A stretch of DNA of 64,000 nt, from contig OZ241996.1 of assembly GCA_965204535.1 (NCBI GenBank), positions 256,001 through 320,000 of the forward strand. Direction: 5' to 3'. The translations under genes were made by a program, and so were the position numbers. This DNA comes from a bacterium. Its GTDB lineage: Bacteria > UBA8248. Positions 1 to 64,000 of the stretch are shown here, one piece after another. Position 1 is the first letter of the stretch. Each line of letters begins with the position of its first letter. A model generated the notes under the pieces. It did no database searches, was not told where the DNA came from, and saw only the letters and a list, made by a program, of their open reading frames with translations.

Positions 1-1026
1 CACGCGCTCGAACGCCGCGTTCGACCACAGTTCGGGATCGATGGTCGCCTTGAGTGCGTAGGCGACAGTGGCGAACAGCGCTTCATAGACGACGTTCACG
101 CCGCCCGTTCTCTGATGGCTCGAACCTGTGAAATCGAAAACCATGTGGGGCTTAGGATTATGCGAGATGGTGAGCGTCACCTTGAGCGGTACCGGACCGG
201 GCACGTGGGCGTCGTCGTCGAGTTGATCCTCGAAATCCCACGTCCCCTCGGGCAGTTCCTTGATCTTCGAGCGGATCGTGCGTTCGTTGTAGTCGAGCAC
301 GCCTTCCACGAGTTCGAGAAAACGCTCGGCGCCGTATTTTTCACTCAGTTCCTGAAGACGCCGGACGCCCAACTGGTTGCACGCCGCCTGCGCACGCAGG
401 TCGGCCGGCCTGTCCTCTGAAAAGCGCATGTTGAGGAGGATGAAGGAGAAGAGGTCTTCCTGCAGTACGCCCTGCCTGAAAATTTTCATGGGCGGTATCC
501 GCAAGCCTTCCTGGTATATCTCGTTGCAGCCCTCGGTCATCGCGGCGCCCGGCTTGATGCCGCCCACGTCCGGCCAGTGGCCCATGTTGGCGACGAATCC
601 GATAAGCCTTTTGCCGTCGAACACCGGAGAGGCCACCGTGACGTCGGCGAGATGGGTTCCGCCGCCGTGGTAGGCGTCGTTCGCCAGGAAGGCGTCGCCC
701 GGCCTGAGTTCTTCCAGCGGGTAGCGCTTCAGGATGTTGCGGATGATGCTCAGCATCGCGCCCAGGTGCATGGGAATGTGCTCGGCCTGTGCGATGAGGC
801 GGCCTTCCGCGTCGAATATGGCCGTCGAGGCGTCCTGACGCTCCTTGATGTTCGTGGAATAGGCCGTGCGGATGAGCGCCGCGCCCATCTCCTCGGCCAC
901 CGACAGCAAGGCGTTCGAGAAGACCTCGAGCGCGACCGGATCGGGTACCGCCGATGCGCGCCGCTTCGTGGCCTTTCGGCGCGAGGCCGCTTTTTTCGAA
1001 CTCGCTTTCGTGTGTCCGGCCGGCAT
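1..1026 (-). CDS. Hydantoinase B/oxoprolinase family protein (partial, runs off left edge)
   Basis: Manual translation from ATG at 1026 (RBS AAGGAG upstream): MPAGHTKASSKK...DPVALEVFSNALLSVAEEMGAALIRTAYSTNIKERQDASTAIFDAEGRLIAQAEHIPMHLG...NDAYHGGGTHLADV, typical HyuB motifs. Not in the ORF track because there is no stop inside the window. Confidence 0.9.
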   Translation of the reverse strand, partial: MPAGHTKASSKKAASRRKATKRRASAVPDPVALEVFSNALLSVAEEMGAALIRTAYSTNIKERQDASTAIFDAEGRLIAQAEHIPMHLGAMLSIIRNILKRYPLEELRPGDAFLANDAYHGGGTHLADVTVASPVFDGKRLIGFVANMGHWPDVGGIKPGAAMTEGCNEIYQEGLRIPPMKIFRQGVLQEDLFSFILLNMRFSEDRPADLRAQAACNQLGVRRLQELSEKYGAERFLELVEGVLDYNERTIRSKIKELPEGTWDFEDQLDDDAHVPGPVPLKVTLTISHNPKPHMVFDFTGSSHQRTGGVNVVYEALFATVAYALKATIDPELWSNAAFERV

Positions 1027-1085
1027 GAAATTCTTTCTCCTTCACCAAAATGAGGCGATTCGCGGGCGGGCGTTTAACCGCCGAA

Positions 1086-1119
1086 GCTCATTTGAGCAGA
1101 ACGCACCAACTCATATGAG
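1086..1119. promoter_or_regulatory. Pair of related palindromes, candidate operator
   Basis: GCTCATTTGAGC (1086-1097) and CTCATATGAG (1110-1119) in the divergent intergenic region. Confidence 0.35.
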
Positions 1120-1530
1120 ACTAAAGTTTTTCGCTAATACTGTTTGGAAAACCTTCTGGAGCATTCCGCTTCCTGAGCGTGGCGTCAAGATGATGCGGAC
1201 ATGTCGATCCGTAGGTTTAGAGAGGGAGTTTTACACGAGTTTCCAGCTTTTGGGCAAAGGCCTCGGAGGATTCCACCTTGCTTGTTCGGGCTAGATTCCG
1301 TACTCGAGTGGTTGCTCCCGCTCCGTGAAAGAGAATGGAGGGGTGGTTTTCCATGGATACCCAGGACATCGGTTTGGATTGCGCGTGATGGGGGAATCGT
1401 GTTGTAATCTTCCCGCCAATTACAATTCACTTCTTCACTTCGTGGGGAATTATCACTCCCTCCGATATTCAGTGTCGGAAGGCTTTCTCGGAGAGATTTG
1501 CGCAACTGAACCGGATTTGGAGACGCGATA

Positions 1531-2790
1531 GTGGATGTTCCCTCCTGGGTAGATCAGGATGCCATGAACCTGGACGCGCGCTTGGATGAGCGGAGTCGCT
1601 GGATATCCAGCCCCATGAATGCCCTGGCGGTGCCCGATGCCGTGAACGCACAGCCCCGGCACATCGTCTTGCGCGACGACACGCTGCGCTCGGGCGCGAA
1701 TACGCCTGGTGTTTATGCGAGCGTGGAGAAGAAGCTGCGGATCTCCGAGTTACTCGATGAGGCGGGCGTGCAGGAAGCCGAGGTGGGTTACGGCTCGCTG
1801 CCTGATGATCAGAGATTCGTCAGCGAACTGAAAAAGCGCGGTTCAAAAATCATTTGCGGCATGCACGCGCGCTGCTGGCTCCCGAACTGGAAATCAGACA
1901 TCGACGGAATCGCCGGTTGCGGGGCCGACATGGTGAATTTCGTGGGCATGCAGGGCTATACGATGACCGAAGCGCTCCACCCGACGCTCCGGGGCGAGTC
2001 GTTTCTCGTGCGGATGGAAGAGTGCATCGCCTACGCGAAAGAAAAAGGCTTGAAGGTGGGATTCGGCACGGATCATCCACGCGCGGATATTATTCCCGAG
2101 ACGATCCGGCGCGCCGTCGCCGCCGGCGTGGACCGGTGGGTCTGCTACGACCCGCGCGGGTGGTTCCTGCCGCAGACGATGGCGATGGTGGTTCATGCCG
2201 TGCGCGCGGCAAGTGAGGACAAGATAGAGGTGTCCGTTCATGCGCATGATGATTTCGGCCTCGCCACGGCCATCACCTTCGAGGGTATCCGGGCGGGCGC
2301 CATGGCGTGCGACGTGTGCATCAACAGGACGGGCCATCGCTGCGGCAACGCGGGCTTCGAGCAGATCGCCGTGGGGCTGGAGTATTTCTTCGGGTATCAG
2401 ACCGGGATCGATCTGAAAAAGATCACAGAACTCAGCAGCCTCGTCTCTGAACTCTATGAGATTCCCGTCGCCGAGAACGCCCCGGTGGTGGGACACAACA
2501 TGTTCAGTTACGGCGGACTCCACATCCCCGGCATCCTTCGCGGGGACTGGTTTTTGTGGGAGAACCTGCGCTCTGAGACTGTGGGCAGCGGCAGACACAT
2601 CGTGTATGGACCCACGGCTCTTCAGAAAGGTTCAGACAGTCCCTTGGACGCCAAGGTGAATCAGATGGGGAAAAAGGCGGACGAAGCCCAGATGGATCGA
2701 ATCATCTCGGGCGTTCGAGCGCTGATCGAGGAGAAAAGTTTGGCGACCGATGAGGAAGTGGAGCGGATAATCAGTCGTGTCATGGGGTAG
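1531..2790 (+). CDS. LeuA/homocitrate-synthase-like DRE-TIM metallolyase, atypical active site
   Basis: DDTLRSGAN (cf. DTTLRDGEQ), HAHDDFGLA, GHRCGNA (cf. GERAGNA), PVVGHNMF. Confidence 0.8.
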   Translation: MDVPSWVDQDAMNLDARLDERSRWISSPMNALAVPDAVNAQPRHIVLRDDTLRSGANTPGVYASVEKKLRISELLDEAGVQEAEVGYGSLPDDQRFVSELKKRGSKIICGMHARCWLPNWKSDIDGIAGCGADMVNFVGMQGYTMTEALHPTLRGESFLVRMEECIAYAKEKGLKVGFGTDHPRADIIPETIRRAVAAGVDRWVCYDPRGWFLPQTMAMVVHAVRAASEDKIEVSVHAHDDFGLATAITFEGIRAGAMACDVCINRTGHRCGNAGFEQIAVGLEYFFGYQTGIDLKKITELSSLVSELYEIPVAENAPVVGHNMFSYGGLHIPGILRGDWFLWENLRSETVGSGRHIVYGPTALQKGSDSPLDAKVNQMGKKADEAQMDRIISGVRALIEEKSLATDEEVERIISRVMG

Positions 2791-2845
2791 CGCAGAAGGC
2801 GCGGCAGCTCTCATAGCCCGAGGGTAATGCGAGAGGCGAAGTTTC

Positions 2846-4576
2846 ATGGCCGGAACAGTTGTTCAGAATCCACGAGGGGCGTTCGAGCGTTATTTCCATG
2901 CGCCGCTCAGAAGGCTGCGCGCAGCCGGCGTTACGCCCTTCGAGGTCGTCACGGTCGTGGTGATGACCTTGTTGGTTCTCTGGTTCGTTCTCGCTCCCGT
3001 CCTCAATCTGTTCTACGGCGCGTTTCAATCCGAGCCCCCGGGCGAGGGGGGCGTGTGGACGCTCGAGCACTTCCGCGTCGTTTTCGGCAATCCGGGCTAC
3101 TGGCGCACAGTGGGCAGAACCCTGCTGGTTGGCTTCGGCGTGGTCTTCCTGGCGACGATCATCGGATCGCCGCTGGCCTGGCTGGTCGTGAAGACAGACA
3201 TGCGCGGGAAACGCTGGGTGGAGCTCTCCGCCATACTTCCTTTTTTCACGAGCACATTCGTCGGAGCGCTCGCCTGGATTCTTCTGGGCAACCCCACCAA
3301 CGGTATGATCAAGCTCTGGACAGGGCTTCCCATCAACGTCTATTCCGTCTGGGGGATCATCTGGGTTTCGGGTATCTACATGGCCCCTTATATGTACCTG
3401 TTCACCTCGGCGGCGCTCCGCTCGGTGGATACGACGTATGAGGAGGCTTCGTTCATGTCGGGCGCGGGGTTGTTCCGCACCCTCACGCGGGTGACGTTTC
3501 CGGTCATCCTTCCCGCCATTCTCTCGGGCATGACGCTCGTCTTCGTCATTACGATGGGTATCTTCGGTGTGGCGGCGATTCTGGGATTTCCGGCGCGCAT
3601 CGTGGTATTGGCGACGGACATCTTTGCGAAATCGGTCTTCGCCCCGCCACTCTACGGGGAGGCGACCGTCGCCGCCCTCACGCTGATGGCCATTACCGCA
3701 GTCTGCATTCTCCTGCAGCGCTGGATACTCAGAAAAGGCTCCTACGCCCTGGTGAGCGGGCGCGGTTTCCGCCTCAAACTCTATTCTCTCGGGCGCCTGA
3801 CGCCTTTTGCCTATTTGTTCACGGCGCTCTACGCGCTGCTCGCCGTCATCCTGCCCGGGCTGGTGCTCATTAAGGTCAGCATGCAGCCCTACGCCACGCC
3901 CAAGTTCGGGTTGTGGACGCTGGAGAACTGGGAGGTCTTTTTCACGAATCCCGATTTGCTCGATTCCTTCATCCGCTCGATGTATCTCTCCACCGGCGGG
4001 GCGACCATCAGCGTGCTGATGACGGCCGTCATCGCCTACATTATCCACAAGAGCAAAACGCCCGGCCGCGGTATTCTCGAGCAGGTGAGCGTCATGCCGG
4101 TGGGAATTCCCGGAATCGTCATGGGTCTGGGGATGATATGGGCGTACATCCAGTGGCCAATCTGGGCGACCATCTGGATTCTCGTCGTCGCGTACCTCAC
4201 CCTGTTCATGCCCTACGGGGTCCGCGCCCTGGGGGCGAACGTGGTGCAGGTTCATGGAGAACTCGAAGAGAGCAGCCGGGTTCACGGCGGGAGCTGGTTC
4301 CTCACCTTCCGGAGAATTATTTTTCCCTTGTTGCGCCCGGGCATTTATTCCACCTGGATATTGCTGTTCATCATATTCTTGCGCGAAATATCCACGGCGG
4401 TTCTTCTGACCACACATGAAACGCGCGTTCTACCCGTTCTGATCTTCGAGCAGTGGACGGACGGTGAGTTGAACATCATGTGTACCGGCGCATTGCTTCT
4501 GACGGCGATCATGTTCGTCGTCATTTCTGTGTTCAAGTGGGTTTTCAAGGTGGATGTGACCCCCGTCTACCGATAG
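2846..4576 (+). CDS. ABC transporter permease (FbpB-like, two BPD_transp_1 domains)
   Basis: About 12 TM helices; two EAA loops (YEEASFMSGAG, LEESSRVHGG). Confidence 0.9.
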   Translation: MAGTVVQNPRGAFERYFHAPLRRLRAAGVTPFEVVTVVVMTLLVLWFVLAPVLNLFYGAFQSEPPGEGGVWTLEHFRVVFGNPGYWRTVGRTLLVGFGVVFLATIIGSPLAWLVVKTDMRGKRWVELSAILPFFTSTFVGALAWILLGNPTNGMIKLWTGLPINVYSVWGIIWVSGIYMAPYMYLFTSAALRSVDTTYEEASFMSGAGLFRTLTRVTFPVILPAILSGMTLVFVITMGIFGVAAILGFPARIVVLATDIFAKSVFAPPLYGEATVAALTLMAITAVCILLQRWILRKGSYALVSGRGFRLKLYSLGRLTPFAYLFTALYALLAVILPGLVLIKVSMQPYATPKFGLWTLENWEVFFTNPDLLDSFIRSMYLSTGGATISVLMTAVIAYIIHKSKTPGRGILEQVSVMPVGIPGIVMGLGMIWAYIQWPIWATIWILVVAYLTLFMPYGVRALGANVVQVHGELEESSRVHGGSWFLTFRRIIFPLLRPGIYSTWILLFIIFLREISTAVLLTTHETRVLPVLIFEQWTDGELNIMCTGALLLTAIMFVVISVFKWVFKVDVTPVYR

Positions 4577-4591
4577 TGGAGGAAAAGCTAG

Positions 4592-5674
4592 TTGCCGTCG
4601 TTGACCATTGAGAATCTATCGAAACACTTCGACGAAGTGCGCGCGGTGGACGTCCTCGACCTGGAAGTCGAAGAAGGGGAGATGCTCACGCTGCTCGGCC
4701 CGAGCGGGTGCGGGAAGACCACGACGCTCCGATGCTTGGCCGGCCTCGAGAGACCGACCGACGGGCGTATCACCATCGGCGAGACGGTCGTCACCGATAT
4801 CGACGGCGGCGTGTTCGTTCTGCCTGAGAAGCGCGCGATCGGCATGGTGTTTCAATCCTACGCCATCTGGCCGCACATGACGCTGTTCGAGAACGTCGCC
4901 TATCCGCTCCGGGCGCGTGGCATGCCGCGTGGGGAAATTTCCGGAAAAGTCATGAACGCGCTCAAACTCGTTCAACTCGACGGCATGGAGCACCGCTACT
5001 CCACGCAGATAAGCGGCGGACAGCAGCAGCGCGTCGCCCTTGCGCGGAGCCTGGTTTCAGAGCCTTCCCTGCTCTTGTTCGACGAACCTCTGAGCAACCT
5101 CGACGCGAATCTGCGCGTGCAGATGCGGCTCGAAATTCGGGAGTTGCAAGAAAGACTCAATTTCACGGCCGTCTACGTCACGCACGATCAAACCGAAGCC
5201 ATGGCGCTCTCGGACCGCATCGCCATCATGGATCACGGGGTCTTGCAGCAGATCGCCGACCCGCGTGAAATCTACAATCGTCCGCAGAACCGCTTCGTCG
5301 CCAGTTTCATGGGAACCACGAATCTCTTTGAGGGTGCGAAGAAAGAGGGGGCGGGAGGCGAGGCGCTCGTTCTTTCAGATGAGGGAATCGAGATTGCCGT
5401 CGGCGCGCAGGTGATGCCCGACGAGGATATGGTATACGTCTCGATTCGTCCCGAGGCGATCGAGTTATCCACGTCCCAGGATGGGGCCGAACGCCCGAAC
5501 CAATGGAGGGGCAAAGTGGTTCATTCGACTTTTCTGGGAGAGTCGACCATTTTTTCGGTGGAAGTTTCCGGAAAAGCGCTCGAGATACATGCGGAACCAA
5601 CGCAGATGTTCGAAACGGGTCAGGAAGTGCTCGTCTCCGCCGAGCCGGAGCGATGCGTTGTCGTGGAATCGTAG
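4592..5674 (+). CDS. ABC transporter ATP-binding protein (PotA/FbpC-like)
   Basis: GPSGCGKT, ISGGQQQR, LLLFDEP, TOBE-like C-terminus. Confidence 0.95.
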   Translation: MPSLTIENLSKHFDEVRAVDVLDLEVEEGEMLTLLGPSGCGKTTTLRCLAGLERPTDGRITIGETVVTDIDGGVFVLPEKRAIGMVFQSYAIWPHMTLFENVAYPLRARGMPRGEISGKVMNALKLVQLDGMEHRYSTQISGGQQQRVALARSLVSEPSLLLFDEPLSNLDANLRVQMRLEIRELQERLNFTAVYVTHDQTEAMALSDRIAIMDHGVLQQIADPREIYNRPQNRFVASFMGTTNLFEGAKKEGAGGEALVLSDEGIEIAVGAQVMPDEDMVYVSIRPEAIELSTSQDGAERPNQWRGKVVHSTFLGESTIFSVEVSGKALEIHAEPTQMFETGQEVLVSAEPERCVVVES

Positions 5675-5704
5675 TCGTTTTCTCAATCTCAAAGGAGGTG
5701 CAAG

Positions 5705-6748
5705 ATGAAGAAGTGGATAATCCCCGTCATATGCCTGGGGCTGTCGATGGGTCTGGTGGCGAGCGGCGCGCATGGCGCCGACAAGGAAACGCTCAAAATG
5801 GCGGCCGACACTAAAGGCGGGCAGGTGATCGTGTACAACATCATCTTCAAGCCCGCCCAGCGGAAGCTGAACAAGGCGTTCAACAAGGCATTCAGCAAGT
5901 ACGGCATCAAGGCGAAGATGATCCGGAGCCAGTCCGGAAAAATCGCCAACCTCTACAAGCAAGAACTGAGAGCCGGGAAGGTTCGCATGGACGTCATCTC
6001 CACCGCCGACCCGGGGATGTTCCTGAGCTTCAACAGAAAAAACCAGCTCACCCGTCACTGCAGCCCGAATTACAAGGACTATCGTGACTGGGCCGTGGCG
6101 AAGGATTGCGGCTACTTCTATCACACCTCCTGGCTGCAATACATTTCCTACAACCCCGAACTCGTGAAGGGCGGCGACATCCCCAACAGCTGGCTCGACT
6201 TCCACAAGCCCAAGTGGAAGAACAAGATCAGCTTCGGCGATCCGAAAATCGGCGGCGGCCACTACTACTTCGTGTTCACGATGTACAAGCTCTTCGGGCG
6301 CGATTGGTTCATAAAGTCACGCGACAACGGCGCGATGATGGTGCGCAGCCACGGCACCACGAACAACAAGGTAAAATCAGGCGAGCGCCACTTCGGCGTG
6401 AACCTCTCCATGCTCGTTCGCCGCGATGGCCCCTACCCGGGCGGCAAGGGCGCACCGATTAAAGAAGTGTTCCCCAAAGAAGGCGGCGCGCTGCTCGTCG
6501 CTCCCATGGCGATCACGAAAGGCGGTCCCAACCCCGCAGGTGCGAAGGTGCTGATCGATTGGCTCTCGAGTCTCGAAGGCCAGAAAGTGGTTTCCGACAA
6601 GGGCAAGTTCTCTCTGCGCAAGGACTTCACCAGCGTAGAGGGCGCGAAACTCTCCGACTTCAAATACCACTGGTGGGACCCGAACGAAATGGACCAGATG
6701 CGGGACAAATGGACCAAGGACTCGCTCAAGATACTGACCGGCAACTAA
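5705..6748 (+). CDS. ABC transporter extracellular solute-binding protein
   Basis: Signal peptide; PNSWLDFHKPKWKNKI and AKVLIDWLSSLEGQKV, SBP_bac_6-like motifs; in operon with permease and ATPase. Confidence 0.88.
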   Translation: MKKWIIPVICLGLSMGLVASGAHGADKETLKMAADTKGGQVIVYNIIFKPAQRKLNKAFNKAFSKYGIKAKMIRSQSGKIANLYKQELRAGKVRMDVISTADPGMFLSFNRKNQLTRHCSPNYKDYRDWAVAKDCGYFYHTSWLQYISYNPELVKGGDIPNSWLDFHKPKWKNKISFGDPKIGGGHYYFVFTMYKLFGRDWFIKSRDNGAMMVRSHGTTNNKVKSGERHFGVNLSMLVRRDGPYPGGKGAPIKEVFPKEGGALLVAPMAITKGGPNPAGAKVLIDWLSSLEGQKVVSDKGKFSLRKDFTSVEGAKLSDFKYHWWDPNEMDQMRDKWTKDSLKILTGN

Positions 6749-6768
6749 TTTCACTTGCTGGATGAAAC

Positions 6769-6812
6769 GGCGCGCCGCGTCCGCCAGGTAGCGGGCGCGG
6801 CGGCGCTTTTTC
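6769..6812 (+). terminator. GC-rich hairpin with T-tail after the SBP gene (intra-operon terminator or stabiliser)
   Basis: GGCGCGCCGCGTCCGC-CAGGTA-GCGGGCGCGGCGGCGC followed by TTTTT. Confidence 0.5.
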
Positions 6813-6831
6813 ATCGCGCCCTGGGAGTACG

Positions 6832-8214
6832 ATGAATCGCTCGAAACAACTTGCCGGGTTCATGTCGGGGCTGCGCCTTGGGGATCTGCCGAAGGATGTT
6901 CCCGATTTCCTGAAGCTCTGCCTTCTGGATCATTTTGGCTGCGCGTTGGGGGCGCTGGGAACCGAGGAGGCGGGTGTTCCACTGTGCGCCGCAGAAGCAG
7001 CTTCGAGGAGCGGACCTTGCACCATTATCGGACGGGGATTCGGGGCCGACCCGGCCACAGCCGCTCTCACCAACGGCGTCCTCTCCCACGTCCTTATCTT
7101 TGATGACTTGCATCGCAAATCAAAGCTTCATCCCGGCGTGGCCGTGATTCCGGCGGCCCTGGCAGCCTGCGAGCTTAAGGGATCAGACGGCAAGACGTTT
7201 CTTGAGGCGATATCAGCGGGGTATGAAACGGCGGCACGCTTGGGGATGGCGGTCAACATGGCTGAGCATCGCCTGAAGGGATGGCGCGCCACGGGAACTT
7301 GCGGCTCCTTCGGGGCGGCTGCGGCCGCATCGCGCGCCATGGGCCACTCGCCCGAAACCCTGCACCACGCCATCTCAGCGGCGGCGGGGCAGGCTTCGGG
7401 CAATTTCGCTTTCACGCAAGGGTCAGGCATGGAGTTGTACCTCGCAGCGGGAACGGCCGCGAGAAACGGGGTCGTTTCCGCACTATTGGCCGAGGGAGGC
7501 TTTCGGGGCTCAGCCAATCCCCTGGAAGCGCCTGATGGCGGTTTTTTCTCCATGACCACGAAGAACCCCAAGCCGGAGATTCTCACAGATGGTCTGGGCG
7601 AGAAGTACTGGCTCATGGACACCTCCATCAAACTCTATCCGACATGCCACAGCAGCCAGACGGGCATCGACGCCGCGCTGCTGGCCCGCGAAAAGCACGG
7701 CGTAAGGCTCGAAGACGTAGAGCGCATCTCGATTCGGGCCGGTGAGATAACGCAGATTCAGTGCGGCTGGGATTACGAGCCGGGCCCTCCCGCCAAGATG
7801 ATCTTTCACATGGGATACGCCATGGCGGTTGCGTTGAGGCGCGGCAGGGTTTCGCCCTCTGACCTCGAGGGTGAATCCCTTTACGACCCCGAACTCGTTC
7901 GGTTCGCCAAAGCCACCCGGGTGGAGGCCGATCCCGAGCTCACGGCCATCTACCATGAGAAAAAACCGTGCGACGTGACGTTCCACCTGAAAAATGGCGA
8001 GCGCATCCACGAGCGCGTCGACTACTGCCGGGGCGACCCGGAGAACAGGCCCACAGAGGAGGCGGTCTTCGGGAAATTCCGCGACCTCACGGCGTCCGTG
8101 CTCGGACCGGAGAGGCAGGATGCGGTCATCGATTTCGTGATGAGTATCGAGGAGCAGCCCAACCTCTCCCGGTTCAGGGAACTCGTGGCTTCCCGGGAAA
8201 CCCATAAGGTATAA
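6832..8214 (+). CDS. MmgE/PrpD family protein
   Basis: SHVLIFDDLH, HPGVAVIPAALA, IKLYPTCH, RGDPENRP motifs. Confidence 0.9.
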   Translation: MNRSKQLAGFMSGLRLGDLPKDVPDFLKLCLLDHFGCALGALGTEEAGVPLCAAEAASRSGPCTIIGRGFGADPATAALTNGVLSHVLIFDDLHRKSKLHPGVAVIPAALAACELKGSDGKTFLEAISAGYETAARLGMAVNMAEHRLKGWRATGTCGSFGAAAAASRAMGHSPETLHHAISAAAGQASGNFAFTQGSGMELYLAAGTAARNGVVSALLAEGGFRGSANPLEAPDGGFFSMTTKNPKPEILTDGLGEKYWLMDTSIKLYPTCHSSQTGIDAALLAREKHGVRLEDVERISIRAGEITQIQCGWDYEPGPPAKMIFHMGYAMAVALRRGRVSPSDLEGESLYDPELVRFAKATRVEADPELTAIYHEKKPCDVTFHLKNGERIHERVDYCRGDPENRPTEEAVFGKFRDLTASVLGPERQDAVIDFVMSIEEQPNLSRFRELVASRETHKV

Positions 8215-8270
8215 ATCGAACAAACAACGCATCGGAAAACCCAAGAGGTTCATTTTTCGCCGTATAGGAG

Positions 8271-9182
8271 ATGCAAATGGCCATTCGCCGCAACACCACC
8301 AGGTTCCGCGCCCTGCTGAAAAGGGGCAATTTCATCTTCATGCCCGTCGCCTATGACCCCATCGGTGGTAGGCTCGTTGAGAGCCTCGGCTTCAAGGCGA
8401 CCTATACGGGCGGTTTCGTGACGGGTGGTTCGCGCTGCATCACCGAGCCGATGGTGACGATGCGCGAGCAGGTGGACGTGGCCGGAGACGTCGCGAACGC
8501 GGTGAAAATACCCACGCTCGCCGACGGAGGCGCGGGGTTCGGCGAGCCGATGCACACCATGCGCGCCGTGCGGGAGTTCATTCGCGCAGGCATCGCGGGA
8601 ATCCACATCGAGGATCAGCTCTACCCCAAGCGCGCGCACTACCATAAATACGTCGCGCACGCGATTCCGGCGAAGGAATTCGTCGACAAGATCAGGATGG
8701 CGTGCCGCCAGCGAGACGAGACGGACAAGGATTTCGTCATCATCGCGCGCTCTGATACGGCGCGCTTCCGGGGCATCGGCGAGGCGGTCAGGCGCGTGAA
8801 CATGGCGGCGGACGTGGGCGCGGATATGGGCCTCGTATTTCCCCGGAACCACAAGGAAGCCATCGCCGCTCCCCAAAAGTCCAAGATTCCTCTGGTGTAC
8901 GTCCAGAGCCGGGGCAACAGGGACGGGAGGCCGCTCTACTCGGAGAGCCAGATGGCGGAACTGGGCTACGTCGCCTGTATCGACGCCATTTTGTATCTCA
9001 CCGTCAGTTTCCATTTCATGAAAAAAGCTTTGCAGGAAGTGCGCAAGACGGGCGATTACACGGGCATGACGCATGAGGATTTCACGGCCGCCCGCCAGGA
9101 GATTGAGAACCTGATCGGCCTCGAGGGTTTCTACGGGATTGAAGAAGAGACCGTGGAGAAGAAAAAATGGGGCAAACGCTAA
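8271..9182 (+). CDS. Isocitrate lyase/PEP mutase superfamily protein
   Basis: AYDPIGGRL, LADGGAGFG, GIHIEDQ, FVIIARSD; catalytic loop reads KRAHYH rather than KKCGH. Confidence 0.88.
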   Translation: MQMAIRRNTTRFRALLKRGNFIFMPVAYDPIGGRLVESLGFKATYTGGFVTGGSRCITEPMVTMREQVDVAGDVANAVKIPTLADGGAGFGEPMHTMRAVREFIRAGIAGIHIEDQLYPKRAHYHKYVAHAIPAKEFVDKIRMACRQRDETDKDFVIIARSDTARFRGIGEAVRRVNMAADVGADMGLVFPRNHKEAIAAPQKSKIPLVYVQSRGNRDGRPLYSESQMAELGYVACIDAILYLTVSFHFMKKALQEVRKTGDYTGMTHEDFTAARQEIENLIGLEGFYGIEEETVEKKKWGKR

Positions 9183-10228
9183 GCGATTTTTCAGCAGAAA
9201 GGAGAGCATAGAAACATAAGCAGAGCGCGGAGAGAATACGCACGACCCACGCGTGTAGCCATTTGCGCCCCTGGGAATGGGTCGATTTGTTGCAGGTCAT
9301 AGAGCAAGGTGTGGTGTGTTCCGGCAATTTCAAAGACCGTCGCGGAAAACCTTGTGGGGGCAAGCCGCCGGGAACCAGACTTTGAAGAAAAATACGCGCT
9401 GGAATGCGCAGGAGATTTAATGAAACCGCTTCCGCTTCGATTGCTTTCGTCGAAGAAGTTGTCGGTGATGCCCGAACCCGGGAGCGCGATTCCGCCTTTG
9501 GGCAACAGGGCGAAGCGTTCGTCGTTGCACTTGAACGCCTCCGCTCGTCCGTTCGCGTTCCCAACCGACCGCGATGTCGGTCGGGATTATGGGCGCCGGC
9601 AGCTGGGTCGATGAGGAACAGCAATCCAACCGGCCCGGCAGAGACGCCGTGCGCGGCCTCATGGCGTGTCCGCTCCGGGCCGAACTCCCCTGGGCGGCCG
9701 CGAACAAATGCGGGCACTTGCGGGCAAATGCGGGGGAAGCGAAAAACTTTTTTTGCCGCTATATCTGAGTGTGATACGCTCAGATTTATATGATAACCAT
9801 TTTTATTACAACCCTTTATCTGACCATCATTTTTCAGGAATTTATCGAAAAACCCCGTGAATTTATCGATATTTACGGGAAATAGGATTATTTTCATTTT
9901 TCTGATCCATCCCCGTTTCATGAGCGCACCTACTCGGCGAGAAAAAGTCCCTCTGAGGAAGGGGGTTGGGGGGGTCGCCGCCTTCACTCTTCCTCCAAAG
10001 CCAGATTCCATGAGATAGCCTCCTCTCCCTGACGGCGGTCGATCCTGACCTCCCTCGGCGCGGGCACGATAGCGCAGTCCGCGGTTTCACGGAGCACGGC
10101 AAATGCGGGGAAATGCGGGGGCGAGGCTGTATGGCGACGTAAAACACTCCCGCGACGTATAGGCGTCCTCGACTCTCTGGGGGAGAGTAATTTTTGATCG
10201 ACGAATGGGCAGCAAAGATTTTGCTCTT

Positions 10229-10252
10229 GTAGGGGCGGCTCGCGAGCCGCCC
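10229..10252 (+). repeat. GTAG-type REP palindrome
   Basis: GTAG-GGGCGGCTC-GC-GAGCCGCCC; related copies at 19243-19266 and ~23281-23300. Confidence 0.7.
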
Positions 10253-10452
10253 GTATCGGGGGTGTCCATCCCCGTGGTTGCGTTTCTTCGTGATGCCGTG
10301 CGAGATGGCAATTGCCCCTGCCTCCAGCCTAAGCTCGCTCGCCAGGCAAGAGCCACTGAAACCGGAGTCGCGTCGTTTATATCGATTATAGCATTTATAT
10401 CGAATATGCTTTATATTGACGATGTGTCGAGAATCCGAGGCTGAAGGGGAGA

Positions 10453-10923
10453 TTGAATATGGCAGGCACGATAATGCAATTCCCATCGGCGTTTCCCAGC
10501 TCCCGGGAGGCGAGTATTGCGAAAGCGTCCGCTCGGGCGCTTGCAGACAAACTCGCGGACTGTCCTGATAAGGTAGCCATTCGGCTCGCCGAGGATGAAC
10601 GCGATGTTATCGAATTGCCCTTTGCGGCGGTTCGCCTGCTTATCGATCTGCTGGACGAGATGTCCAAGGGCAACGCCGTATCGCTGATACCCATGAACGC
10701 GGAACTGACGACCCAGCAAGCTGCAGATTTGCTCAACGTATCGCGGGGATTCATCGTCAAACTGCTCGATAACCGGGAGATACCCTGTCGAATGGTCGGG
10801 ACGCACAGGCGCGTTATGTTCAACGACTTGAAGGCCTACGAGGAGCGAACCAAACGGGCGCGCCTGAAAGCTCTGGACCGGCTTACGGAAGAGAGCCAGA
10901 AGCTCGGAATCGGTTACGAGTAA
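10453..10923 (+). CDS. Excisionase-family (HTH_17) DNA-binding protein, antitoxin-like
   Basis: ELTTQQAADLLNVSRGFIVKLLD...VGTHRRV...ALDRLTEESQKLGIGY, the pattern of HTH antitoxins usually paired with a PIN toxin. Confidence 0.85.
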   Translation: MNMAGTIMQFPSAFPSSREASIAKASARALADKLADCPDKVAIRLAEDERDVIELPFAAVRLLIDLLDEMSKGNAVSLIPMNAELTTQQAADLLNVSRGFIVKLLDNREIPCRMVGTHRRVMFNDLKAYEERTKRARLKALDRLTEESQKLGIGYE

Positions 10924-10966
10924 GTTTGTGAGTGCTTCGCCTGATGAAGGAACGGAGGAGTAAACA

Positions 10967-11101
10967 ATGGCCAAAGAACCGATACCACCGCCCTCGAAAC
11001 GTCTGGTCCGGGTTGGGGATGGCGTATCGTCCAGGCCCAGGAATTTCGCCAAACCCAAACCGCCTCCGGCTCCCCCACCCAAGAAGCGGGCGCATGACTG
11101 A
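10967..11101 (+). CDS. Small Pro/Lys-rich peptide (44 aa)
   Basis: Strong RBS GGAGGAG; MAKEPIPPPSKRLVRVGDGVSSRPRNFAKPKPPPAPPPKKRAHD; stop overlaps next start region. Confidence 0.45.
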   Translation: MAKEPIPPPSKRLVRVGDGVSSRPRNFAKPKPPPAPPPKKRAHD

Positions 11102-11276
11102 CCCGATAATCGCCGAGGTCCGGGCCGCGCGGGATGCGCACGCGGCGCGCTTCGGTTACGACGCGGCGGAGATTTTCCGGGACATTCGGGCCATGCAGGA
11201 CGCATCCGGTTCCGAATACGTCCGCCGTCCCGCGCGCTTCGTCGCCGCCATACCCGACGATTCCCCATCGCCGTGA
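11094..11276 (+). CDS. Small protein of the 'DPIIAEVRAAR' type often adjacent to PIN toxins
   Basis: MTDPIIAEVRAARDAHAARFGYDAAEIFRDIRAMQ...; ATG at 11094 inside the longer ORF. Confidence 0.65.
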   Translation: MTDPIIAEVRAARDAHAARFGYDAAEIFRDIRAMQDASGSEYVRRPARFVAAIPDDSPSP

Positions 11277-11406
11277 TGCCCGGCGCAGGCGGATACCCAG
11301 GTCCGCCCCTACGCACCCCTGCAACCCTTTTGCTCCCTACCCGGGATTGTTGAAAAAGCCCCCCTCCTCAGGGGATAAAGGCAACCCCCCCCTACCCCCC
11401 CTTGTC

Positions 11407-12916
11407 GGGGCTGTTGAAAAACCCTGTTTTGAAGCAGGGGGTATGGCGGCTCACGCGGCTTGGGATAGGAAGCCCAATCGGCGCGTGAGGCCGCGATATG
11501 CGCGCAGACGGCGTCTCCGGGCGGCCCAGGCCCTCCACAGAGCGAATATATCCGCCGCAAAAGCGGCGGCCAGCCGCTTGAGGTTCACCGCAGTCGCCGT
11601 CAGGTAGGCCTGGATCCTCATGTTCGCAAGGCCCCGGCGCACCGCCCGCCCCAGTCCGTGCCGACTCTTCGCTTCGCCGTGGTAGCCCTCCGAACGCGAC
11701 ATGTGGCGGCGCCACAGCCGGCCCTCCTCCTCCCCCCGGCGCGCGTGCCGCCGGCGCGCGCGCAACAGCGCCGGATATTCATGCGGAATCAGCACCGTCC
11801 TGCTCGTGTGCGACTTGGGCAGACAATCCGACCTCAGCGCGCAGCCCGCGCAATCGCGCGTCCTCGAACCATAGTAGCGCCCCCGCTCCGTCTCCTTCCG
11901 GGGACGCAGCGTCTTGCCGCCCGGACACTTCACCACCTTGTGCCGCTCGTCGTAGCGGAACAACTGCAGCGGAACACGGCTCTGGGAAGGCTCCTTCTTC
12001 GCCGGTATCAGCGCATCAACACCCCGCCGCTCCAATCCCGCATACACCTTCGAGTACGCATAACCACTATCCGCCGTCACCACCGCGGGCGCGCGACCCG
12101 TGAGCTCGCAAACCGCATCCAACTGCGGCTCCATCATCTCCCGCTCGTTCAACGTCCCCGCCGTCACCTCTACGTCGAGGACAACGCCCCGCTCATCGTC
12201 CACCACCGCGTGGTGCTTGTAGCTCGGCTCGAACCCCGCCCGAGCGCTCTTGCGCGCCAGGCGCGCGTCGGGGTCCGTACGGCTCACCGGACCCGAACCC
12301 CCGCCCTTCTTCCCCGCCTCATCCGCCGAGTCGTTCTCCCGCACCACCTTCTCCGCGTGGCGCGCCGCCAGACTCTCCCAACTCACGTCCGCACGTATCA
12401 AAGACGCGTCCATGTGAACCACTTCCCCCTTCGCCACCTGCGCCTCCAGGCACGCCTGAACCGTGCGGCGCAATATCTCCTTGAACCGCGCCTCCCCCCA
12501 CCGCTGGCGAATCCGCGTCAGGCTCGAATGATCCGGCAACTCCTCGTGCAGCTCGTAACCGATGAACCACCGGATCGCCAGGTTCACCTGCGCCTCGCGA
12601 AGCAGATGCCGGTCGTGAACGTGGCCCAGCAGCAGGCCCGCCAGCATCAACCGCACCACCACTTCCGGGTCGATCCCCGGTCGACCGTTGTCCGCGCAAT
12701 AGCACTCCGCCACCTCCTCGCGAAGCCAGCTCAAATCCAGTACGCGGTTCACCCGGAACAATATGTAATCTTCGGGAATCAACTGCTCCAGCGAACCGGC
12801 CACGAACAATTCCATCTGCCCGCGCCTCTTGCGGTCCAACATCGGGGAATCTCCCATCTCGGGCGAGGGGGGATAACTCCATACGATCACAAAACCAGGG
12901 GTTTTTCAACAGGCCC
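11407..12916 (-). mobile_element. IS1182-family insertion sequence
   Basis: TIRs GGGGCTGTTGAAAAACCC / GGGTTTTTCAACAGGCCC; 5-bp direct repeat TTGTC (11402-11406, 12917-12921); single transposase. Confidence 0.9.
11451..12842 (-). CDS. IS1182-family DDE transposase
   Basis: GRPGIDP, LPDHSSLTRIRQR (DUF772-like), HMDAS, TADSGY, CxxC cluster, SEGYHGEAK...AVNLKRL. Confidence 0.92.
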   Translation of the reverse strand: MLDRKRRGQMELFVAGSLEQLIPEDYILFRVNRVLDLSWLREEVAECYCADNGRPGIDPEVVVRLMLAGLLLGHVHDRHLLREAQVNLAIRWFIGYELHEELPDHSSLTRIRQRWGEARFKEILRRTVQACLEAQVAKGEVVHMDASLIRADVSWESLAARHAEKVVRENDSADEAGKKGGGSGPVSRTDPDARLARKSARAGFEPSYKHHAVVDDERGVVLDVEVTAGTLNEREMMEPQLDAVCELTGRAPAVVTADSGYAYSKVYAGLERRGVDALIPAKKEPSQSRVPLQLFRYDERHKVVKCPGGKTLRPRKETERGRYYGSRTRDCAGCALRSDCLPKSHTSRTVLIPHEYPALLRARRRHARRGEEEGRLWRRHMSRSEGYHGEAKSRHGLGRAVRRGLANMRIQAYLTATAVNLKRLAAAFAADIFALWRAWAARRRRLRAYRGLTRRLGFLSQAA

Positions 12917-13097
12917 TTGTCAGGGGGGTAAGAAGAAGCAAAACCCCCTCAGCCCGGCGGGAGCGCATCGCCTTTTCATACCCCCCTGACAAGGGGGGGT
13001 AGGGGGGGTTGGTTTTCAAGGCGAGAGCCTGCCCCTCCCCCTAGGCCGGGTAACGGCACGGCGCGAGCGCGTCCGCCCCCGCGCCGCGCGAGATGCG

Positions 13098-14432
13098 CTA
13101 GTCGGGTGAACGCGGGTCCGCCGGTGGCCAGCGCCTGTGCAAGTCATCGATCATGTAAGGATGAACGTGTTCGCGCCCGCCGCGCAGGTGCGGATGATGG
13201 GGAGGGAGGTCGTCGTGACGATGCGCTATCGCGACCGGATCGGAGCCCGGCCACAGCAGAAGCGCGAGCGCCGCGCCGAAGAAAGCCAGCGCGCTCAACC
13301 CGGCGAGCGCGGCGAACGCGCCATAGGCGGTCATCAACCAGCCCGACAGCGGATAGGTCGCCAGCCAGCAGGCGTGGCTGAGCGCGAACTGCGCCGCGAA
13401 GAGCGCGGGCCGGTCCTCGGGGTTCGAGGAGCGCCGCAGCAGGCGTCCCGACGGTGTGAGTACGCCGGAATAGCCGATCCCCACCGCGACCCATGCGCCG
13501 AGCAGGAGAGGCCAGGAGAGCCCGGCGCCCGGGATGAACGCGGCGAGCGCGCACAGGCCCGCGATCATCAGCGCGGCGCTCGTCAGCATCACCGCCCGCT
13601 CCGGCGCCCGGTCGAGCAGGCGCGGCAGGGCGAGCGCGGCCAGCATCGAGCCGCCCCCGAATGCGGCCATCGCCCACGCCACGGCGCTCTCGCCGAGCCC
13701 CAGCCCGCCCCGCACGAGCACGACGGTGTTGACCAGCACCATCGCGCCCGCGGCCGCCGCCGCGAGATTGAGCGCCAGCAGCCCGCGGAGCCGGGGCGTG
13801 GCGAGATAGATGCGGACACCGCGGGTCGTGCGCTCGTAGACGCTTCGCGGGGCCTTGGGTGCTGTGCTCGGCAGAAATACCGAGACCACGAGCAAAGCCG
13901 AGGCGAGAAAGCCGGCCGCCGTGCCGAGGAACAGGGCGTCGTAGGACATCAACGCCAGCAGCAGCGCCGCGAGGGTCGGGCTGAAGATGTTCTCGAGGTC
14001 ATAGGCGAGGCGTGAGAGCGACAGCGCGCGGGTGTAGCGGGATTCTTCGGGCAGCACGTCCGGTATCGTCGCCTGGAAGGTCGGGGTGAAGGCCGCCGAG
14101 GCCGATTGCAGCACGAAGATCAGGAGGTAGAGCTGCCAGATCTGCGTCACGAAGGGCAGCGCCAGGGCCGCGGCGGTGCGCACGATGTCGAGCGCCACGA
14201 GCAGCGCCCGGCGCGGGATACGGTCGGCGAAGGCGCCGGCGATGGGCGCGACCCCGACGTAGGCCGCCATCTTGATGGTGAAGACGGCGCCGAGCACCAT
14301 CGCCGCGTCCTCTTCCGCGAGGTCGTAGGCGAGAAGTCCCAGCGCAATCGTAGCGAGCCCCGTGCCCGCAAGGGCCGTGACCTGCGCGGCGAAGAGATGG
14401 CGGTAGGTGCGATCGGCGAGGATTTCCAGCAC
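13098..14432 (-). CDS. MFS transporter, NreB-like nickel/metal efflux with His-rich tail
   Basis: 12 TM; GAFADRIPRR motif A; LFAAQFALSHACWL; C-terminal HRHDDLPPHHPHL...HVH. Likely GTG start at 14432. Confidence 0.85.
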   Translation of the reverse strand: MLEILADRTYRHLFAAQVTALAGTGLATIALGLLAYDLAEEDAAMVLGAVFTIKMAAYVGVAPIAGAFADRIPRRALLVALDIVRTAAALALPFVTQIWQLYLLIFVLQSASAAFTPTFQATIPDVLPEESRYTRALSLSRLAYDLENIFSPTLAALLLALMSYDALFLGTAAGFLASALLVVSVFLPSTAPKAPRSVYERTTRGVRIYLATPRLRGLLALNLAAAAAGAMVLVNTVVLVRGGLGLGESAVAWAMAAFGGGSMLAALALPRLLDRAPERAVMLTSAALMIAGLCALAAFIPGAGLSWPLLLGAWVAVGIGYSGVLTPSGRLLRRSSNPEDRPALFAAQFALSHACWLATYPLSGWLMTAYGAFAALAGLSALAFFGAALALLLWPGSDPVAIAHRHDDLPPHHPHLRGGREHVHPYMIDDLHRRWPPADPRSPD

Positions 14433-14561
14433 GGGCGGCCTCAGCGGAAACGGCGGCGAGAAACGCGAACAGGCGCATTCTATCCGCAAAGGAGAGGGTC
14501 GTGCACGTGGGCGGCGCCACCGGAGCCCGGAGGGGGTTCTTCAGCGCAAATGTCCCCTCAA

Positions 14562-14853
14562 GGGGCTGTTGATAAAGCCCTTTTTGTTCAGGGGATAAAG
14601 GCAACCCCCCCTACCCCCCCTTGTCAGGGGGGTATGAAAAGGCGACGCCCGCCGCCGGTAGAGGGGCTTTTGTTTTTTCTTGCCCCCCTGACAAGGGGGG
14701 GTAGGGGGGGTTGGTTTTCAAGGCGAGAGCCTGCACCGCCTGGAAACGCCGTCTGCGCCAACATCGCAGCCTTTCGCGTCGATTGGGCTTACTCTCCGCC
14801 GCTGCGTGAGCCAGTAATACGCCCGCTCCCGAAACGGGGTTTTTCAACCCCCC
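14562..14853. mobile_element. MITE-like cassette copy 2: IS-type end, long palindrome, diverged IS1182 3' end
   Basis: GGGGCTGTTGATAAAG...palindrome...; ~14740-14853 resembles the IS 3' end (reverse complement of ~11407-11520) and ends GGGGTTTTTCAACCCC. Confidence 0.75.
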
Positions 14854-14854
14854 C

Positions 14855-15691
14855 TCACACCTCGATCTCCAGCAAATCACGCCCTAAAATCACTTCGCCG
14901 TCGAAATCCCGCCGGACGTCTTCTTCGATCGCGCGCATGAGGTGCTCGGGTTTTTGGCGGAAATGGGTGAGGACGAGTTTCTTGACGCCTGCATTTGCGG
15001 CGATCTTTCCCGCCTGTTTTGAGGAGGGAAAAAGATACCGGGTCAGGCGTTCGGTATGCGCGTCCACGACCTCCGCCGCGGCCAGATAGCAGCACAGCAC
15101 GAGCGCGTCCGCTCCCCGCGCCAGACGATCCAGTCCCGCGCAGGGGACTGTATCGCCGCTGATGGCGAGGGTCTTTCCCTCCGCCTCCAGCCGATAGCCC
15201 AGCGTCGTCCAGTCGAAATCGGGTATCCCCAGACCCTGGCCGTGCTCGACGAACTCCGCATAGACCTTCCAGCCGTCGCCGTCATGCACCAGGCCCGCGC
15301 CGGTTTCACTCACTTCCACCGGCTTCCATCCCCCGACCGCGGGCTCTCCCTCCGCCCGGAAGCGGATGTCCTTCGCGTAGACCCGATCGATGAGGGCGGT
15401 TACGATCTCCGCCGTTCCCGCCGGCCCATATACGCGCAAGGCGCCTGGACGGCCCTGCAGCCAGGTGCTCAGGATCACGTCGCCCAGATCGCTGATGTGG
15501 TCGTAGTGGTGGTGCGTGATGAAGACGGGATTCACCTGCGCGAGGGGCACGCCGGCGCGGACGAGTTGGGTGACCACGCCTCTGCCGCAGTCGAAGAGCA
15601 GCCGCTCCTCGCCCACGTTGACCACGAGAGAGGAACCCTGGCGCGCAGGGTCCGGCCGGGGGCCGCCCGTGCCGAGCAGGGTGATCTTCAT
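14855..15691 (-). CDS. MBL-fold metallohydrolase (RNase Z/AtsA-like)
   Basis: MKITLLGTGGP, LFDCG, THHHYDH, ISGDT, LVLTHF. Confidence 0.9.
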   Translation of the reverse strand: MKITLLGTGGPRPDPARQGSSLVVNVGEERLLFDCGRGVVTQLVRAGVPLAQVNPVFITHHHYDHISDLGDVILSTWLQGRPGALRVYGPAGTAEIVTALIDRVYAKDIRFRAEGEPAVGGWKPVEVSETGAGLVHDGDGWKVYAEFVEHGQGLGIPDFDWTTLGYRLEAEGKTLAISGDTVPCAGLDRLARGADALVLCCYLAAAEVVDAHTERLTRYLFPSSKQAGKIAANAGVKKLVLTHFRQKPEHLMRAIEEDVRRDFDGEVILGRDLLEIEV

Positions 15692-17199
15692 TCTTCCTCC
15701 TCCGGTGGGAAGTGCGTGGTCTTCTTTCCGCGCAGGAAAAATGGATAGAGGAGCAGGATAGCAGAGGCGATCCACGCGAGCAGGGCGAGGGGATGGGCGA
15801 TGAAGGTTTCATAACTCCCCCGCGAGATGACGAGCGACTGGCGCACCTTTTCCTCAAAAAGCCTGCCGAGGACGAACGCGAGCACCAGCGGCGCGCCCGG
15901 ATAGTTCAACTTGCGCATCATGTAGCCCAGGAGTCCAAAGACCGCCATGAGCATAACGTCGGCCGGGTTGTTGCTCACGCTGTAGGCGCCGATCCCGCAG
16001 AACAGAAGAATCAGGGGCCACAGGTAGCGGTAGGGCACGGTGAGCAGGCGCGCCCACATGCCCACGAGCGGCAGGTTGAGCAGCAGGAGCAGGGCGTTTC
16101 CGGTGTACATGCTCGTCACCACCCCCCAGAAGATGGCGGGGTGCTCGGTGATCAGGAGCGGCCCCGGCTGCACGCCGTGGGTGAGGAAGGCCGCCGTCAG
16201 AACGGCCACCGCGGCGCTCGGGGCGATGCCCAGCGTGAGGAGGGGAATCATGCTGCCCGCCGTGGCGGAGTTGTTGGCCGCCTCGGGCCCCGCCACGCCC
16301 TCGATCACGCCCGTGCCGAACTTTTCGGGGCGCTTCGAGATGCGCCGCTCCAGGGAATAGGAGAGGAATGGGGGCACGATGGTGCCCATGCCGGGCAGGA
16401 TCCCCATGAAAAACCCCACGATGCTCCCCCGCCCGATGGCAGGTGCTGAGTCGCGCCAGTCCTGCCGCGTGGGCCACAACCCCTTGATGCGGCCCTTGAA
16501 CACTTCCAGCTTCTCTGATTTCTCCAGGTTGATCAGCACCTCCGAGATGCCGAACAGGCCGATCACCAAGGGAGCGAAGCCCACCCCGTCCATCAGGGTG
16601 AAGGTGCCGAAGTCATAGCGCGGCGTGGATTCCACCGGGTCCAGACCTATGGTGGAGAGGAGGAATCCGAGCAGGGCGGACGCAGCGGCGCGCGGGCGCG
16701 AGCCGCCGCTGAACTGGACCACCAGCAGAAAGCTCAGGCACAGGAGCGCGACCAGTTCCGGCGGGCCGATCTTCACGGCCATCTCGGCCAGGGCGGGGGC
16801 CATGAGCGTGATGCCGAGAACGCCCAGCGTTCCCGCGATGAACGAGCCCCAGGCGCAGATGGCGAGCGCTGGCCCCGCCCTGCCTTGCCGCGCCATCTGG
16901 TAGCCGTCCAGGGTGGTCACGACCGAGGACGCCTCGCCGGGCAGGTTCAGGAGAATCGACGTGGTGGAGCCGCCGTACATCGCCCCGTAAAACACTCCCG
17001 CCATGATGATGATGGCGGCCGTCGGCTCCATCTTGATGGTGATCGGGAGCAGGAGGGACATGGTGGCGACCGGGCCCAGGCCCGGCAGCACCCCGATGGC
17101 CGTCCCCACGAAAACGCCCATGAAGCAGGCGAGGAGGTTGTACGGGGCGAGGCTCACCGAGAAGCCGAAATAGAGGTTTGCGAAAAGATCGCCCATCAA
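15688..17199 (-). CDS. tctA: Tripartite tricarboxylate transporter permease TctA
   Basis: GTAIGVLPGLG, YGAMYGGS, GPEAANNS, GVQPGPLL. Confidence 0.93.
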   Translation of the reverse strand: MMGDLFANLYFGFSVSLAPYNLLACFMGVFVGTAIGVLPGLGPVATMSLLLPITIKMEPTAAIIIMAGVFYGAMYGGSTTSILLNLPGEASSVVTTLDGYQMARQGRAGPALAICAWGSFIAGTLGVLGITLMAPALAEMAVKIGPPELVALLCLSFLLVVQFSGGSRPRAAASALLGFLLSTIGLDPVESTPRYDFGTFTLMDGVGFAPLVIGLFGISEVLINLEKSEKLEVFKGRIKGLWPTRQDWRDSAPAIGRGSIVGFFMGILPGMGTIVPPFLSYSLERRISKRPEKFGTGVIEGVAGPEAANNSATAGSMIPLLTLGIAPSAAVAVLTAAFLTHGVQPGPLLITEHPAIFWGVVTSMYTGNALLLLLNLPLVGMWARLLTVPYRYLWPLILLFCGIGAYSVSNNPADVMLMAVFGLLGYMMRKLNYPGAPLVLAFVLGRLFEEKVRQSLVISRGSYETFIAHPLALLAWIASAILLLYPFFLRGKKTTHFPPEEEE

Positions 17200-17657
17200 A
17201 ACCCCAAGAGACCACGGGGGAAGTGCACGTTCAGCAATTTCACGAAGAGGACGAAAGCCGCCGCCGAAGCTGCCGCCGAGATCAGGAGACCCCGGAGGAG
17301 AGACTGGCGGTCGATGACGAGCCAGCAGAACGCCATGAAGATGAAAGTCGTGGCGAGGAATCCCGAAAATTCGAGAAGGAGGCCGAAGAGCGCCGTCCCC
17401 GCCATGACGGAGAGCACCCGCCGGAACCGGTCGAGCGTGAATACGGACTCGGATTCGGTGGACGCCTCATCTACGGGGCTTTGACGGAGGTGCCGCGTCA
17501 TCAGGTAGAGCGAGGTGGCCGCGAGACCCGCGCAAATCCAGAAAGGGAAAAATCCCGGTTCGGGCCGGTTGATGCTCCCCAGCCCTAGCCGGTGGGCGAA
17601 CCAGCCCATGAGCAGCGAAACGGCGAGCAGCGCCGCGGGAGGGGCGAATTTGCGCAC
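17196..17657 (-). CDS. tctB: TctB family small membrane subunit
   Basis: PEPGFFP motif, 4 TM, lies between tctC and tctA. Confidence 0.85.
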   Translation of the reverse strand: MRKFAPPAALLAVSLLMGWFAHRLGLGSINRPEPGFFPFWICAGLAATSLYLMTRHLRQSPVDEASTESESVFTLDRFRRVLSVMAGTALFGLLLEFSGFLATTFIFMAFCWLVIDRQSLLRGLLISAAASAAAFVLFVKLLNVHFPRGLLGF

Positions 17658-17667
17658 GTCGCCCCCT

Positions 17668-18651
17668 CTATTTTTTCTTGATGCCGACGGCCTTCATGAT
17701 CTCCCTGGAAGTCTCGTGGTCCTGCCGGGCGAGCTTCTTCGCCCCCGGCCCGTCCACGAATTCCACCCGGAAGCCCGCCTTGTTCAGTTTTTTCACCACC
17801 GCCGGGTCATTGGCGGTCTTCTTGAGGGCCGCGGAGAGCTTGTCGAGAACGGCCTTGGGCGTTCCCTTCGGCGCCCACAGCCCGGCCCAGAGACCGATGC
17901 TCGCCCGTCCGAGCCCCTTCTCCTTCAAGGTCGGGATGTTAGGGAACTTGGGATCCCGCGCGTTGTCCGTGATGGCGAGGCCCACCAGCTTGCCCGCCCG
18001 CAGGAGCGCCTGCATCGCGCCGAACCCGCCCGCGGAGAAATCCACGTGGCCGCCCAGGGCGGCGTTGCGCGCCGGGCCGGAGCCCTTGTAGTGCACGGGG
18101 GTGGCTTTCAGCCCGCGTATGGCGAGAACCGCCGCCATGGTGAGATACGGCGCGGTCGGCGCACCGCTCGTGCCGTAGTTCAGCTTTCCGGGGTTTTTCT
18201 TGATGTAGGCGAGAAGGCCGTCGAGGTCCTTCCAGCGCGAATCCGGTTTGGAGACGACCCCCGTCGCGCCGAAGGCGTACGCGCCGATGTACTCGTAGTC
18301 ATCCAGCGCGAAGGGCAGGGTGCGCAGCGCCGTTCCCACGGTGAGGGGCGCGGACATGGTCGAGAGGATGGTGTAGCCGTCCGGCTTGGCCTTCTTGACG
18401 TAGGTGTAGGCGATGGCGCCGCCGGCGCCGGGCTTGTTGACGAGCTGGATGGCGCCGCCGAAATTTTTCTGGAGCGCGGGATGGATGATGCGGATCGTGG
18501 TGTCTCCCGGCCCTCCCGGCGGGAAGGAGATGATGAACTGAACGGGGTAGCCGGGATATTGGGCCGAATGCGCGCTCTTTATCGGCAGGCAGACCAGCGC
18601 AACGACGAACAGGAGAAACAGCGAACGACGAGGCATGACGTTTTCCTCCAT
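17668..18651 (-). CDS. tctC: TctC/Bug family substrate-binding protein
   Basis: Signal peptide; FPPGGPGD, VNKPGAGG, KPDGYT, PNIPTLKE. Confidence 0.92.
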   Translation of the reverse strand: MEENVMPRRSLFLLFVVALVCLPIKSAHSAQYPGYPVQFIISFPPGGPGDTTIRIIHPALQKNFGGAIQLVNKPGAGGAIAYTYVKKAKPDGYTILSTMSAPLTVGTALRTLPFALDDYEYIGAYAFGATGVVSKPDSRWKDLDGLLAYIKKNPGKLNYGTSGAPTAPYLTMAAVLAIRGLKATPVHYKGSGPARNAALGGHVDFSAGGFGAMQALLRAGKLVGLAITDNARDPKFPNIPTLKEKGLGRASIGLWAGLWAPKGTPKAVLDKLSAALKKTANDPAVVKKLNKAGFRVEFVDGPGAKKLARQDHETSREIMKAVGIKKK

Positions 18652-18934
18652 GCTGCAGGAGATGCGGGAACCGAGCCGCCCCCGGCATATCTCCTGGCTC
18701 AGGATCGAAAAAACCTCTTCACATGCGGATTGTCTTTAGTTTTAGAGAGTATAGCAAAACGGCGCGCGGGCCGCTATTGGGCGAATTTCACGACCTCCTT
18801 CGGGAGTGCCGTCGATGCGGCGTATGCACAGGAATGACGAACAAAACCTCTCTCATCCGTAGCGGACATGCCCCCGTGCCTGTCCTGAATTGCTTGTTTC
18901 CAATTTTGCAGAGAGGATTCACTCCCCCCTTGTC

Positions 18935-19143
18935 GGGCTTGTTGAAAAACCCCCTGAGAGGGTAATGGCAACCCCCTTGAAAGGGAAATCCCATAAAGGC
19001 AACCCCCCCTACCCCCCCTTGTCAGGGGGGCAAGAAAAAGCAACACCCCTCAGTCCGGCGGGGGCGCATCGCCTTTTTTTACCCCCCTGTCAAGGGGGGG
19101 TAGGGGGGGTTGCTCCTTTAACAAAGACTTTTTCAACAGCGCC
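18935..19143. mobile_element. MITE-like cassette copy 3, nested in an outer hairpin
   Basis: CCCCCTTGTC|GGGCTTGTTGAAAAACCC...palindrome...TTTTTCAACAGC; outer arms ACTCCCCCCTTG (18921) / CAAGGGGGGAGT (19145); GTAG REPs at 18859-18885 and 19165-19190. Confidence 0.75.
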
Positions 19144-19300
19144 TCAAGGGGGGAGTCCGAGACAGGACAACCACGGGGGGTTGTCCCTACCATGCGCCGG
19201 AATGACATCCTTGCCGTCCGGTCTCGACGGATGCGAGAGGGCGTAGGGGCGGTTCGTGAACCGCCCGGCTCTCCTGAAACGAACCGGACTTGATGGGAGG

Positions 19301-19744
19301 TCATCCCCCTCCCAGATACGCGCCGAGATTCTCCAGGCACTCGCCCCAGCCTCCGTGGTGCTCGTCGCGCATGTTCTCGTCCGGGAATCCCTCGTGCGTG
19401 AGGGTAACGGTGGTCTCATCGCCCTCTCCGGTGAAATCGATGCTCACCAGGGTTTCGGGGTAATCCCAATCCCCCCGCTCCCAGCGGAAGGTGAAGACGA
19501 GCCGCTCGGGCGGGCGTATCTCGACGAACGCCCCGTTCAGGTAGAACGACTCGCCCTCGTCGGTCCGCATCTCGACGCGGTATTTTCCGCCCGGGCTTAA
19601 GTCCATCTCCACCGAGGGCACGGTGTGTCCCTCCGTTCCCCACCATTTCTGTAACGCCTCGGCCCCCGTCCACGCGGCGAATACTTTCTCCCTCGGCGCC
19701 CGGAAGGTTCGTTTGATGATGAGTGTGTTTGTCATTTCGAGCAT
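19301..19744 (-). CDS. SRPBCC/AHSA1 domain protein
   Basis: RTFRAPREKVFAAWT, PPERLVFTFRW, HHGGWGECLENL. Confidence 0.92.
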   Translation of the reverse strand: MLEMTNTLIIKRTFRAPREKVFAAWTGAEALQKWWGTEGHTVPSVEMDLSPGGKYRVEMRTDEGESFYLNGAFVEIRPPERLVFTFRWERGDWDYPETLVSIDFTGEGDETTVTLTHEGFPDENMRDEHHGGWGECLENLGAYLGGG

Positions 19745-19747
19745 GTT

Positions 19748-20083
19748 TTATGTCTCCGTGTCAGTTGTTTCATCGAGATAGCGGGCGAGGGCATCGAATC
19801 CCTCCTCCCAGAACCGCTGGTGGAAATCGAGCCATTCGGACGCCTCGCGCATCGGTTCGGCATCGAGTCTCAGGCGATGGACGCGGCCTCTTTTTTCCCT
19901 GCGGATCAAACCGGCGCGCTCCAAAACGCGAAGATGCTTCGAGATCGCCGGCAGGGAGATATCAAAAGGGGCGGCCACGCCGGTGACGGTGGCTTCCCCC
20001 CGGGAGAGGCGCGAGAGGATGGCCCGCCTCGTCGGGTCCGAGAGTGCGGAAAAAGTCGCGTCCAGACCGGTTCCTGCGTTCAT
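19748..20083 (-). CDS. ArsR/SmtB family transcriptional regulator
   Basis: FSALSDPTRRAIL...SLPAISKHLRVLERAGLI; typical ArsR-SRPBCC pair. Confidence 0.92.
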   Translation of the reverse strand: MNAGTGLDATFSALSDPTRRAILSRLSRGEATVTGVAAPFDISLPAISKHLRVLERAGLIRREKRGRVHRLRLDAEPMREASEWLDFHQRFWEEGFDALARYLDETTDTET

Positions 20084-20105
20084 GGGTCGGCATACCCTCC
20101 TTTCA

Positions 20106-20473
20106 GGGGGGTGTTGAAAAAGTTTCGTTTTCGCGATTCGGCGTATGGAGCTGGCCGTTTGTAGGGACAACCCCCTGTGATTGTCCTTTGTAGAACAGGG
20201 CATCGGACAGGCACGGGGGCCTGCCCCTACAGTTCTTGCGTTTTGATCGTCATTCCGGCGAAGGCCGGAATGACGGACAGAACCTGAAACCGGGCGGTGC
20301 CGCAGGCTCTCGCCTTGAAAACCAACCCCCCCTACCCCCCCTTGTCAGGGGGGTATAAAAAGGCGAAACCCGCCGCCGGTAGAGGGGCTTTTGTTTTTTC
20401 TTGCCCCCCTGACAAGGGGGGGTAGGGGGGGTTGCCTTTATCCCTTGAGGGAGAGGACTTTTTCAACAACCCC
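20106..20473. mobile_element. MITE-like cassette copy 4 carrying three REP types
   Basis: GGGGTGTTGAAAAAG ... CTTTTTCAACAACCCC ends enclosing a GTAG doublet (20161-20230), CGTCATTCCGGC-GAAG-GCCGGAATGACG (20248-20275) and the long palindrome. Confidence 0.72.
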
Positions 20474-20516
20474 TTCCCGATCGGCTCCAACCCCTCCCTC
20501 CTCGGTCGGGTTGCTT

Positions 20517-21035
20517 CTAAAACGCCCAGCCGAATCCGGTGATGAATCCCCGGAGGTAGCAGATCTGCCCGCAGTACTGGTGATAGTCGGTGGCCACTCT
20601 CCCCAGGTATTCTCCCGTCTTGGCGGCGTTGCCCCCGATGTCGGTCATCTCTTTTTCGAGGTCCTCCGCCGAAAGCGCCTCCAGGGTGGAAAGCGTTCTC
20701 GCCCGGGTGGCGTTGGCGTAGCCGATAACGTCCTGTTTCGTGAACTTGAGACGCATCACCTGTTCGAGCGAATCGCCGAAACCGATTTGTTTGGGCTCGG
20801 GCGGCATGTCGAATTTCTCGTGCCATTTCCCGGCGATCCAGACCTGCTCCTCACCGGCGACGGCCGCCATCGCGCAATCCTCGACCCTCGTCTTGTGCCA
20901 CATCAGCCAGCCGATGGGGTTGTCCTGGTCGCTGGGCCGTTTCATGAGGTCCGCATCGTCGAGGCCCTTCAAGGCCCGTTTCACGAGTCCGTCGCTCATC
21001 TCGAAAGTGAAGGCGATCATCTGCGCTCCGTTCAT
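20517..21035 (-). CDS. DinB family protein
   Basis: NPIGWLMWHKTRVED...HQYCGQICYLRG four-helix pattern. Confidence 0.8.
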   Translation of the reverse strand: MNGAQMIAFTFEMSDGLVKRALKGLDDADLMKRPSDQDNPIGWLMWHKTRVEDCAMAAVAGEEQVWIAGKWHEKFDMPPEPKQIGFGDSLEQVMRLKFTKQDVIGYANATRARTLSTLEALSAEDLEKEMTDIGGNAAKTGEYLGRVATDYHQYCGQICYLRGFITGFGWAF

Positions 21036-21113
21036 GGGAACTCCCCTTTTTAGTAGTGCGTGAAATGATTTCGTGATTCACCATATAACTCCCGGCTTCC
21101 GGTTCCATGCTTT

Positions 21114-21527
21114 TCAGATGAATTTCTCTTCGCGGTGGATGACGCCGATGCAAAGGCCGAACACGCCGAATTGCAGCAGGAGATAGAGCGTTTCCATCCA
21201 GATGAACGCAGACGCCCCCGTCACCTCCTGCTTGGCGACGAAGGCGAGCACGTGAGAAGTCCAGAAGAAGGCGCCGGTGATGAGAGCGAACCTGAACCCT
21301 CGACGAAAGCTGCTTCCCTCGGTTTTCAGCATCGGGAACAGGGCGCAGAGCAGAACGCCCTGGAGCACGATGGTGAGCAGGCCGAGCAGAAAGTTCGGTT
21401 CTCCCTCGAAGTAGCCGAACGATTCGTATCTCTCCTTGAAAAGGAGGACATGCCAGATCACGGCAAGGGAGAAGGTGCAGATCGTATAAGCGGCGGTTCC
21501 CAGGATCAGCTTCTTGGCGTTCATCAT
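21114..21527 (-). CDS. Four-TM membrane protein of unknown function
   Basis: Four hydrophobic helices, WH motif, protein-like composition. Confidence 0.7.
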   Translation of the reverse strand: MMNAKKLILGTAAYTICTFSLAVIWHVLLFKERYESFGYFEGEPNFLLGLLTIVLQGVLLCALFPMLKTEGSSFRRGFRFALITGAFFWTSHVLAFVAKQEVTGASAFIWMETLYLLLQFGVFGLCIGVIHREEKFI

Positions 21528-21703
21528 CACGCCCCCGCGTTCGAATGGGAGGGGGATGGTTTGCACGGTGCAGAAGCCGCGCAGGGCGAACTCCTCTCCG
21601 GGTCGTCTCCCGCTTCGATGGTTCGGCCCGGTATGCCGGAAATGATTCTTGCGCCGCTCATGGAATGCTCCTGTATCAGGTTCGTCATGAAATAACTTAA
21701 TGA

Positions 21704-21719
21704 TTAACCATATGGTTAA
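21704..21719. promoter_or_regulatory. Perfect palindrome, candidate ArsR-family operator
   Basis: TTAACCATATGGTTAA upstream of the leftward membrane protein/DinB/ArsR/SRPBCC run. Confidence 0.65.
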
Positions 21720-21856
21720 CTATATAGCGCTCCGCTCTTCCGGTCAACCTGCCGCCGGGATAGGATTTGCGACCGTCCGTCTTGTCGGGGAGCGGGATAT
21801 GGGCCATGCTTGCGTGGTGTTCGCCTCGCCGCCCGAGGACCGAGACGGGTGAGTTC

Positions 21857-22573
21857 ATGAAATCGTTTCTCTTGAGACCTCTGGCCTGGATGGTCGCCGT
21901 CCTCCTCCTGCCCGCCTGCTGGGGCGCGGCGCTGTCGTTCGGCAAGATCCTCCCGGCCGCTTTTCTCGCAAGCGGCGGGGGTTCATATATGCCTGCGACT
22001 GAGGGCTGGGCTTTCATCGCGGGCGCCTGTGCATACGCCGTCTGGCATCGCTTGCGTCCGCCGGAGTTCCTCTACGCCTTCGTGCACGAGTTCACGCACA
22101 TGGCCTTCGCCCTGCTCACGGGGAAGAAGGTGCGTTCGTTCGAGGTGAACCAGGGGAGCGGGAAGGTGGGCCTGAGCGGAACGAACCCCCTCATCACCCT
22201 CGCGCCGTATTTCTTCCCGCTGCCGACGATAGTGGTGTTGATTCTGGGAGCGTTGCTCGACTGGATTTTCGGATACGAGGAGATTCGCTGGGCGGCGGCG
22301 TTCCTCGCCGGCCTCACGCTGTGCCTGCACGTGCTCATGACGTTCCGCGCGCTGGGCGCGTCGCAGCCCGACATCGCGCGCGGCGGGCGGATTTTCTCAT
22401 GGGTCTTCATCTTCTTCCTGGGTCTCGTATTCATCGGCGGCGCCGCGCTCGTCTCGGTGGGAGGATGGGGGGTGGCGGCCTCCTACGGCGTCTCCATCTG
22501 GCGCGAAAGCCTGGATGCGTATGCGCTGCTCCTCAGCCTGGTGGAGCACTTCGCCTGGAGCCTCGGATTGTGA
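21857..22573 (+). CDS. Membrane metallopeptidase, M50-like
   Basis: FVHEFTH (HExxH), ITLAPYFFP, distal QPD, multiple TM. Confidence 0.75.
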   Translation: MKSFLLRPLAWMVAVLLLPACWGAALSFGKILPAAFLASGGGSYMPATEGWAFIAGACAYAVWHRLRPPEFLYAFVHEFTHMAFALLTGKKVRSFEVNQGSGKVGLSGTNPLITLAPYFFPLPTIVVLILGALLDWIFGYEEIRWAAAFLAGLTLCLHVLMTFRALGASQPDIARGGRIFSWVFIFFLGLVFIGGAALVSVGGWGVAASYGVSIWRESLDAYALLLSLVEHFAWSLGL

Positions 22574-23187
22574 AACAAAACGCCTTCGCATCGCGGTTTC
22601 GAGCCTCTCTGATCGTTTTTCTGCTCCTGATGATTCCGGCCTGCGCCTATGAGGTGTCGACGATACAAGGCGTCGCCAGGCCGGGGCGGATACGGACGCT
22701 TGAGCGTATCGCCGTCGCTCCGTTTCGCTACCCGAGCGACTGGACGGGTCTCTTCCGCGACGTCTACGCGCAGGCGGGGCTCAAGGCGCCCGATGTGAAG
22801 AAAATCGAGATGATAGAGGGCGCCTTTCTGATCCGCGACGCCCTCGCCGCCAAGGGCTATCTGGCGCTTCGCTGGCCGGAGGAACTTGCAAAAATAAAAG
22901 GGGAGGAGTTGCTGGACGCAGCGGGCGGAATCGCCGAGGCCCATCTGGGGGCGCTTAAGCGTTCGGGCGCGCAGGCGGTGGTGATTGCCGGAGGCGGGCG
23001 CACTTGCGAAGACGTCGAAGTGTGCGTCGCCAGGATGGAAATACGTTTGTTGGACTTGGACTCTCGGGAGGCGTTGTGGGTATCGGGGGCCCGCGCGACG
23101 ACGGCGTTTTCCCAGGGGGATGAGATGAAGGCCGCCGTGTCCGAGGCGTTCGACGCCTTTCCCCAAAAATCACCCGCTTCGAACTGA
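22570..23187 (+). CDS. Putative lipoprotein
   Basis: GTG overlapping the previous stop; hydrophobic stretch plus IPAC lipobox; RIAVAPF ... IRLLDLDSREALW pattern. Confidence 0.65.
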   Translation: MKQNAFASRFRASLIVFLLLMIPACAYEVSTIQGVARPGRIRTLERIAVAPFRYPSDWTGLFRDVYAQAGLKAPDVKKIEMIEGAFLIRDALAAKGYLALRWPEELAKIKGEELLDAAGGIAEAHLGALKRSGAQAVVIAGGGRTCEDVEVCVARMEIRLLDLDSREALWVSGARATTAFSQGDEMKAAVSEAFDAFPQKSPASN

Positions 23188-23200
23188 AAGCGGGGGATTC

Positions 23201-23477
23201 GGGTTTGTTGAAAAAAAAACTCTGGAGCGGTGGGGGTACGATTGTTTTGTAGTGACAATTCCTCCTCGGGGTTGTCCCACGGTTCGCGAACCGCCCCTAC
23301 AGCCGTCATTCCGGCGAATGCCGGAATCCAGAGCCGATGAGAGAACCCGGGTTAAGGGAATCCCGCCACCCGCACTGAATCTCCGCATTCCCGCTTTTCT
23401 TCCACTCCCGTTCGCCTGGATTCCGGCTTTCGCCGGAATGACGGCAAACCTCGCGCATTGGACCTTTTCAACGCCCC
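23201..23477. mobile_element. MITE-like cassette copy 5 with GTAG REP and inverted GTCATTCCGGC repeats
   Basis: GGGTTTGTTGAAAAA ... TTTTCAACGCCCC ends; inverted pair 23302-23331 / 23416-23445. Confidence 0.6.
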
Positions 23478-23613
23478 GTTTCCGCCCTTTGGGCACCCCC
23501 CGCCATGACGATTTGTCGTTTTCGTCGGACATATCGTGACAAAATGACAATTTGACCGAACATATATATTGTTATCTAATTGAAAAATAAGGCATATTCT
23601 AATTTCATAGAAA

Positions 23614-23629
23614 TGGCACAGCTATTGCA
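23614..23629 (+). promoter_or_regulatory. Sigma-54 (-24/-12) promoter
   Basis: TGGCAC-AGCTA-TTGCA matches the consensus; AT-rich tract and TGAC/TGTC-rich candidate enhancer region ~23505-23600 upstream. Confidence 0.85.
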
Positions 23630-23640
23630 TATTATAAGAG

Positions 23641-23791
23641 CAAGCTGATTGGGGCGTTCATAGGCGGCACGCCCCGGTTAGCCGGCGAGAGGAGTAGCTG
23701 ATTGGGTCGGCGCTCCTCCGCCACGCAATCATACATCTCGCATCTACCCCCTGCGAGAGCCTCCTCCCGGAGACGGGAGGAGGTTTTTTTT
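23641..23791 (+). ncRNA. Putative sigma-54-dependent structured small RNA, copy A
   Basis: Promoter, three hairpins, intrinsic terminator; no ORF; paralogue at 29139 with covariation. Confidence 0.75.
23758..23791 (+). terminator. Rho-independent terminator of sRNA A
   Basis: AGCCTCCTCCC-GGAGAC-GGGAGGAGGTT followed by T-run. Confidence 0.85.
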
Positions 23792-23930
23792 GGCGGCTTT
23801 CTTGCGCCTCATTTTCCCTTCGCCCGGTTTTCAAGCGCGCCCCTTTGGGTTATGGTGCGGCCCAAGTGAAATCACTCGGCGTATATTCGATGTTGAAAAT
23901 TCATCCATTCAGTGATTAAGGAGTCGAAAA

Positions 23931-24929
23931 ATGGCTACGGACAAGGTGCGCCTCGCCTCTATCGGGCTGGGCTGGTGGGGCGGCGTTCTGGTGGAGGCAC
24001 TCAACCGGAGCGGTTCGGGCGAGGTGGTCACGGGCTTCGCGCGCAGCGAGGACGCCCGCAAGGCGTTTTCCGAGAAACACGGTTGCCGGACGGCGGGCAG
24101 TCTGGACGAGGTGTGGAACGACCCGGAAGTGGAGGGCGTCATCGTCGCGACGCCCCACTCCACGCACCTGGACATGATTTCTTCGGCCGCATCGGCCGGA
24201 AAGCACGTCTTCGTCGAAAAACCGCTGACCCTCACCGTCGATGAGGCCAAGAAGGCGCACGAAGCGACCTCAAGCGCGAACGTCACCTTGCAAGTCGGCC
24301 ATCACCGCCGCCGCTTCGGCGCGAACCGCAAGATGCGCGAGATGATAGATAATGACGAACTGGGTGTGGTGCACCAGGTGGAGGCGAACCTCTCGCTGCC
24401 CATGGGTTTCGAATCCAGGCCGGGATGGCGCAACGACCCCGCCGAATGCCCCGCAGGCTCCATGACGGGCTTGGGCGTCCACATGATCGACAACCTGCAG
24501 TACCTGGTCGGCCCCGCGAAGCGTGTGGCCGCCTTCAGCAAGAAGCTGCTCGGCAAGACGAATCTGGACGATGCGACGAGCATCATCATCGAATACGAGA
24601 GCGGCCCGCTCGGCCATATCGGTTCTTCTTTCGTGGTTCCCAAGATATGCGACACGGCGGCCTTCGGCACGAAGATGAGGGCCTACAGCGAAGAGGAAGG
24701 TGGAAAGCTCTACGTGGCCAAGGTGGGCGAGGAGGCCCGAACCGAGGTCGAGGTCGTGGGCGGAGACGCCCTGGCGGATGAGATGGACGAGTTCTGCAAG
24801 TGCGTCCGGGGCGAGGCGACGCCCGAGACCGGCGGGCCGGAGGGGGTCGAAGTGGTCGCCGTACTCGAGGCGGTCGTCCAGAGCGCGACGACGGGCGAGG
24901 TGGTGGACGTGGCGGCCCTGCGCGGATAG
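23931..24929 (+). CDS. Gfo/Idh/MocA family oxidoreductase
   Basis: IGLGWWG, ATPHSTH, HVFVEKP, GVHMID. Confidence 0.93.
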   Translation: MATDKVRLASIGLGWWGGVLVEALNRSGSGEVVTGFARSEDARKAFSEKHGCRTAGSLDEVWNDPEVEGVIVATPHSTHLDMISSAASAGKHVFVEKPLTLTVDEAKKAHEATSSANVTLQVGHHRRRFGANRKMREMIDNDELGVVHQVEANLSLPMGFESRPGWRNDPAECPAGSMTGLGVHMIDNLQYLVGPAKRVAAFSKKLLGKTNLDDATSIIIEYESGPLGHIGSSFVVPKICDTAAFGTKMRAYSEEEGGKLYVAKVGEEARTEVEVVGGDALADEMDEFCKCVRGEATPETGGPEGVEVVAVLEAVVQSATTGEVVDVAALRG

Positions 24930-24955
24930 CTTTTGGGGATATTCAGGAGGATACG

Positions 24956-27202
24956 ATGGCTCAGATGACGCACGTCGGCGCGTCGCCGACGAAAGAAGAC
25001 GCCCTGGCGAAGGCGGTCGGCGACACGGTCTACGGTGATGACTTCCACATGCCGGGCGAGATTTACGGGAAAGTCGTCCGCGCCTCGATGACGCCGGCGA
25101 GGATCAAGAAGATAGACGCCGGCGAGGCGCTCGCCCTTCCGGGCGTGCACTGCGTCCTGACGGCGAAGGACATTCCCGGCCTGAACGCGGGCCGCTACCC
25201 CGATTACCCGGTGCTGGCCGAAGACCTCGTGGTCGATATCGGAGACGCGGTCGCGCTCGTGGCCGCCGACACGCGGGACCTGGCCGAAGAAGCGGCCTCG
25301 CTCGTGCGCGTCGCCTACGAGCCGCTGCCGGGGGCGTACGACTTCGCCTCCCTTGAAGAGGGCGAGGTGGTCTGCGATTGGAAGGCGGGCAAGGGCGACG
25401 TGGAGGCGGGCTTCGCCGAGGCGGACGTTATCGTCGAGAAGACCTATTTCTCCGCCTGTCTGGATCACGCCTTCATCGAACCAGAAGGCGGCGTGGCCTG
25501 GGTGGACGAGCGCGGGGTGGTGAACATCCGCGTGCCCACGCAGATGATCGAGAACTACCAGAACGTGGCGCGGACGCTGGGATTGCCGCTCAGCCGCGTG
25601 CGGTATGACTGCCCGATGCTGGGCGGGGCGTTCGGGGGCAAGGAGCATCCGCTGCTCGGTGCTTTCATGGCGCTCCTGTCGATCCGCACGGGGCGGCCCG
25701 TGCGCATGGCCTACTCGCGCGAGGAGACCATGAACACCGGCAGCAAGAAGCATCCCTTCCTCATGAAGTACAGGACGGGCGCGACGAAGGACGGAAAGCT
25801 CACCGCCATAGAAGTCGACATCATCGGCGATGCGGGCGGCTATACGGCCAACAGCAAGGGGCTGTTGCTGGGCGCGCTGGTGGTGAGCGCGGGCCCCTAT
25901 GAGATACCCAACGCGCGGGGCCGCTCGCGCGCTGTCCGGACGAACAACCCCTTCACCGAGGCGATGCGCGGCGTGGGCGCGAACCAGGTGTGCTTCGCCT
26001 ACGAGGCGCAGATGGATGAGCTCGCGGAGCGGCTGGGGATGGACCCGCTCGAGTTCCGCGAGAAGAACTTCATCGCCAAGGGCCAGACCCTCATACAGAA
26101 TCAGCCCGTGCCCACGCGCGTGATGCTGCCCGAACTGGCGGAGGAGACGAAAAAGCTCATCGGCCGCTCGGCGGGCCGCGTCCCCGAAAAAGACCACGGC
26201 CCCTGGCGCGTCGGCGTCGGGATCATCGGGAACGTCGGGGGATACGGAAGGCCGAGGAACGAGGGCGAGGTCTACGTGGGCATCGATGAGGACGGCAGCG
26301 TGAGCGTGCGCACCGGCGCTTCGGACGTCGGCGCGGGCCAGACGCAGACGAACCGCCAGATTGCGGCGGAAGCCTTGGGAATAGCGCTCGAGGACGTGAC
26401 GGTGACGATGTCGGACTCCCACGTCACCCCGCTGGTAGGGGTCACTGCAGGATCGCGCCAGACGATGATCTCGGGCGGCGCGTGTTACCGGGCGTCGGCG
26501 GAACTCAAGAACAGAATCCTCAAGGGCGCCGCCGAACTTCTCGAAGCGAACCCTGAGGACCTGGATATCCGCGAAGGCAGGGTGTACGTGAAAGCGGCCG
26601 AAGAGCGCGATGTCTCCTTTAAGGAAGCCGTGGCGCAGTGCAGGAAGATGGGCGTCGACCTCCACGCCGTGGGCAAGACGAAGCTCGGCGTCCACGAATA
26701 CGAGGGCAACGAGCAGTACGGCGACGCGGGCGGCTGGATGGACTACGTGTTCGGCATCCACGCGGCGGAAGTCGAGGTGAACGTCGATACGGGCGAACTC
26801 CGCGTGCTCAACTACTGGTCGGGCCACGACGTGGGCCAGTCCATCAACTTGCAGCACGTGGAAGGCCAGTTCGAGGGCGGCGCGATGATGGGCGTCGGCC
26901 ACGCCCTGACCGAAGAGGTCCTGACGCAAAAGGGCGCGCTCCTGAACAACGAGTTCCACGGCTACCTCATCCCCACCTCGGTGGACACGCCCGAGTGGGA
27001 CAACGTGATCCTGGAATCCGGCGAGGGGCTCGGCCCCTACGGGGCGAAGGGCATCGGCGAGCCCCCCTGCACGGCGGCCGCCGCCGCCGTGGCGTGTGCG
27101 GCGGGCCAGGCGATAGGCGCGCGCCTCACGCGCATCCCCATCACGCCGGACCACGTGCTGGAGGTGCTGGGACGGCTCAAGACGAACGGAAGCCAAGGCT
27201 AG
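24956..27202 (+). CDS. Xanthine dehydrogenase family molybdopterin-binding subunit
   Basis: GGAFGGK, MRGVG, DVGAGQ, AGSR, GAKGIGEP; RBS AGGAGG. Confidence 0.92.
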   Translation: MAQMTHVGASPTKEDALAKAVGDTVYGDDFHMPGEIYGKVVRASMTPARIKKIDAGEALALPGVHCVLTAKDIPGLNAGRYPDYPVLAEDLVVDIGDAVALVAADTRDLAEEAASLVRVAYEPLPGAYDFASLEEGEVVCDWKAGKGDVEAGFAEADVIVEKTYFSACLDHAFIEPEGGVAWVDERGVVNIRVPTQMIENYQNVARTLGLPLSRVRYDCPMLGGAFGGKEHPLLGAFMALLSIRTGRPVRMAYSREETMNTGSKKHPFLMKYRTGATKDGKLTAIEVDIIGDAGGYTANSKGLLLGALVVSAGPYEIPNARGRSRAVRTNNPFTEAMRGVGANQVCFAYEAQMDELAERLGMDPLEFREKNFIAKGQTLIQNQPVPTRVMLPELAEETKKLIGRSAGRVPEKDHGPWRVGVGIIGNVGGYGRPRNEGEVYVGIDEDGSVSVRTGASDVGAGQTQTNRQIAAEALGIALEDVTVTMSDSHVTPLVGVTAGSRQTMISGGACYRASAELKNRILKGAAELLEANPEDLDIREGRVYVKAAEERDVSFKEAVAQCRKMGVDLHAVGKTKLGVHEYEGNEQYGDAGGWMDYVFGIHAAEVEVNVDTGELRVLNYWSGHDVGQSINLQHVEGQFEGGAMMGVGHALTEEVLTQKGALLNNEFHGYLIPTSVDTPEWDNVILESGEGLGPYGAKGIGEPPCTAAAAAVACAAGQAIGARLTRIPITPDHVLEVLGRLKTNGSQG

Positions 27203-27234
27203 ACGAAAAGACTGAATACAGACTCTCCACACAT

Positions 27235-27277
27235 GAAACGCCCCGCACGCGCTGCGGGGCGTTTTTGCGTCTACGGT
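27235..27277 (+). repeat. Hairpin repeat, second copy at 29292-29333
   Basis: GAAACGCCCCGCACGCGCTGCGGGGCGTTTTTGCGTCTACGG versus GAAGCGCCCCGCACGCGCTGCGGGACGTTTCTGCGTCGACGG. Confidence 0.7.
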
Positions 27278-27303
27278 TGCGATAGAAAAATACTTCCCCT
27301 CAT

Positions 27304-27524
27304 GGAGGGTTGTTGAAAAAGCTCCTGAGAGGGAAATCCCATAAAGGCAACCCCCCCTACCCCCCCTTGTCAGGGGGGTATAAAAAGGCGATGCGCCCTC
27401 GCCGGGCTGAGGGGGTTTTGTTTTTTCTTGCCCCCCTGACAAGGGGGGGTAGGGGGGGTTGCTTTTCAGTCGAGAGGGATGCCCCCTCTACCCCCTGACA
27501 AGGGGGCTTTTTCGACAATTCTCC
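27304..27524. mobile_element. MITE-like cassette copy 6
   Basis: GGAGGGTTGTTGAAAAAGC / GCTTTTTCGACAATTCTCC inverted ends around the long palindrome. Confidence 0.75.
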
Positions 27525-27543
27525 CCTCGGTCGGGATCCCACC

Positions 27544-27731
27544 GTAGGGACAGGTCGCGACCTGTCCCTACAAGGCGAATGCGGTTTTGATCGTCATTCC
27601 AGCGTAGTGACATGGCTTCGACGGAAGCGAGGGAGTGTAGGTGGCAGCCCCTCCTCGGGGCTGCCCCACACATAAATGCGACCCTGCTATTTTTGCCGCC
27701 CAGCAATGGGCCGCATGAATGCGGCCCCTAC
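27544..27731. repeat. Cluster of GTAG-type REPs
   Basis: GTAGGGACAGGTCGCGACCTGTCCCTAC (identical copy at 32018-32045), GGCAGCCCC..GGGGCTGCC, GGGCCGCAT-GA-ATGCGGCCCCTAC. Confidence 0.75.
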
Positions 27732-27952
27732 AATTGGTATTCCTGACGAAGGGGAGTGGTTTCGCCTATGCCCGTCATTCCGCCGCACACCGAATTTCCA
27801 CAAGTGGAACCCGGCCCCGTCATAACTACAGATAGGCTGAAATGAAGGAATACGAGAAGCGGCTGCCGTACGAGAATGTGCGGCAACGCCGCTTGTCCAG
27901 CGATACAGAAGAGATTGCGCCGCCGGGATTGAGTGATCGGGGAGGGAAAATC

Positions 27953-29083
27953 ATGCACATCAGACCTTTGAAAGGGCGCCCGGCCCGCAGGGTGCGGATT
28001 GCATCGAGAATGTTCCGGGCGTGTGGCGTCGCCGTTCTGCTCGCCTGCGCGGTCGCAATCGGGCTGCCCCCGCCGGCCAATGCTACAGCGGGGAAGGACT
28101 ACCGCCTGAGCGGCCCCTACACGCAGAACAATCTCTCCATCTATCTGATCCACCGCGAGGGCCGAAGCGAAGGCCCCGCGCCGATCACCCTGGGCGAGGC
28201 GATGAGGCGGGGCCTCGTCAAGGTCGTCGAAACCGGCAGCGTCAGCCGCCTCAAGGTCCGCAACCTGGGGGATCGCGAGGTCTTCATCCAGTCGGGCGAC
28301 ATCGTCAAGGGCGGCAAGCAGGACCGCGTCCTGCTCACCAGCCTGATCGTCCCCCCGAAGTCGGGCTACATCCCCATCGGCGCCTTTTGCGTGGAGCAGG
28401 GCAGGTGGGCCAGGCGCGGCCTGGAGAATGTAATGGCGTTTTCGACCTCCGCATACCGCATGCCTTCCAGGGCCGGCAAGATTGCGATGATGAAAAGCAT
28501 GGGCTACGAGACCGCTCCCGAAGCCGTTTGGAGCGGAAGGTTGGGGAGGATACGGCGGCGGAGAGGCGCATCCCTTCAGGGCGAAGTGTGGCGCTCGGTC
28601 GGGATGATACAGCAGGGGTTGGGCCGGGCCGTGCGGGCGCAAGTCGCCGACGAACGCTCGCGATCGAGCCTTCAGTTGTCATTGGAGAACAAGCGCCTCG
28701 CCTCGGCCCTCGTGGGCTATGAGAAAGCCCTGGGTGGACTGTCGGCAAAGCATCCGGATGCCGTGGGCTATGTCTTCGCGGTGAACGGCAGGATCAACAG
28801 CGGCGATGAATTCGAGAGCACCGGCCTGTTCCGCAAGCTGTGGCAGCGGCAACTCAAGGCGGCGGCGACGGAGGCCATTGCCGAAAAAGGCGCGCCCAAG
28901 CGCATACGGCCGACGCTTGCCGAGGTCGCCGCGTTCATCGATTCCGCGCGCGCCGCGAAGCCCGCTTTGAGAGCGATGCCGGGAGGCTTGAACCTGGAGA
29001 CGCGCAAGGCGAGCGAGTCGTTCTACATGGAAGTCCGGCGCGGGAACGACCGCTGGGTGCACCGGAACTTCGTCGCCCGCTAA
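27953..29083 (+). CDS. Secreted ARPP-1/DUF6569-like protein
   Basis: Signal peptide; NLSIYLI, ETGSVSRLKVRN, GDIVKGGKQDRVL, FCVEQGRW, QGEVW, GYVFAVNGRI; RBS GGAGGG. Confidence 0.75.
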   Translation: MHIRPLKGRPARRVRIASRMFRACGVAVLLACAVAIGLPPPANATAGKDYRLSGPYTQNNLSIYLIHREGRSEGPAPITLGEAMRRGLVKVVETGSVSRLKVRNLGDREVFIQSGDIVKGGKQDRVLLTSLIVPPKSGYIPIGAFCVEQGRWARRGLENVMAFSTSAYRMPSRAGKIAMMKSMGYETAPEAVWSGRLGRIRRRRGASLQGEVWRSVGMIQQGLGRAVRAQVADERSRSSLQLSLENKRLASALVGYEKALGGLSAKHPDAVGYVFAVNGRINSGDEFESTGLFRKLWQRQLKAAATEAIAEKGAPKRIRPTLAEVAAFIDSARAAKPALRAMPGGLNLETRKASESFYMEVRRGNDRWVHRNFVAR

Positions 29084-29138
29084 ACCGGCGCCCGCCGACC
29101 CGGTCGGGCGGGCGGGGCTTGCCCTGGATACAGGAAAT

Positions 29139-29286
29139 GCCGGTCGGGGTGTTCTTAGGCGGCACGCCCCGACCGGCCGGCACGAGGAGTGCTGATTGGG
29201 TCGGCGCTCCTCCGCCACGCAATCATCCATCTCGCATCTACCCCCTGCGAGAGCCTCCTCCCGGAGACAGGAGGAGGTTTTTCTTT
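29139..29286 (+). ncRNA. Putative structured small RNA, copy B
   Basis: Near-identical to 23644-23791, with compensatory changes in stem 1. Confidence 0.7.
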
Positions 29287-29435
29287 CGGGTGAAGCGCCC
29301 CGCACGCGCTGCGGGACGTTTCTGCGTCGACGGCTGGGAGTGAATCCCGACCTTCGAGATTTTTCCGCAGGGACAGGTCGTGCCCCGTTCCTGCAATCTC
29401 TCATCACGCATCCGACTCTCATGGGGAATGCTCTT

Positions 29436-29506
29436 GTAGGGGCCGCATATTATGCGGCCCTGACTTTCATCGACAAAACACGGGTCGCATAATATGCGAC
29501 CCCTAC
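29436..29506. repeat. Inverted GTAG REP doublet (REPIN-like)
   Basis: GTAGGGGCCGCATATTATGCGGCCC ... GGGTCGCATAATATGCGACCCCTAC. Confidence 0.75.
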
Positions 29507-29699
29507 AAACACCCTGCAAAGGACAATGTGCGCAAAGGCGGCGAGCGCGCCGCCGGCCCCTCCCCCTCGCGGGGGGTTTTGGGCAATCCCAGGGAGGGAG
29601 GGCTTGCTCCGAGCGGATAAGCAAGGCCTGCCGTATCGCATCTTCTTGTCTTTCCCTGTAGGATGCGCGCGAAGCCCGCCCATTCGTAGAGACGTGCGC

Positions 29700-31529
29700 A
29701 TGCTCTCGACTCTGGACTGGTCGCTCATTCTCGGCTACATCGTTTTCGCCTTGATCGTCGGTGTTCTCACCTCACGAGTGGCGTCTAAGAGCCTGGCTTC
29801 ATATTTCGTGGCCGGGCGCAGCCTGCCCTGGTGGTGGATAGGCACCTCGATGGTGGCGACCACGTTCGCCTCGGACACCCCCCTCGTCGTGGCCGGCATC
29901 GTCGCCAAGCGCGGGATTTCGGGAAACTGGTTCTGGTGGGCGTGGGTCATCGGGAACGTGGGCGTCGCGGTCTTCTTCGCCCCTCTTTGGCGGCGCGCGG
30001 GCGTGGTGACCGACGCCGAACTCATCGAACTGCGCTACGGGAGCGGCCCCGGCGCATTCCTGCGCGGCTTCAAGGCCGTCTATTCCTCCCTCATCGTGAA
30101 CCTGATCGTCCTGGGCTGGGTGTTCCGCGCCATGGCGAAGATCGCCGAGCCCTTCTTGAGATGGGAGGAGATTCTGCCCCAAAACCTGTGGACGGCCGTC
30201 GAGGCGTACTGGCCCGCGGTCCTCACGATGGGAAGCGTGAACGAAAGCGTAACGGTCGCCCTGCTCGTCTTGATGATAGCGGCGTATGCGAGCGCGGGCG
30301 GGATCCGCGGCGTCATGCTCACCGACCTGTTCCAGTTCGTCATCGCGATGGCTGGCAGTTGCCTGTTCGCGTGGTACGCCGTCGAAGCCGTGGGCGGGCT
30401 CTCGGGCATGAGCGCGAAGCTGGGCGAGATTTACGGCGCGGAGGGCGCGGCGAACATCACCTCCTTCTTCCCGCCCGAGGGCGCGGGATGGGCGGGGGCG
30501 CAGGTGATCCTCATCTATCTGTTCGTGGTCTGGTGGGCGCACAACAACGCCGACGGCGGGGGCTACATCGGCCAGAGGCTGTGCTCGGCGCGCTCGCCGA
30601 GGGACGCCCAGGCGGGCGCTTTCCTCTTCACGGTCGGGAACTACGTCCTGAGGCCCTGGCCGTGGATACTCATCGGCCTGGTGAGCCTGATCCTCGTGCC
30701 CAAGGGGGTGGACGTTCTCCCAGGTTCCATGGAGGCGAAAATTCTCGCCGACCGCGAGGCGGCCTATCCCCTCCTGATGGAGAAACTTCTGCCGGCGGGG
30801 GTTCTCGGCCTTGTGCTCGTGGGTCTTTTGGGTGCGTTCATGAGCACGGTGGACACGCACCTGAACTGGGGGATGAGCTATCTCGTGAACGACGTATATG
30901 CGCGCTTCATCAGAAAAGGAGCGGGCGCGCGCGAAGTCGTCTTCGTGAGCCGGCTGGGCGTGTTGATCATGGCGCTCGGCGCTTTCGCCGTGGCGGGGCA
31001 AATCAAAAGCATCGAGGTGGCGTGGAAGTTCCACATCTCGCTCGGTGCGGGGCTGGGGCTTCCGGTGATCCTGCGCTGGCTGTGGTGGCGCGCGAACGCC
31101 TGGACGGAGATTGCAGGAATGCTGGCCGCGGGCGCGACCGCCCTCTATCTCCACTGGGATGGGGAGCCGCCCGCATTTCCCGTATTGCTGGCCGCGGAGG
31201 TGGGCGTCGGCTTCGCGGCGATGCTGATAGTCACCTTCATCACGAGGCCCGCGAGGCCGGATGTTTTAAGGAACTTCTGGATAAGCGTGCGCCCGCCGGG
31301 CGCATGGGGGCGGGTGCGCGGGCCGGATGCGCGTTCGGCGCCCGTATCGGCGCTCGCGGGTCTGTGGCTGGCTTTAAGCGTATTCGTCTTCGCCTTGATG
31401 TTCCTGGTCGGGGCGCTGCTCGTGGGCACCTGGACGCAGGCGGGCGGGCTCGCGCTCCTGGCGGGGTTCTCCCTCTGCACGGCGTGGTGGATCGACCGGA
31501 GGTATCGCTACGGCATTTTGTTCGTGTAG
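29700..31529 (+). CDS. Sodium:solute symporter (SSS) family protein
   Basis: YFVAGRSLPWW, SMVATTFASDTP, TDLFQF, AFMSTVDTHLNWG; 13 or more TM. Confidence 0.92.
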   Translation: MLSTLDWSLILGYIVFALIVGVLTSRVASKSLASYFVAGRSLPWWWIGTSMVATTFASDTPLVVAGIVAKRGISGNWFWWAWVIGNVGVAVFFAPLWRRAGVVTDAELIELRYGSGPGAFLRGFKAVYSSLIVNLIVLGWVFRAMAKIAEPFLRWEEILPQNLWTAVEAYWPAVLTMGSVNESVTVALLVLMIAAYASAGGIRGVMLTDLFQFVIAMAGSCLFAWYAVEAVGGLSGMSAKLGEIYGAEGAANITSFFPPEGAGWAGAQVILIYLFVVWWAHNNADGGGYIGQRLCSARSPRDAQAGAFLFTVGNYVLRPWPWILIGLVSLILVPKGVDVLPGSMEAKILADREAAYPLLMEKLLPAGVLGLVLVGLLGAFMSTVDTHLNWGMSYLVNDVYARFIRKGAGAREVVFVSRLGVLIMALGAFAVAGQIKSIEVAWKFHISLGAGLGLPVILRWLWWRANAWTEIAGMLAAGATALYLHWDGEPPAFPVLLAAEVGVGFAAMLIVTFITRPARPDVLRNFWISVRPPGAWGRVRGPDARSAPVSALAGLWLALSVFVFALMFLVGALLVGTWTQAGGLALLAGFSLCTAWWIDRRYRYGILFV

Positions 31530-31564
31530 GTAAATCTTGTGTTTGAAGAGAAATTGAGCCTACC

Positions 31565-31636
31565 GTAGGGACAACCCCCTGTGGTTGTCCTTCTTTATGA
31601 TTTGCGAAAAGGACAGGCACGGGGGCCTGTCCCTAC
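31565..31636. repeat. GTAG REP doublet (direct copy at 32067-32140; related copy at 20161-20230)
   Basis: GTAGGGACAACCCCCTGTGGTTGTCC...GGACAGGCACGGGGGCCTGTCCCTAC. Confidence 0.8.
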
Positions 31637-31790
31637 AGAATTCACGTTTGAACCCATGGCCGGGATATGGGATAAAATGGTTTTGTGATGCCGCCTATGC
31701 GTCAAGGTCATCGGCAAGTGGGGGAAGTTGTCACGGCCGCTTTCGGACGGCGGAGAGAGAATCCCTGCTTCGGGATGGGGGGATGGAACA

Positions 31791-31952
31791 ATGGAAAGCA
31801 ACATCTGGATAGGCTTCATCGTGGTCGTCATCACGATCGTCGGTTCCCACACATGGCTTCACAGGGACATCGCCGAACTCCGGGAACGCATGGCGAAACT
31901 GGAAGGGACGTTCGAGGGCTTCATGACCTCGCAGCGCAAATCTGCGGACTAG
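31791..31952 (+). CDS. Small TM plus coiled-coil protein (53 aa)
   Basis: MESNIWIGFIVVVITIVGSHTWLHRDIAELRERMAKLEGTFEGF... Confidence 0.65.
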   Translation: MESNIWIGFIVVVITIVGSHTWLHRDIAELRERMAKLEGTFEGFMTSQRKSAD

Positions 31953-32017
31953 CCGGTTCTTCAACCAGCAATCACCGTTTTCATCTCAAATTATGGAAAT
32001 CTAGGTGCAACAAGGTG

Positions 32018-32183
32018 GTAGGGACAGGTCGCGACCTGTCCCTACGGGGCGAACGGAGCCTGGATCGTAGGGACAACCCCCTGTGGTTGTCCTTCTTTGT
32101 GATGCTTACGACACGGACAGGCACGGGGGCCTGTCCCTACGCCATTCATCCTCGATGCGGGCGGACACATGGGTCCGCCCCTA
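32018..32183. repeat. Cluster of GTAG REPs
   Basis: 32018-32045, 32067-32140 and GGGCGGAC-ACATGG-GTCCGCCCCTA. Confidence 0.75.
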
Positions 32184-32207
32184 AGAAACCGTTGCCCTGC
32201 GAACTCT

Positions 32208-32684
32208 CTACTCGTCCACCTCCTCGAACTCTGCCGTATACTCCACCTGAATCCCCCGCTGAACGCTCTGGCTCGCCGGGCAGCCCTTCTCGTGCACGGC
32301 GAGGGCGCGCTCTGCGTCTTCTCGCTTTCCCCTGGGGATTCGGCACTTGTAATTGACCTTGATCTTCGTGACCAGGGCCATGCCGTCCACGTTCTCGATG
32401 ATGCCTTCCACTTCCGCCACGAGGTTGTCGGGGCTGCTCTTTATCCCGCGCGCATCCAGCGCGCCTCCCATGTTGCCCGTCAGTCAGCCGGCGACGGCGG
32501 CCGCCAGGTGATCCAGCGTGGCCGGACGCTCTTCCTCGGGTTCCGCCTTGTAGAAGTTCTTGATGCCCCCGTGGATGCCGTAGGGAATCGGCTCGTCCGG
32601 GAAGGCGTCGAGATAGCCCGTTTTCATTCCCCTGCCGGGCTCCTTGACGATGCGGGCCTTGGTGACGTGAATGACTTCGCCCAT
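32208..32684 (-). CDS. OsmC-like protein with in-frame UGA, probable selenoprotein (158 aa)
   Basis: ORFs 32484-32684 and 32208-32471 are in the same frame, joined by GGC-TGA-CTG-ACG-GGC-AAC-ATG: DHLAAAVAG-U-LTGNMGGAL...KGCPASQSV. UGA sits at the OsmC peroxidatic Cys position. Confidence 0.8.
32440..32483 (-). promoter_or_regulatory. Candidate bacterial SECIS element
   Basis: GCGCGC-TGGAT-GCGCGC hairpin with G-containing loop about 25 nt 3' of the UGA. Confidence 0.6.
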
Positions 32685-32783
32685 GTCGGTCTCCTTGTTG
32701 AAATGGGGTTTCGAAAAATTTCCTGAATGATTAGAAGCTCAAGGGTAGCACCCTCATGAGGCGAGGGGAACTCTCCCCCGGCT

Positions 32784-33692
32784 TTACGTGATGACGACGA
32801 TGGTGCCCGCCACGGTCAGGAGCGCGCCGAGGACGAGCCGGGGCGTGATGTTTTCCATCTCGCGCAGGAAAAGCCAGCCCAGCACCAGGACGATGAGCGG
32901 CTGGGCGGAGATGATGGCCGTCACGCGCACGGCCAGCGTGTGGACGAACGCGAAGTTATAGAACGGAACGGCGATCGTCTGGCAGACGGCTGCGGCGAAA
33001 ATCCACCTCCAGGCCGAGGCGGGGATGGGGCCGCGCGATTCCTCGCCCCTGTCGAGCGCCATCAGCAGCGACGCCGTGGCGGCCCCTACCCAGAGCGCTA
33101 TCGCGGCGGTGGCGAGCGGGTGTAGGTTCAGGGACGCTTTTTTGAAGAAAACCGCGGCCACGCCCCAGAGCAGCGAGGTGACCCCGGCGGAAATCCAGCC
33201 GAACAGCTTCCACCGCGCGCCGTGGGCTTCGGCTTCCGCCTCCCGGGATGGTTCGGCCTGAACGATGAGGGTGATGCCGATGAGGAGGATCGCGAGGCCG
33301 GTGAAGATGGAGATCGTCGGCGTCTCCCCGAGCATGAACGAAGCCCCCACGGCCGTTATGGCGGGGTACGTCAACGCGATGGGGATGGAGCGGTTCGGCC
33401 CGATGCGGTGGATGGCGCGGTAATAGAAGGTGCGCGATATGCCGATGTGGAAAAAACCCGCGAGGAAGGCGAACACAAGAGTGGCTGTCGTGACGCCCTG
33501 AAAATCGTCTTTCGAGATGAGGCCGATGGCGATGAGCGTCACGAGAGCCGCGTTCACGCTCGTCATGACGGCGGTGACCTTGAGGACGGGCGCGTTCATG
33601 AGCGCGCGCTTGATGAAATAGACGAACACCGCCCATGCGGCCGAGGCTACCGAGGCCAGAAGCACGCCGTAGGCGTTCGATTCGGGGTTCAT
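32784..33692 (-). CDS. DMT/EamA family transporter
   Basis: 10 TM in two EamA repeats. Confidence 0.88.
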   Translation of the reverse strand: MNPESNAYGVLLASVASAAWAVFVYFIKRALMNAPVLKVTAVMTSVNAALVTLIAIGLISKDDFQGVTTATLVFAFLAGFFHIGISRTFYYRAIHRIGPNRSIPIALTYPAITAVGASFMLGETPTISIFTGLAILLIGITLIVQAEPSREAEAEAHGARWKLFGWISAGVTSLLWGVAAVFFKKASLNLHPLATAAIALWVGAATASLLMALDRGEESRGPIPASAWRWIFAAAVCQTIAVPFYNFAFVHTLAVRVTAIISAQPLIVLVLGWLFLREMENITPRLVLGALLTVAGTIVVIT

Positions 33693-33754
33693 CTCGGCTT
33701 ACCGCGCGGGCGGATGCGCCGCGCGTCGAGACCTTCGGAACGTGGCCAAAGGGG

Positions 33755-34378
33755 TTATTTGTCGGTATTGATGCAGAGCACCGCGCGCCAGTAGTCAAAG
33801 ATGTTCACGCGCTCCTGGCGTTCGAGAGTCAGGTTGTTCGCCTCGAGCAGGGGTTCGAGGTCCAGAGTGGTCTCCCATCCGAATTTCTTGCAGACCCCGT
33901 TGATGAGTTCTTCGAACTTGGCCAGCAGAAGTTTCTGGCTCTTGAAATGGTTGATGAAGACGATGCGCCCGCCCGGCTTGCACACGCGGCAGATCTCCGA
34001 GACGACCTTGTGCGGGTCGGGGGCGGCGCTCACCACATAGCAGGCGGTGACGCAGTCGAAGGTGTTGTCCGCATACGCCATGTTCTGCGCGTCCATCACG
34101 GAGAGTTCGACGTTTTGAAGGCGCATCTTCTCGACCTTCTCCTTCGCCTTCTCGAGCATTTTCGAAGAGAGGTCGATGGCGATGATCTCCGACGTCGACG
34201 GGTAGAGCGGCAGGGAGAGACCCGTGCCCACGCCCACTTCGAGCAGTTTCTCGCCCGGCTGGAGGTCGAGCAGGTCGACGCCGACGTTCCTGCCTTCACT
34301 GAACACGTGCTTGAAGACCAGGTCGTAGAATTTCCCCCAGCGATCGTATATCTTGATGACAGCGTCCGGCGATTCCAC
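33755..34378 (-). CDS. Class I SAM methyltransferase, PmtA (phospholipid N-methyltransferase)-like
   Basis: YDRWGKFYDLVF, LEVGVGTGLSL, RVCKPGGRIVFINHF; likely GTG start. Confidence 0.85.
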   Translation of the reverse strand: MESPDAVIKIYDRWGKFYDLVFKHVFSEGRNVGVDLLDLQPGEKLLEVGVGTGLSLPLYPSTSEIIAIDLSSKMLEKAKEKVEKMRLQNVELSVMDAQNMAYADNTFDCVTACYVVSAAPDPHKVVSEICRVCKPGGRIVFINHFKSQKLLLAKFEELINGVCKKFGWETTLDLEPLLEANNLTLERQERVNIFDYWRAVLCINTDK

Positions 34379-34591
34379 TTTGCACCCCTCTATAAAGCTC
34401 CCGCGCTCGCAACTGCACGCGAATCCGGTGGGCGACGGGCATACCAACCGCGAATGTATCCGGCATACTTCCCGGATTGAACCAATTCTCTTCCTTCCAT
34501 CCTTCCAACTTCGGAAGATATGCCATATTGTAAGAAAAAATAAAAATTTTTTCCAGACCAATCGGCAATGGTGATTACGGGGGAACAGGAC

Positions 34592-35377
34592 ATGGCGTGG
34601 GAGACAATCGGTTTCGAGCAAGAGGGGGGCTTGGCCCTCGTGCGGCTCAATCGCCCCGAGGCGCTGAACGCGCTCGACCGGCAGATGGCGAAAGACTTAT
34701 ACGAGGTGTGCGAGCGATGCAGCGAGCCCGACATCCGCGCGATGGTTCTGAGCGGGGCGGGGCGCGCCTTCTGCGCGGGCGGGGACCTGAAGGAGATCGA
34801 GGCGCGCATCCGGGCGGGCGAGCGGATGGAGGAGTTCCTCTGGCCGGATTATCAAAAAGCGCTGGCGAAACTCCATGAGGCCCGCTGTCCGACGATAGCC
34901 GCCGTTCACGGTTTCGCCGTAGGCGCGGGATGTGATATCGCTTTGGCCTGCGACATCCGCCTGGCGGGCGCGGGCGCGTCGTTCGGGCAGGTGTACTCCA
35001 GGGTCGGACTCGTCCCCGATTGCGGGGGCACGTTTTTCCTGCCCCGCGTCGTGGGCAGCGCGAAGGCCCTGGAGTTGATTTTGACGGGCGACGTCATCGA
35101 CGCGGAGGCGGCGCTCGCCATCGGCCTCGTCCGCTCGGTTCATCATGACGACGCGCTCATGGAGGAGGCGACAGCACTTGGGCGAAGGCTCGCCGAGGGG
35201 CCTTCGATTGCGCTTCGCGCGGCGAAGAAGCTGATTCGCGCCTCAGGCGGCCTGGATGTGGCGACGGCGCTGCGCGCAGAGGCGAGCGCGCAGGCCGAGA
35301 CGGTCGCCAGCCGGGATTTTCAGGAAGGAATCGCCGCCTTTCTGGAGAAGCGAGAACCCAGGTTCCAGGGCAAGTGA
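34592..35377 (+). CDS. Enoyl-CoA hydratase/isomerase (PaaG-like)
   Basis: LNRPEALNAL, AFCAGGDL, VGAG, GLVPDCG, EKREPRFQGK. Confidence 0.92.
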   Translation: MAWETIGFEQEGGLALVRLNRPEALNALDRQMAKDLYEVCERCSEPDIRAMVLSGAGRAFCAGGDLKEIEARIRAGERMEEFLWPDYQKALAKLHEARCPTIAAVHGFAVGAGCDIALACDIRLAGAGASFGQVYSRVGLVPDCGGTFFLPRVVGSAKALELILTGDVIDAEAALAIGLVRSVHHDDALMEEATALGRRLAEGPSIALRAAKKLIRASGGLDVATALRAEASAQAETVASRDFQEGIAAFLEKREPRFQGK

Positions 35378-35436
35378 ACGAACTCCGGCGATTCGGAACC
35401 GGCGCCGTATAGCCATATAAAGGACGCTTCTCGAGG

Positions 35437-36399
35437 ATGGAAGCATATTTCGCAAGTTTTCCCATCTGGGCGAATCTCATCTTCTTCGCCGCGGGCCTGC
35501 TCATCGTCACGAAAGGCGCCGACTGGTTTACCGACGGCGCGGTGGGAGTCGCCGAAATCACGGGAATTCCCAAGGTAATCATCGGCGCCACCCTGGTGAG
35601 TCTGGCTACGACGGCGCCCGAGTTCAGCGTCTCCGTCATCGCGGCCTGGCTGGACCATCCCGCCACGTCCGTGGGAAACGCGGTCGGCTCCACGGTCTGC
35701 AACATCGGACTCATCCTGGCGGTGGCGTTCCTGCTCGAGCCCGTGTCTCTCGCCCGGGCGGACGTTTTGCCGAAAGGCCTCTTCATGCTGATGATGGGCG
35801 TGTTGCTCCTCACCCTGGGCTGGGACGGAGAAATCGCCCGCGTCGAGGGCGTGGTCTTGTTCGTTTTCGTGCCCGTTTATCTGTGGTTCACCATGAAGCG
35901 GGCCACGTGGACGGATTTCGATATCGGGAGCGCCGTGACGGACCGGGAACAGCAGCATATCGGGCTGCGTTTCATCGCCGGCTCGCTGGCGGTCGTTTTC
36001 GGCAGCGTTCTGCTCGTTCAGAACGCGGTGCATCTCGCCCGCGCCATGGGCGTTCCCGAACTCATCGTCGGCCTTACGCTCGTGGCCGTCGGCACCTCGC
36101 TGCCCGAACTGATCACGGCCGTCTCCGCATCCTTGAGCGGTCATGGGGACATGGCCGTCGGCAACGTGCTGGGGGCGAACGTCCTGAACATCGCATGGGT
36201 GCTGGGCGGGGCGTCTCTCATCGCGCCTTTGGGGATAGAGCATCAATCGTTCGTTCTGGATTTCCCGTTCATGCTCTTGTTGATGCTGATGTTCTTGCTT
36301 CTCGCCTTGTGGAAGCGCGGCATGGGGCGCAGGGCAGGGATCATGTTCCTGACCGGATATGTATGCTACCTGGCGCTCATTTTCGCTTATTTCGTTTGA
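35437..36399 (+). CDS. Ca2+/Na+ antiporter (YrbG-like)
   Basis: Alpha repeats ATTAPE and GTSLPE; GNVLGAN. Confidence 0.93.
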   Translation: MEAYFASFPIWANLIFFAAGLLIVTKGADWFTDGAVGVAEITGIPKVIIGATLVSLATTAPEFSVSVIAAWLDHPATSVGNAVGSTVCNIGLILAVAFLLEPVSLARADVLPKGLFMLMMGVLLLTLGWDGEIARVEGVVLFVFVPVYLWFTMKRATWTDFDIGSAVTDREQQHIGLRFIAGSLAVVFGSVLLVQNAVHLARAMGVPELIVGLTLVAVGTSLPELITAVSASLSGHGDMAVGNVLGANVLNIAWVLGGASLIAPLGIEHQSFVLDFPFMLLLMLMFLLLALWKRGMGRRAGIMFLTGYVCYLALIFAYFV

Positions 36400-36504
36400 A
36401 GACCTTCATACGAAAATTTTAATTTTCGCTCGGCGCCTTTTGCCGGTATATTAAGGGTCGATGGTTCCGGATAGTTCCAGAGGTTCGCAGGGAAAGGGAA
36501 TGAG

Positions 36505-37359
36505 ATGGACATGAAAAAGATATTCGCGTTGATCGCAGCGATTGCATTGTCATGCGGCCTGGGCGCCGAAGGGGCGAGCAGGAAAGGCGGCCCCGCCATG
36601 AAGGAATTGGGCCGAGTCGTCATCGAGGTGAACGAGAAGAAAATCACCCTGGGGGAAATTGAAGCGAGACTCAGACAATTGGCGCCCGCCGTGCGCATCC
36701 GCATCCGCAAGAACAAGGAACGGTTTCTCGAAGGTATCGTACAGGGGGAACTTCTCTACCAGGAAGCGATTCGCCAAAAAATCGACGAATCTCCCGAGAT
36801 CAGCAAAAGGATAGCGCGGTTGAAGCGAAGGCTCGTCATCGAGGAATTCCTGAGGCGTGACGCCGAGACGGCGAGCGCGTCCGAGCAGCAGTTGCGCGAT
36901 TTCTTCCTCGCCAACAAGGAGCGGTTCCGCCGCAGGGAAGCGGTCACCCTCGCCCACATCGTGCTCAAAACCGAACAGGAGGCCTGGGACGCCGTCGCCG
37001 AACTCAGAAAAGGGACGCCTTTCGCGCAGGTGGCGAGGCAGCGCTCGATATTCGAGGGTACGCGCGATGCGGGCGGGATGATGGGAACCGCCGAGCGGGG
37101 CGCATTGGACAAGGCGATTGAGGATGTGGCGTTCAAACTGCCCATCGGCCAGCCGAGCGACCCGATTCGAACGTCCGCCGGCTGGCAGGTGATACGTGTG
37201 CTCGAGCGCGTGGGGGCTGCGGATGCGAAGTATGAAGACGTGAAAGACGACGTAAAGCTCGTTTATTCGGAGATCAAGCGAAACGAGAGGTACGAGGCGC
37301 TGCTCAGGCGCTTGCGCGAGGGAGCGAAAGTCAAGGTTCACGCAGATCGGTTCCAATAG
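36505..37359 (+). CDS. PpiC-type peptidyl-prolyl isomerase (PrsA/SurA-like)
   Basis: Signal peptide; LAHIVL, FAQVARQRS, GGMMG, SDPIRTSAGWQVI. Confidence 0.88.
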   Translation: MDMKKIFALIAAIALSCGLGAEGASRKGGPAMKELGRVVIEVNEKKITLGEIEARLRQLAPAVRIRIRKNKERFLEGIVQGELLYQEAIRQKIDESPEISKRIARLKRRLVIEEFLRRDAETASASEQQLRDFFLANKERFRRREAVTLAHIVLKTEQEAWDAVAELRKGTPFAQVARQRSIFEGTRDAGGMMGTAERGALDKAIEDVAFKLPIGQPSDPIRTSAGWQVIRVLERVGAADAKYEDVKDDVKLVYSEIKRNERYEALLRRLREGAKVKVHADRFQ

Positions 37360-37384
37360 TCCGTCGCACGACCGTCATCGCGTT

Positions 37385-37448
37385 TTATTCACATTTTTTC
37401 CACAGCTTCTCCCCCGGATACCCCCGGATATTCCACGGCCTATCCACA
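37385..37448 (+). promoter_or_regulatory. DnaA-box cluster
   Basis: TTATTCACA (37385), TTTTCCACA (37396), CTATCCACA (37440). Confidence 0.55.
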
Positions 37449-37500
37449 AGAAATTGTGGTTTTGGGCAAAATAATCGTTGACGTGCCACTATATCTTGTG
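37445..37500. promoter_or_regulatory. Tandem NrdR boxes overlapping the dcd promoter
   Basis: CACAAGAAATTGTG (37445) and CACTATATCTTGTG (37487), 42 bp apart; TTGACG -35 at 37478. Confidence 0.7.
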
Positions 37501-37766
37501 GTTATATGATTTTCCTCGAAACATGATGACTACAGCGAATCCCAAGCGTGTCTCTCGGGCTTCGGACCGGAGAAGCGCTTGTCAGGTCTCCCCCGTTTCG
37601 GGCGGACAGGGGAGGTCGTCTGGGGGTGGGGGGAGTTGGTCTCCTCTCGCCCCCAGATATTATGTGCTCGGGAATTTCACCTCCCGGGATTTCGCGCATC
37701 GGTCGTTTTCGGTTTCAGGTGGGATCCGGGTTTTCACGAAGCGCCCCGGGAGACGAGGTTCACGCG

Positions 37767-38321
37767 ATGTCGATCAAGTCGGACAGGTGGATATCGAAGA
37801 TGGCGCGCGAGCACGGGATGATCGAACCCTTCGAGGACAAGCAGGTGCGCGAGGGCGCCATCTCCTACGGTGTCTCCTCCTACGGCTACGACATCCGCAT
37901 CGCCGATGAGTTCATGATTTTCACGAACGTGAACTCCACCATCGTGGATCCGAAGAATTTCGACGAGCGCTCGCTGGTCCACGTCAAGGACGACACCTGC
38001 ATCATCCCGCCCAATTCCTTCGCCCTCGCCAAGACGGTGGAGTATTTCCGCATCCCCAGGAGCGTGCTCACCGTCTGCGTCGGCAAGAGCACTTACGCGC
38101 GCTGCGGCATCATCGTCAACGTCACGCCCTTCGAACCCGAGTGGGAGGGCTTCGTCACCCTCGAAGTGTCGAACACCACGCCCCTGCCCGCCAAGATATA
38201 CGCGAACGAGGGAATCGCGCAGGTGCTGTTCTTCGAGAGCGACGAGGAGTGCGAGACCTCCTACGCCGACAAGAAGGGCAAATACCAGAAACAAAAGGGC
38301 CTCACCCTGGCGAAGCTGTAG
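37767..38321 (+). CDS. dcd: dCTP deaminase
   Basis: [44 protein letters not shown]. Confidence 0.96.
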
Positions 38322-38483
38322 GCCATGTTGTTTTTGTAGCGCGACCTGTACCTGCCTCCTCCCCAAACCCCTTGTTTTTCTTTTCCCTTTAATGTTTCGC
38401 GCTCCTGTTGTATGATGATCCCATACATTCCGCCCGTGAAGCGAAATCTCCCGCTTCTCCGGTTTGCTCGGGAGGCGTCGTCC

Positions 38484-38969
38484 GTGTCCCAGGAACTCTC
38501 TCATATCGACGAGCAGGGCCGCGCCCGCATGGTGGACGTGGGGGATAAGGAAGTCACCCGCCGCGAGGCCGTGGCGCGCGGCCGCCTCGAGATGGCGCCC
38601 GAAACCCTGCGACTGATTCTCGAAGGCGGTCTGCCCAAGGGCGACGTGCTGGGCACGGCGCGAATCGCCGGCGTCATGGCGGCGAAGCAGTGCGCGAACC
38701 TCATCCCGATGTGTCATCCGCTGCGTTTAACGAGCGTGGAAATAGACTTCTCGGCCGATGAGCCGCCCGGCGAATTGAGCATCGAGGCTGCCGTGCGCGC
38801 GCAGGACAGAACGGGTGTGGAGATGGAGGCCCTGACCGCCGTGAGCGTGGCGGGCCTTACCGTCTACGACATGTGCAAGGCGGTGGATAAGGGCATGGTG
38901 CTCTCGGATGTTCGGCTGGTGAGAAAAACGGGAGGAAAGAGCGGGGATTTCATGCTGGATGAAGAATAG
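38484..38969 (+). CDS. moaC: Cyclic pyranopterin monophosphate synthase MoaC
   Basis: [44 protein letters not shown]. Confidence 0.96.
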
Positions 38970-39169
38970 CCATTTTTCGCTTCTTATTTTGGGGAGACGA
39001 TACGCCTGCCCCGCTTCGCCCTCCACTCGACCTGCCGGAATCAGACCGGAAGCCCGGCGCTTCATCATCGAAGGCGGAATTGATTCCGCCCGAAATCATT
39101 ACGTAACAAGGTTGTTATAGTATGCCACGGCAATATTTATCGTAATAAGATATTCCGGGGGAAATATAC

Positions 39170-40249
39170 ATGAATGAATCCACGAAGAAGATCTCGGTAG
39201 AGACGATACCGAAGGAGAAAAAGGCGGGCCCAAACCGCCTGGGCTTGATTCTGGGCGTTTTCTTCATCGTCCTGTGCGGCGTCCTGGGCGCTGCGCTCGC
39301 AGAAGCCCTGGGCGTGGCGGGCCGCGCGGCCGGCCTGGCCGGAGGCGCTTTGACGGGCGTTTTGCTGCTGGCGCTCGCGAGGGAACTCGGAAAGCTCAAG
39401 GTCGGCGTTCTGGCCGGCGGGGCCGCGGGCCTGCTCTTCGGCCTTCTGGCCGCCCTGCTGCTGTGCGCTCTTATCGGGGAGGCGTTTCCGCAAAACGTCC
39501 GTCCCCTGGCCGGCGCATTCATCGGCCTGCTTTTCAGTTGTATGGGCGTATTTCTCGGCTCGGTGGCGGGAAGCTTGTATTCACCGTCTCTTCCCGCCCA
39601 GGGAAAAGATGCGGGCGCCAAAAAACACCATCACGCCAAGATTCTCGACACCAGCGTGATCATCGACGGGCGCATCGCCGACATCTGCGAGGCGGGCTTC
39701 GTCGAAGGCCCCATGGTGGTGCCCCAGTTCGTGCTCAAGGAATTGCAGCAGATCGCCGATTCCTCTGATTCCCTGAAACGAAACCGCGGCCGACGCGGTC
39801 TCGACGTCCTCCAGCGGATTCAGCAGAACCAGGACCTCGACATCGACATTGTCGAAACGGACTTCCCCCGCGTGAAGGAGGTGGACACCAAGCTCGTGCT
39901 CCTGGGCAAGGAGATATGCGGCAAGGTGATGACCAACGATTTCAACCTGAACAAGGTGGCCGAACTCCAGGGGGTGCGCGTTCTCAACATCAACGAGCTG
40001 GCCAACGCGGTGAAGCCGGTCGTCCTGCCCGGCGAGGACATGAGCGTGTTTGTCATCAAGGAGGGCAAGGAGCACAACCAGGGCGTCGGCTATCTGGATG
40101 ACGGGACGATGGTGGTGGTGGATAACGCCAAGAACCGAATCGGCGACCAGATCGCCGTCTCCGTGACGAGCGTCCTGCAGACCACCGCCGGGCGGATGAT
40201 TTTTACGAAAATACGAGATGAAGCCGAACTATCGCAAACCGGCGCCTGA
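39170..40249 (+). CDS. Membrane PIN/TRAM domain protein (YacL-like)
   Basis: TM N-terminus; [46 protein letters not shown]. Confidence 0.93.
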
Positions 40250-40982
40250 GCGCGCGCTCTCTTCTTCTGCTTTGCCGGATCCCGACGAGACGGCGGCCAT
40301 CGTTCCCGCTGCAGGCAAGGGCTTGCGCCTGCCCGGCGCGGTCGCCAAGCAGTTCCAAATCCTCGCCGGAAAACCCCTGTTCCATCATGCTCTATTGCGA
40401 ATCGCGCGGGCGGGCCTCGTGGGGCGAGTCGTCGTGGCGGTTCCCCCCGGCGCGGACCCGCCCGAGCTTCCTGAGGGAATTGGCGTAGAGGTTCAGGTCG
40501 TCGAAGGCGGGCAGCGCCGCCAGGATTCGGTGCGAAACGGGCTCGACCTCCTGGGAGATGATGTTTCCTGGGTCGTCGTGCACGACGGGGCGCGTCCTCT
40601 GGTGACGCCCGATCTGATAGAGAGGTGCCTCATCGGCGCGGCGGAGACCGGCGCCGCCATCGCGGCCCTGCCCGTGGTGGATACGGTGAAGACGGGCGAC
40701 GCCGAGGGATTCATCGAATCGACGCGCCCGCGCGAGGGCCTCTGGCTCGCCCAGACGCCCCAGGCGGCGCGGCGCGAACTGCTCGTCCGCGCGATGGAGT
40801 GGGCGGACGCGAATGATTTCGAGGGAACCGACGAGGCGGCCCTGCTCGAGGCCGTCGGCGTTCGGGTGAAACTGGTCGAGGGCAGCGCGCAGAACATCAA
40901 GGTGACGACGCCCGGCGACGTCGAGCGCGCGGTGCGGCTGATGGAACTCGAAAAACATGCCGAAGCGGAGGCTTCCACATGA
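40218..40982 (+). CDS. ispD: MEP cytidylyltransferase
   Basis: [39 protein letters not shown]. Confidence 0.95.
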
Positions 40983-41461
40983 TACGCGTCGGGGTAGGCT
41001 ACGACGTCCACCGCTTCGAGGCGGGTCGCAAGCTCATTCTCGGGGGCGTGGAGATTCCCTTTGAGCGGGGTCTCGCCGGGCACTCCGACGCCGATGCGCT
41101 CATCCACGCGATCATCGACGCATTGTTGGGCGCGGCGGCCCTGGGCGACATCGGCAGTCATTTTCCCGATACGGACGAGACGTATCGCGGCGCGGACAGC
41201 CGGGAACTCCTCGCGCGCGCCGTGGCGCTTCTCGCCGAGCGCGGCATGAGGCCGGGGAACGTGGATTCCGTGGTCGTGGCGGAAAGGCCGAAACTCGCTC
41301 CTCATATCCCCGAGATGCGAGAGGTCATCTCTTCCGTTCTGGGAATTCCGCCCGATCGGGTGGGTATCAAGGCGACGACGGGCGAGGGGCTCGGCTTCGC
41401 GGGCCGCGAGGAGGGCGTCGCGGCGCACGCGGTTTGCACCATAAGCGTGGAGTCTCCTTGA
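40979..41461 (+). CDS. ispF: MECDP synthase
   Basis: GYDVH, HSDAD, GDIGSHFP, KATTGEGLG. Confidence 0.96.
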   Translation: MIRVGVGYDVHRFEAGRKLILGGVEIPFERGLAGHSDADALIHAIIDALLGAAALGDIGSHFPDTDETYRGADSRELLARAVALLAERGMRPGNVDSVVVAERPKLAPHIPEMREVISSVLGIPPDRVGIKATTGEGLGFAGREEGVAAHAVCTISVESP

Positions 41462-41553
41462 CGCCCATCGGCGGGGCATGACAAATTCTCCCCCGGATAC
41501 GACCTGAAGCGCATTTTCACGCCTGAATTTACGGGTTTTCCGGAGAGAGTCAT

Positions 41554-43017
41554 TTGAGTCTGCAGCTATACAACACTTTGACGAAGATGAAAGAACCCTT
41601 CGTGCCCTTGGAAGAAGGCCGCGTGAAGATGTATGTGTGCGGGGTGACGGTGTACGACCACTGCCATCTCGGCCACGCGCGCGCCGCCATCGTTTTCGAC
41701 GTGATTCACCGCTATTTCGAATACCGCGGCTACGATGTTCTCTTCGTGTGCAACTTCACGGACGTGGACGACAAGATCATCGCCCGCGCCAGGCGTCTCA
41801 AGATTCCCATCAATGAGCTGACAGAGAAGTTCATCGGCGAATACTACGTCGACATGGATGCGCTCGGCGTTCGGCGGGCGGACATCGCCCCGCGCGCCAC
41901 GGAGAACATCGAGGGCATGATCGAGATGATCGAAAAACTCATCGAGAAGGGAATCGCCTACGAAGTCGCGGGCAACGTGTATTACGACATCGAGAAATTC
42001 GCAGACTACGGCAAGCTCTCGGGCCGCAACACCGAGGAACTCGAAGCCGGCCACCGCATCGAACCGGGCGAGGGCAAGCGCAACCCGCTCGACTTCACCC
42101 TCTGGAAGACGGCGAAGCCCGGCGAGCCCGAATGGGAGAGTCCCTGGGGGCCTGGCCGCCCCGGCTGGCACATTGAGTGCTCCGTCATGTCGAGCCGATA
42201 TCTGGGCGATCGTTTCGACATCCACGGCGGGGGGGAGGATCTGGTGTTCCCCCACCATGAGAACGAGATTGCGCAGAGCGAGGGCTGCTTCGGGCACGAG
42301 TGGGTGCGCTACTGGGTGCACAACGGCTTCGTGCAGATCAACCACGAGAAGATGAGCAAATCGAAGGGCAACTTCTTCACCATCAAGGCGATTCTGGAAG
42401 ACCACCCCGCCGAGGTGATCCGCTATTTCCTGCTGGGGACGCACTACAGGCACCCGGTGGATTATTCGGATCAGGTGGTGGGTGAGGCGAGGAAAGGGCT
42501 GGACAGGCTCTACAACGTGCGGCTCAGGCTCGCGCGAAGCGGCGGGGAGGATACGGGTGGCTGGCGCGAGCGGGTGGAGGAGGAGGCCGCCGCCTTCCGC
42601 GCCCAGTTCACCGAAGCGATGGACGATGACTTCAACACCGCGCGCGCCCTGGGGTATCTCTTCGACTTCGCGCGCCGGATAAACGGATTCATCAACGAGG
42701 CGGGCGCGCTGCCCGAATCCGCAGCCGCCCTTGCGCGCGGCGTATTCGAGGAGGTGGGCGAAGTTCTGGGTCTGTTCGCCCACCCGCCCGAGGAGTGGTT
42801 CCGAAGCGCCGCGGGCGCTCTGTCCTCGGATGGGGATGAGGAACAAAACGGCGTCCTGCGCGATGAGGATATAGAAAACCTGCTCGAAAAACGCGCGCAG
42901 GCGCGGGCGAGCAGGGATTTCCCCGAGGCCGACCGGATCCGGGAGGAACTCGCGGAGGCCGGCATCGTCCTGGAAGACGGCCCCGACGGCACCCTCTGGA
43001 AGCGAAGGGTACCGTGA
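41554..43017 (+). CDS. cysS: Cysteine--tRNA ligase
   Basis: YVCGVTVY, HLGH, PGWHIECS, FPHHENE, KMSKS. Confidence 0.97.
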   Translation: MSLQLYNTLTKMKEPFVPLEEGRVKMYVCGVTVYDHCHLGHARAAIVFDVIHRYFEYRGYDVLFVCNFTDVDDKIIARARRLKIPINELTEKFIGEYYVDMDALGVRRADIAPRATENIEGMIEMIEKLIEKGIAYEVAGNVYYDIEKFADYGKLSGRNTEELEAGHRIEPGEGKRNPLDFTLWKTAKPGEPEWESPWGPGRPGWHIECSVMSSRYLGDRFDIHGGGEDLVFPHHENEIAQSEGCFGHEWVRYWVHNGFVQINHEKMSKSKGNFFTIKAILEDHPAEVIRYFLLGTHYRHPVDYSDQVVGEARKGLDRLYNVRLRLARSGGEDTGGWRERVEEEAAAFRAQFTEAMDDDFNTARALGYLFDFARRINGFINEAGALPESAAALARGVFEEVGEVLGLFAHPPEEWFRSAAGALSSDGDEEQNGVLRDEDIENLLEKRAQARASRDFPEADRIREELAEAGIVLEDGPDGTLWKRRVP

Positions 43018-43088
43018 ACGCCGCGCGGGGGCGAGGCCGAAGGTTCCGGTCTCGCCGGGTTTCATCTCATCACCGAAGAGCATAACCC

Positions 43089-43853
43089 TTGAAACGGAAA
43101 CCCGAATACGTCTGCGGGGCGCACAGCGTGCCGGCGGCTCTCGCGCGCGGGCCGGGGCGGGTGAAGCGGCTCCTCATTGCCGATGGCCGCCGGAGCCGCC
43201 GGGTGTCCGAGGCGGTGCGGCTCGCGGAGTCATCCGGCATACCCGTCGAGGTGCTCGACTCCAGGAAACTCGCGAAAATGGCCGCCACGGCGCAGCATCA
43301 AAGCCTGGTGGCGGAGGTGCATCCCACGCCGCTTCTCTCACTCGATGATCTCATCGAAGCGCAACCCGCGGCGGCTCCGCCCGTTTTACTGCTCGACGGG
43401 GTGCAGGACCCGAGGAATTTCGGCGCTATCCTGAGGAGCGCGGCGGCTCTGGGGGCGGGCGGGGTGGTCTGGCCGAAGGATGGGGCCGTGGGCCTCACGC
43501 CCGTCGCCGCGAAGGCGGCCGCGGGCGCGCTGGAGGTCGTGCCGCTCGCGCGCGTGACGAATCTGGCCCGCGCCGTCTCCGCGCTCAAGGAAGCGGGCTA
43601 CTGGGCGCTGGCGGCGGATGCGCGAGGCGATAAGACGCTGGGCGTCGATGAATTGCCCCGGCCCTGTTGTCTGGTCATCGGAGCGGAGGGCAGGGGCGTG
43701 CGGCCGCTCGTGTTGAAGAACTGCGACGTGCGCGTGCGGATTCCCATGGAGGAGGGCGTGGTGTCTTCGCTGAATGCCTCGGTCGCCGCGGCGATCCTGC
43801 TCCACGGATTATGCGAGAATCGCGCGGAGGACGAGGGCGCGGCTCAGGTGTAG
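43089..43853 (+). CDS. rlmB: 23S rRNA Gm2251 methyltransferase RlmB
   Basis: LDGVQDPRNFGAILRS, GAEGRG, SSLNASVA SPOUT motifs; follows cysS. Confidence 0.9.
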   Translation: MKRKPEYVCGAHSVPAALARGPGRVKRLLIADGRRSRRVSEAVRLAESSGIPVEVLDSRKLAKMAATAQHQSLVAEVHPTPLLSLDDLIEAQPAAAPPVLLLDGVQDPRNFGAILRSAAALGAGGVVWPKDGAVGLTPVAAKAAAGALEVVPLARVTNLARAVSALKEAGYWALAADARGDKTLGVDELPRPCCLVIGAEGRGVRPLVLKNCDVRVRIPMEEGVVSSLNASVAAAILLHGLCENRAEDEGAAQV

Positions 43854-43943
43854 GCCTCTCCCTCGTGGGCGCCTTGATATCCGGGGTCGAACCCCCGACC
43901 CTGCGCTCCTTGCGTTTCGCTCTCTCCAGGGGGATAAAGGGGG

Positions 43944-43972
43944 TTGACAAGGTGCGTCGGTGGGCCTAATTT
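43944..43972 (+). promoter_or_regulatory. Sigma-70 promoter of the tRNA/tuf operon
   Basis: TTGACA-17 bp-TAATTT with GC-rich discriminator. Confidence 0.7.
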
Positions 43973-43987
43973 AACCCGCCTTTGCGG

Positions 43988-44063
43988 GCTGGCGTAGCTC
44001 AGCTGGTAGAGCAGCTGATTTGTAATCAGCAGGTCGGAGGTTCGAGTCCTCTCGCCAGCTCCA
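43988..44063 (+). tRNA. tRNA-Thr(UGU)
   Basis: Cloverleaf, anticodon TGT, TTCGA, CCA end. Confidence 0.96.
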
Positions 44064-44182
44064 CGGCGGGACGCGCCTCCCGGACATCTTGGATAAGATA
44101 GAAACGGCTTCGGGGAGTCGATGGTTCCCGCGAGGTTTTTTTGATAGCTTTTATGGTTGTTTTTGAGGAACGGCGGTTTTCC

Positions 44183-44267
44183 GGGGAGGTTCCCGAGTGG
44201 CCAAAGGGATCAGACTGTAAATCTGACGGCTCAGCCTTCGGAGGTTCGAATCCTCCCCTCCCCACCA
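44183..44267 (+). tRNA. tRNA-Tyr(GUA)
   Basis: Anticodon GTA, long variable arm, CCA end. Confidence 0.96.
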
Positions 44268-44315
44268 GCAGACAGATAGTCGGGACGCTTTGAGACGGGC
44301 GCTTTGGATTCAGAA

Positions 44316-44391
44316 GCGGGAATAGCTCAGATGGTAGAGCATCAGCCTTCCAAGCTGAGGGTCGCGGGTTCGAGCCCCGTTTCCCGCTCCA
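44316..44391 (+). tRNA. tRNA-Gly(UCC)
   Basis: Anticodon TCC, CCA end. Confidence 0.96.
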
Positions 44392-44571
44392 GGATGATTC
44401 GAGGCTTTCGCCTTTTCTTGATATGAGTTTCATTCGTGTGGATTTTGGCTCCCGGGGTTGCTCTGGACGGGATAAGTTGTATTATCCGCCCGGAGCGAAT
44501 GCCGGGGGTCATCGTTCGCCGAGGTTGCTCCGGCTGAAACAAATGATGTTCGCATGCCCGGGGCGTAGCCG

Positions 44572-44647
44572 GCCCACGTAGCTCAGCCGGCAGAGCACTT
44601 CCTTGGTAAGGAAGAGGTCACCGGTTCAAGTCCGGTCGTGGGCTCCA
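44572..44647 (+). tRNA. tRNA-Thr(GGU)
   Basis: Anticodon GGT, CCA end; classic Thr-Tyr-Gly-Thr-tuf cluster. Confidence 0.95.
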
Positions 44648-44877
44648 GGGCAGGCGAAGTTCATTGAAATTTCGAGGTTCGTGCATTATTCTGCAAGCAG
44701 CATGAAACGCCCTGGAATCCCTCGGGTTCGCATGGTTTCCCTTTGGCGATGGACAAGGTTTCGGCCGAGCGGGTATAAAGGCGCGTTTTTCGGGAATGGC
44801 AAGGTAGAGAGGAAAGGGTTCCTCTCCCCATGAAGATAATTGTTTTTTGAATATTCAACAGAAGGAGAATTCGCGTC

Positions 44878-46056
44878 ATGGCGAAGGCGAAGTTTGAGCG
44901 CACGAAGCCGCACGTGAACGTGGGGACGATAGGTCACGTGGACCACGGGAAGACGACGTTGACGGCCGCGATCACGAGGCACCTCTCGCAGAAGGGGATG
45001 GCGGAGGAGATCGGGTTCGACGAGATCGACAAGGCGCCCGAAGAACGCGAGCGGGGTATCACGATAGCGACGGCGCACGTGGAGTACGAGACGGAGAACC
45101 GCCACTACGCGCACGTGGACTGTCCGGGCCATGCGGACTACGTGAAGAACATGATAACGGGCGCGGCGCAGATGGACGGCGCGATACTGGTGGTTTCGGC
45201 GGCGGACGGACCGATGCCGCAGACGCGCGAGCACATCCTGCTGGCCCGCCAGGTGGGGGTACCCTACATCTGCGTGTATCTCAACAAAGTCGATATGGTG
45301 GACGACGAGGAGCTCCTGGAGCTGGTCGAGCTGGAAGTCCGCGAGCTTCTCTCGACCTACGAGTTCCCGGGCGACGACATCCCGGTGGTGCCGGGTTCTG
45401 CGCTACGGGCACTTGAGGGGAGCGACACCTCCTCGATAGACGATTTGATGGAGGCGGTGGACGGCTATATCCCCGAACCCGTACGCGACGTCGACAAACC
45501 GTTCCTGATGCCGGTGGAGGACGTTTTCTCGATATCGGGCCGGGGAACGGTGGCGACGGGCCGCGTGGAGCGCGGGATCGTGAACGTTGGGGATGAGGTG
45601 GAGATCGTGGGCATCACGGACACGAGGAAGACCGTCGCCACGGGCGTTGAGATGTTCCGGAAGCTCCTGGATCAGGGCCAGGCGGGCGACAACGTGGGGG
45701 TATTGCTCCGGGGTGTGAAGAAAGACGAGATAGAGCGCGGTCAGGTTTTGGCGGAGCCTGCGTCGATCAAGCCGCACCTCAAGTTCAAGGGCGAGGTGTA
45801 CATCCTGACGAAAGAAGAGGGCGGTCGCCACACGCCGTTTTTCAACGGGTACCGTCCGCAGTTTTATTTCCGGACGACGGACGTGACGGGACTGGTGACG
45901 CTGCCCGAGGGCCGGGAGATGGTGATGCCCGGGGACAACGTATCGCTGGACGTGGAGTTGATCACGCCGATAGCGATGGAGCGCGAGCTACGCTTCGCGA
46001 TACGCGAGGGGGGCCGCACGGTGGGGGCCGGCGTCGTCACCGAGGTCGTCGAGTAG
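44878..46056 (+). CDS. tuf: Elongation factor Tu, copy 1
   Basis: [21 protein letters not shown]. Confidence 0.99.
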
Positions 46057-46097
46057 AGCGGACAAGGCGGTCGTTTCGGAACAATAAAGGTTTTCAC

Positions 46098-46174
46098 AGG
46101 CCAGTGGCTCAATTTGGTAGAGCACCGGACTCCAAATCCGGCGGTTGGGGGTTCGAGTCCCTCCTGGCCTGCCA
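46098..46174 (+). tRNA. tRNA-Trp(CCA)
   Basis: Anticodon CCA; precedes secE. Confidence 0.95.
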
Positions 46175-46233
46175 TGAACCCGGGGCCGGGCCTTGATTCG
46201 AAAACGTCGTAAGCGGCTGCGGAGAGCGGATGT

Positions 46234-46449
46234 ATGAATAACAAGGTGATGGGCTGGATTCATCAGGGGCGCACCTTTCTGCGTGACGTGCAGAGCGAAG
46301 CGAAGCGCGTGACGTGGCTCGATATGCGCCAGACGGCGGCGCAAACCGCCATGGCCCTCGTGTTCGTCTTCATCATTGCGATATATTTGGGGCTCGTCGA
46401 CTTGGCGTTGTCCCGAGCCGTCAGCTATTTCCTCAATTTCGGCTTCTAA
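46234..46449 (+). CDS. secE: Preprotein translocase SecE
   Basis: FLRDVQSEAKRVTW plus one TM; position before nusG. Confidence 0.92.
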   Translation: MNNKVMGWIHQGRTFLRDVQSEAKRVTWLDMRQTAAQTAMALVFVFIIAIYLGLVDLALSRAVSYFLNFGF

Positions 46450-46463
46450 GTCAGGATTCCGGC

Positions 46464-46991
46464 ATGTCCATGAACTGGTACGTGGTGCACACTTATTCGG
46501 GTTTTGAAAACAAGGTGAAGCGCTCGATCGAAGAGCAGTTTCGCGGGAAGGAATACGAGGAGAAACTCGGTGAAATCGTGGTTCCCACCGAGCAGGTGGT
46601 GAAGGTGAAGGGCGGGAAGAGGCGCACGACCAACCGGAAATTCTTCCCCGGCTACATCCTGATTAAGATGGAGTGCGACGAGGACACCTGGTATGTCGTC
46701 AAGAACACGCCGAAGGTAACGGGTTTTCTGGGCGGAACGGCGCCGAGTCCCCTTTCTGAAGGCGAGATGGAAAACATCCTCAAGCAGATGAGCGGAGAGG
46801 CCGAGAAGCCCAAGCCCAAGATCGATTTCGAAAAAGGCGAGAGCATCCGGGTGATAGACGGGCCTTTCGTGAACTTCACCGGCGAGATCGACGAGGTTCA
46901 CGCCGACAGAGGAAAGCTCAAGGTCATGGTCAGCATTTTCGGCCGGGCGACGCCCGTGGAACTCGAGATGCTCCAGGTGGAGAAGGTATAG
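46464..46991 (+). CDS. nusG: Transcription factor NusG
   Basis: WYVVHTYSGFENKV, FFPGY, KOW GPFVNF, SIFGRATPVEL. Confidence 0.97.
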   Translation: MSMNWYVVHTYSGFENKVKRSIEEQFRGKEYEEKLGEIVVPTEQVVKVKGGKRRTTNRKFFPGYILIKMECDEDTWYVVKNTPKVTGFLGGTAPSPLSEGEMENILKQMSGEAEKPKPKIDFEKGESIRVIDGPFVNFTGEIDEVHADRGKLKVMVSIFGRATPVELEMLQVEKV

Positions 46992-47093
46992 GGAAGAAAA
47001 GGTTTATCGGAGGCGCGGCGTTCGCCGCGTCCGGGAGATAGAGCGAGGCGCAGCCCGGGCAAGTCTCAGGCTTTGTCGCTCCGAGAGGGGAAA

Positions 47094-47519
47094 ATGGCGA
47101 AAGAAGCGGTTGGCATCATCAAACTTCAAATACCGGCCGGTCAGGCGAACCCCGCCCCGCCCGTCGGTCCCGCGCTCGGCCAGCAGGGCGTGAACATCAT
47201 GGAGTTCTGCAAGGCCTTCAACGCGCAGACCCAGGGCAAGGAGGGCACGATCATACCGGTCGTGATCTCGGTGTACGCGGACAAGAGCTTCACCTTCATC
47301 ATGAAGAGTCCGCCGGCCTCCGCTCTCCTCAAACAGGCCGCCGCCCTGGCGAAAGGCTCCTCCGAACCCGGACGCGAGGGTGTCGGCAGCGTGACGCGAA
47401 AACAACTCGAGGAAATCGCGGAGATCAAGAAAGAGGACCTGAACAGCGCCGACCTCGACGGGGCCGTCCGGATCATCGAGGGTACGGCCCGCAGCATGGG
47501 GATCGAGGTCAGCGGGTAG
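47094..47519 (+). CDS. rplK: 50S ribosomal protein L11
   Basis: [13 protein letters not shown]. Confidence 0.98.
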
Positions 47520-47533
47520 TTTTTATTTTACCA

Positions 47534-47570
47534 GGTGGGAGGCGTCCGCTCCGGGCGTCGTTCGAACCAC
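47534..47570 (+). promoter_or_regulatory. L1-binding leader upstream of rplA
   Basis: GTGG-GAG-GCGTCCG...CGGGCGTC-GTTCGAA-CCAC resembles L1 autoregulatory sites. Confidence 0.55.
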
Positions 47571-47588
47571 GAAGGAGGAGGCAGGCGA

Positions 47589-48293
47589 ATGCCCAGGCAC
47601 GGCAGGAAATACAAAGAAGCCCGGGAGCGGATCGATAGGGAAAAACAGATTCCGCTCGCAGAGGCCGTTGGTTTGTTGAAGGAGATATCGACGGCGAAAT
47701 TCGACGAAACCGTCGAGATCAGCGCCAAACTCGGCGTCGACCCGCGCCATGCGGAGCAGATGGTGAGGGGAAGCGTCGCTTTGCCCAACGGCATCGGCAA
47801 GGAAGAGCGCGTCGTGGCGTTCGCCAAGGGCGAGAAAGTGGCCGAGGCCAAAGAGGCGGGCGCCGAGTACGTGGGTGCGGATGATCTGGCCGAGAAGATT
47901 CAGGGCGGCTGGATGGAGTTCGACCGCGTGGTGGCGACGCCGGACGTCATGAGCGTCGTGGGCAAGCTCGGGCGGGTGCTTGGCCCGCGCGGCATGATGC
48001 CCAACCCGAAATCCGGCACCGTCTCCTTCGACGTGGGCCGCATGGTTCGGGAGATCAAGGCGGGCAAGGTGGAATACCGCGTGGACAAGGCGGGCATTAT
48101 TCACGCCCCGGTCGGAAAGGTGAGTTTCGAAGAGAAGGCGCTCTCCGAGAACATCTCCGCAGTCGTGGATGCGCTCGTTCGCGCGAAGCCCGCGGCGAGC
48201 AAGGGGGTGTACTTCAAGGGCCTCACCATCTCCAGCACGATGGGGCCCGGCGTGAAGGTCGACCACCAGTCTCTTCTCGCGGCATTGAAATAG
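47589..48293 (+). CDS. rplA: 50S ribosomal protein L1
   Basis: [24 protein letters not shown]. Confidence 0.98.
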
Positions 48294-48305
48294 GGAGGCC
48301 CTGAA

Positions 48306-48866
48306 ATGGCGACAGCAGTTGTGGAGAAGGGGAGGCTGGCGACGGGCAAGGCGCCCCGCGAAGATAAGCTCGAGGCGATAGAGGTGCTCCAGACTCGTTT
48401 TAACGAGAGCACCTCTTTGGTGTTGTTCGACTACCGCGGGCTGAGCGTCGCGCAGATGACCGCGCTCAGGCGGCAAACGCGCGAAGCGGGCGTTCGGCTC
48501 TCCGTCGTCAAGAATTCGCTCACCGAGCGCGCGGTGGAGGGCACGGGTTTCGAGGAGTTGCAGGGAAGGCTCATCGGGCCGATTTCCATCGTGACGACCG
48601 ACGGCGACCCCTCGACGCCCGCCAAGATACTCAAGGAATTCGTGAAGAAAGAGTCCGCCGGCGAGATCAAGGGCGGGGTTCTGGACGGCAGATTTCTGGA
48701 AACCGCCGAAGTGGACTCGCTCGCGGAACTGCCCTCGCGCGATGTGCTGCTCTCGATGTTGCTCTCCGCCTTACAGGCCCCCGTGGCGGGTCTGCCGAGA
48801 GTTCTGAACGGCGTCGTTTCCCAACTCATAAATGTCGTCGACGCCATTGCCAAAAAGAAAGAATAA
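48306..48866 (+). CDS. rplJ: 50S ribosomal protein L10
   Basis: DYRGLSV, VVKNSL, LAELPSR. Confidence 0.96.
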   Translation: MATAVVEKGRLATGKAPREDKLEAIEVLQTRFNESTSLVLFDYRGLSVAQMTALRRQTREAGVRLSVVKNSLTERAVEGTGFEELQGRLIGPISIVTTDGDPSTPAKILKEFVKKESAGEIKGGVLDGRFLETAEVDSLAELPSRDVLLSMLLSALQAPVAGLPRVLNGVVSQLINVVDAIAKKKE

Positions 48867-48976
48867 GTGTAATATAACTGTTTGCCCTTAGAAGGGGGGC
48901 AAACAGTGAAATTTTCAAGATAAAATGGCCTTGATCTGGCCGATGGTCTATTGCGATTGCGAGGAAAGGGCGAATT

Positions 48977-49360
48977 GTGGCGACCAAAGAAGAAGTAATC
49001 GATTTCATTGAAAACATGACGGTGATGGAGTTGAGCGACTTCGTCAAGGAGCTCGAGGAGAAGTTCGGCGTAACCGCGGCCGCGCCCATGATGGTGGCCG
49101 GAGCGGGAATGGCGGCGGGCGGCGACGCGGGCGAAGCGGCGGAGGAGCAAACCGATTTCACCGTCACCCTCAAAGCTTTTGGTTCAGAGAAAATCAAGGT
49201 TATCAAGACCGTCCGCGAACTGACCAATCTTGGTCTCAAGGAGGCGAAAGACTTGGTGGAGAGCGCACCCCAAGCCGTCGTGGAGGCGGTTCCCAAGGAA
49301 GACGCCGATGCTGCTGCCGATAAGCTCAAAGCGGTAGGCGCGGAGGTGGAAATCACATAG
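48977..49360 (+). CDS. rplL: 50S ribosomal protein L7/L12
   Basis: [21 protein letters not shown]. Confidence 0.98.
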
Positions 49361-49454
49361 GGCTCACCCGGGATGCCGATGGCCCGATCCCTGCCGGTCG
49401 CGGCGGGGTCGGCGCTTTACTCGTATCGCCCCCACTTTTTTGAGGTGAGCCGAC

Positions 49455-52400
49455 ATGAATATAAAAAATGGCAAGAACGGCCGTCGGGTTCGAGAGGATT
49501 TCGCCTCCATACCTGCGGTTATCGATATTCCGAATTTGATCGACATTCAGCTGTCTTCCTACGAACGATTTCTCCAATGGGAAGTGTTGCCCTCCGAGCG
49601 ACGTACGGACGAGGGTCTCGAGGGCGTGTTTCGCAGCGTCTTCCCCATCTCCGATGCCGCCGAGAATGTAACGCTCGAATACCTCGGCTATGAAATAGGC
49701 GTCTGGGAGTCGAAGGGCAACGAATATCCCGGCCTTGGCGGCCCCGGCGTGAAGGACGACGACGGGGTGGAGGTCTTCTGCCGGCAAAAGCACGAGGCGG
49801 ATGAATGCCGCCAGAGAGGGATGACCTACGTCGCGCCCCTGCGCGTCATGCTGCGCCTTACGGTGTACGAGCATGATGAGCAGACCAAGGAGCGCCGCGT
49901 CCGCGAGGTGAAGGAGCAAAAGGTATACTTGGGGGAAATCCCCCTGATGACGGAGAACGGCACCTTCATCATCAACGGCACGGAGCGGGTCGTCGTCAGC
50001 CAGATGCACCGCTCGCCCGGCGCCTTCTTCAGCGCGGACAAGGTGAAGCCCACCGCCAAATCGGCCTTTACGGCCCGGCTCATCCCCTACCGGGGAAGCT
50101 GGCTGGACTTCGAATTCGACAGCAAGGATTTGCTCTTCGTCCGAATCGACAGGCGCCGCAAACTTCCCGTCACCGTTCTGCTGCGCGCGTTCGGCCTGGA
50201 TAAAGACGATATTCTCAATTCTTTCTACCAGAGCGAGGAACTCTTCTACGACGAGAAGAGAGACACTTATTACAAGAAACTCTCCGAACTCATGGTGAAC
50301 CAGAGGATTTTCGAGGACATCGTCCTCCCCGAGACGGGCGAACTCGTTCTGCGGTCGGGGCGCAAGTTCACGCGCGCCGCTCTTCGGAAGCTTCAGTCCG
50401 CGGGCGTGGAGATTCTGGAACTCAAGGACGAGGAAGTCGTCGGGGGCATTCTGGCCCAGCCGGTGGCCGACCCCGAAACCGGCGAGGTGCTCTTCGACAC
50501 GAACCTCGAGATCACCTCCGAGGTTCTCGCCGCCCTGCGAGACAAGAAAATCCCCAAGCTGGCGATTCTCTACGTCTCCGGCGTGGGGGCGGACAGGACC
50601 ATCCGCGACACCCTGACGTCGGATAAATGCGAGACGCAAGAAGATGCTCTCGTCGAGATATACAAGCGCCTGCGCCCGGGCGATCCCCCGACGAAAGAAA
50701 CGGCGAGGCTCCTTTTCGAGAATCTTTTCTTCAACTCAAAGCGATATGACTTGTCGCGCATCGGACGCCTGAAGCTGAACACGAAGCTGGGCCTGAACCT
50801 CCCGCTGGATCAGAGAACCCTGACGCTCAACGACGTTATCGCCACGGTCCGCTACATCATCGAGCTTCGCCATGGTCAGGGGGTGGTGGACGACATCGAT
50901 CATCTCGGCAACCGGCGCGTGCGTTCCGTGGGCGAGTTGCTCGAAAGCCAGTTCCGCGTCGGTCTCGTGCGCATGGAGCGCGCCATCCGCGAGCGGCTGA
51001 GCATCCAGGACATGGAAAATCTGTTGGTGCGCGATCTGGTCAACTCCAAGATGATCACGGCGGCGGTGAAGGAATTTTTCGGTTCCAGCCAGTTGAGCCA
51101 GTTCATGGACCAGACGAATCCCCTCTCGGAGATCACCCACAAGCGCAGGCTCTCGGCCCTGGGACCCGGCGGCCTGACGCGCGACCGGGCCGGTTTCGAG
51201 GTGCGCGACGTTCATGCCACGCACTACGGCCGCATTTGCCCGATCGAGACGCCCGAGGGGCCGAACATCGGGCTGATTGCGAGCCTTTCCACGTATGCGC
51301 GCGTGAATCAGTACGGATTCATCGAAACGCCCTGCCGCAAGGTGGTGAACGGACGCGTGGGAGCATCGGTCGAATGGCTCTCGGCGATCGATGAGGACAA
51401 GTACAAGATCGCCCAGGCGAACGCGCCCGTGGACGATAAGGGCAACCTCGTCAACGAATTCGTTTCGGCGAGGACGAGCGGAGAGTTCGTCATGGTGCCC
51501 CGCGAGCAGGTGGACTACATGGACGTATCGCCCAAGCAGTTGGTGAGCGTGGCCACCTCCCTCATTCCCTTCCTGGAGAATGACGACGCGAACCGCGCGC
51601 TCATGGGTTCGAACATGCAGCGCCAGGCGGTTCCCCTGTTGCGGCCCGAGGCGCCCTTCGTCGGCACCGGCATGGAGGGAATCGCGGCAAGGGACTCGGG
51701 CGCGGTCGTCATCGCGCAATGCGACGGCCGTGTGGCGAGCGTGGACGCGACCAGAATCGTGATTCGCGCGACCGAGCAGGCGGGAAACCTGGCCGAAGAG
51801 GGCGTCTACATCCACAATCTGGTGAAGTACCGCCGTTCGAACCAGAATACCTGCATCAACCAGAAACCCATCGTACACGTGGGCCAGGAGGTGCAGAAGG
51901 GCGACATCATCGCGGATGGGTTCTCCACCGATCAGGGCGAGCTCGCTCTGGGCAGAAACATGCTTGTCGCCTTCATGCCCTGGAACGGCTACAACTTCGA
52001 GGACGCCATCGTCATCTCCGAAAAGGTGGTGAAGGAAGACATCTACACCTCCCTCCACATCGAGGAGTTCGAAATCGAGGCGCGCGACACGAAACAGGGC
52101 CCCGAGGAGATCACGCGCGACATCCCGAATCAGAGCGAAGAAGCCCTCCGCGACCTCGATGAGAGCGGCATCGTTCGCGTGGGCGCGCGGGTCAATCCGG
52201 GAGACGTGCTCGTCGGGCGCATCACGCCCAAAGGAGAGACGCAGCTGAGCCCCGAGGAGAAGCTCCTGCGGGCCATCTTCGGCGAGAAGGCGGGCGACGT
52301 CCGCGACTCCTCGCTCAGGGTGCCTCCGGGGATCGAGGGGACGGTCGTGGAAGTGCGCGTCTTCTCCAGGCGGGGCGCGGAGAAGGACGCCCGCATGCAG

Positions 52401-53501
52401 CAGATCGAGGATGCGGAAATCGAGAGGCTGGAGAAGGACTACGGCGATGAAATCAACATTCTGAACGAGGAGGGCGATGCGAGAATCCGCTCTCTGCTCA
52501 TCGGGCAGCGCGCCCTCGCCGACGTGGTTCACCTCAGGACGAGTGAGAGCCTCTTCGCCAAGGGGGAGGAATTGAACGAGGAGGGCCTCGCGAAGATCAG
52601 CGGTGTCCACCTCCTGAACCTGCCCGTCGATAAGGCGTTGCTCGACCAGATCAAGGTCCTCTCCGACCACACGAACGAACAGGTCGAGCTGCTCGACAGC
52701 ATTCTGCAGGAAAAGATAGCCAAGCTTCAGCGCGGCGACGAGCTTCCCCCCGGCGTTCTCAAGATGGCGAAAGTCTACGTGGCGATGAAACGCAAGCTCC
52801 AGGTGGGCGACAAGATGGCGGGCCGCCACGGCAACAAGGGGGTCGTCTCCATCATCGTTCCCGAGGAGGACATGCCCTATCTCGAAGACGGCACGCCGAT
52901 CGAGATCGTGCTCAACCCCCTCGGCGTGCCCTCGCGCATGAACGTCGGCCAGATTCTGGAGACGAACCTGGGGTGGGCCGCGAAGGTGCTGGGCAAGCAT
53001 TTCGCGACGCCGGTGTTCGACGGCGCGACGGAGCAGGACATCGTGCGCTTTACGGAAGAGGCGGAGTTGCCGCCATACGGCAAAACCCAGCTCTATGACG
53101 GAAGAAACGGCCAGCCCTTCGAGCAGAAGGTTACGGTGGGGATGATCTACATGCTCAAGCTCCACCACCTCGTGGACGACAAGATTCACGCGCGCTCGAC
53201 GGGCCCCTATTCTCTGGTGACGCAGCAGCCCCTCGGCGGCAAGGCGCAATTCGGCGGGCAGCGCCTCGGTGAGATGGAGGTGTGGGCGCTTGAGGCCTAC
53301 GGCGCCGCCAAGACGCTGCAGGAGATATTGACGGTGAAGAGCGATGACGTCTCCGGCCGCACGCGGATTTATGAGTCCATCGTAAAAGGAGAGAACTCGC
53401 TGGAGGCGAGTCTGCCGGAATCCTTCAACGTGTTGATGAAGGAGCTTCAGAGTCTCGCCCTTGATGTCGAATTGATAGAGAGCGGCGAGGCGCCGAGCTA
53501 G
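49455..53501 (+). CDS. rpoB: RNA polymerase beta subunit
   Basis: [36 protein letters not shown]. Confidence 0.99.
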
Positions 53502-53585
53502 ACCTGAATTTCTGAGCCTGTTTGTTCGGCGGTTCCATCGGCCGTCGCCCAAGGGATGACGCACATACTCCCAAGGAGGGTTGAA

Positions 53586-57737
<4,152 letters not shown>

Positions 57738-57772
57738 CCCCTTGAAAATATGGATTTTTTCCGCGTGTGAGG

Positions 57773-57800
57773 TTGACAAGAGCGCGTGTAGGGCTATAAT
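57773..57800 (+). promoter_or_regulatory. Sigma-70 promoter of the str operon
   Basis: TTGACA-16 bp-TATAAT. Confidence 0.8.
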
Positions 57801-57998
57801 CGCCGCTTCGTTGTCTGGAGTGCGTGGTTCTTGAAGTCGTAGAGCCTTGCAAGTAATTGAAATAATTAAGATTATTTGGCTGCCCCATCTCGAGGCTCAG
57901 CCGTAGTCGAAATAAAAGGCCCCGAGATGAGGGCGAAGAACGCTTTGGTCTCGAAAGAGCGGGATTTTTCGGGGCGGCTTTCTCATGATTCGGAGTGA

Positions 57999-58373
57999 AT
58001 GGTGCCGACGATCAGCCAGTTGATACGCAAGGGGCGCAAGCGGATTCAGACGAAAACCGATAGTCCTGCGCTGCGCAATTGTCCCCAGAAGCGCGGCGTT
58101 TGCGTTCGTGTGTATACGACGACGCCCAAGAAGCCGAACTCGGCGCTCCGGAAGGTCGCTCGTGTGCGTCTCACCAATGGCATGGAGGTGACCACCTACA
58201 TCCCCGGAGAGGGACACAACCTTCAGGAACACTCCATCGTCTTGATCCGCGGCGGACGCGTGAAGGATCTGCCCGGCATTCGCTATCACGTCGTTCGGGG
58301 AACGCTCGACAGCGTGGGCGTGGAAGCGCGTCGTAACGGGCGCTCCAAATACGGGGCGAAAAAGCCGAAGTAG
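57999..58373 (+). CDS. rpsL: 30S ribosomal protein S12
   Basis: [20 protein letters not shown]. Confidence 0.99.
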
Positions 58374-58415
58374 GCGGCGTTCTCGTTTCAGGTTCAGCAG
58401 GGAGACTCATATTTC

Positions 58416-58883
58416 ATGGCGAGAAGAAAAAGAGCCACGAAAAGAACCGTTTTGCCGGATCCGAAGTTCAACGACCGGCTGGTAACCAAGTTCATCAACT
58501 CCCTGATGCTCAAGGGGAAGAAGAGTCTGGCCGAGCGCGTGTTCTACGGGGCGATGGACGTGGTGGAGGAGAAGATGAAGGAAGACCCCATCAAGGTCTT
58601 CAAGCGCGCCATGGACAACGTGAAGCCCGCTCTCGAGGTCCGCTCCAGGCGTGTGGGCGGCGCCACCTATCAGGTGCCCGTGGAAGTGCGGCCCGACAGG
58701 CGCACGGCGCTCAGTATCCGCTGGATCATCCAGAACGCGCGGAGCCGGGACAGGAAGATTGCGAACGGCCTCGCCGCCGAGATCATGGACGCTGCGAACG
58801 ATACGGGCGGCGCCGTTCGCCTGAGAGAGAACACGCATCGCATGGCGGAGGCGAACAAAGCCTTCGCACACTATCGTTGGTAG
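58416..58883 (+). CDS. rpsG: 30S ribosomal protein S7
   Basis: [24 protein letters not shown]. Confidence 0.99.
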
Positions 58884-58901
58884 GCCAGGGAAGGATAGAC
58901 C

Positions 58902-61007
58902 GTGCCCAGCGAAGCGCTCCGGAAAACGAGAAACATCGGCATCATGGCGCATATCGATGCCGGCAAGACGACGACGACCGAGCGCGTCCTGTTCTACACG
59001 GGCCGAACCCACAAAATGGGCGAGGTGCATGACGGCGCGGCCACCATGGACTGGATGGCGCAGGAACAGGAACGCGGCATCACCATCACCTCCGCGGCGA
59101 CGCGCTGCGCCTGGAACGATCACGTCATCAACATCATCGACACGCCCGGCCATGTGGATTTCACGGCAGAGGTGGAGAGAAGCCTGCGGGTTCTCGACGG
59201 CGCTGTGGCGGTGTTCTGCGCCGTGGGCGGCGTGGAGCCGCAAAGCGAGACGGTCTGGCGGCAGGCGGAGAAATACGGCGTTCCCCGCCTCGTGTTCGTC
59301 AACAAGATGGACAGGACGGGCGCGGATTTCCAAAGGGTGGTGAATGAAGTGAGGGAGCGTCTCGCCGCGAACCCGCTCATGCTGCAACTGCCGATCGGGG
59401 CGGAGGAGAATTTCGCCGGCATGGTGGATCTCGTGACCATGAAGGCGCGGGTGTTCGACGACCCGATGGGCGCTTCCTACCGGGAGGCGGAAGTGCCTGA
59501 TAATCTGAAGGACGAAGCGAATGATCTGAGAGAAAAGCTCTTCGACACGCTCTCGATGTTCGATGACTCGTTGGTGGAGAAATACCTGGAAGGCGAGGAG
59601 ATTTCTCCCGAGGAGATTCGGGCCGCAATTCGACAGGGAACGATCTGCGGCGAATTTGTTCCCGTCGTATGCGGCTCCGCGTTTAGGAACAAGGGCGTTC
59701 AACTCCTTCTCGACGCCATCATCGACTACCTTCCCTCTCCTCTCGAAATTCCCCCCGTTCAGGCCGTCTTGTCAGATGAAGATTTGGAACTGGGCAGAAA
59801 GCCCGAGGAGAGAGCGCCCTCGGACGAGGACCCGCTCTGCGCGCTGACTTTCAAGGTCATGACGGACCCTTATGTAGGCCAACTGGTATTTATCCGCGTG
59901 TATTCCGGCGTGCTGAAATCGGGTTCCTCCGTATTGAACACGATCACCGGCAAGCAGGAGCGCGTAGGGCGTCTCATGCGAATGCACGCGAACAAGCGTG
60001 AAGAGATACAGGAGGCCCACGCAGGCGACATCGTCGCCGCCCTGGGCATCAAACAGGCCAAAACGGGCCATACGCTCTGCGCTCCTTCCCACCCCATCCT
60101 TCTTGAAAGCATCAACTTTCCCGAACCCGTTATTTCCATCGCCATCGAGCCGAAGACGAAATCCGACCAGGACAAGCTCGGCAACGCCCTGGCGAGGCTC
60201 TCGGATGAGGACCCGACCTTCCGGGTGCGTTCGGACGAGGAGACGGCGCAGACCATCCTCTCCGGCATGGGGGAGTTGCACCTGGAGATTCTGGTGGACA
60301 GGCTATTTCGGGAATTCGCGCTGGAAGCCAGCGTGGGCAAGCCCCAGGTCGCCTATCGGGAAACGATCCGGGCCGAGGCCGCTGCGCGCGGGCGTTTCGT
60401 GCGCCAATCCGGTGGACGCGGGCAGTTCGGGGACGTGGAGATCACCATCAGACCGCTCGTTCCGGGCGGCGGGTTTCAGTTCGTCAACAAGATTGTGGGC
60501 GGCGTGATTCCGAGAGAATACATCCCGGCGGTCGAGAATGGCGTCAGAGAAGCCATGGAGAACGGGGTTTTGGCCGGATATCCGTTGCTCGACATCGAGG
60601 TCACGCTTTTCGATGGTTCGTTCCACCAGGTGGACAGTTCGGAGGTGGCCTTCAAAATCGCAGGCTCCATGGCCTTCCGGGAGGCCGCGAAGAAGGCGAA
60701 GCCCGTTCTGCTCGAGCCGATCATGGATATGGAAGTAGTGTGCCCCTCGGATTTTCTGGGTGATGTCATGGGAGACCTCACCTCCCGGCGCGGCCGGATT
60801 CGAGAGATGGATGACAGGGCGGGCGCCAAGGTGGTGAACGCCTCCGTCCCGCTCTCGGAAATGTTCGGTTACGCGACCGACGTTCGGTCGATGACCCAGG
60901 GCAGGGCGACCTATACGATGCAGTTTGGCCGATATGAAGAGATGCCGCGCCAGCTTGCCGAGGAGTTGATGGCGAAAAACGCAGGCACGGCGGTCGAAAC
61001 GGTATAG
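58902..61007 (+). CDS. fusA: Elongation factor G
   Basis: [20 protein letters not shown]. Confidence 0.99.
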
Positions 61008-61077
61008 GCAGGTATATCTGGAGGGGGCGGGCGTGAGCCGCCCTCTTTGATTTTCTATCAGAAGGAGAATTCGCGTC

Positions 61078-62256
61078 ATGGCGAAGGCGAAGTTTGAGCG
61101 CACGAAGCCGCACGTGAACGTGGGGACGATAGGTCACGTGGACCACGGGAAGACGACGTTGACGGCCGCGATCACGAGGCACCTCTCGCAGAAGGGGATG
61201 GCGGAGGAGATCGGGTTCGACGAGATCGACAAGGCGCCCGAGGAGCGCGAACGCGGCATCACGATAGCGACGGCGCACGTGGAATACGAGACGGAGAACC
61301 GCCACTACGCGCACGTGGACTGTCCGGGCCATGCGGACTACGTGAAGAACATGATAACGGGCGCGGCGCAGATGGACGGCGCGATACTGGTGGTATCGGC
61401 GGCGGACGGACCGATGCCGCAGACGCGCGAGCACATCCTGCTGGCCCGCCAGGTGGGGGTACCCTACATCTGCGTGTATCTCAACAAAGTCGACATGGTG
61501 GACGACGAGGAGCTCCTGGAGCTGGTGGAGCTGGAAGTCCGCGAGCTTCTCTCGACCTACGAGTTCCCGGGCGACGACATCCCGGTGGTGCCGGGTTCCG
61601 CGCTGAGGGCCCTGGAGGGTACGGACACCTCCTCGATAGACGAGTTGATGGAGGCGGTGGACGGCTACATCCCCGAACCCGTCCGCGACGTCGACAAGCC
61701 GTTCCTGATGCCTGTTGAGGATGTTTTCTCGATCTCCGGCCGGGGTACGGTGGCGACGGGCCGCGTGGAGCGGGGCATCGTGAACGTTGGGGATGAGGTG
61801 GAGATCGTGGGCATCACGGACACGAGGAAGACCGTCGCCACGGGCGTGGAGATGTTCCGAAAGCTCCTGGACCAGGGCCAGGCGGGGGACAACGTGGGCG
61901 TATTGCTCCGGGGTGTGAAGAAAGACGAGATAGAGCGCGGCCAGGTGCTGGCGGAGCCGGCGTCGATCAAGCCGCACTTAAAGTTCAAGGGCGAGGTGTA
62001 CATCCTGACGAAAGAAGAGGGCGGCCGCCACACGCCGTTTTTCAACGGGTACCGCCCTCAGTTTTATTTCCGCACGACGGACGTGACGGGTCTGGTGACG
62101 CTGCCCGAGGGGCGAGAGATGGTGATGCCGGGTGACAACGTGTCGCTGGACGTGGAGTTGATCACGCCGATAGCGATGGAGCGCGAGCTACGCTTCGCGA
62201 TACGCGAGGGAGGCCGCACGGTGGGGGCCGGCGTCGTCACCGAGGTCGTCGAGTAG
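61078..62256 (+). CDS. tuf: Elongation factor Tu, copy 2
   Basis: Near-identical to copy 1 ([10 protein letters not shown] versus [10 protein letters not shown]). Confidence 0.99.
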
Positions 62257-62280
62257 AGAGATGGAAGGATAGCGGGGGAA

Positions 62281-62589
62281 ATGAGCCAGAAGATTCGGAT
62301 TCGACTCAAGGCATACGATCACCGTCTGCTGGACCAATCGGTGGGCGAGATCGTCGATACGGTGAAGCGAACGGGCGCTTCGCTGGTGGGGCCGGTGCCG
62401 CTGCCCACTTCCATCAACAAGTACACGGTGCTGCGCGGCCCGCACATCGACAAGAAATCGAGAGAGCAGTTCGAGATCCGGACGCACAAAAGGCTCGTGG
62501 ATATCATGGAGCCGACCCAGCAGACGGTGGATGCGCTCATGAAGCTCGAACTCGCCGCAGGCGTAGACGTCGAAATCAAGCTGAACTAA
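62281..62589 (+). CDS. rpsJ: 30S ribosomal protein S10
   Basis: [18 protein letters not shown]. Confidence 0.99.
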
Positions 62590-62599
62590 CCGGGATGAT

Positions 62600-63316
62600 G
62601 TGATGGAATTTTTGCTTGGTCGAAAAATCGGGATGACCCAGGTGTTTTCGCCGGATGGCGGAGCGATCTCGGTGACGGTGGTCGAGGCGGGTCCTTGCAC
62701 CGTCGTGCAGCGCAAGACCGAGGAGAATGACGGCTACGCGGCCGTTCAGCTCGGGTACATGCCCCGGAAAGAAAAGGGCCTCTCGAAAGCGGCTTTGGGC
62801 CATTTCCAGAAAGCGGGGACGCAGCCGTTTCGATATCTGAAGGAAGTTCCGCTGGAGGATGAGGACGCGGCACTCGAGGCGGGCAGCCTCATCGACGTGA
62901 CGATATTCGATCGCGGCGACCGGCTCGACGTGACGGGCACGAGCAAGGGGCGCGGCTTCGCGGGCGTGATGAAGCGTCATGGATTCGGCGGCGGGCCCGC
63001 CTCCCACGGCGGCATGTTCGATCGCCTGCCGGGGGCGATGGGCGCTTCGGCGTATCCCTCGAAGATCATCAAGGGCAAGAAGATGCCGGGCCAGATGGGG
63101 AACGAAAAGGTCACCACGCAGGGACTCCTGGTGGTGGACGTCATCCCCGAGGAGAATCTGCTTCTGCTCAGGGGCGCCGTGCCCGGAGCGAACGATGGAT
63201 TTGTGGTTTTGCGCAAGAGCGTCAAGGGCAACAGGGGCGGGCTGGAAAAACCGAAGGAGCAGGCCAGGAGCCTGAACCCCCTGAAGGCTTCGAAGCGGGC
63301 CGCGCGAGGGAATTGA
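62600..63316 (+). CDS. rplC: 50S ribosomal protein L3
   Basis: GRKIGMTQ, SKGRGFAG, KKMPGQMG. Confidence 0.98.
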   Translation: MMEFLLGRKIGMTQVFSPDGGAISVTVVEAGPCTVVQRKTEENDGYAAVQLGYMPRKEKGLSKAALGHFQKAGTQPFRYLKEVPLEDEDAALEAGSLIDVTIFDRGDRLDVTGTSKGRGFAGVMKRHGFGGGPASHGGMFDRLPGAMGASAYPSKIIKGKKMPGQMGNEKVTTQGLLVVDVIPEENLLLLRGAVPGANDGFVVLRKSVKGNRGGLEKPKEQARSLNPLKASKRAARGN

Positions 63317-63324
63317 GGAACGAC

Positions 63325-63951
63325 ATGCCCCGGATTGATGTGTATGACTTGGAAGGCCAGGTGGTGGAGCAGATGGATCTGCCCGAGTCCGTTTTTGACG
63401 GTGAGGTGAAGGTGCACCTGATCCACCAGATGGTGAAGGCGCAACTCGCGGCGCGGCGCGCAGGCACGCATTCGACGCTGACGCGCAAGGAAGTGCACGG
63501 CACGGGCGCGAAGCCTTTTCGCCAAAAGGGCGGGGGACGCGCTCGCGCGGGCGACGTCAAATCCCCGATATGGCGGCACGGGGGGGTCACCTTCGGCCCC
63601 AAACCGCGCGATTACACCCAAAAGATGAACAAGAAGATGAAAAGCGGCGCACTCCGGAGCGCCCTGAATCTGAAATGGAAAGAAGGAAAACTGCTCGTCG
63701 TGCGCGACCTCAATCTGCCCGAGCCCAAGACGCGCCTCATGGCGGAAGTCATCGAGAACCTGAACCTCGGGCGCAAGGCGTTAATCGTGGACGACGGGGG
63801 TGAGCGGAATTTCGAGTTGGCGACGAGAAACATCAAGGGCGCGAAACCGATGAGGCCCGAGGGTCTGAACGTATACGACATCATGGGTCACGAGCACCTC
63901 GTTTGCACCAAGGGCGCGCTCGGCGGCATCTCGGAAAGGTTGGCGGGCTAG
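63325..63951 (+). CDS. rplD: 50S ribosomal protein L4
   Basis: KPFRQKGGGRARAG, GGVTFGPKPR. Confidence 0.98.
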   Translation: MPRIDVYDLEGQVVEQMDLPESVFDGEVKVHLIHQMVKAQLAARRAGTHSTLTRKEVHGTGAKPFRQKGGGRARAGDVKSPIWRHGGVTFGPKPRDYTQKMNKKMKSGALRSALNLKWKEGKLLVVRDLNLPEPKTRLMAEVIENLNLGRKALIVDDGGERNFELATRNIKGAKPMRPEGLNVYDIMGHEHLVCTKGALGGISERLAG

Positions 63952-63954
63952 GTC

Positions 63955-64000
63955 ATGGAAAACACGTCCATCATCCGCAGACCCTGCGTAACGGAAAAAA
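63955..64000 (+). CDS. rplW: 50S ribosomal protein L23 (partial)
   Basis: MENTSIIRRPCVTEK, follows rplD. Confidence 0.85.
   Translation, partial: MENTSIIRRPCVTEK

Follow-up and report, generated by a model that had tools for sequence, protein, structure and literature searches.

The window analysed here, a stretch of 64,000 nucleotides, belongs to a bacterial genome called G000. Its lineage, UBA8248, is given as a separate phylum near Tectomicrobia in the accessible part of PMC10839748. At positions 23644-23791 of the window lies a real non-coding RNA gene of about 150 nt, named RNA-A, which consists of a two-hairpin core and a terminator. A second RNA of the same genome is named RNA-B. The features of the RNA-A locus are the following.

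23506..23518, + strand: distal enhancer half, TGACG-ATT-TGTCG, an imperfect copy of the palindrome, conserved in 28 aligned upstream regions
23537..23552, + strand: proximal enhancer palindrome, TGACA-W3-TGNCA, predicted site of an NtrC-type activator
23574..23595, + strand: AT-rich TTGAWA tract, a partly conserved block in the 28-region alignment
23614..23629, + strand: sigma-54 promoter of the -24/-12 type
23644..23682, + strand: hairpin P1, 13 bp, free in sequence and fixed in length
23657-23669, + strand: loop L1, whose 3' end is the invariant AGGCGGCA
23684..23722, + strand: hairpin P2, conserved in sequence (GGC/GCC, GG/CC, GA/UC) with invariant columns in the alignment, 94.5% of cells paired
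23702-23706, + strand: P2 pentaloop UHGGN
23729..23732, + strand: single-stranded UYAU
23737..23757, + strand: P3 with a C-rich loop, variable and dispensable
23760..23791, + strand: intrinsic terminator, 10-bp stem and U tract
23829..23856, + strand: predicted sigma-70-type promoter of the downstream operon, TTTCAA ... extended -10 TGGGTTATGGT
23931..24929, + strand: Gfo/Idh/MocA oxidoreductase gene (Pfam, synteny), followed by a gene for a xanthine-dehydrogenase-family molybdoprotein

Upstream, positions 22570-23187 code for a predicted lipoprotein without a Pfam or NCBIfam family, which is the upstream neighbour in most loci. Palindromic repeat families were seen at 23285-23445, 27230-27570 and 29290-29520 of the window (GTCATTCCGGCG..., AGGGACAGG...CCTGTCCCT, CCCCCCTTGTCAGGGGGG); they differ among close relatives, and many contigs of one RNA run matched them. 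Five tRNA genes, four of them clustered, are located at 43988-46171.

The earlier note on this DNA had described a sigma-54-driven, covarying and possibly doubly pseudoknotted small RNA, and its observation was confirmed in part: the elements are present in the sequence, but the pseudoknots and some of the helix limits did not stand. The + strand of RNA-A folded with a z of -7.5, and 0/200 shuffled sequences were equally stable. The absence of an ORF over about 150 nt was verified, with all three forward frames containing stops or reading through the terminator. A small ORF was rejected since none is conserved and the homologues, which are 128-177 nt in total length, carry 1-nt indels. P1 had been drawn with 14 bp (23644-23657/23669-23682); its start and the hairpin hold, but the 14th pair is G.A in several homologues and 13 pairs are conserved (23644-23656/23670-23682). 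P2, formerly placed at about 23689-23718, spans the longer stretch listed above, and both P3 and the terminator that follows it are found where they had been placed. At locus L011 of genome G014, a 69-nt insertion between the promoter and P1 lengthens the predicted RNA-A; it opens with an incomplete repeat of the P1 5' arm and folds into a hairpin by itself.

The sigma-54 box TGGCAC-N5-TTGCA named earlier is present and is the sole such site in the window. Because 25 of 100 shuffled sequences also yielded one site like it, the weight of the box rests on its conservation. Box and proximal palindrome were found together in 38/38 primary copies, in line with the proposed stand-alone RNA driven by sigma-54 and an enhancer. 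The distance between them is 74-78 bp in 36 of these copies and 64 bp in the other two, about one helical turn shorter, and the spacing is phased. From the usual -12 spacing, RNA-A would start at about 23640. The TTGAWA tract is a likely IHF bending site that matches the IHF consensus in part only, and a comparable AT-rich tract is found in the RNA-B promoter. Two 9/12 sites within the AT-rich promoter region came out of a sigma-70 scan, which missed the terminator and was set aside.

A DNA search detected RNA-A in 30/36 other genomes of the family and in 0/24 outside the family, and a covariance model detected it in 36/41 other family genomes. The genomes missed by the model were the four of the reduced genus g5 and G024. 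In g5, an M50 peptidase gene abuts Gfo and the RNA-A locus is deleted (3/3 read), and the G024 contig begins 220 nt before Gfo. The lipoprotein gene was lost along with RNA-A in g5. In 9 other genomes of the phylum the covariance model found no RNA-A (0/9), and a pattern scan across the genomes of all species returned 56 stretches, of which 23 lie outside the family and score as chance with the model. Two other phyla (151 genomes each) gave 0/151 under strict filters, in a search limited to 28 scored candidates for each genome and run without a positive control. Six matches from metagenomes were all of the same syntenic type. RNA-A is known from one bacterial family only and was not found outside it in the searches run. 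To our knowledge, this family has no cultured member.

RNA-A had been assigned to no known family, and an Rfam check of the window bore this out, giving only tRNAs at the gathering threshold. Weak matches at the RNA-A locus (nse_sRNA, 24.9 of 75 bits; anti-hemB, 24.1 of 49.5) fell on the terminator, and six divergent loci of RNA-A and RNA-B gave nothing at E<=0.05. A divergent housekeeping RNA (6S, SRP, tmRNA) was rejected, as G000 carries all three elsewhere, and so were HDV-like, hammerhead, pistol and twister readings, whose core motifs are unconserved in the alignment and which have no Rfam match. The literature searched contains no description of RNA-A; subscription papers and the supplements of motif surveys may bear on its novelty.

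Covariation was tested on 41 distinct core sequences with the nested fold of P1 and P2. With the reservation that kinship inflates such tests, 94.6% of the cells were paired and 11/28 pairs had changed on both sides. The score was reached by 0/500 shuffles, and slid registers dropped to 37-55%. Nine of the 11 double changes came from the 13 bp of P1 and two (49-77 and 58-70) from the 15 pairs of P2; the earlier claim of a covarying RNA holds strongly for P1 and weakly for P2. In 37 primary sequences the last bases of loop 1, AGGCGGCAC, were invariant, together with GGC, GG, GAU.GG.UCG and CUCC..CGCC in P2 and the U..AU of the single-stranded UYAU after P2. The CUCC in the 3' strand of P2 is anti-Shine-Dalgarno-like. 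P2 is sequence-invariant on both strands and the helix lengths are fixed, which fits protein or tertiary recognition equally. The P3 loop UCUACCCCC varies among homologues, and P3 is absent or replaced in L026, L027, L029, L030, L036 and L131-L134, which belong to several genera; its C-rich loop was abandoned as the proposed targeting seed. The complementarities for both pseudoknots are present in the window sequence itself. TGATTG/CAATCA was rejected with pair 63-87 broken in 27/41 and pair 59-94 in 22/41 sequences. The other, the invariant GGCGG/CCGCC, competes with P2 at an energetic disadvantage, and the double pseudoknot was given up.

G000 holds exactly two copies of RNA-A. The second one lies behind another gene of the window:

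27953..29083, + strand: ARPP-1 domain gene (Pfam), with copy 2 inserted behind its stop codon
29118..29283, + strand: copy 2, a -12 remnant TTGC and the RNA at 29139-29283, without -24 consensus or enhancer

As described before, the paralogue at 29139 has its outer P1 pairs swapped; it is 91% identical over 141 nt. It has one broken P2 pair and one terminator mismatch, and the outer P1 is fully paired. The ARPP-1 gene occurs in 17/42 family genomes, and other members of the genus have it without the RNA, as an empty site (12 of 16 loci readable). Two matches were found in 7/37 positive genomes, namely G014, G030 and five close relatives. The second match of G014 is an identical locus on two contigs, a duplicated contig, and the five close relatives share one recent promoter-less insertion behind the ARPP-1 gene. 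None of these ARPP-1-linked copies has the sigma-54 consensus or the enhancer (0/5), and two of the five are changed at otherwise invariant positions. Copy 2 may be made by read-through or may be decaying. In G030 an independent second copy, its enhancer and promoter complete, lies behind an acetolactate-synthase-like gene (L136:3850-4300). Multicopy, as the RNA had been called, does not hold as a rule: RNA-A is mostly single-copy, because the 29139 copy was inserted recently and has no promoter consensus.

The genome was scanned for enhancer and sigma-54 box, with G000 and G002 left out of the training of the matrices. Both occurred together at only two G000 loci, RNA-A and C2:2517312 before RNA-B. 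The loci outside the window that bear on the putative circuit are these.

G000:C2:2517137-2517520 (L140:3138-3520), + strand: RNA-B, about 190 nt, non-coding, with its own terminator
G000:C2:2905852-2909456: dCache-PAS histidine kinase and NtrC/AtoC-like regulator, in front of tmk-holB
G000:C2:2430538-2436704: GAF-type enhancer-binding protein, with a consensus sigma-54 promoter nearby (2435923)

The RNA-B promoter has the same enhancer pair, inverted, and a sigma-54 box with a variant -12. The RNA-B core CCCGGYG...CRCUG is invariant, the 5' part is longer in other genera, and 9/45 predicted pairs show double changes. RNA-B was found in 34/41 other family genomes and in 0/4 of g5. It had no match in Rfam and is unrelated to RNA-A, with no core motif in common. 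Immediately upstream of the RNA-B enhancer lies a tRNA-like element with a modest score of 49 bits (L140:2819-2892).

G000 encodes two real enhancer-binding proteins (bEBPs), the GAF-type protein and the response regulator. The sigma-54 promoter near the former precedes a small ORF and a Usp gene and is without the RNA-A-type enhancer. The PAS kinase has an outer domain similar to dCache_1 and precedes the response regulator, and in several genomes the two genes are about 20-30 kb from the RNA-A locus. No NCBIfam equivalog cut-off was reached, and the LuxO equivalog score was far below its cut-off. The response regulator is present in 37/42 family genomes and missing from 4/4 of g5 and from G034, where RNA-A is present in a genome that is 91% complete. 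The genus g5 has lost RNA-A (0/4), RNA-B (0/4) and the regulator (0/4) and kept the GAF-type bEBP (2/2 read). These patterns make the NtrC-type response regulator the likely activator of the RNA-A promoter; the assignment is not proven, because the co-loss is one event in a reduced genus.

Two metatranscriptomes, X1 and X2, are weak holders (5-6% of words). Neither had a contig over RNA-A, and contigs cannot show absence. For RNA-B, X1 gave a 201-nt contig that is confined to the RNA, ends at the terminator and continues in an A-rich loose tail. The 545-nt contig of X2 may be DNA because the promoter is spanned too. The contigs are a weak hint of a tailed transcript, for RNA-B only. We have little doubt that RNA-A is transcribed.

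In each of the 37 primary syntenic loci looked at, Gfo lies 3' of RNA-A, and the terminator is similar enough to the P2 strands for an anti-terminator to be drawn. This would suit a cis-acting leader, a riboswitch or attenuator that sets the read-through into the Gfo/molybdoprotein operon. However, an extended -10-like motif stands between the terminator and Gfo in 34/37 Gfo-linked loci by pattern and in one more by eye. The drawn anti-terminator, with -7.9 to -15.9 kcal/mol against -16.7 to -23.2 kcal/mol for the hairpin, is weaker in all 37 rows scored and collapses in several genera. The second copy in G030 faces a convergent gene, g5 retains Gfo without RNA-A, and there is no Rfam riboswitch match. 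A riboswitch or attenuator would call for an anti-terminator that is conserved and for no other control of the gene behind it; the locus does not fit this, and a leader function is very unlikely. Because Gfo has its own promoter motif, the anti-terminator is weak, g5 has kept Gfo and the G030 copy is convergent, action in trans explains the locus better, and we consider it highly probable. A repeat, a MITE or a non-functional conserved spacer is barely credible: intergenic palindromic repeats abound in the genome and copy 2 has moved, but there are two copies only, with one syntenic copy per genome, a conserved promoter, covarying stems and 0 matches in viral contigs. That RNA-A is not a MITE agrees with the earlier reading.

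Candidate partner proteins were searched for in the family. Hfq was found over the cut-off in 0/42 family genomes, CsrA was absent from G000, the one genome searched, and RapZ, ProQ and KhpA/B were not found in 5 genomes searched. For mRNA targets, 3834 predicted start regions of G000 were scanned and the best or most telling sites were followed in relatives. This single-genome scan, with five candidate leaders checked in relatives, revealed no conserved mRNA target. The anti-L1 8-mer was seen 19 times near starts, with 37.8 expected if uniform, and is not enriched. At the oppB/oppC junction 12 nt match across the start codon of oppC; some members of the genus have retained this site, and it is broken in 3/3 other genera examined. 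The tmk leader has its 7-mer in 3/27 readable loci, the glmS leader has one in 4/30, within the upstream coding sequence, and the topA leader has GCCGCC in 2/5. The site at the acetolactate-synthase-like gene falls in the promoter spacer, and the Gfo leader gave mean z values of -0.59, 0.05 and 0.14 for three seeds (23 loci). All of these were rejected. Long complements to RNA-A turned out to be coding V-A-E-E runs, pairing between RNA-A and RNA-B was not better for cognate than for non-cognate partners (17 genomes), and the regulator's own leader has no conserved site for a feedback.

The reading as a sigma-54 small RNA thus kept the stand-alone gene, its promoter, the covariation and the absence from Rfam and lost the double pseudoknot, the C-rich seed and the multicopy character. 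We tentatively propose, rating it slightly below an even chance, that RNA-A is a chaperone-free trans-acting sRNA like Pxr or EcpR1 in a solute-sensing circuit. The dCache-PAS kinase would sense an outside solute, and the NtrC-type regulator would open both sigma-54 promoters, those of RNA-A and RNA-B. RNA-A would then repress or redirect mRNAs in trans by pairing without a chaperone, beginning at the invariant GC-rich loop L1 with a UGCCGCC-like target; the CUCC strand freed from P2 could possibly extend this pairing. EcpR1 and Pxr are built in the same way, with a GC-rich loop that is invariant and a stem that covaries freely, and loop-initiated pairing is put first. Between base pairing through L1, possibly extended by the CUCC strand, and protein binding, we see the chances for pairing as about balanced.

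With the same promoter and activator, and RNA-B as a second output, RNA-A might instead be a decoy or scaffold for an as yet unknown protein, bound via the fixed arrangement of P1 and P2, the P2 helix with its invariant sequence and the two invariant loops, as in GlmY-RapZ, CrcZ-Hfq/Crc and CsrB-CsrA. The P2 base pairs are invariant and the helix lengths fixed across five-plus genera while the P1 sequence drifts, and the target search came out empty. In addition, two-component systems that drive paired non-coding RNAs usually drive sponges, according to the accessible parts of PMC6296734 (CbrB-CrcZ/CrcY) and PMC3045617 (GlrR-GlmY). On the other hand, the known sponge partners Hfq, CsrA, RapZ, ProQ and KhpA/B were not found in the searches above, the alignment has no repeated GGA or AAN motifs, and RNA-A and RNA-B are without a common core motif, unlike known sponge pairs. 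We regard this explanation as rather unlikely, though it is the main rival of the pairing model. In a two-state switch, GGCGG of L1 and the P2 base strand would take turns in pairing with YCGCC and so hide or expose the loop and the CUCC strand, triggered by a ligand, a protein or a partner RNA. These 5 pairs can form in 41/41 sequences, including G.U where the partner has changed, whereas in P2 three sequences break pair 47-79 and 27 break pair 48-78. However, the pairing shows no covariation, with 500/500 shuffles scoring as high, and the covariation of pair 49-77, seen in 4 sequences, favours P2. The opening of the P2 base costs 8-21 kcal/mol for a gain of 10.5-13.4 kcal/mol before loop penalties, and no pairing with RNA-B is conserved. 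The GGCGG/YCGCC pairing is possible as an alternative state only, and the switch as the function of RNA-A is improbable. Next to the preferred chaperone-free pairing, we think it fairly unlikely that a solute-sensing two-component system has two unrelated RNAs as its whole direct output and acts via an undescribed RNA-binding protein or a loop-to-stem switch.

RNA-A has the -24/-12 box and enhancer of the sRNAs controlled by sigma-54 and bEBPs, as well as its own terminator, no ORF and a conserved fold. It would work like known sigma-54 sRNAs yet belongs to none of them. LuxO recognises TTGCA-W3-TGCAA, and the Qrr RNAs need Hfq. RNA-A shares sigma-54 and a predicted bEBP with the Qrr RNAs, and its 5-3-5 palindrome geometry resembles the LuxO site; it differs from them in the missing Hfq, the low LuxO equivalog score and the lack of an Rfam match. 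Like GlmY/GlmZ (GlrK/GlrR) and CrcZ/CrcY (CbrA/CbrB), it would combine a two-component system, enhancers, IHF and sigma-54 (PMC3045617 and PMC6296734, each in part). The enhancer is TGACA-W3-TGNCA here, unlike TGTC-N10-GACA at GlrR sites or TGTTAC in those papers, neither RapZ nor Hfq was found, and RNA-A and RNA-B are unrelated. A GlmY-type RapZ decoy was rejected with RapZ in 0/5 genomes and the different enhancer, and a CsrB/RsmZ or CrcZ sponge with CsrA in 0/1, Hfq in 0/42 over the cut-off and no GGA/AAN repeats.

A further close system is Pxr of Myxococcus xanthus, which in the accessible part of PMC5684412 is transcribed by sigma-54 with the NtrC-like PxrR and has an essential SL1, conserved SL1 and SL2 and a variable SL3. 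Its targets were unknown, and one predicted target is named in the part of PMC11928866 consulted. RNA-A likewise has a sigma-54 promoter with an upstream enhancer region, a likely NtrC-like regulator with a cognate kinase, and three stem-loops of which the first two are conserved and the third is variable, and both RNAs are lineage-restricted and have paralogues (PMC5684412 and PMC5568312). Unlike Pxr, RNA-A matches no Rfam model, that of Pxr included, its third hairpin can be absent, and its regulator genes do not adjoin it; the neighbours are the lipoprotein and Gfo, with no pxrK-pxrR. The RNA-A model also matched 0/151 sampled genomes of the phylum with the Anaeromyxobacter record. EcpR1 of Sinorhizobium meliloti pairs independently of Hfq by a GC-rich SL1 loop and has a non-functional sigma-54-type promoter, as described in the accessible part of PMC4414408. 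RNA-A resembles it in that the first stem, conserved in structure, carries a GC-rich loop that is invariant, but the EcpR1 loop is the C-rich UCCGCCGCAUCU in that text and the RNA-A loop the G-rich AGGCGGCA, and again there was no Rfam match.

Taken together, the analysis adds two RNA families, RNA-A and RNA-B, that are absent from Rfam. It defines a complete, compact putative circuit, with a kinase, an NtrC-type regulator, an enhancer motif and two RNAs, in an uncultured lineage for which the searches found none of the five usual protein partners of sRNAs. If the pairing is true, RNA-A would be a clean case of sRNA control without a chaperone, an open question for Pxr-like RNAs. If protein binding is true, the partner protein of RNA-A would be new. 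A circuit that works through an undescribed protein or a switch would, if true, be a new type of riboregulatory circuit, beyond one more base-pairing sRNA.
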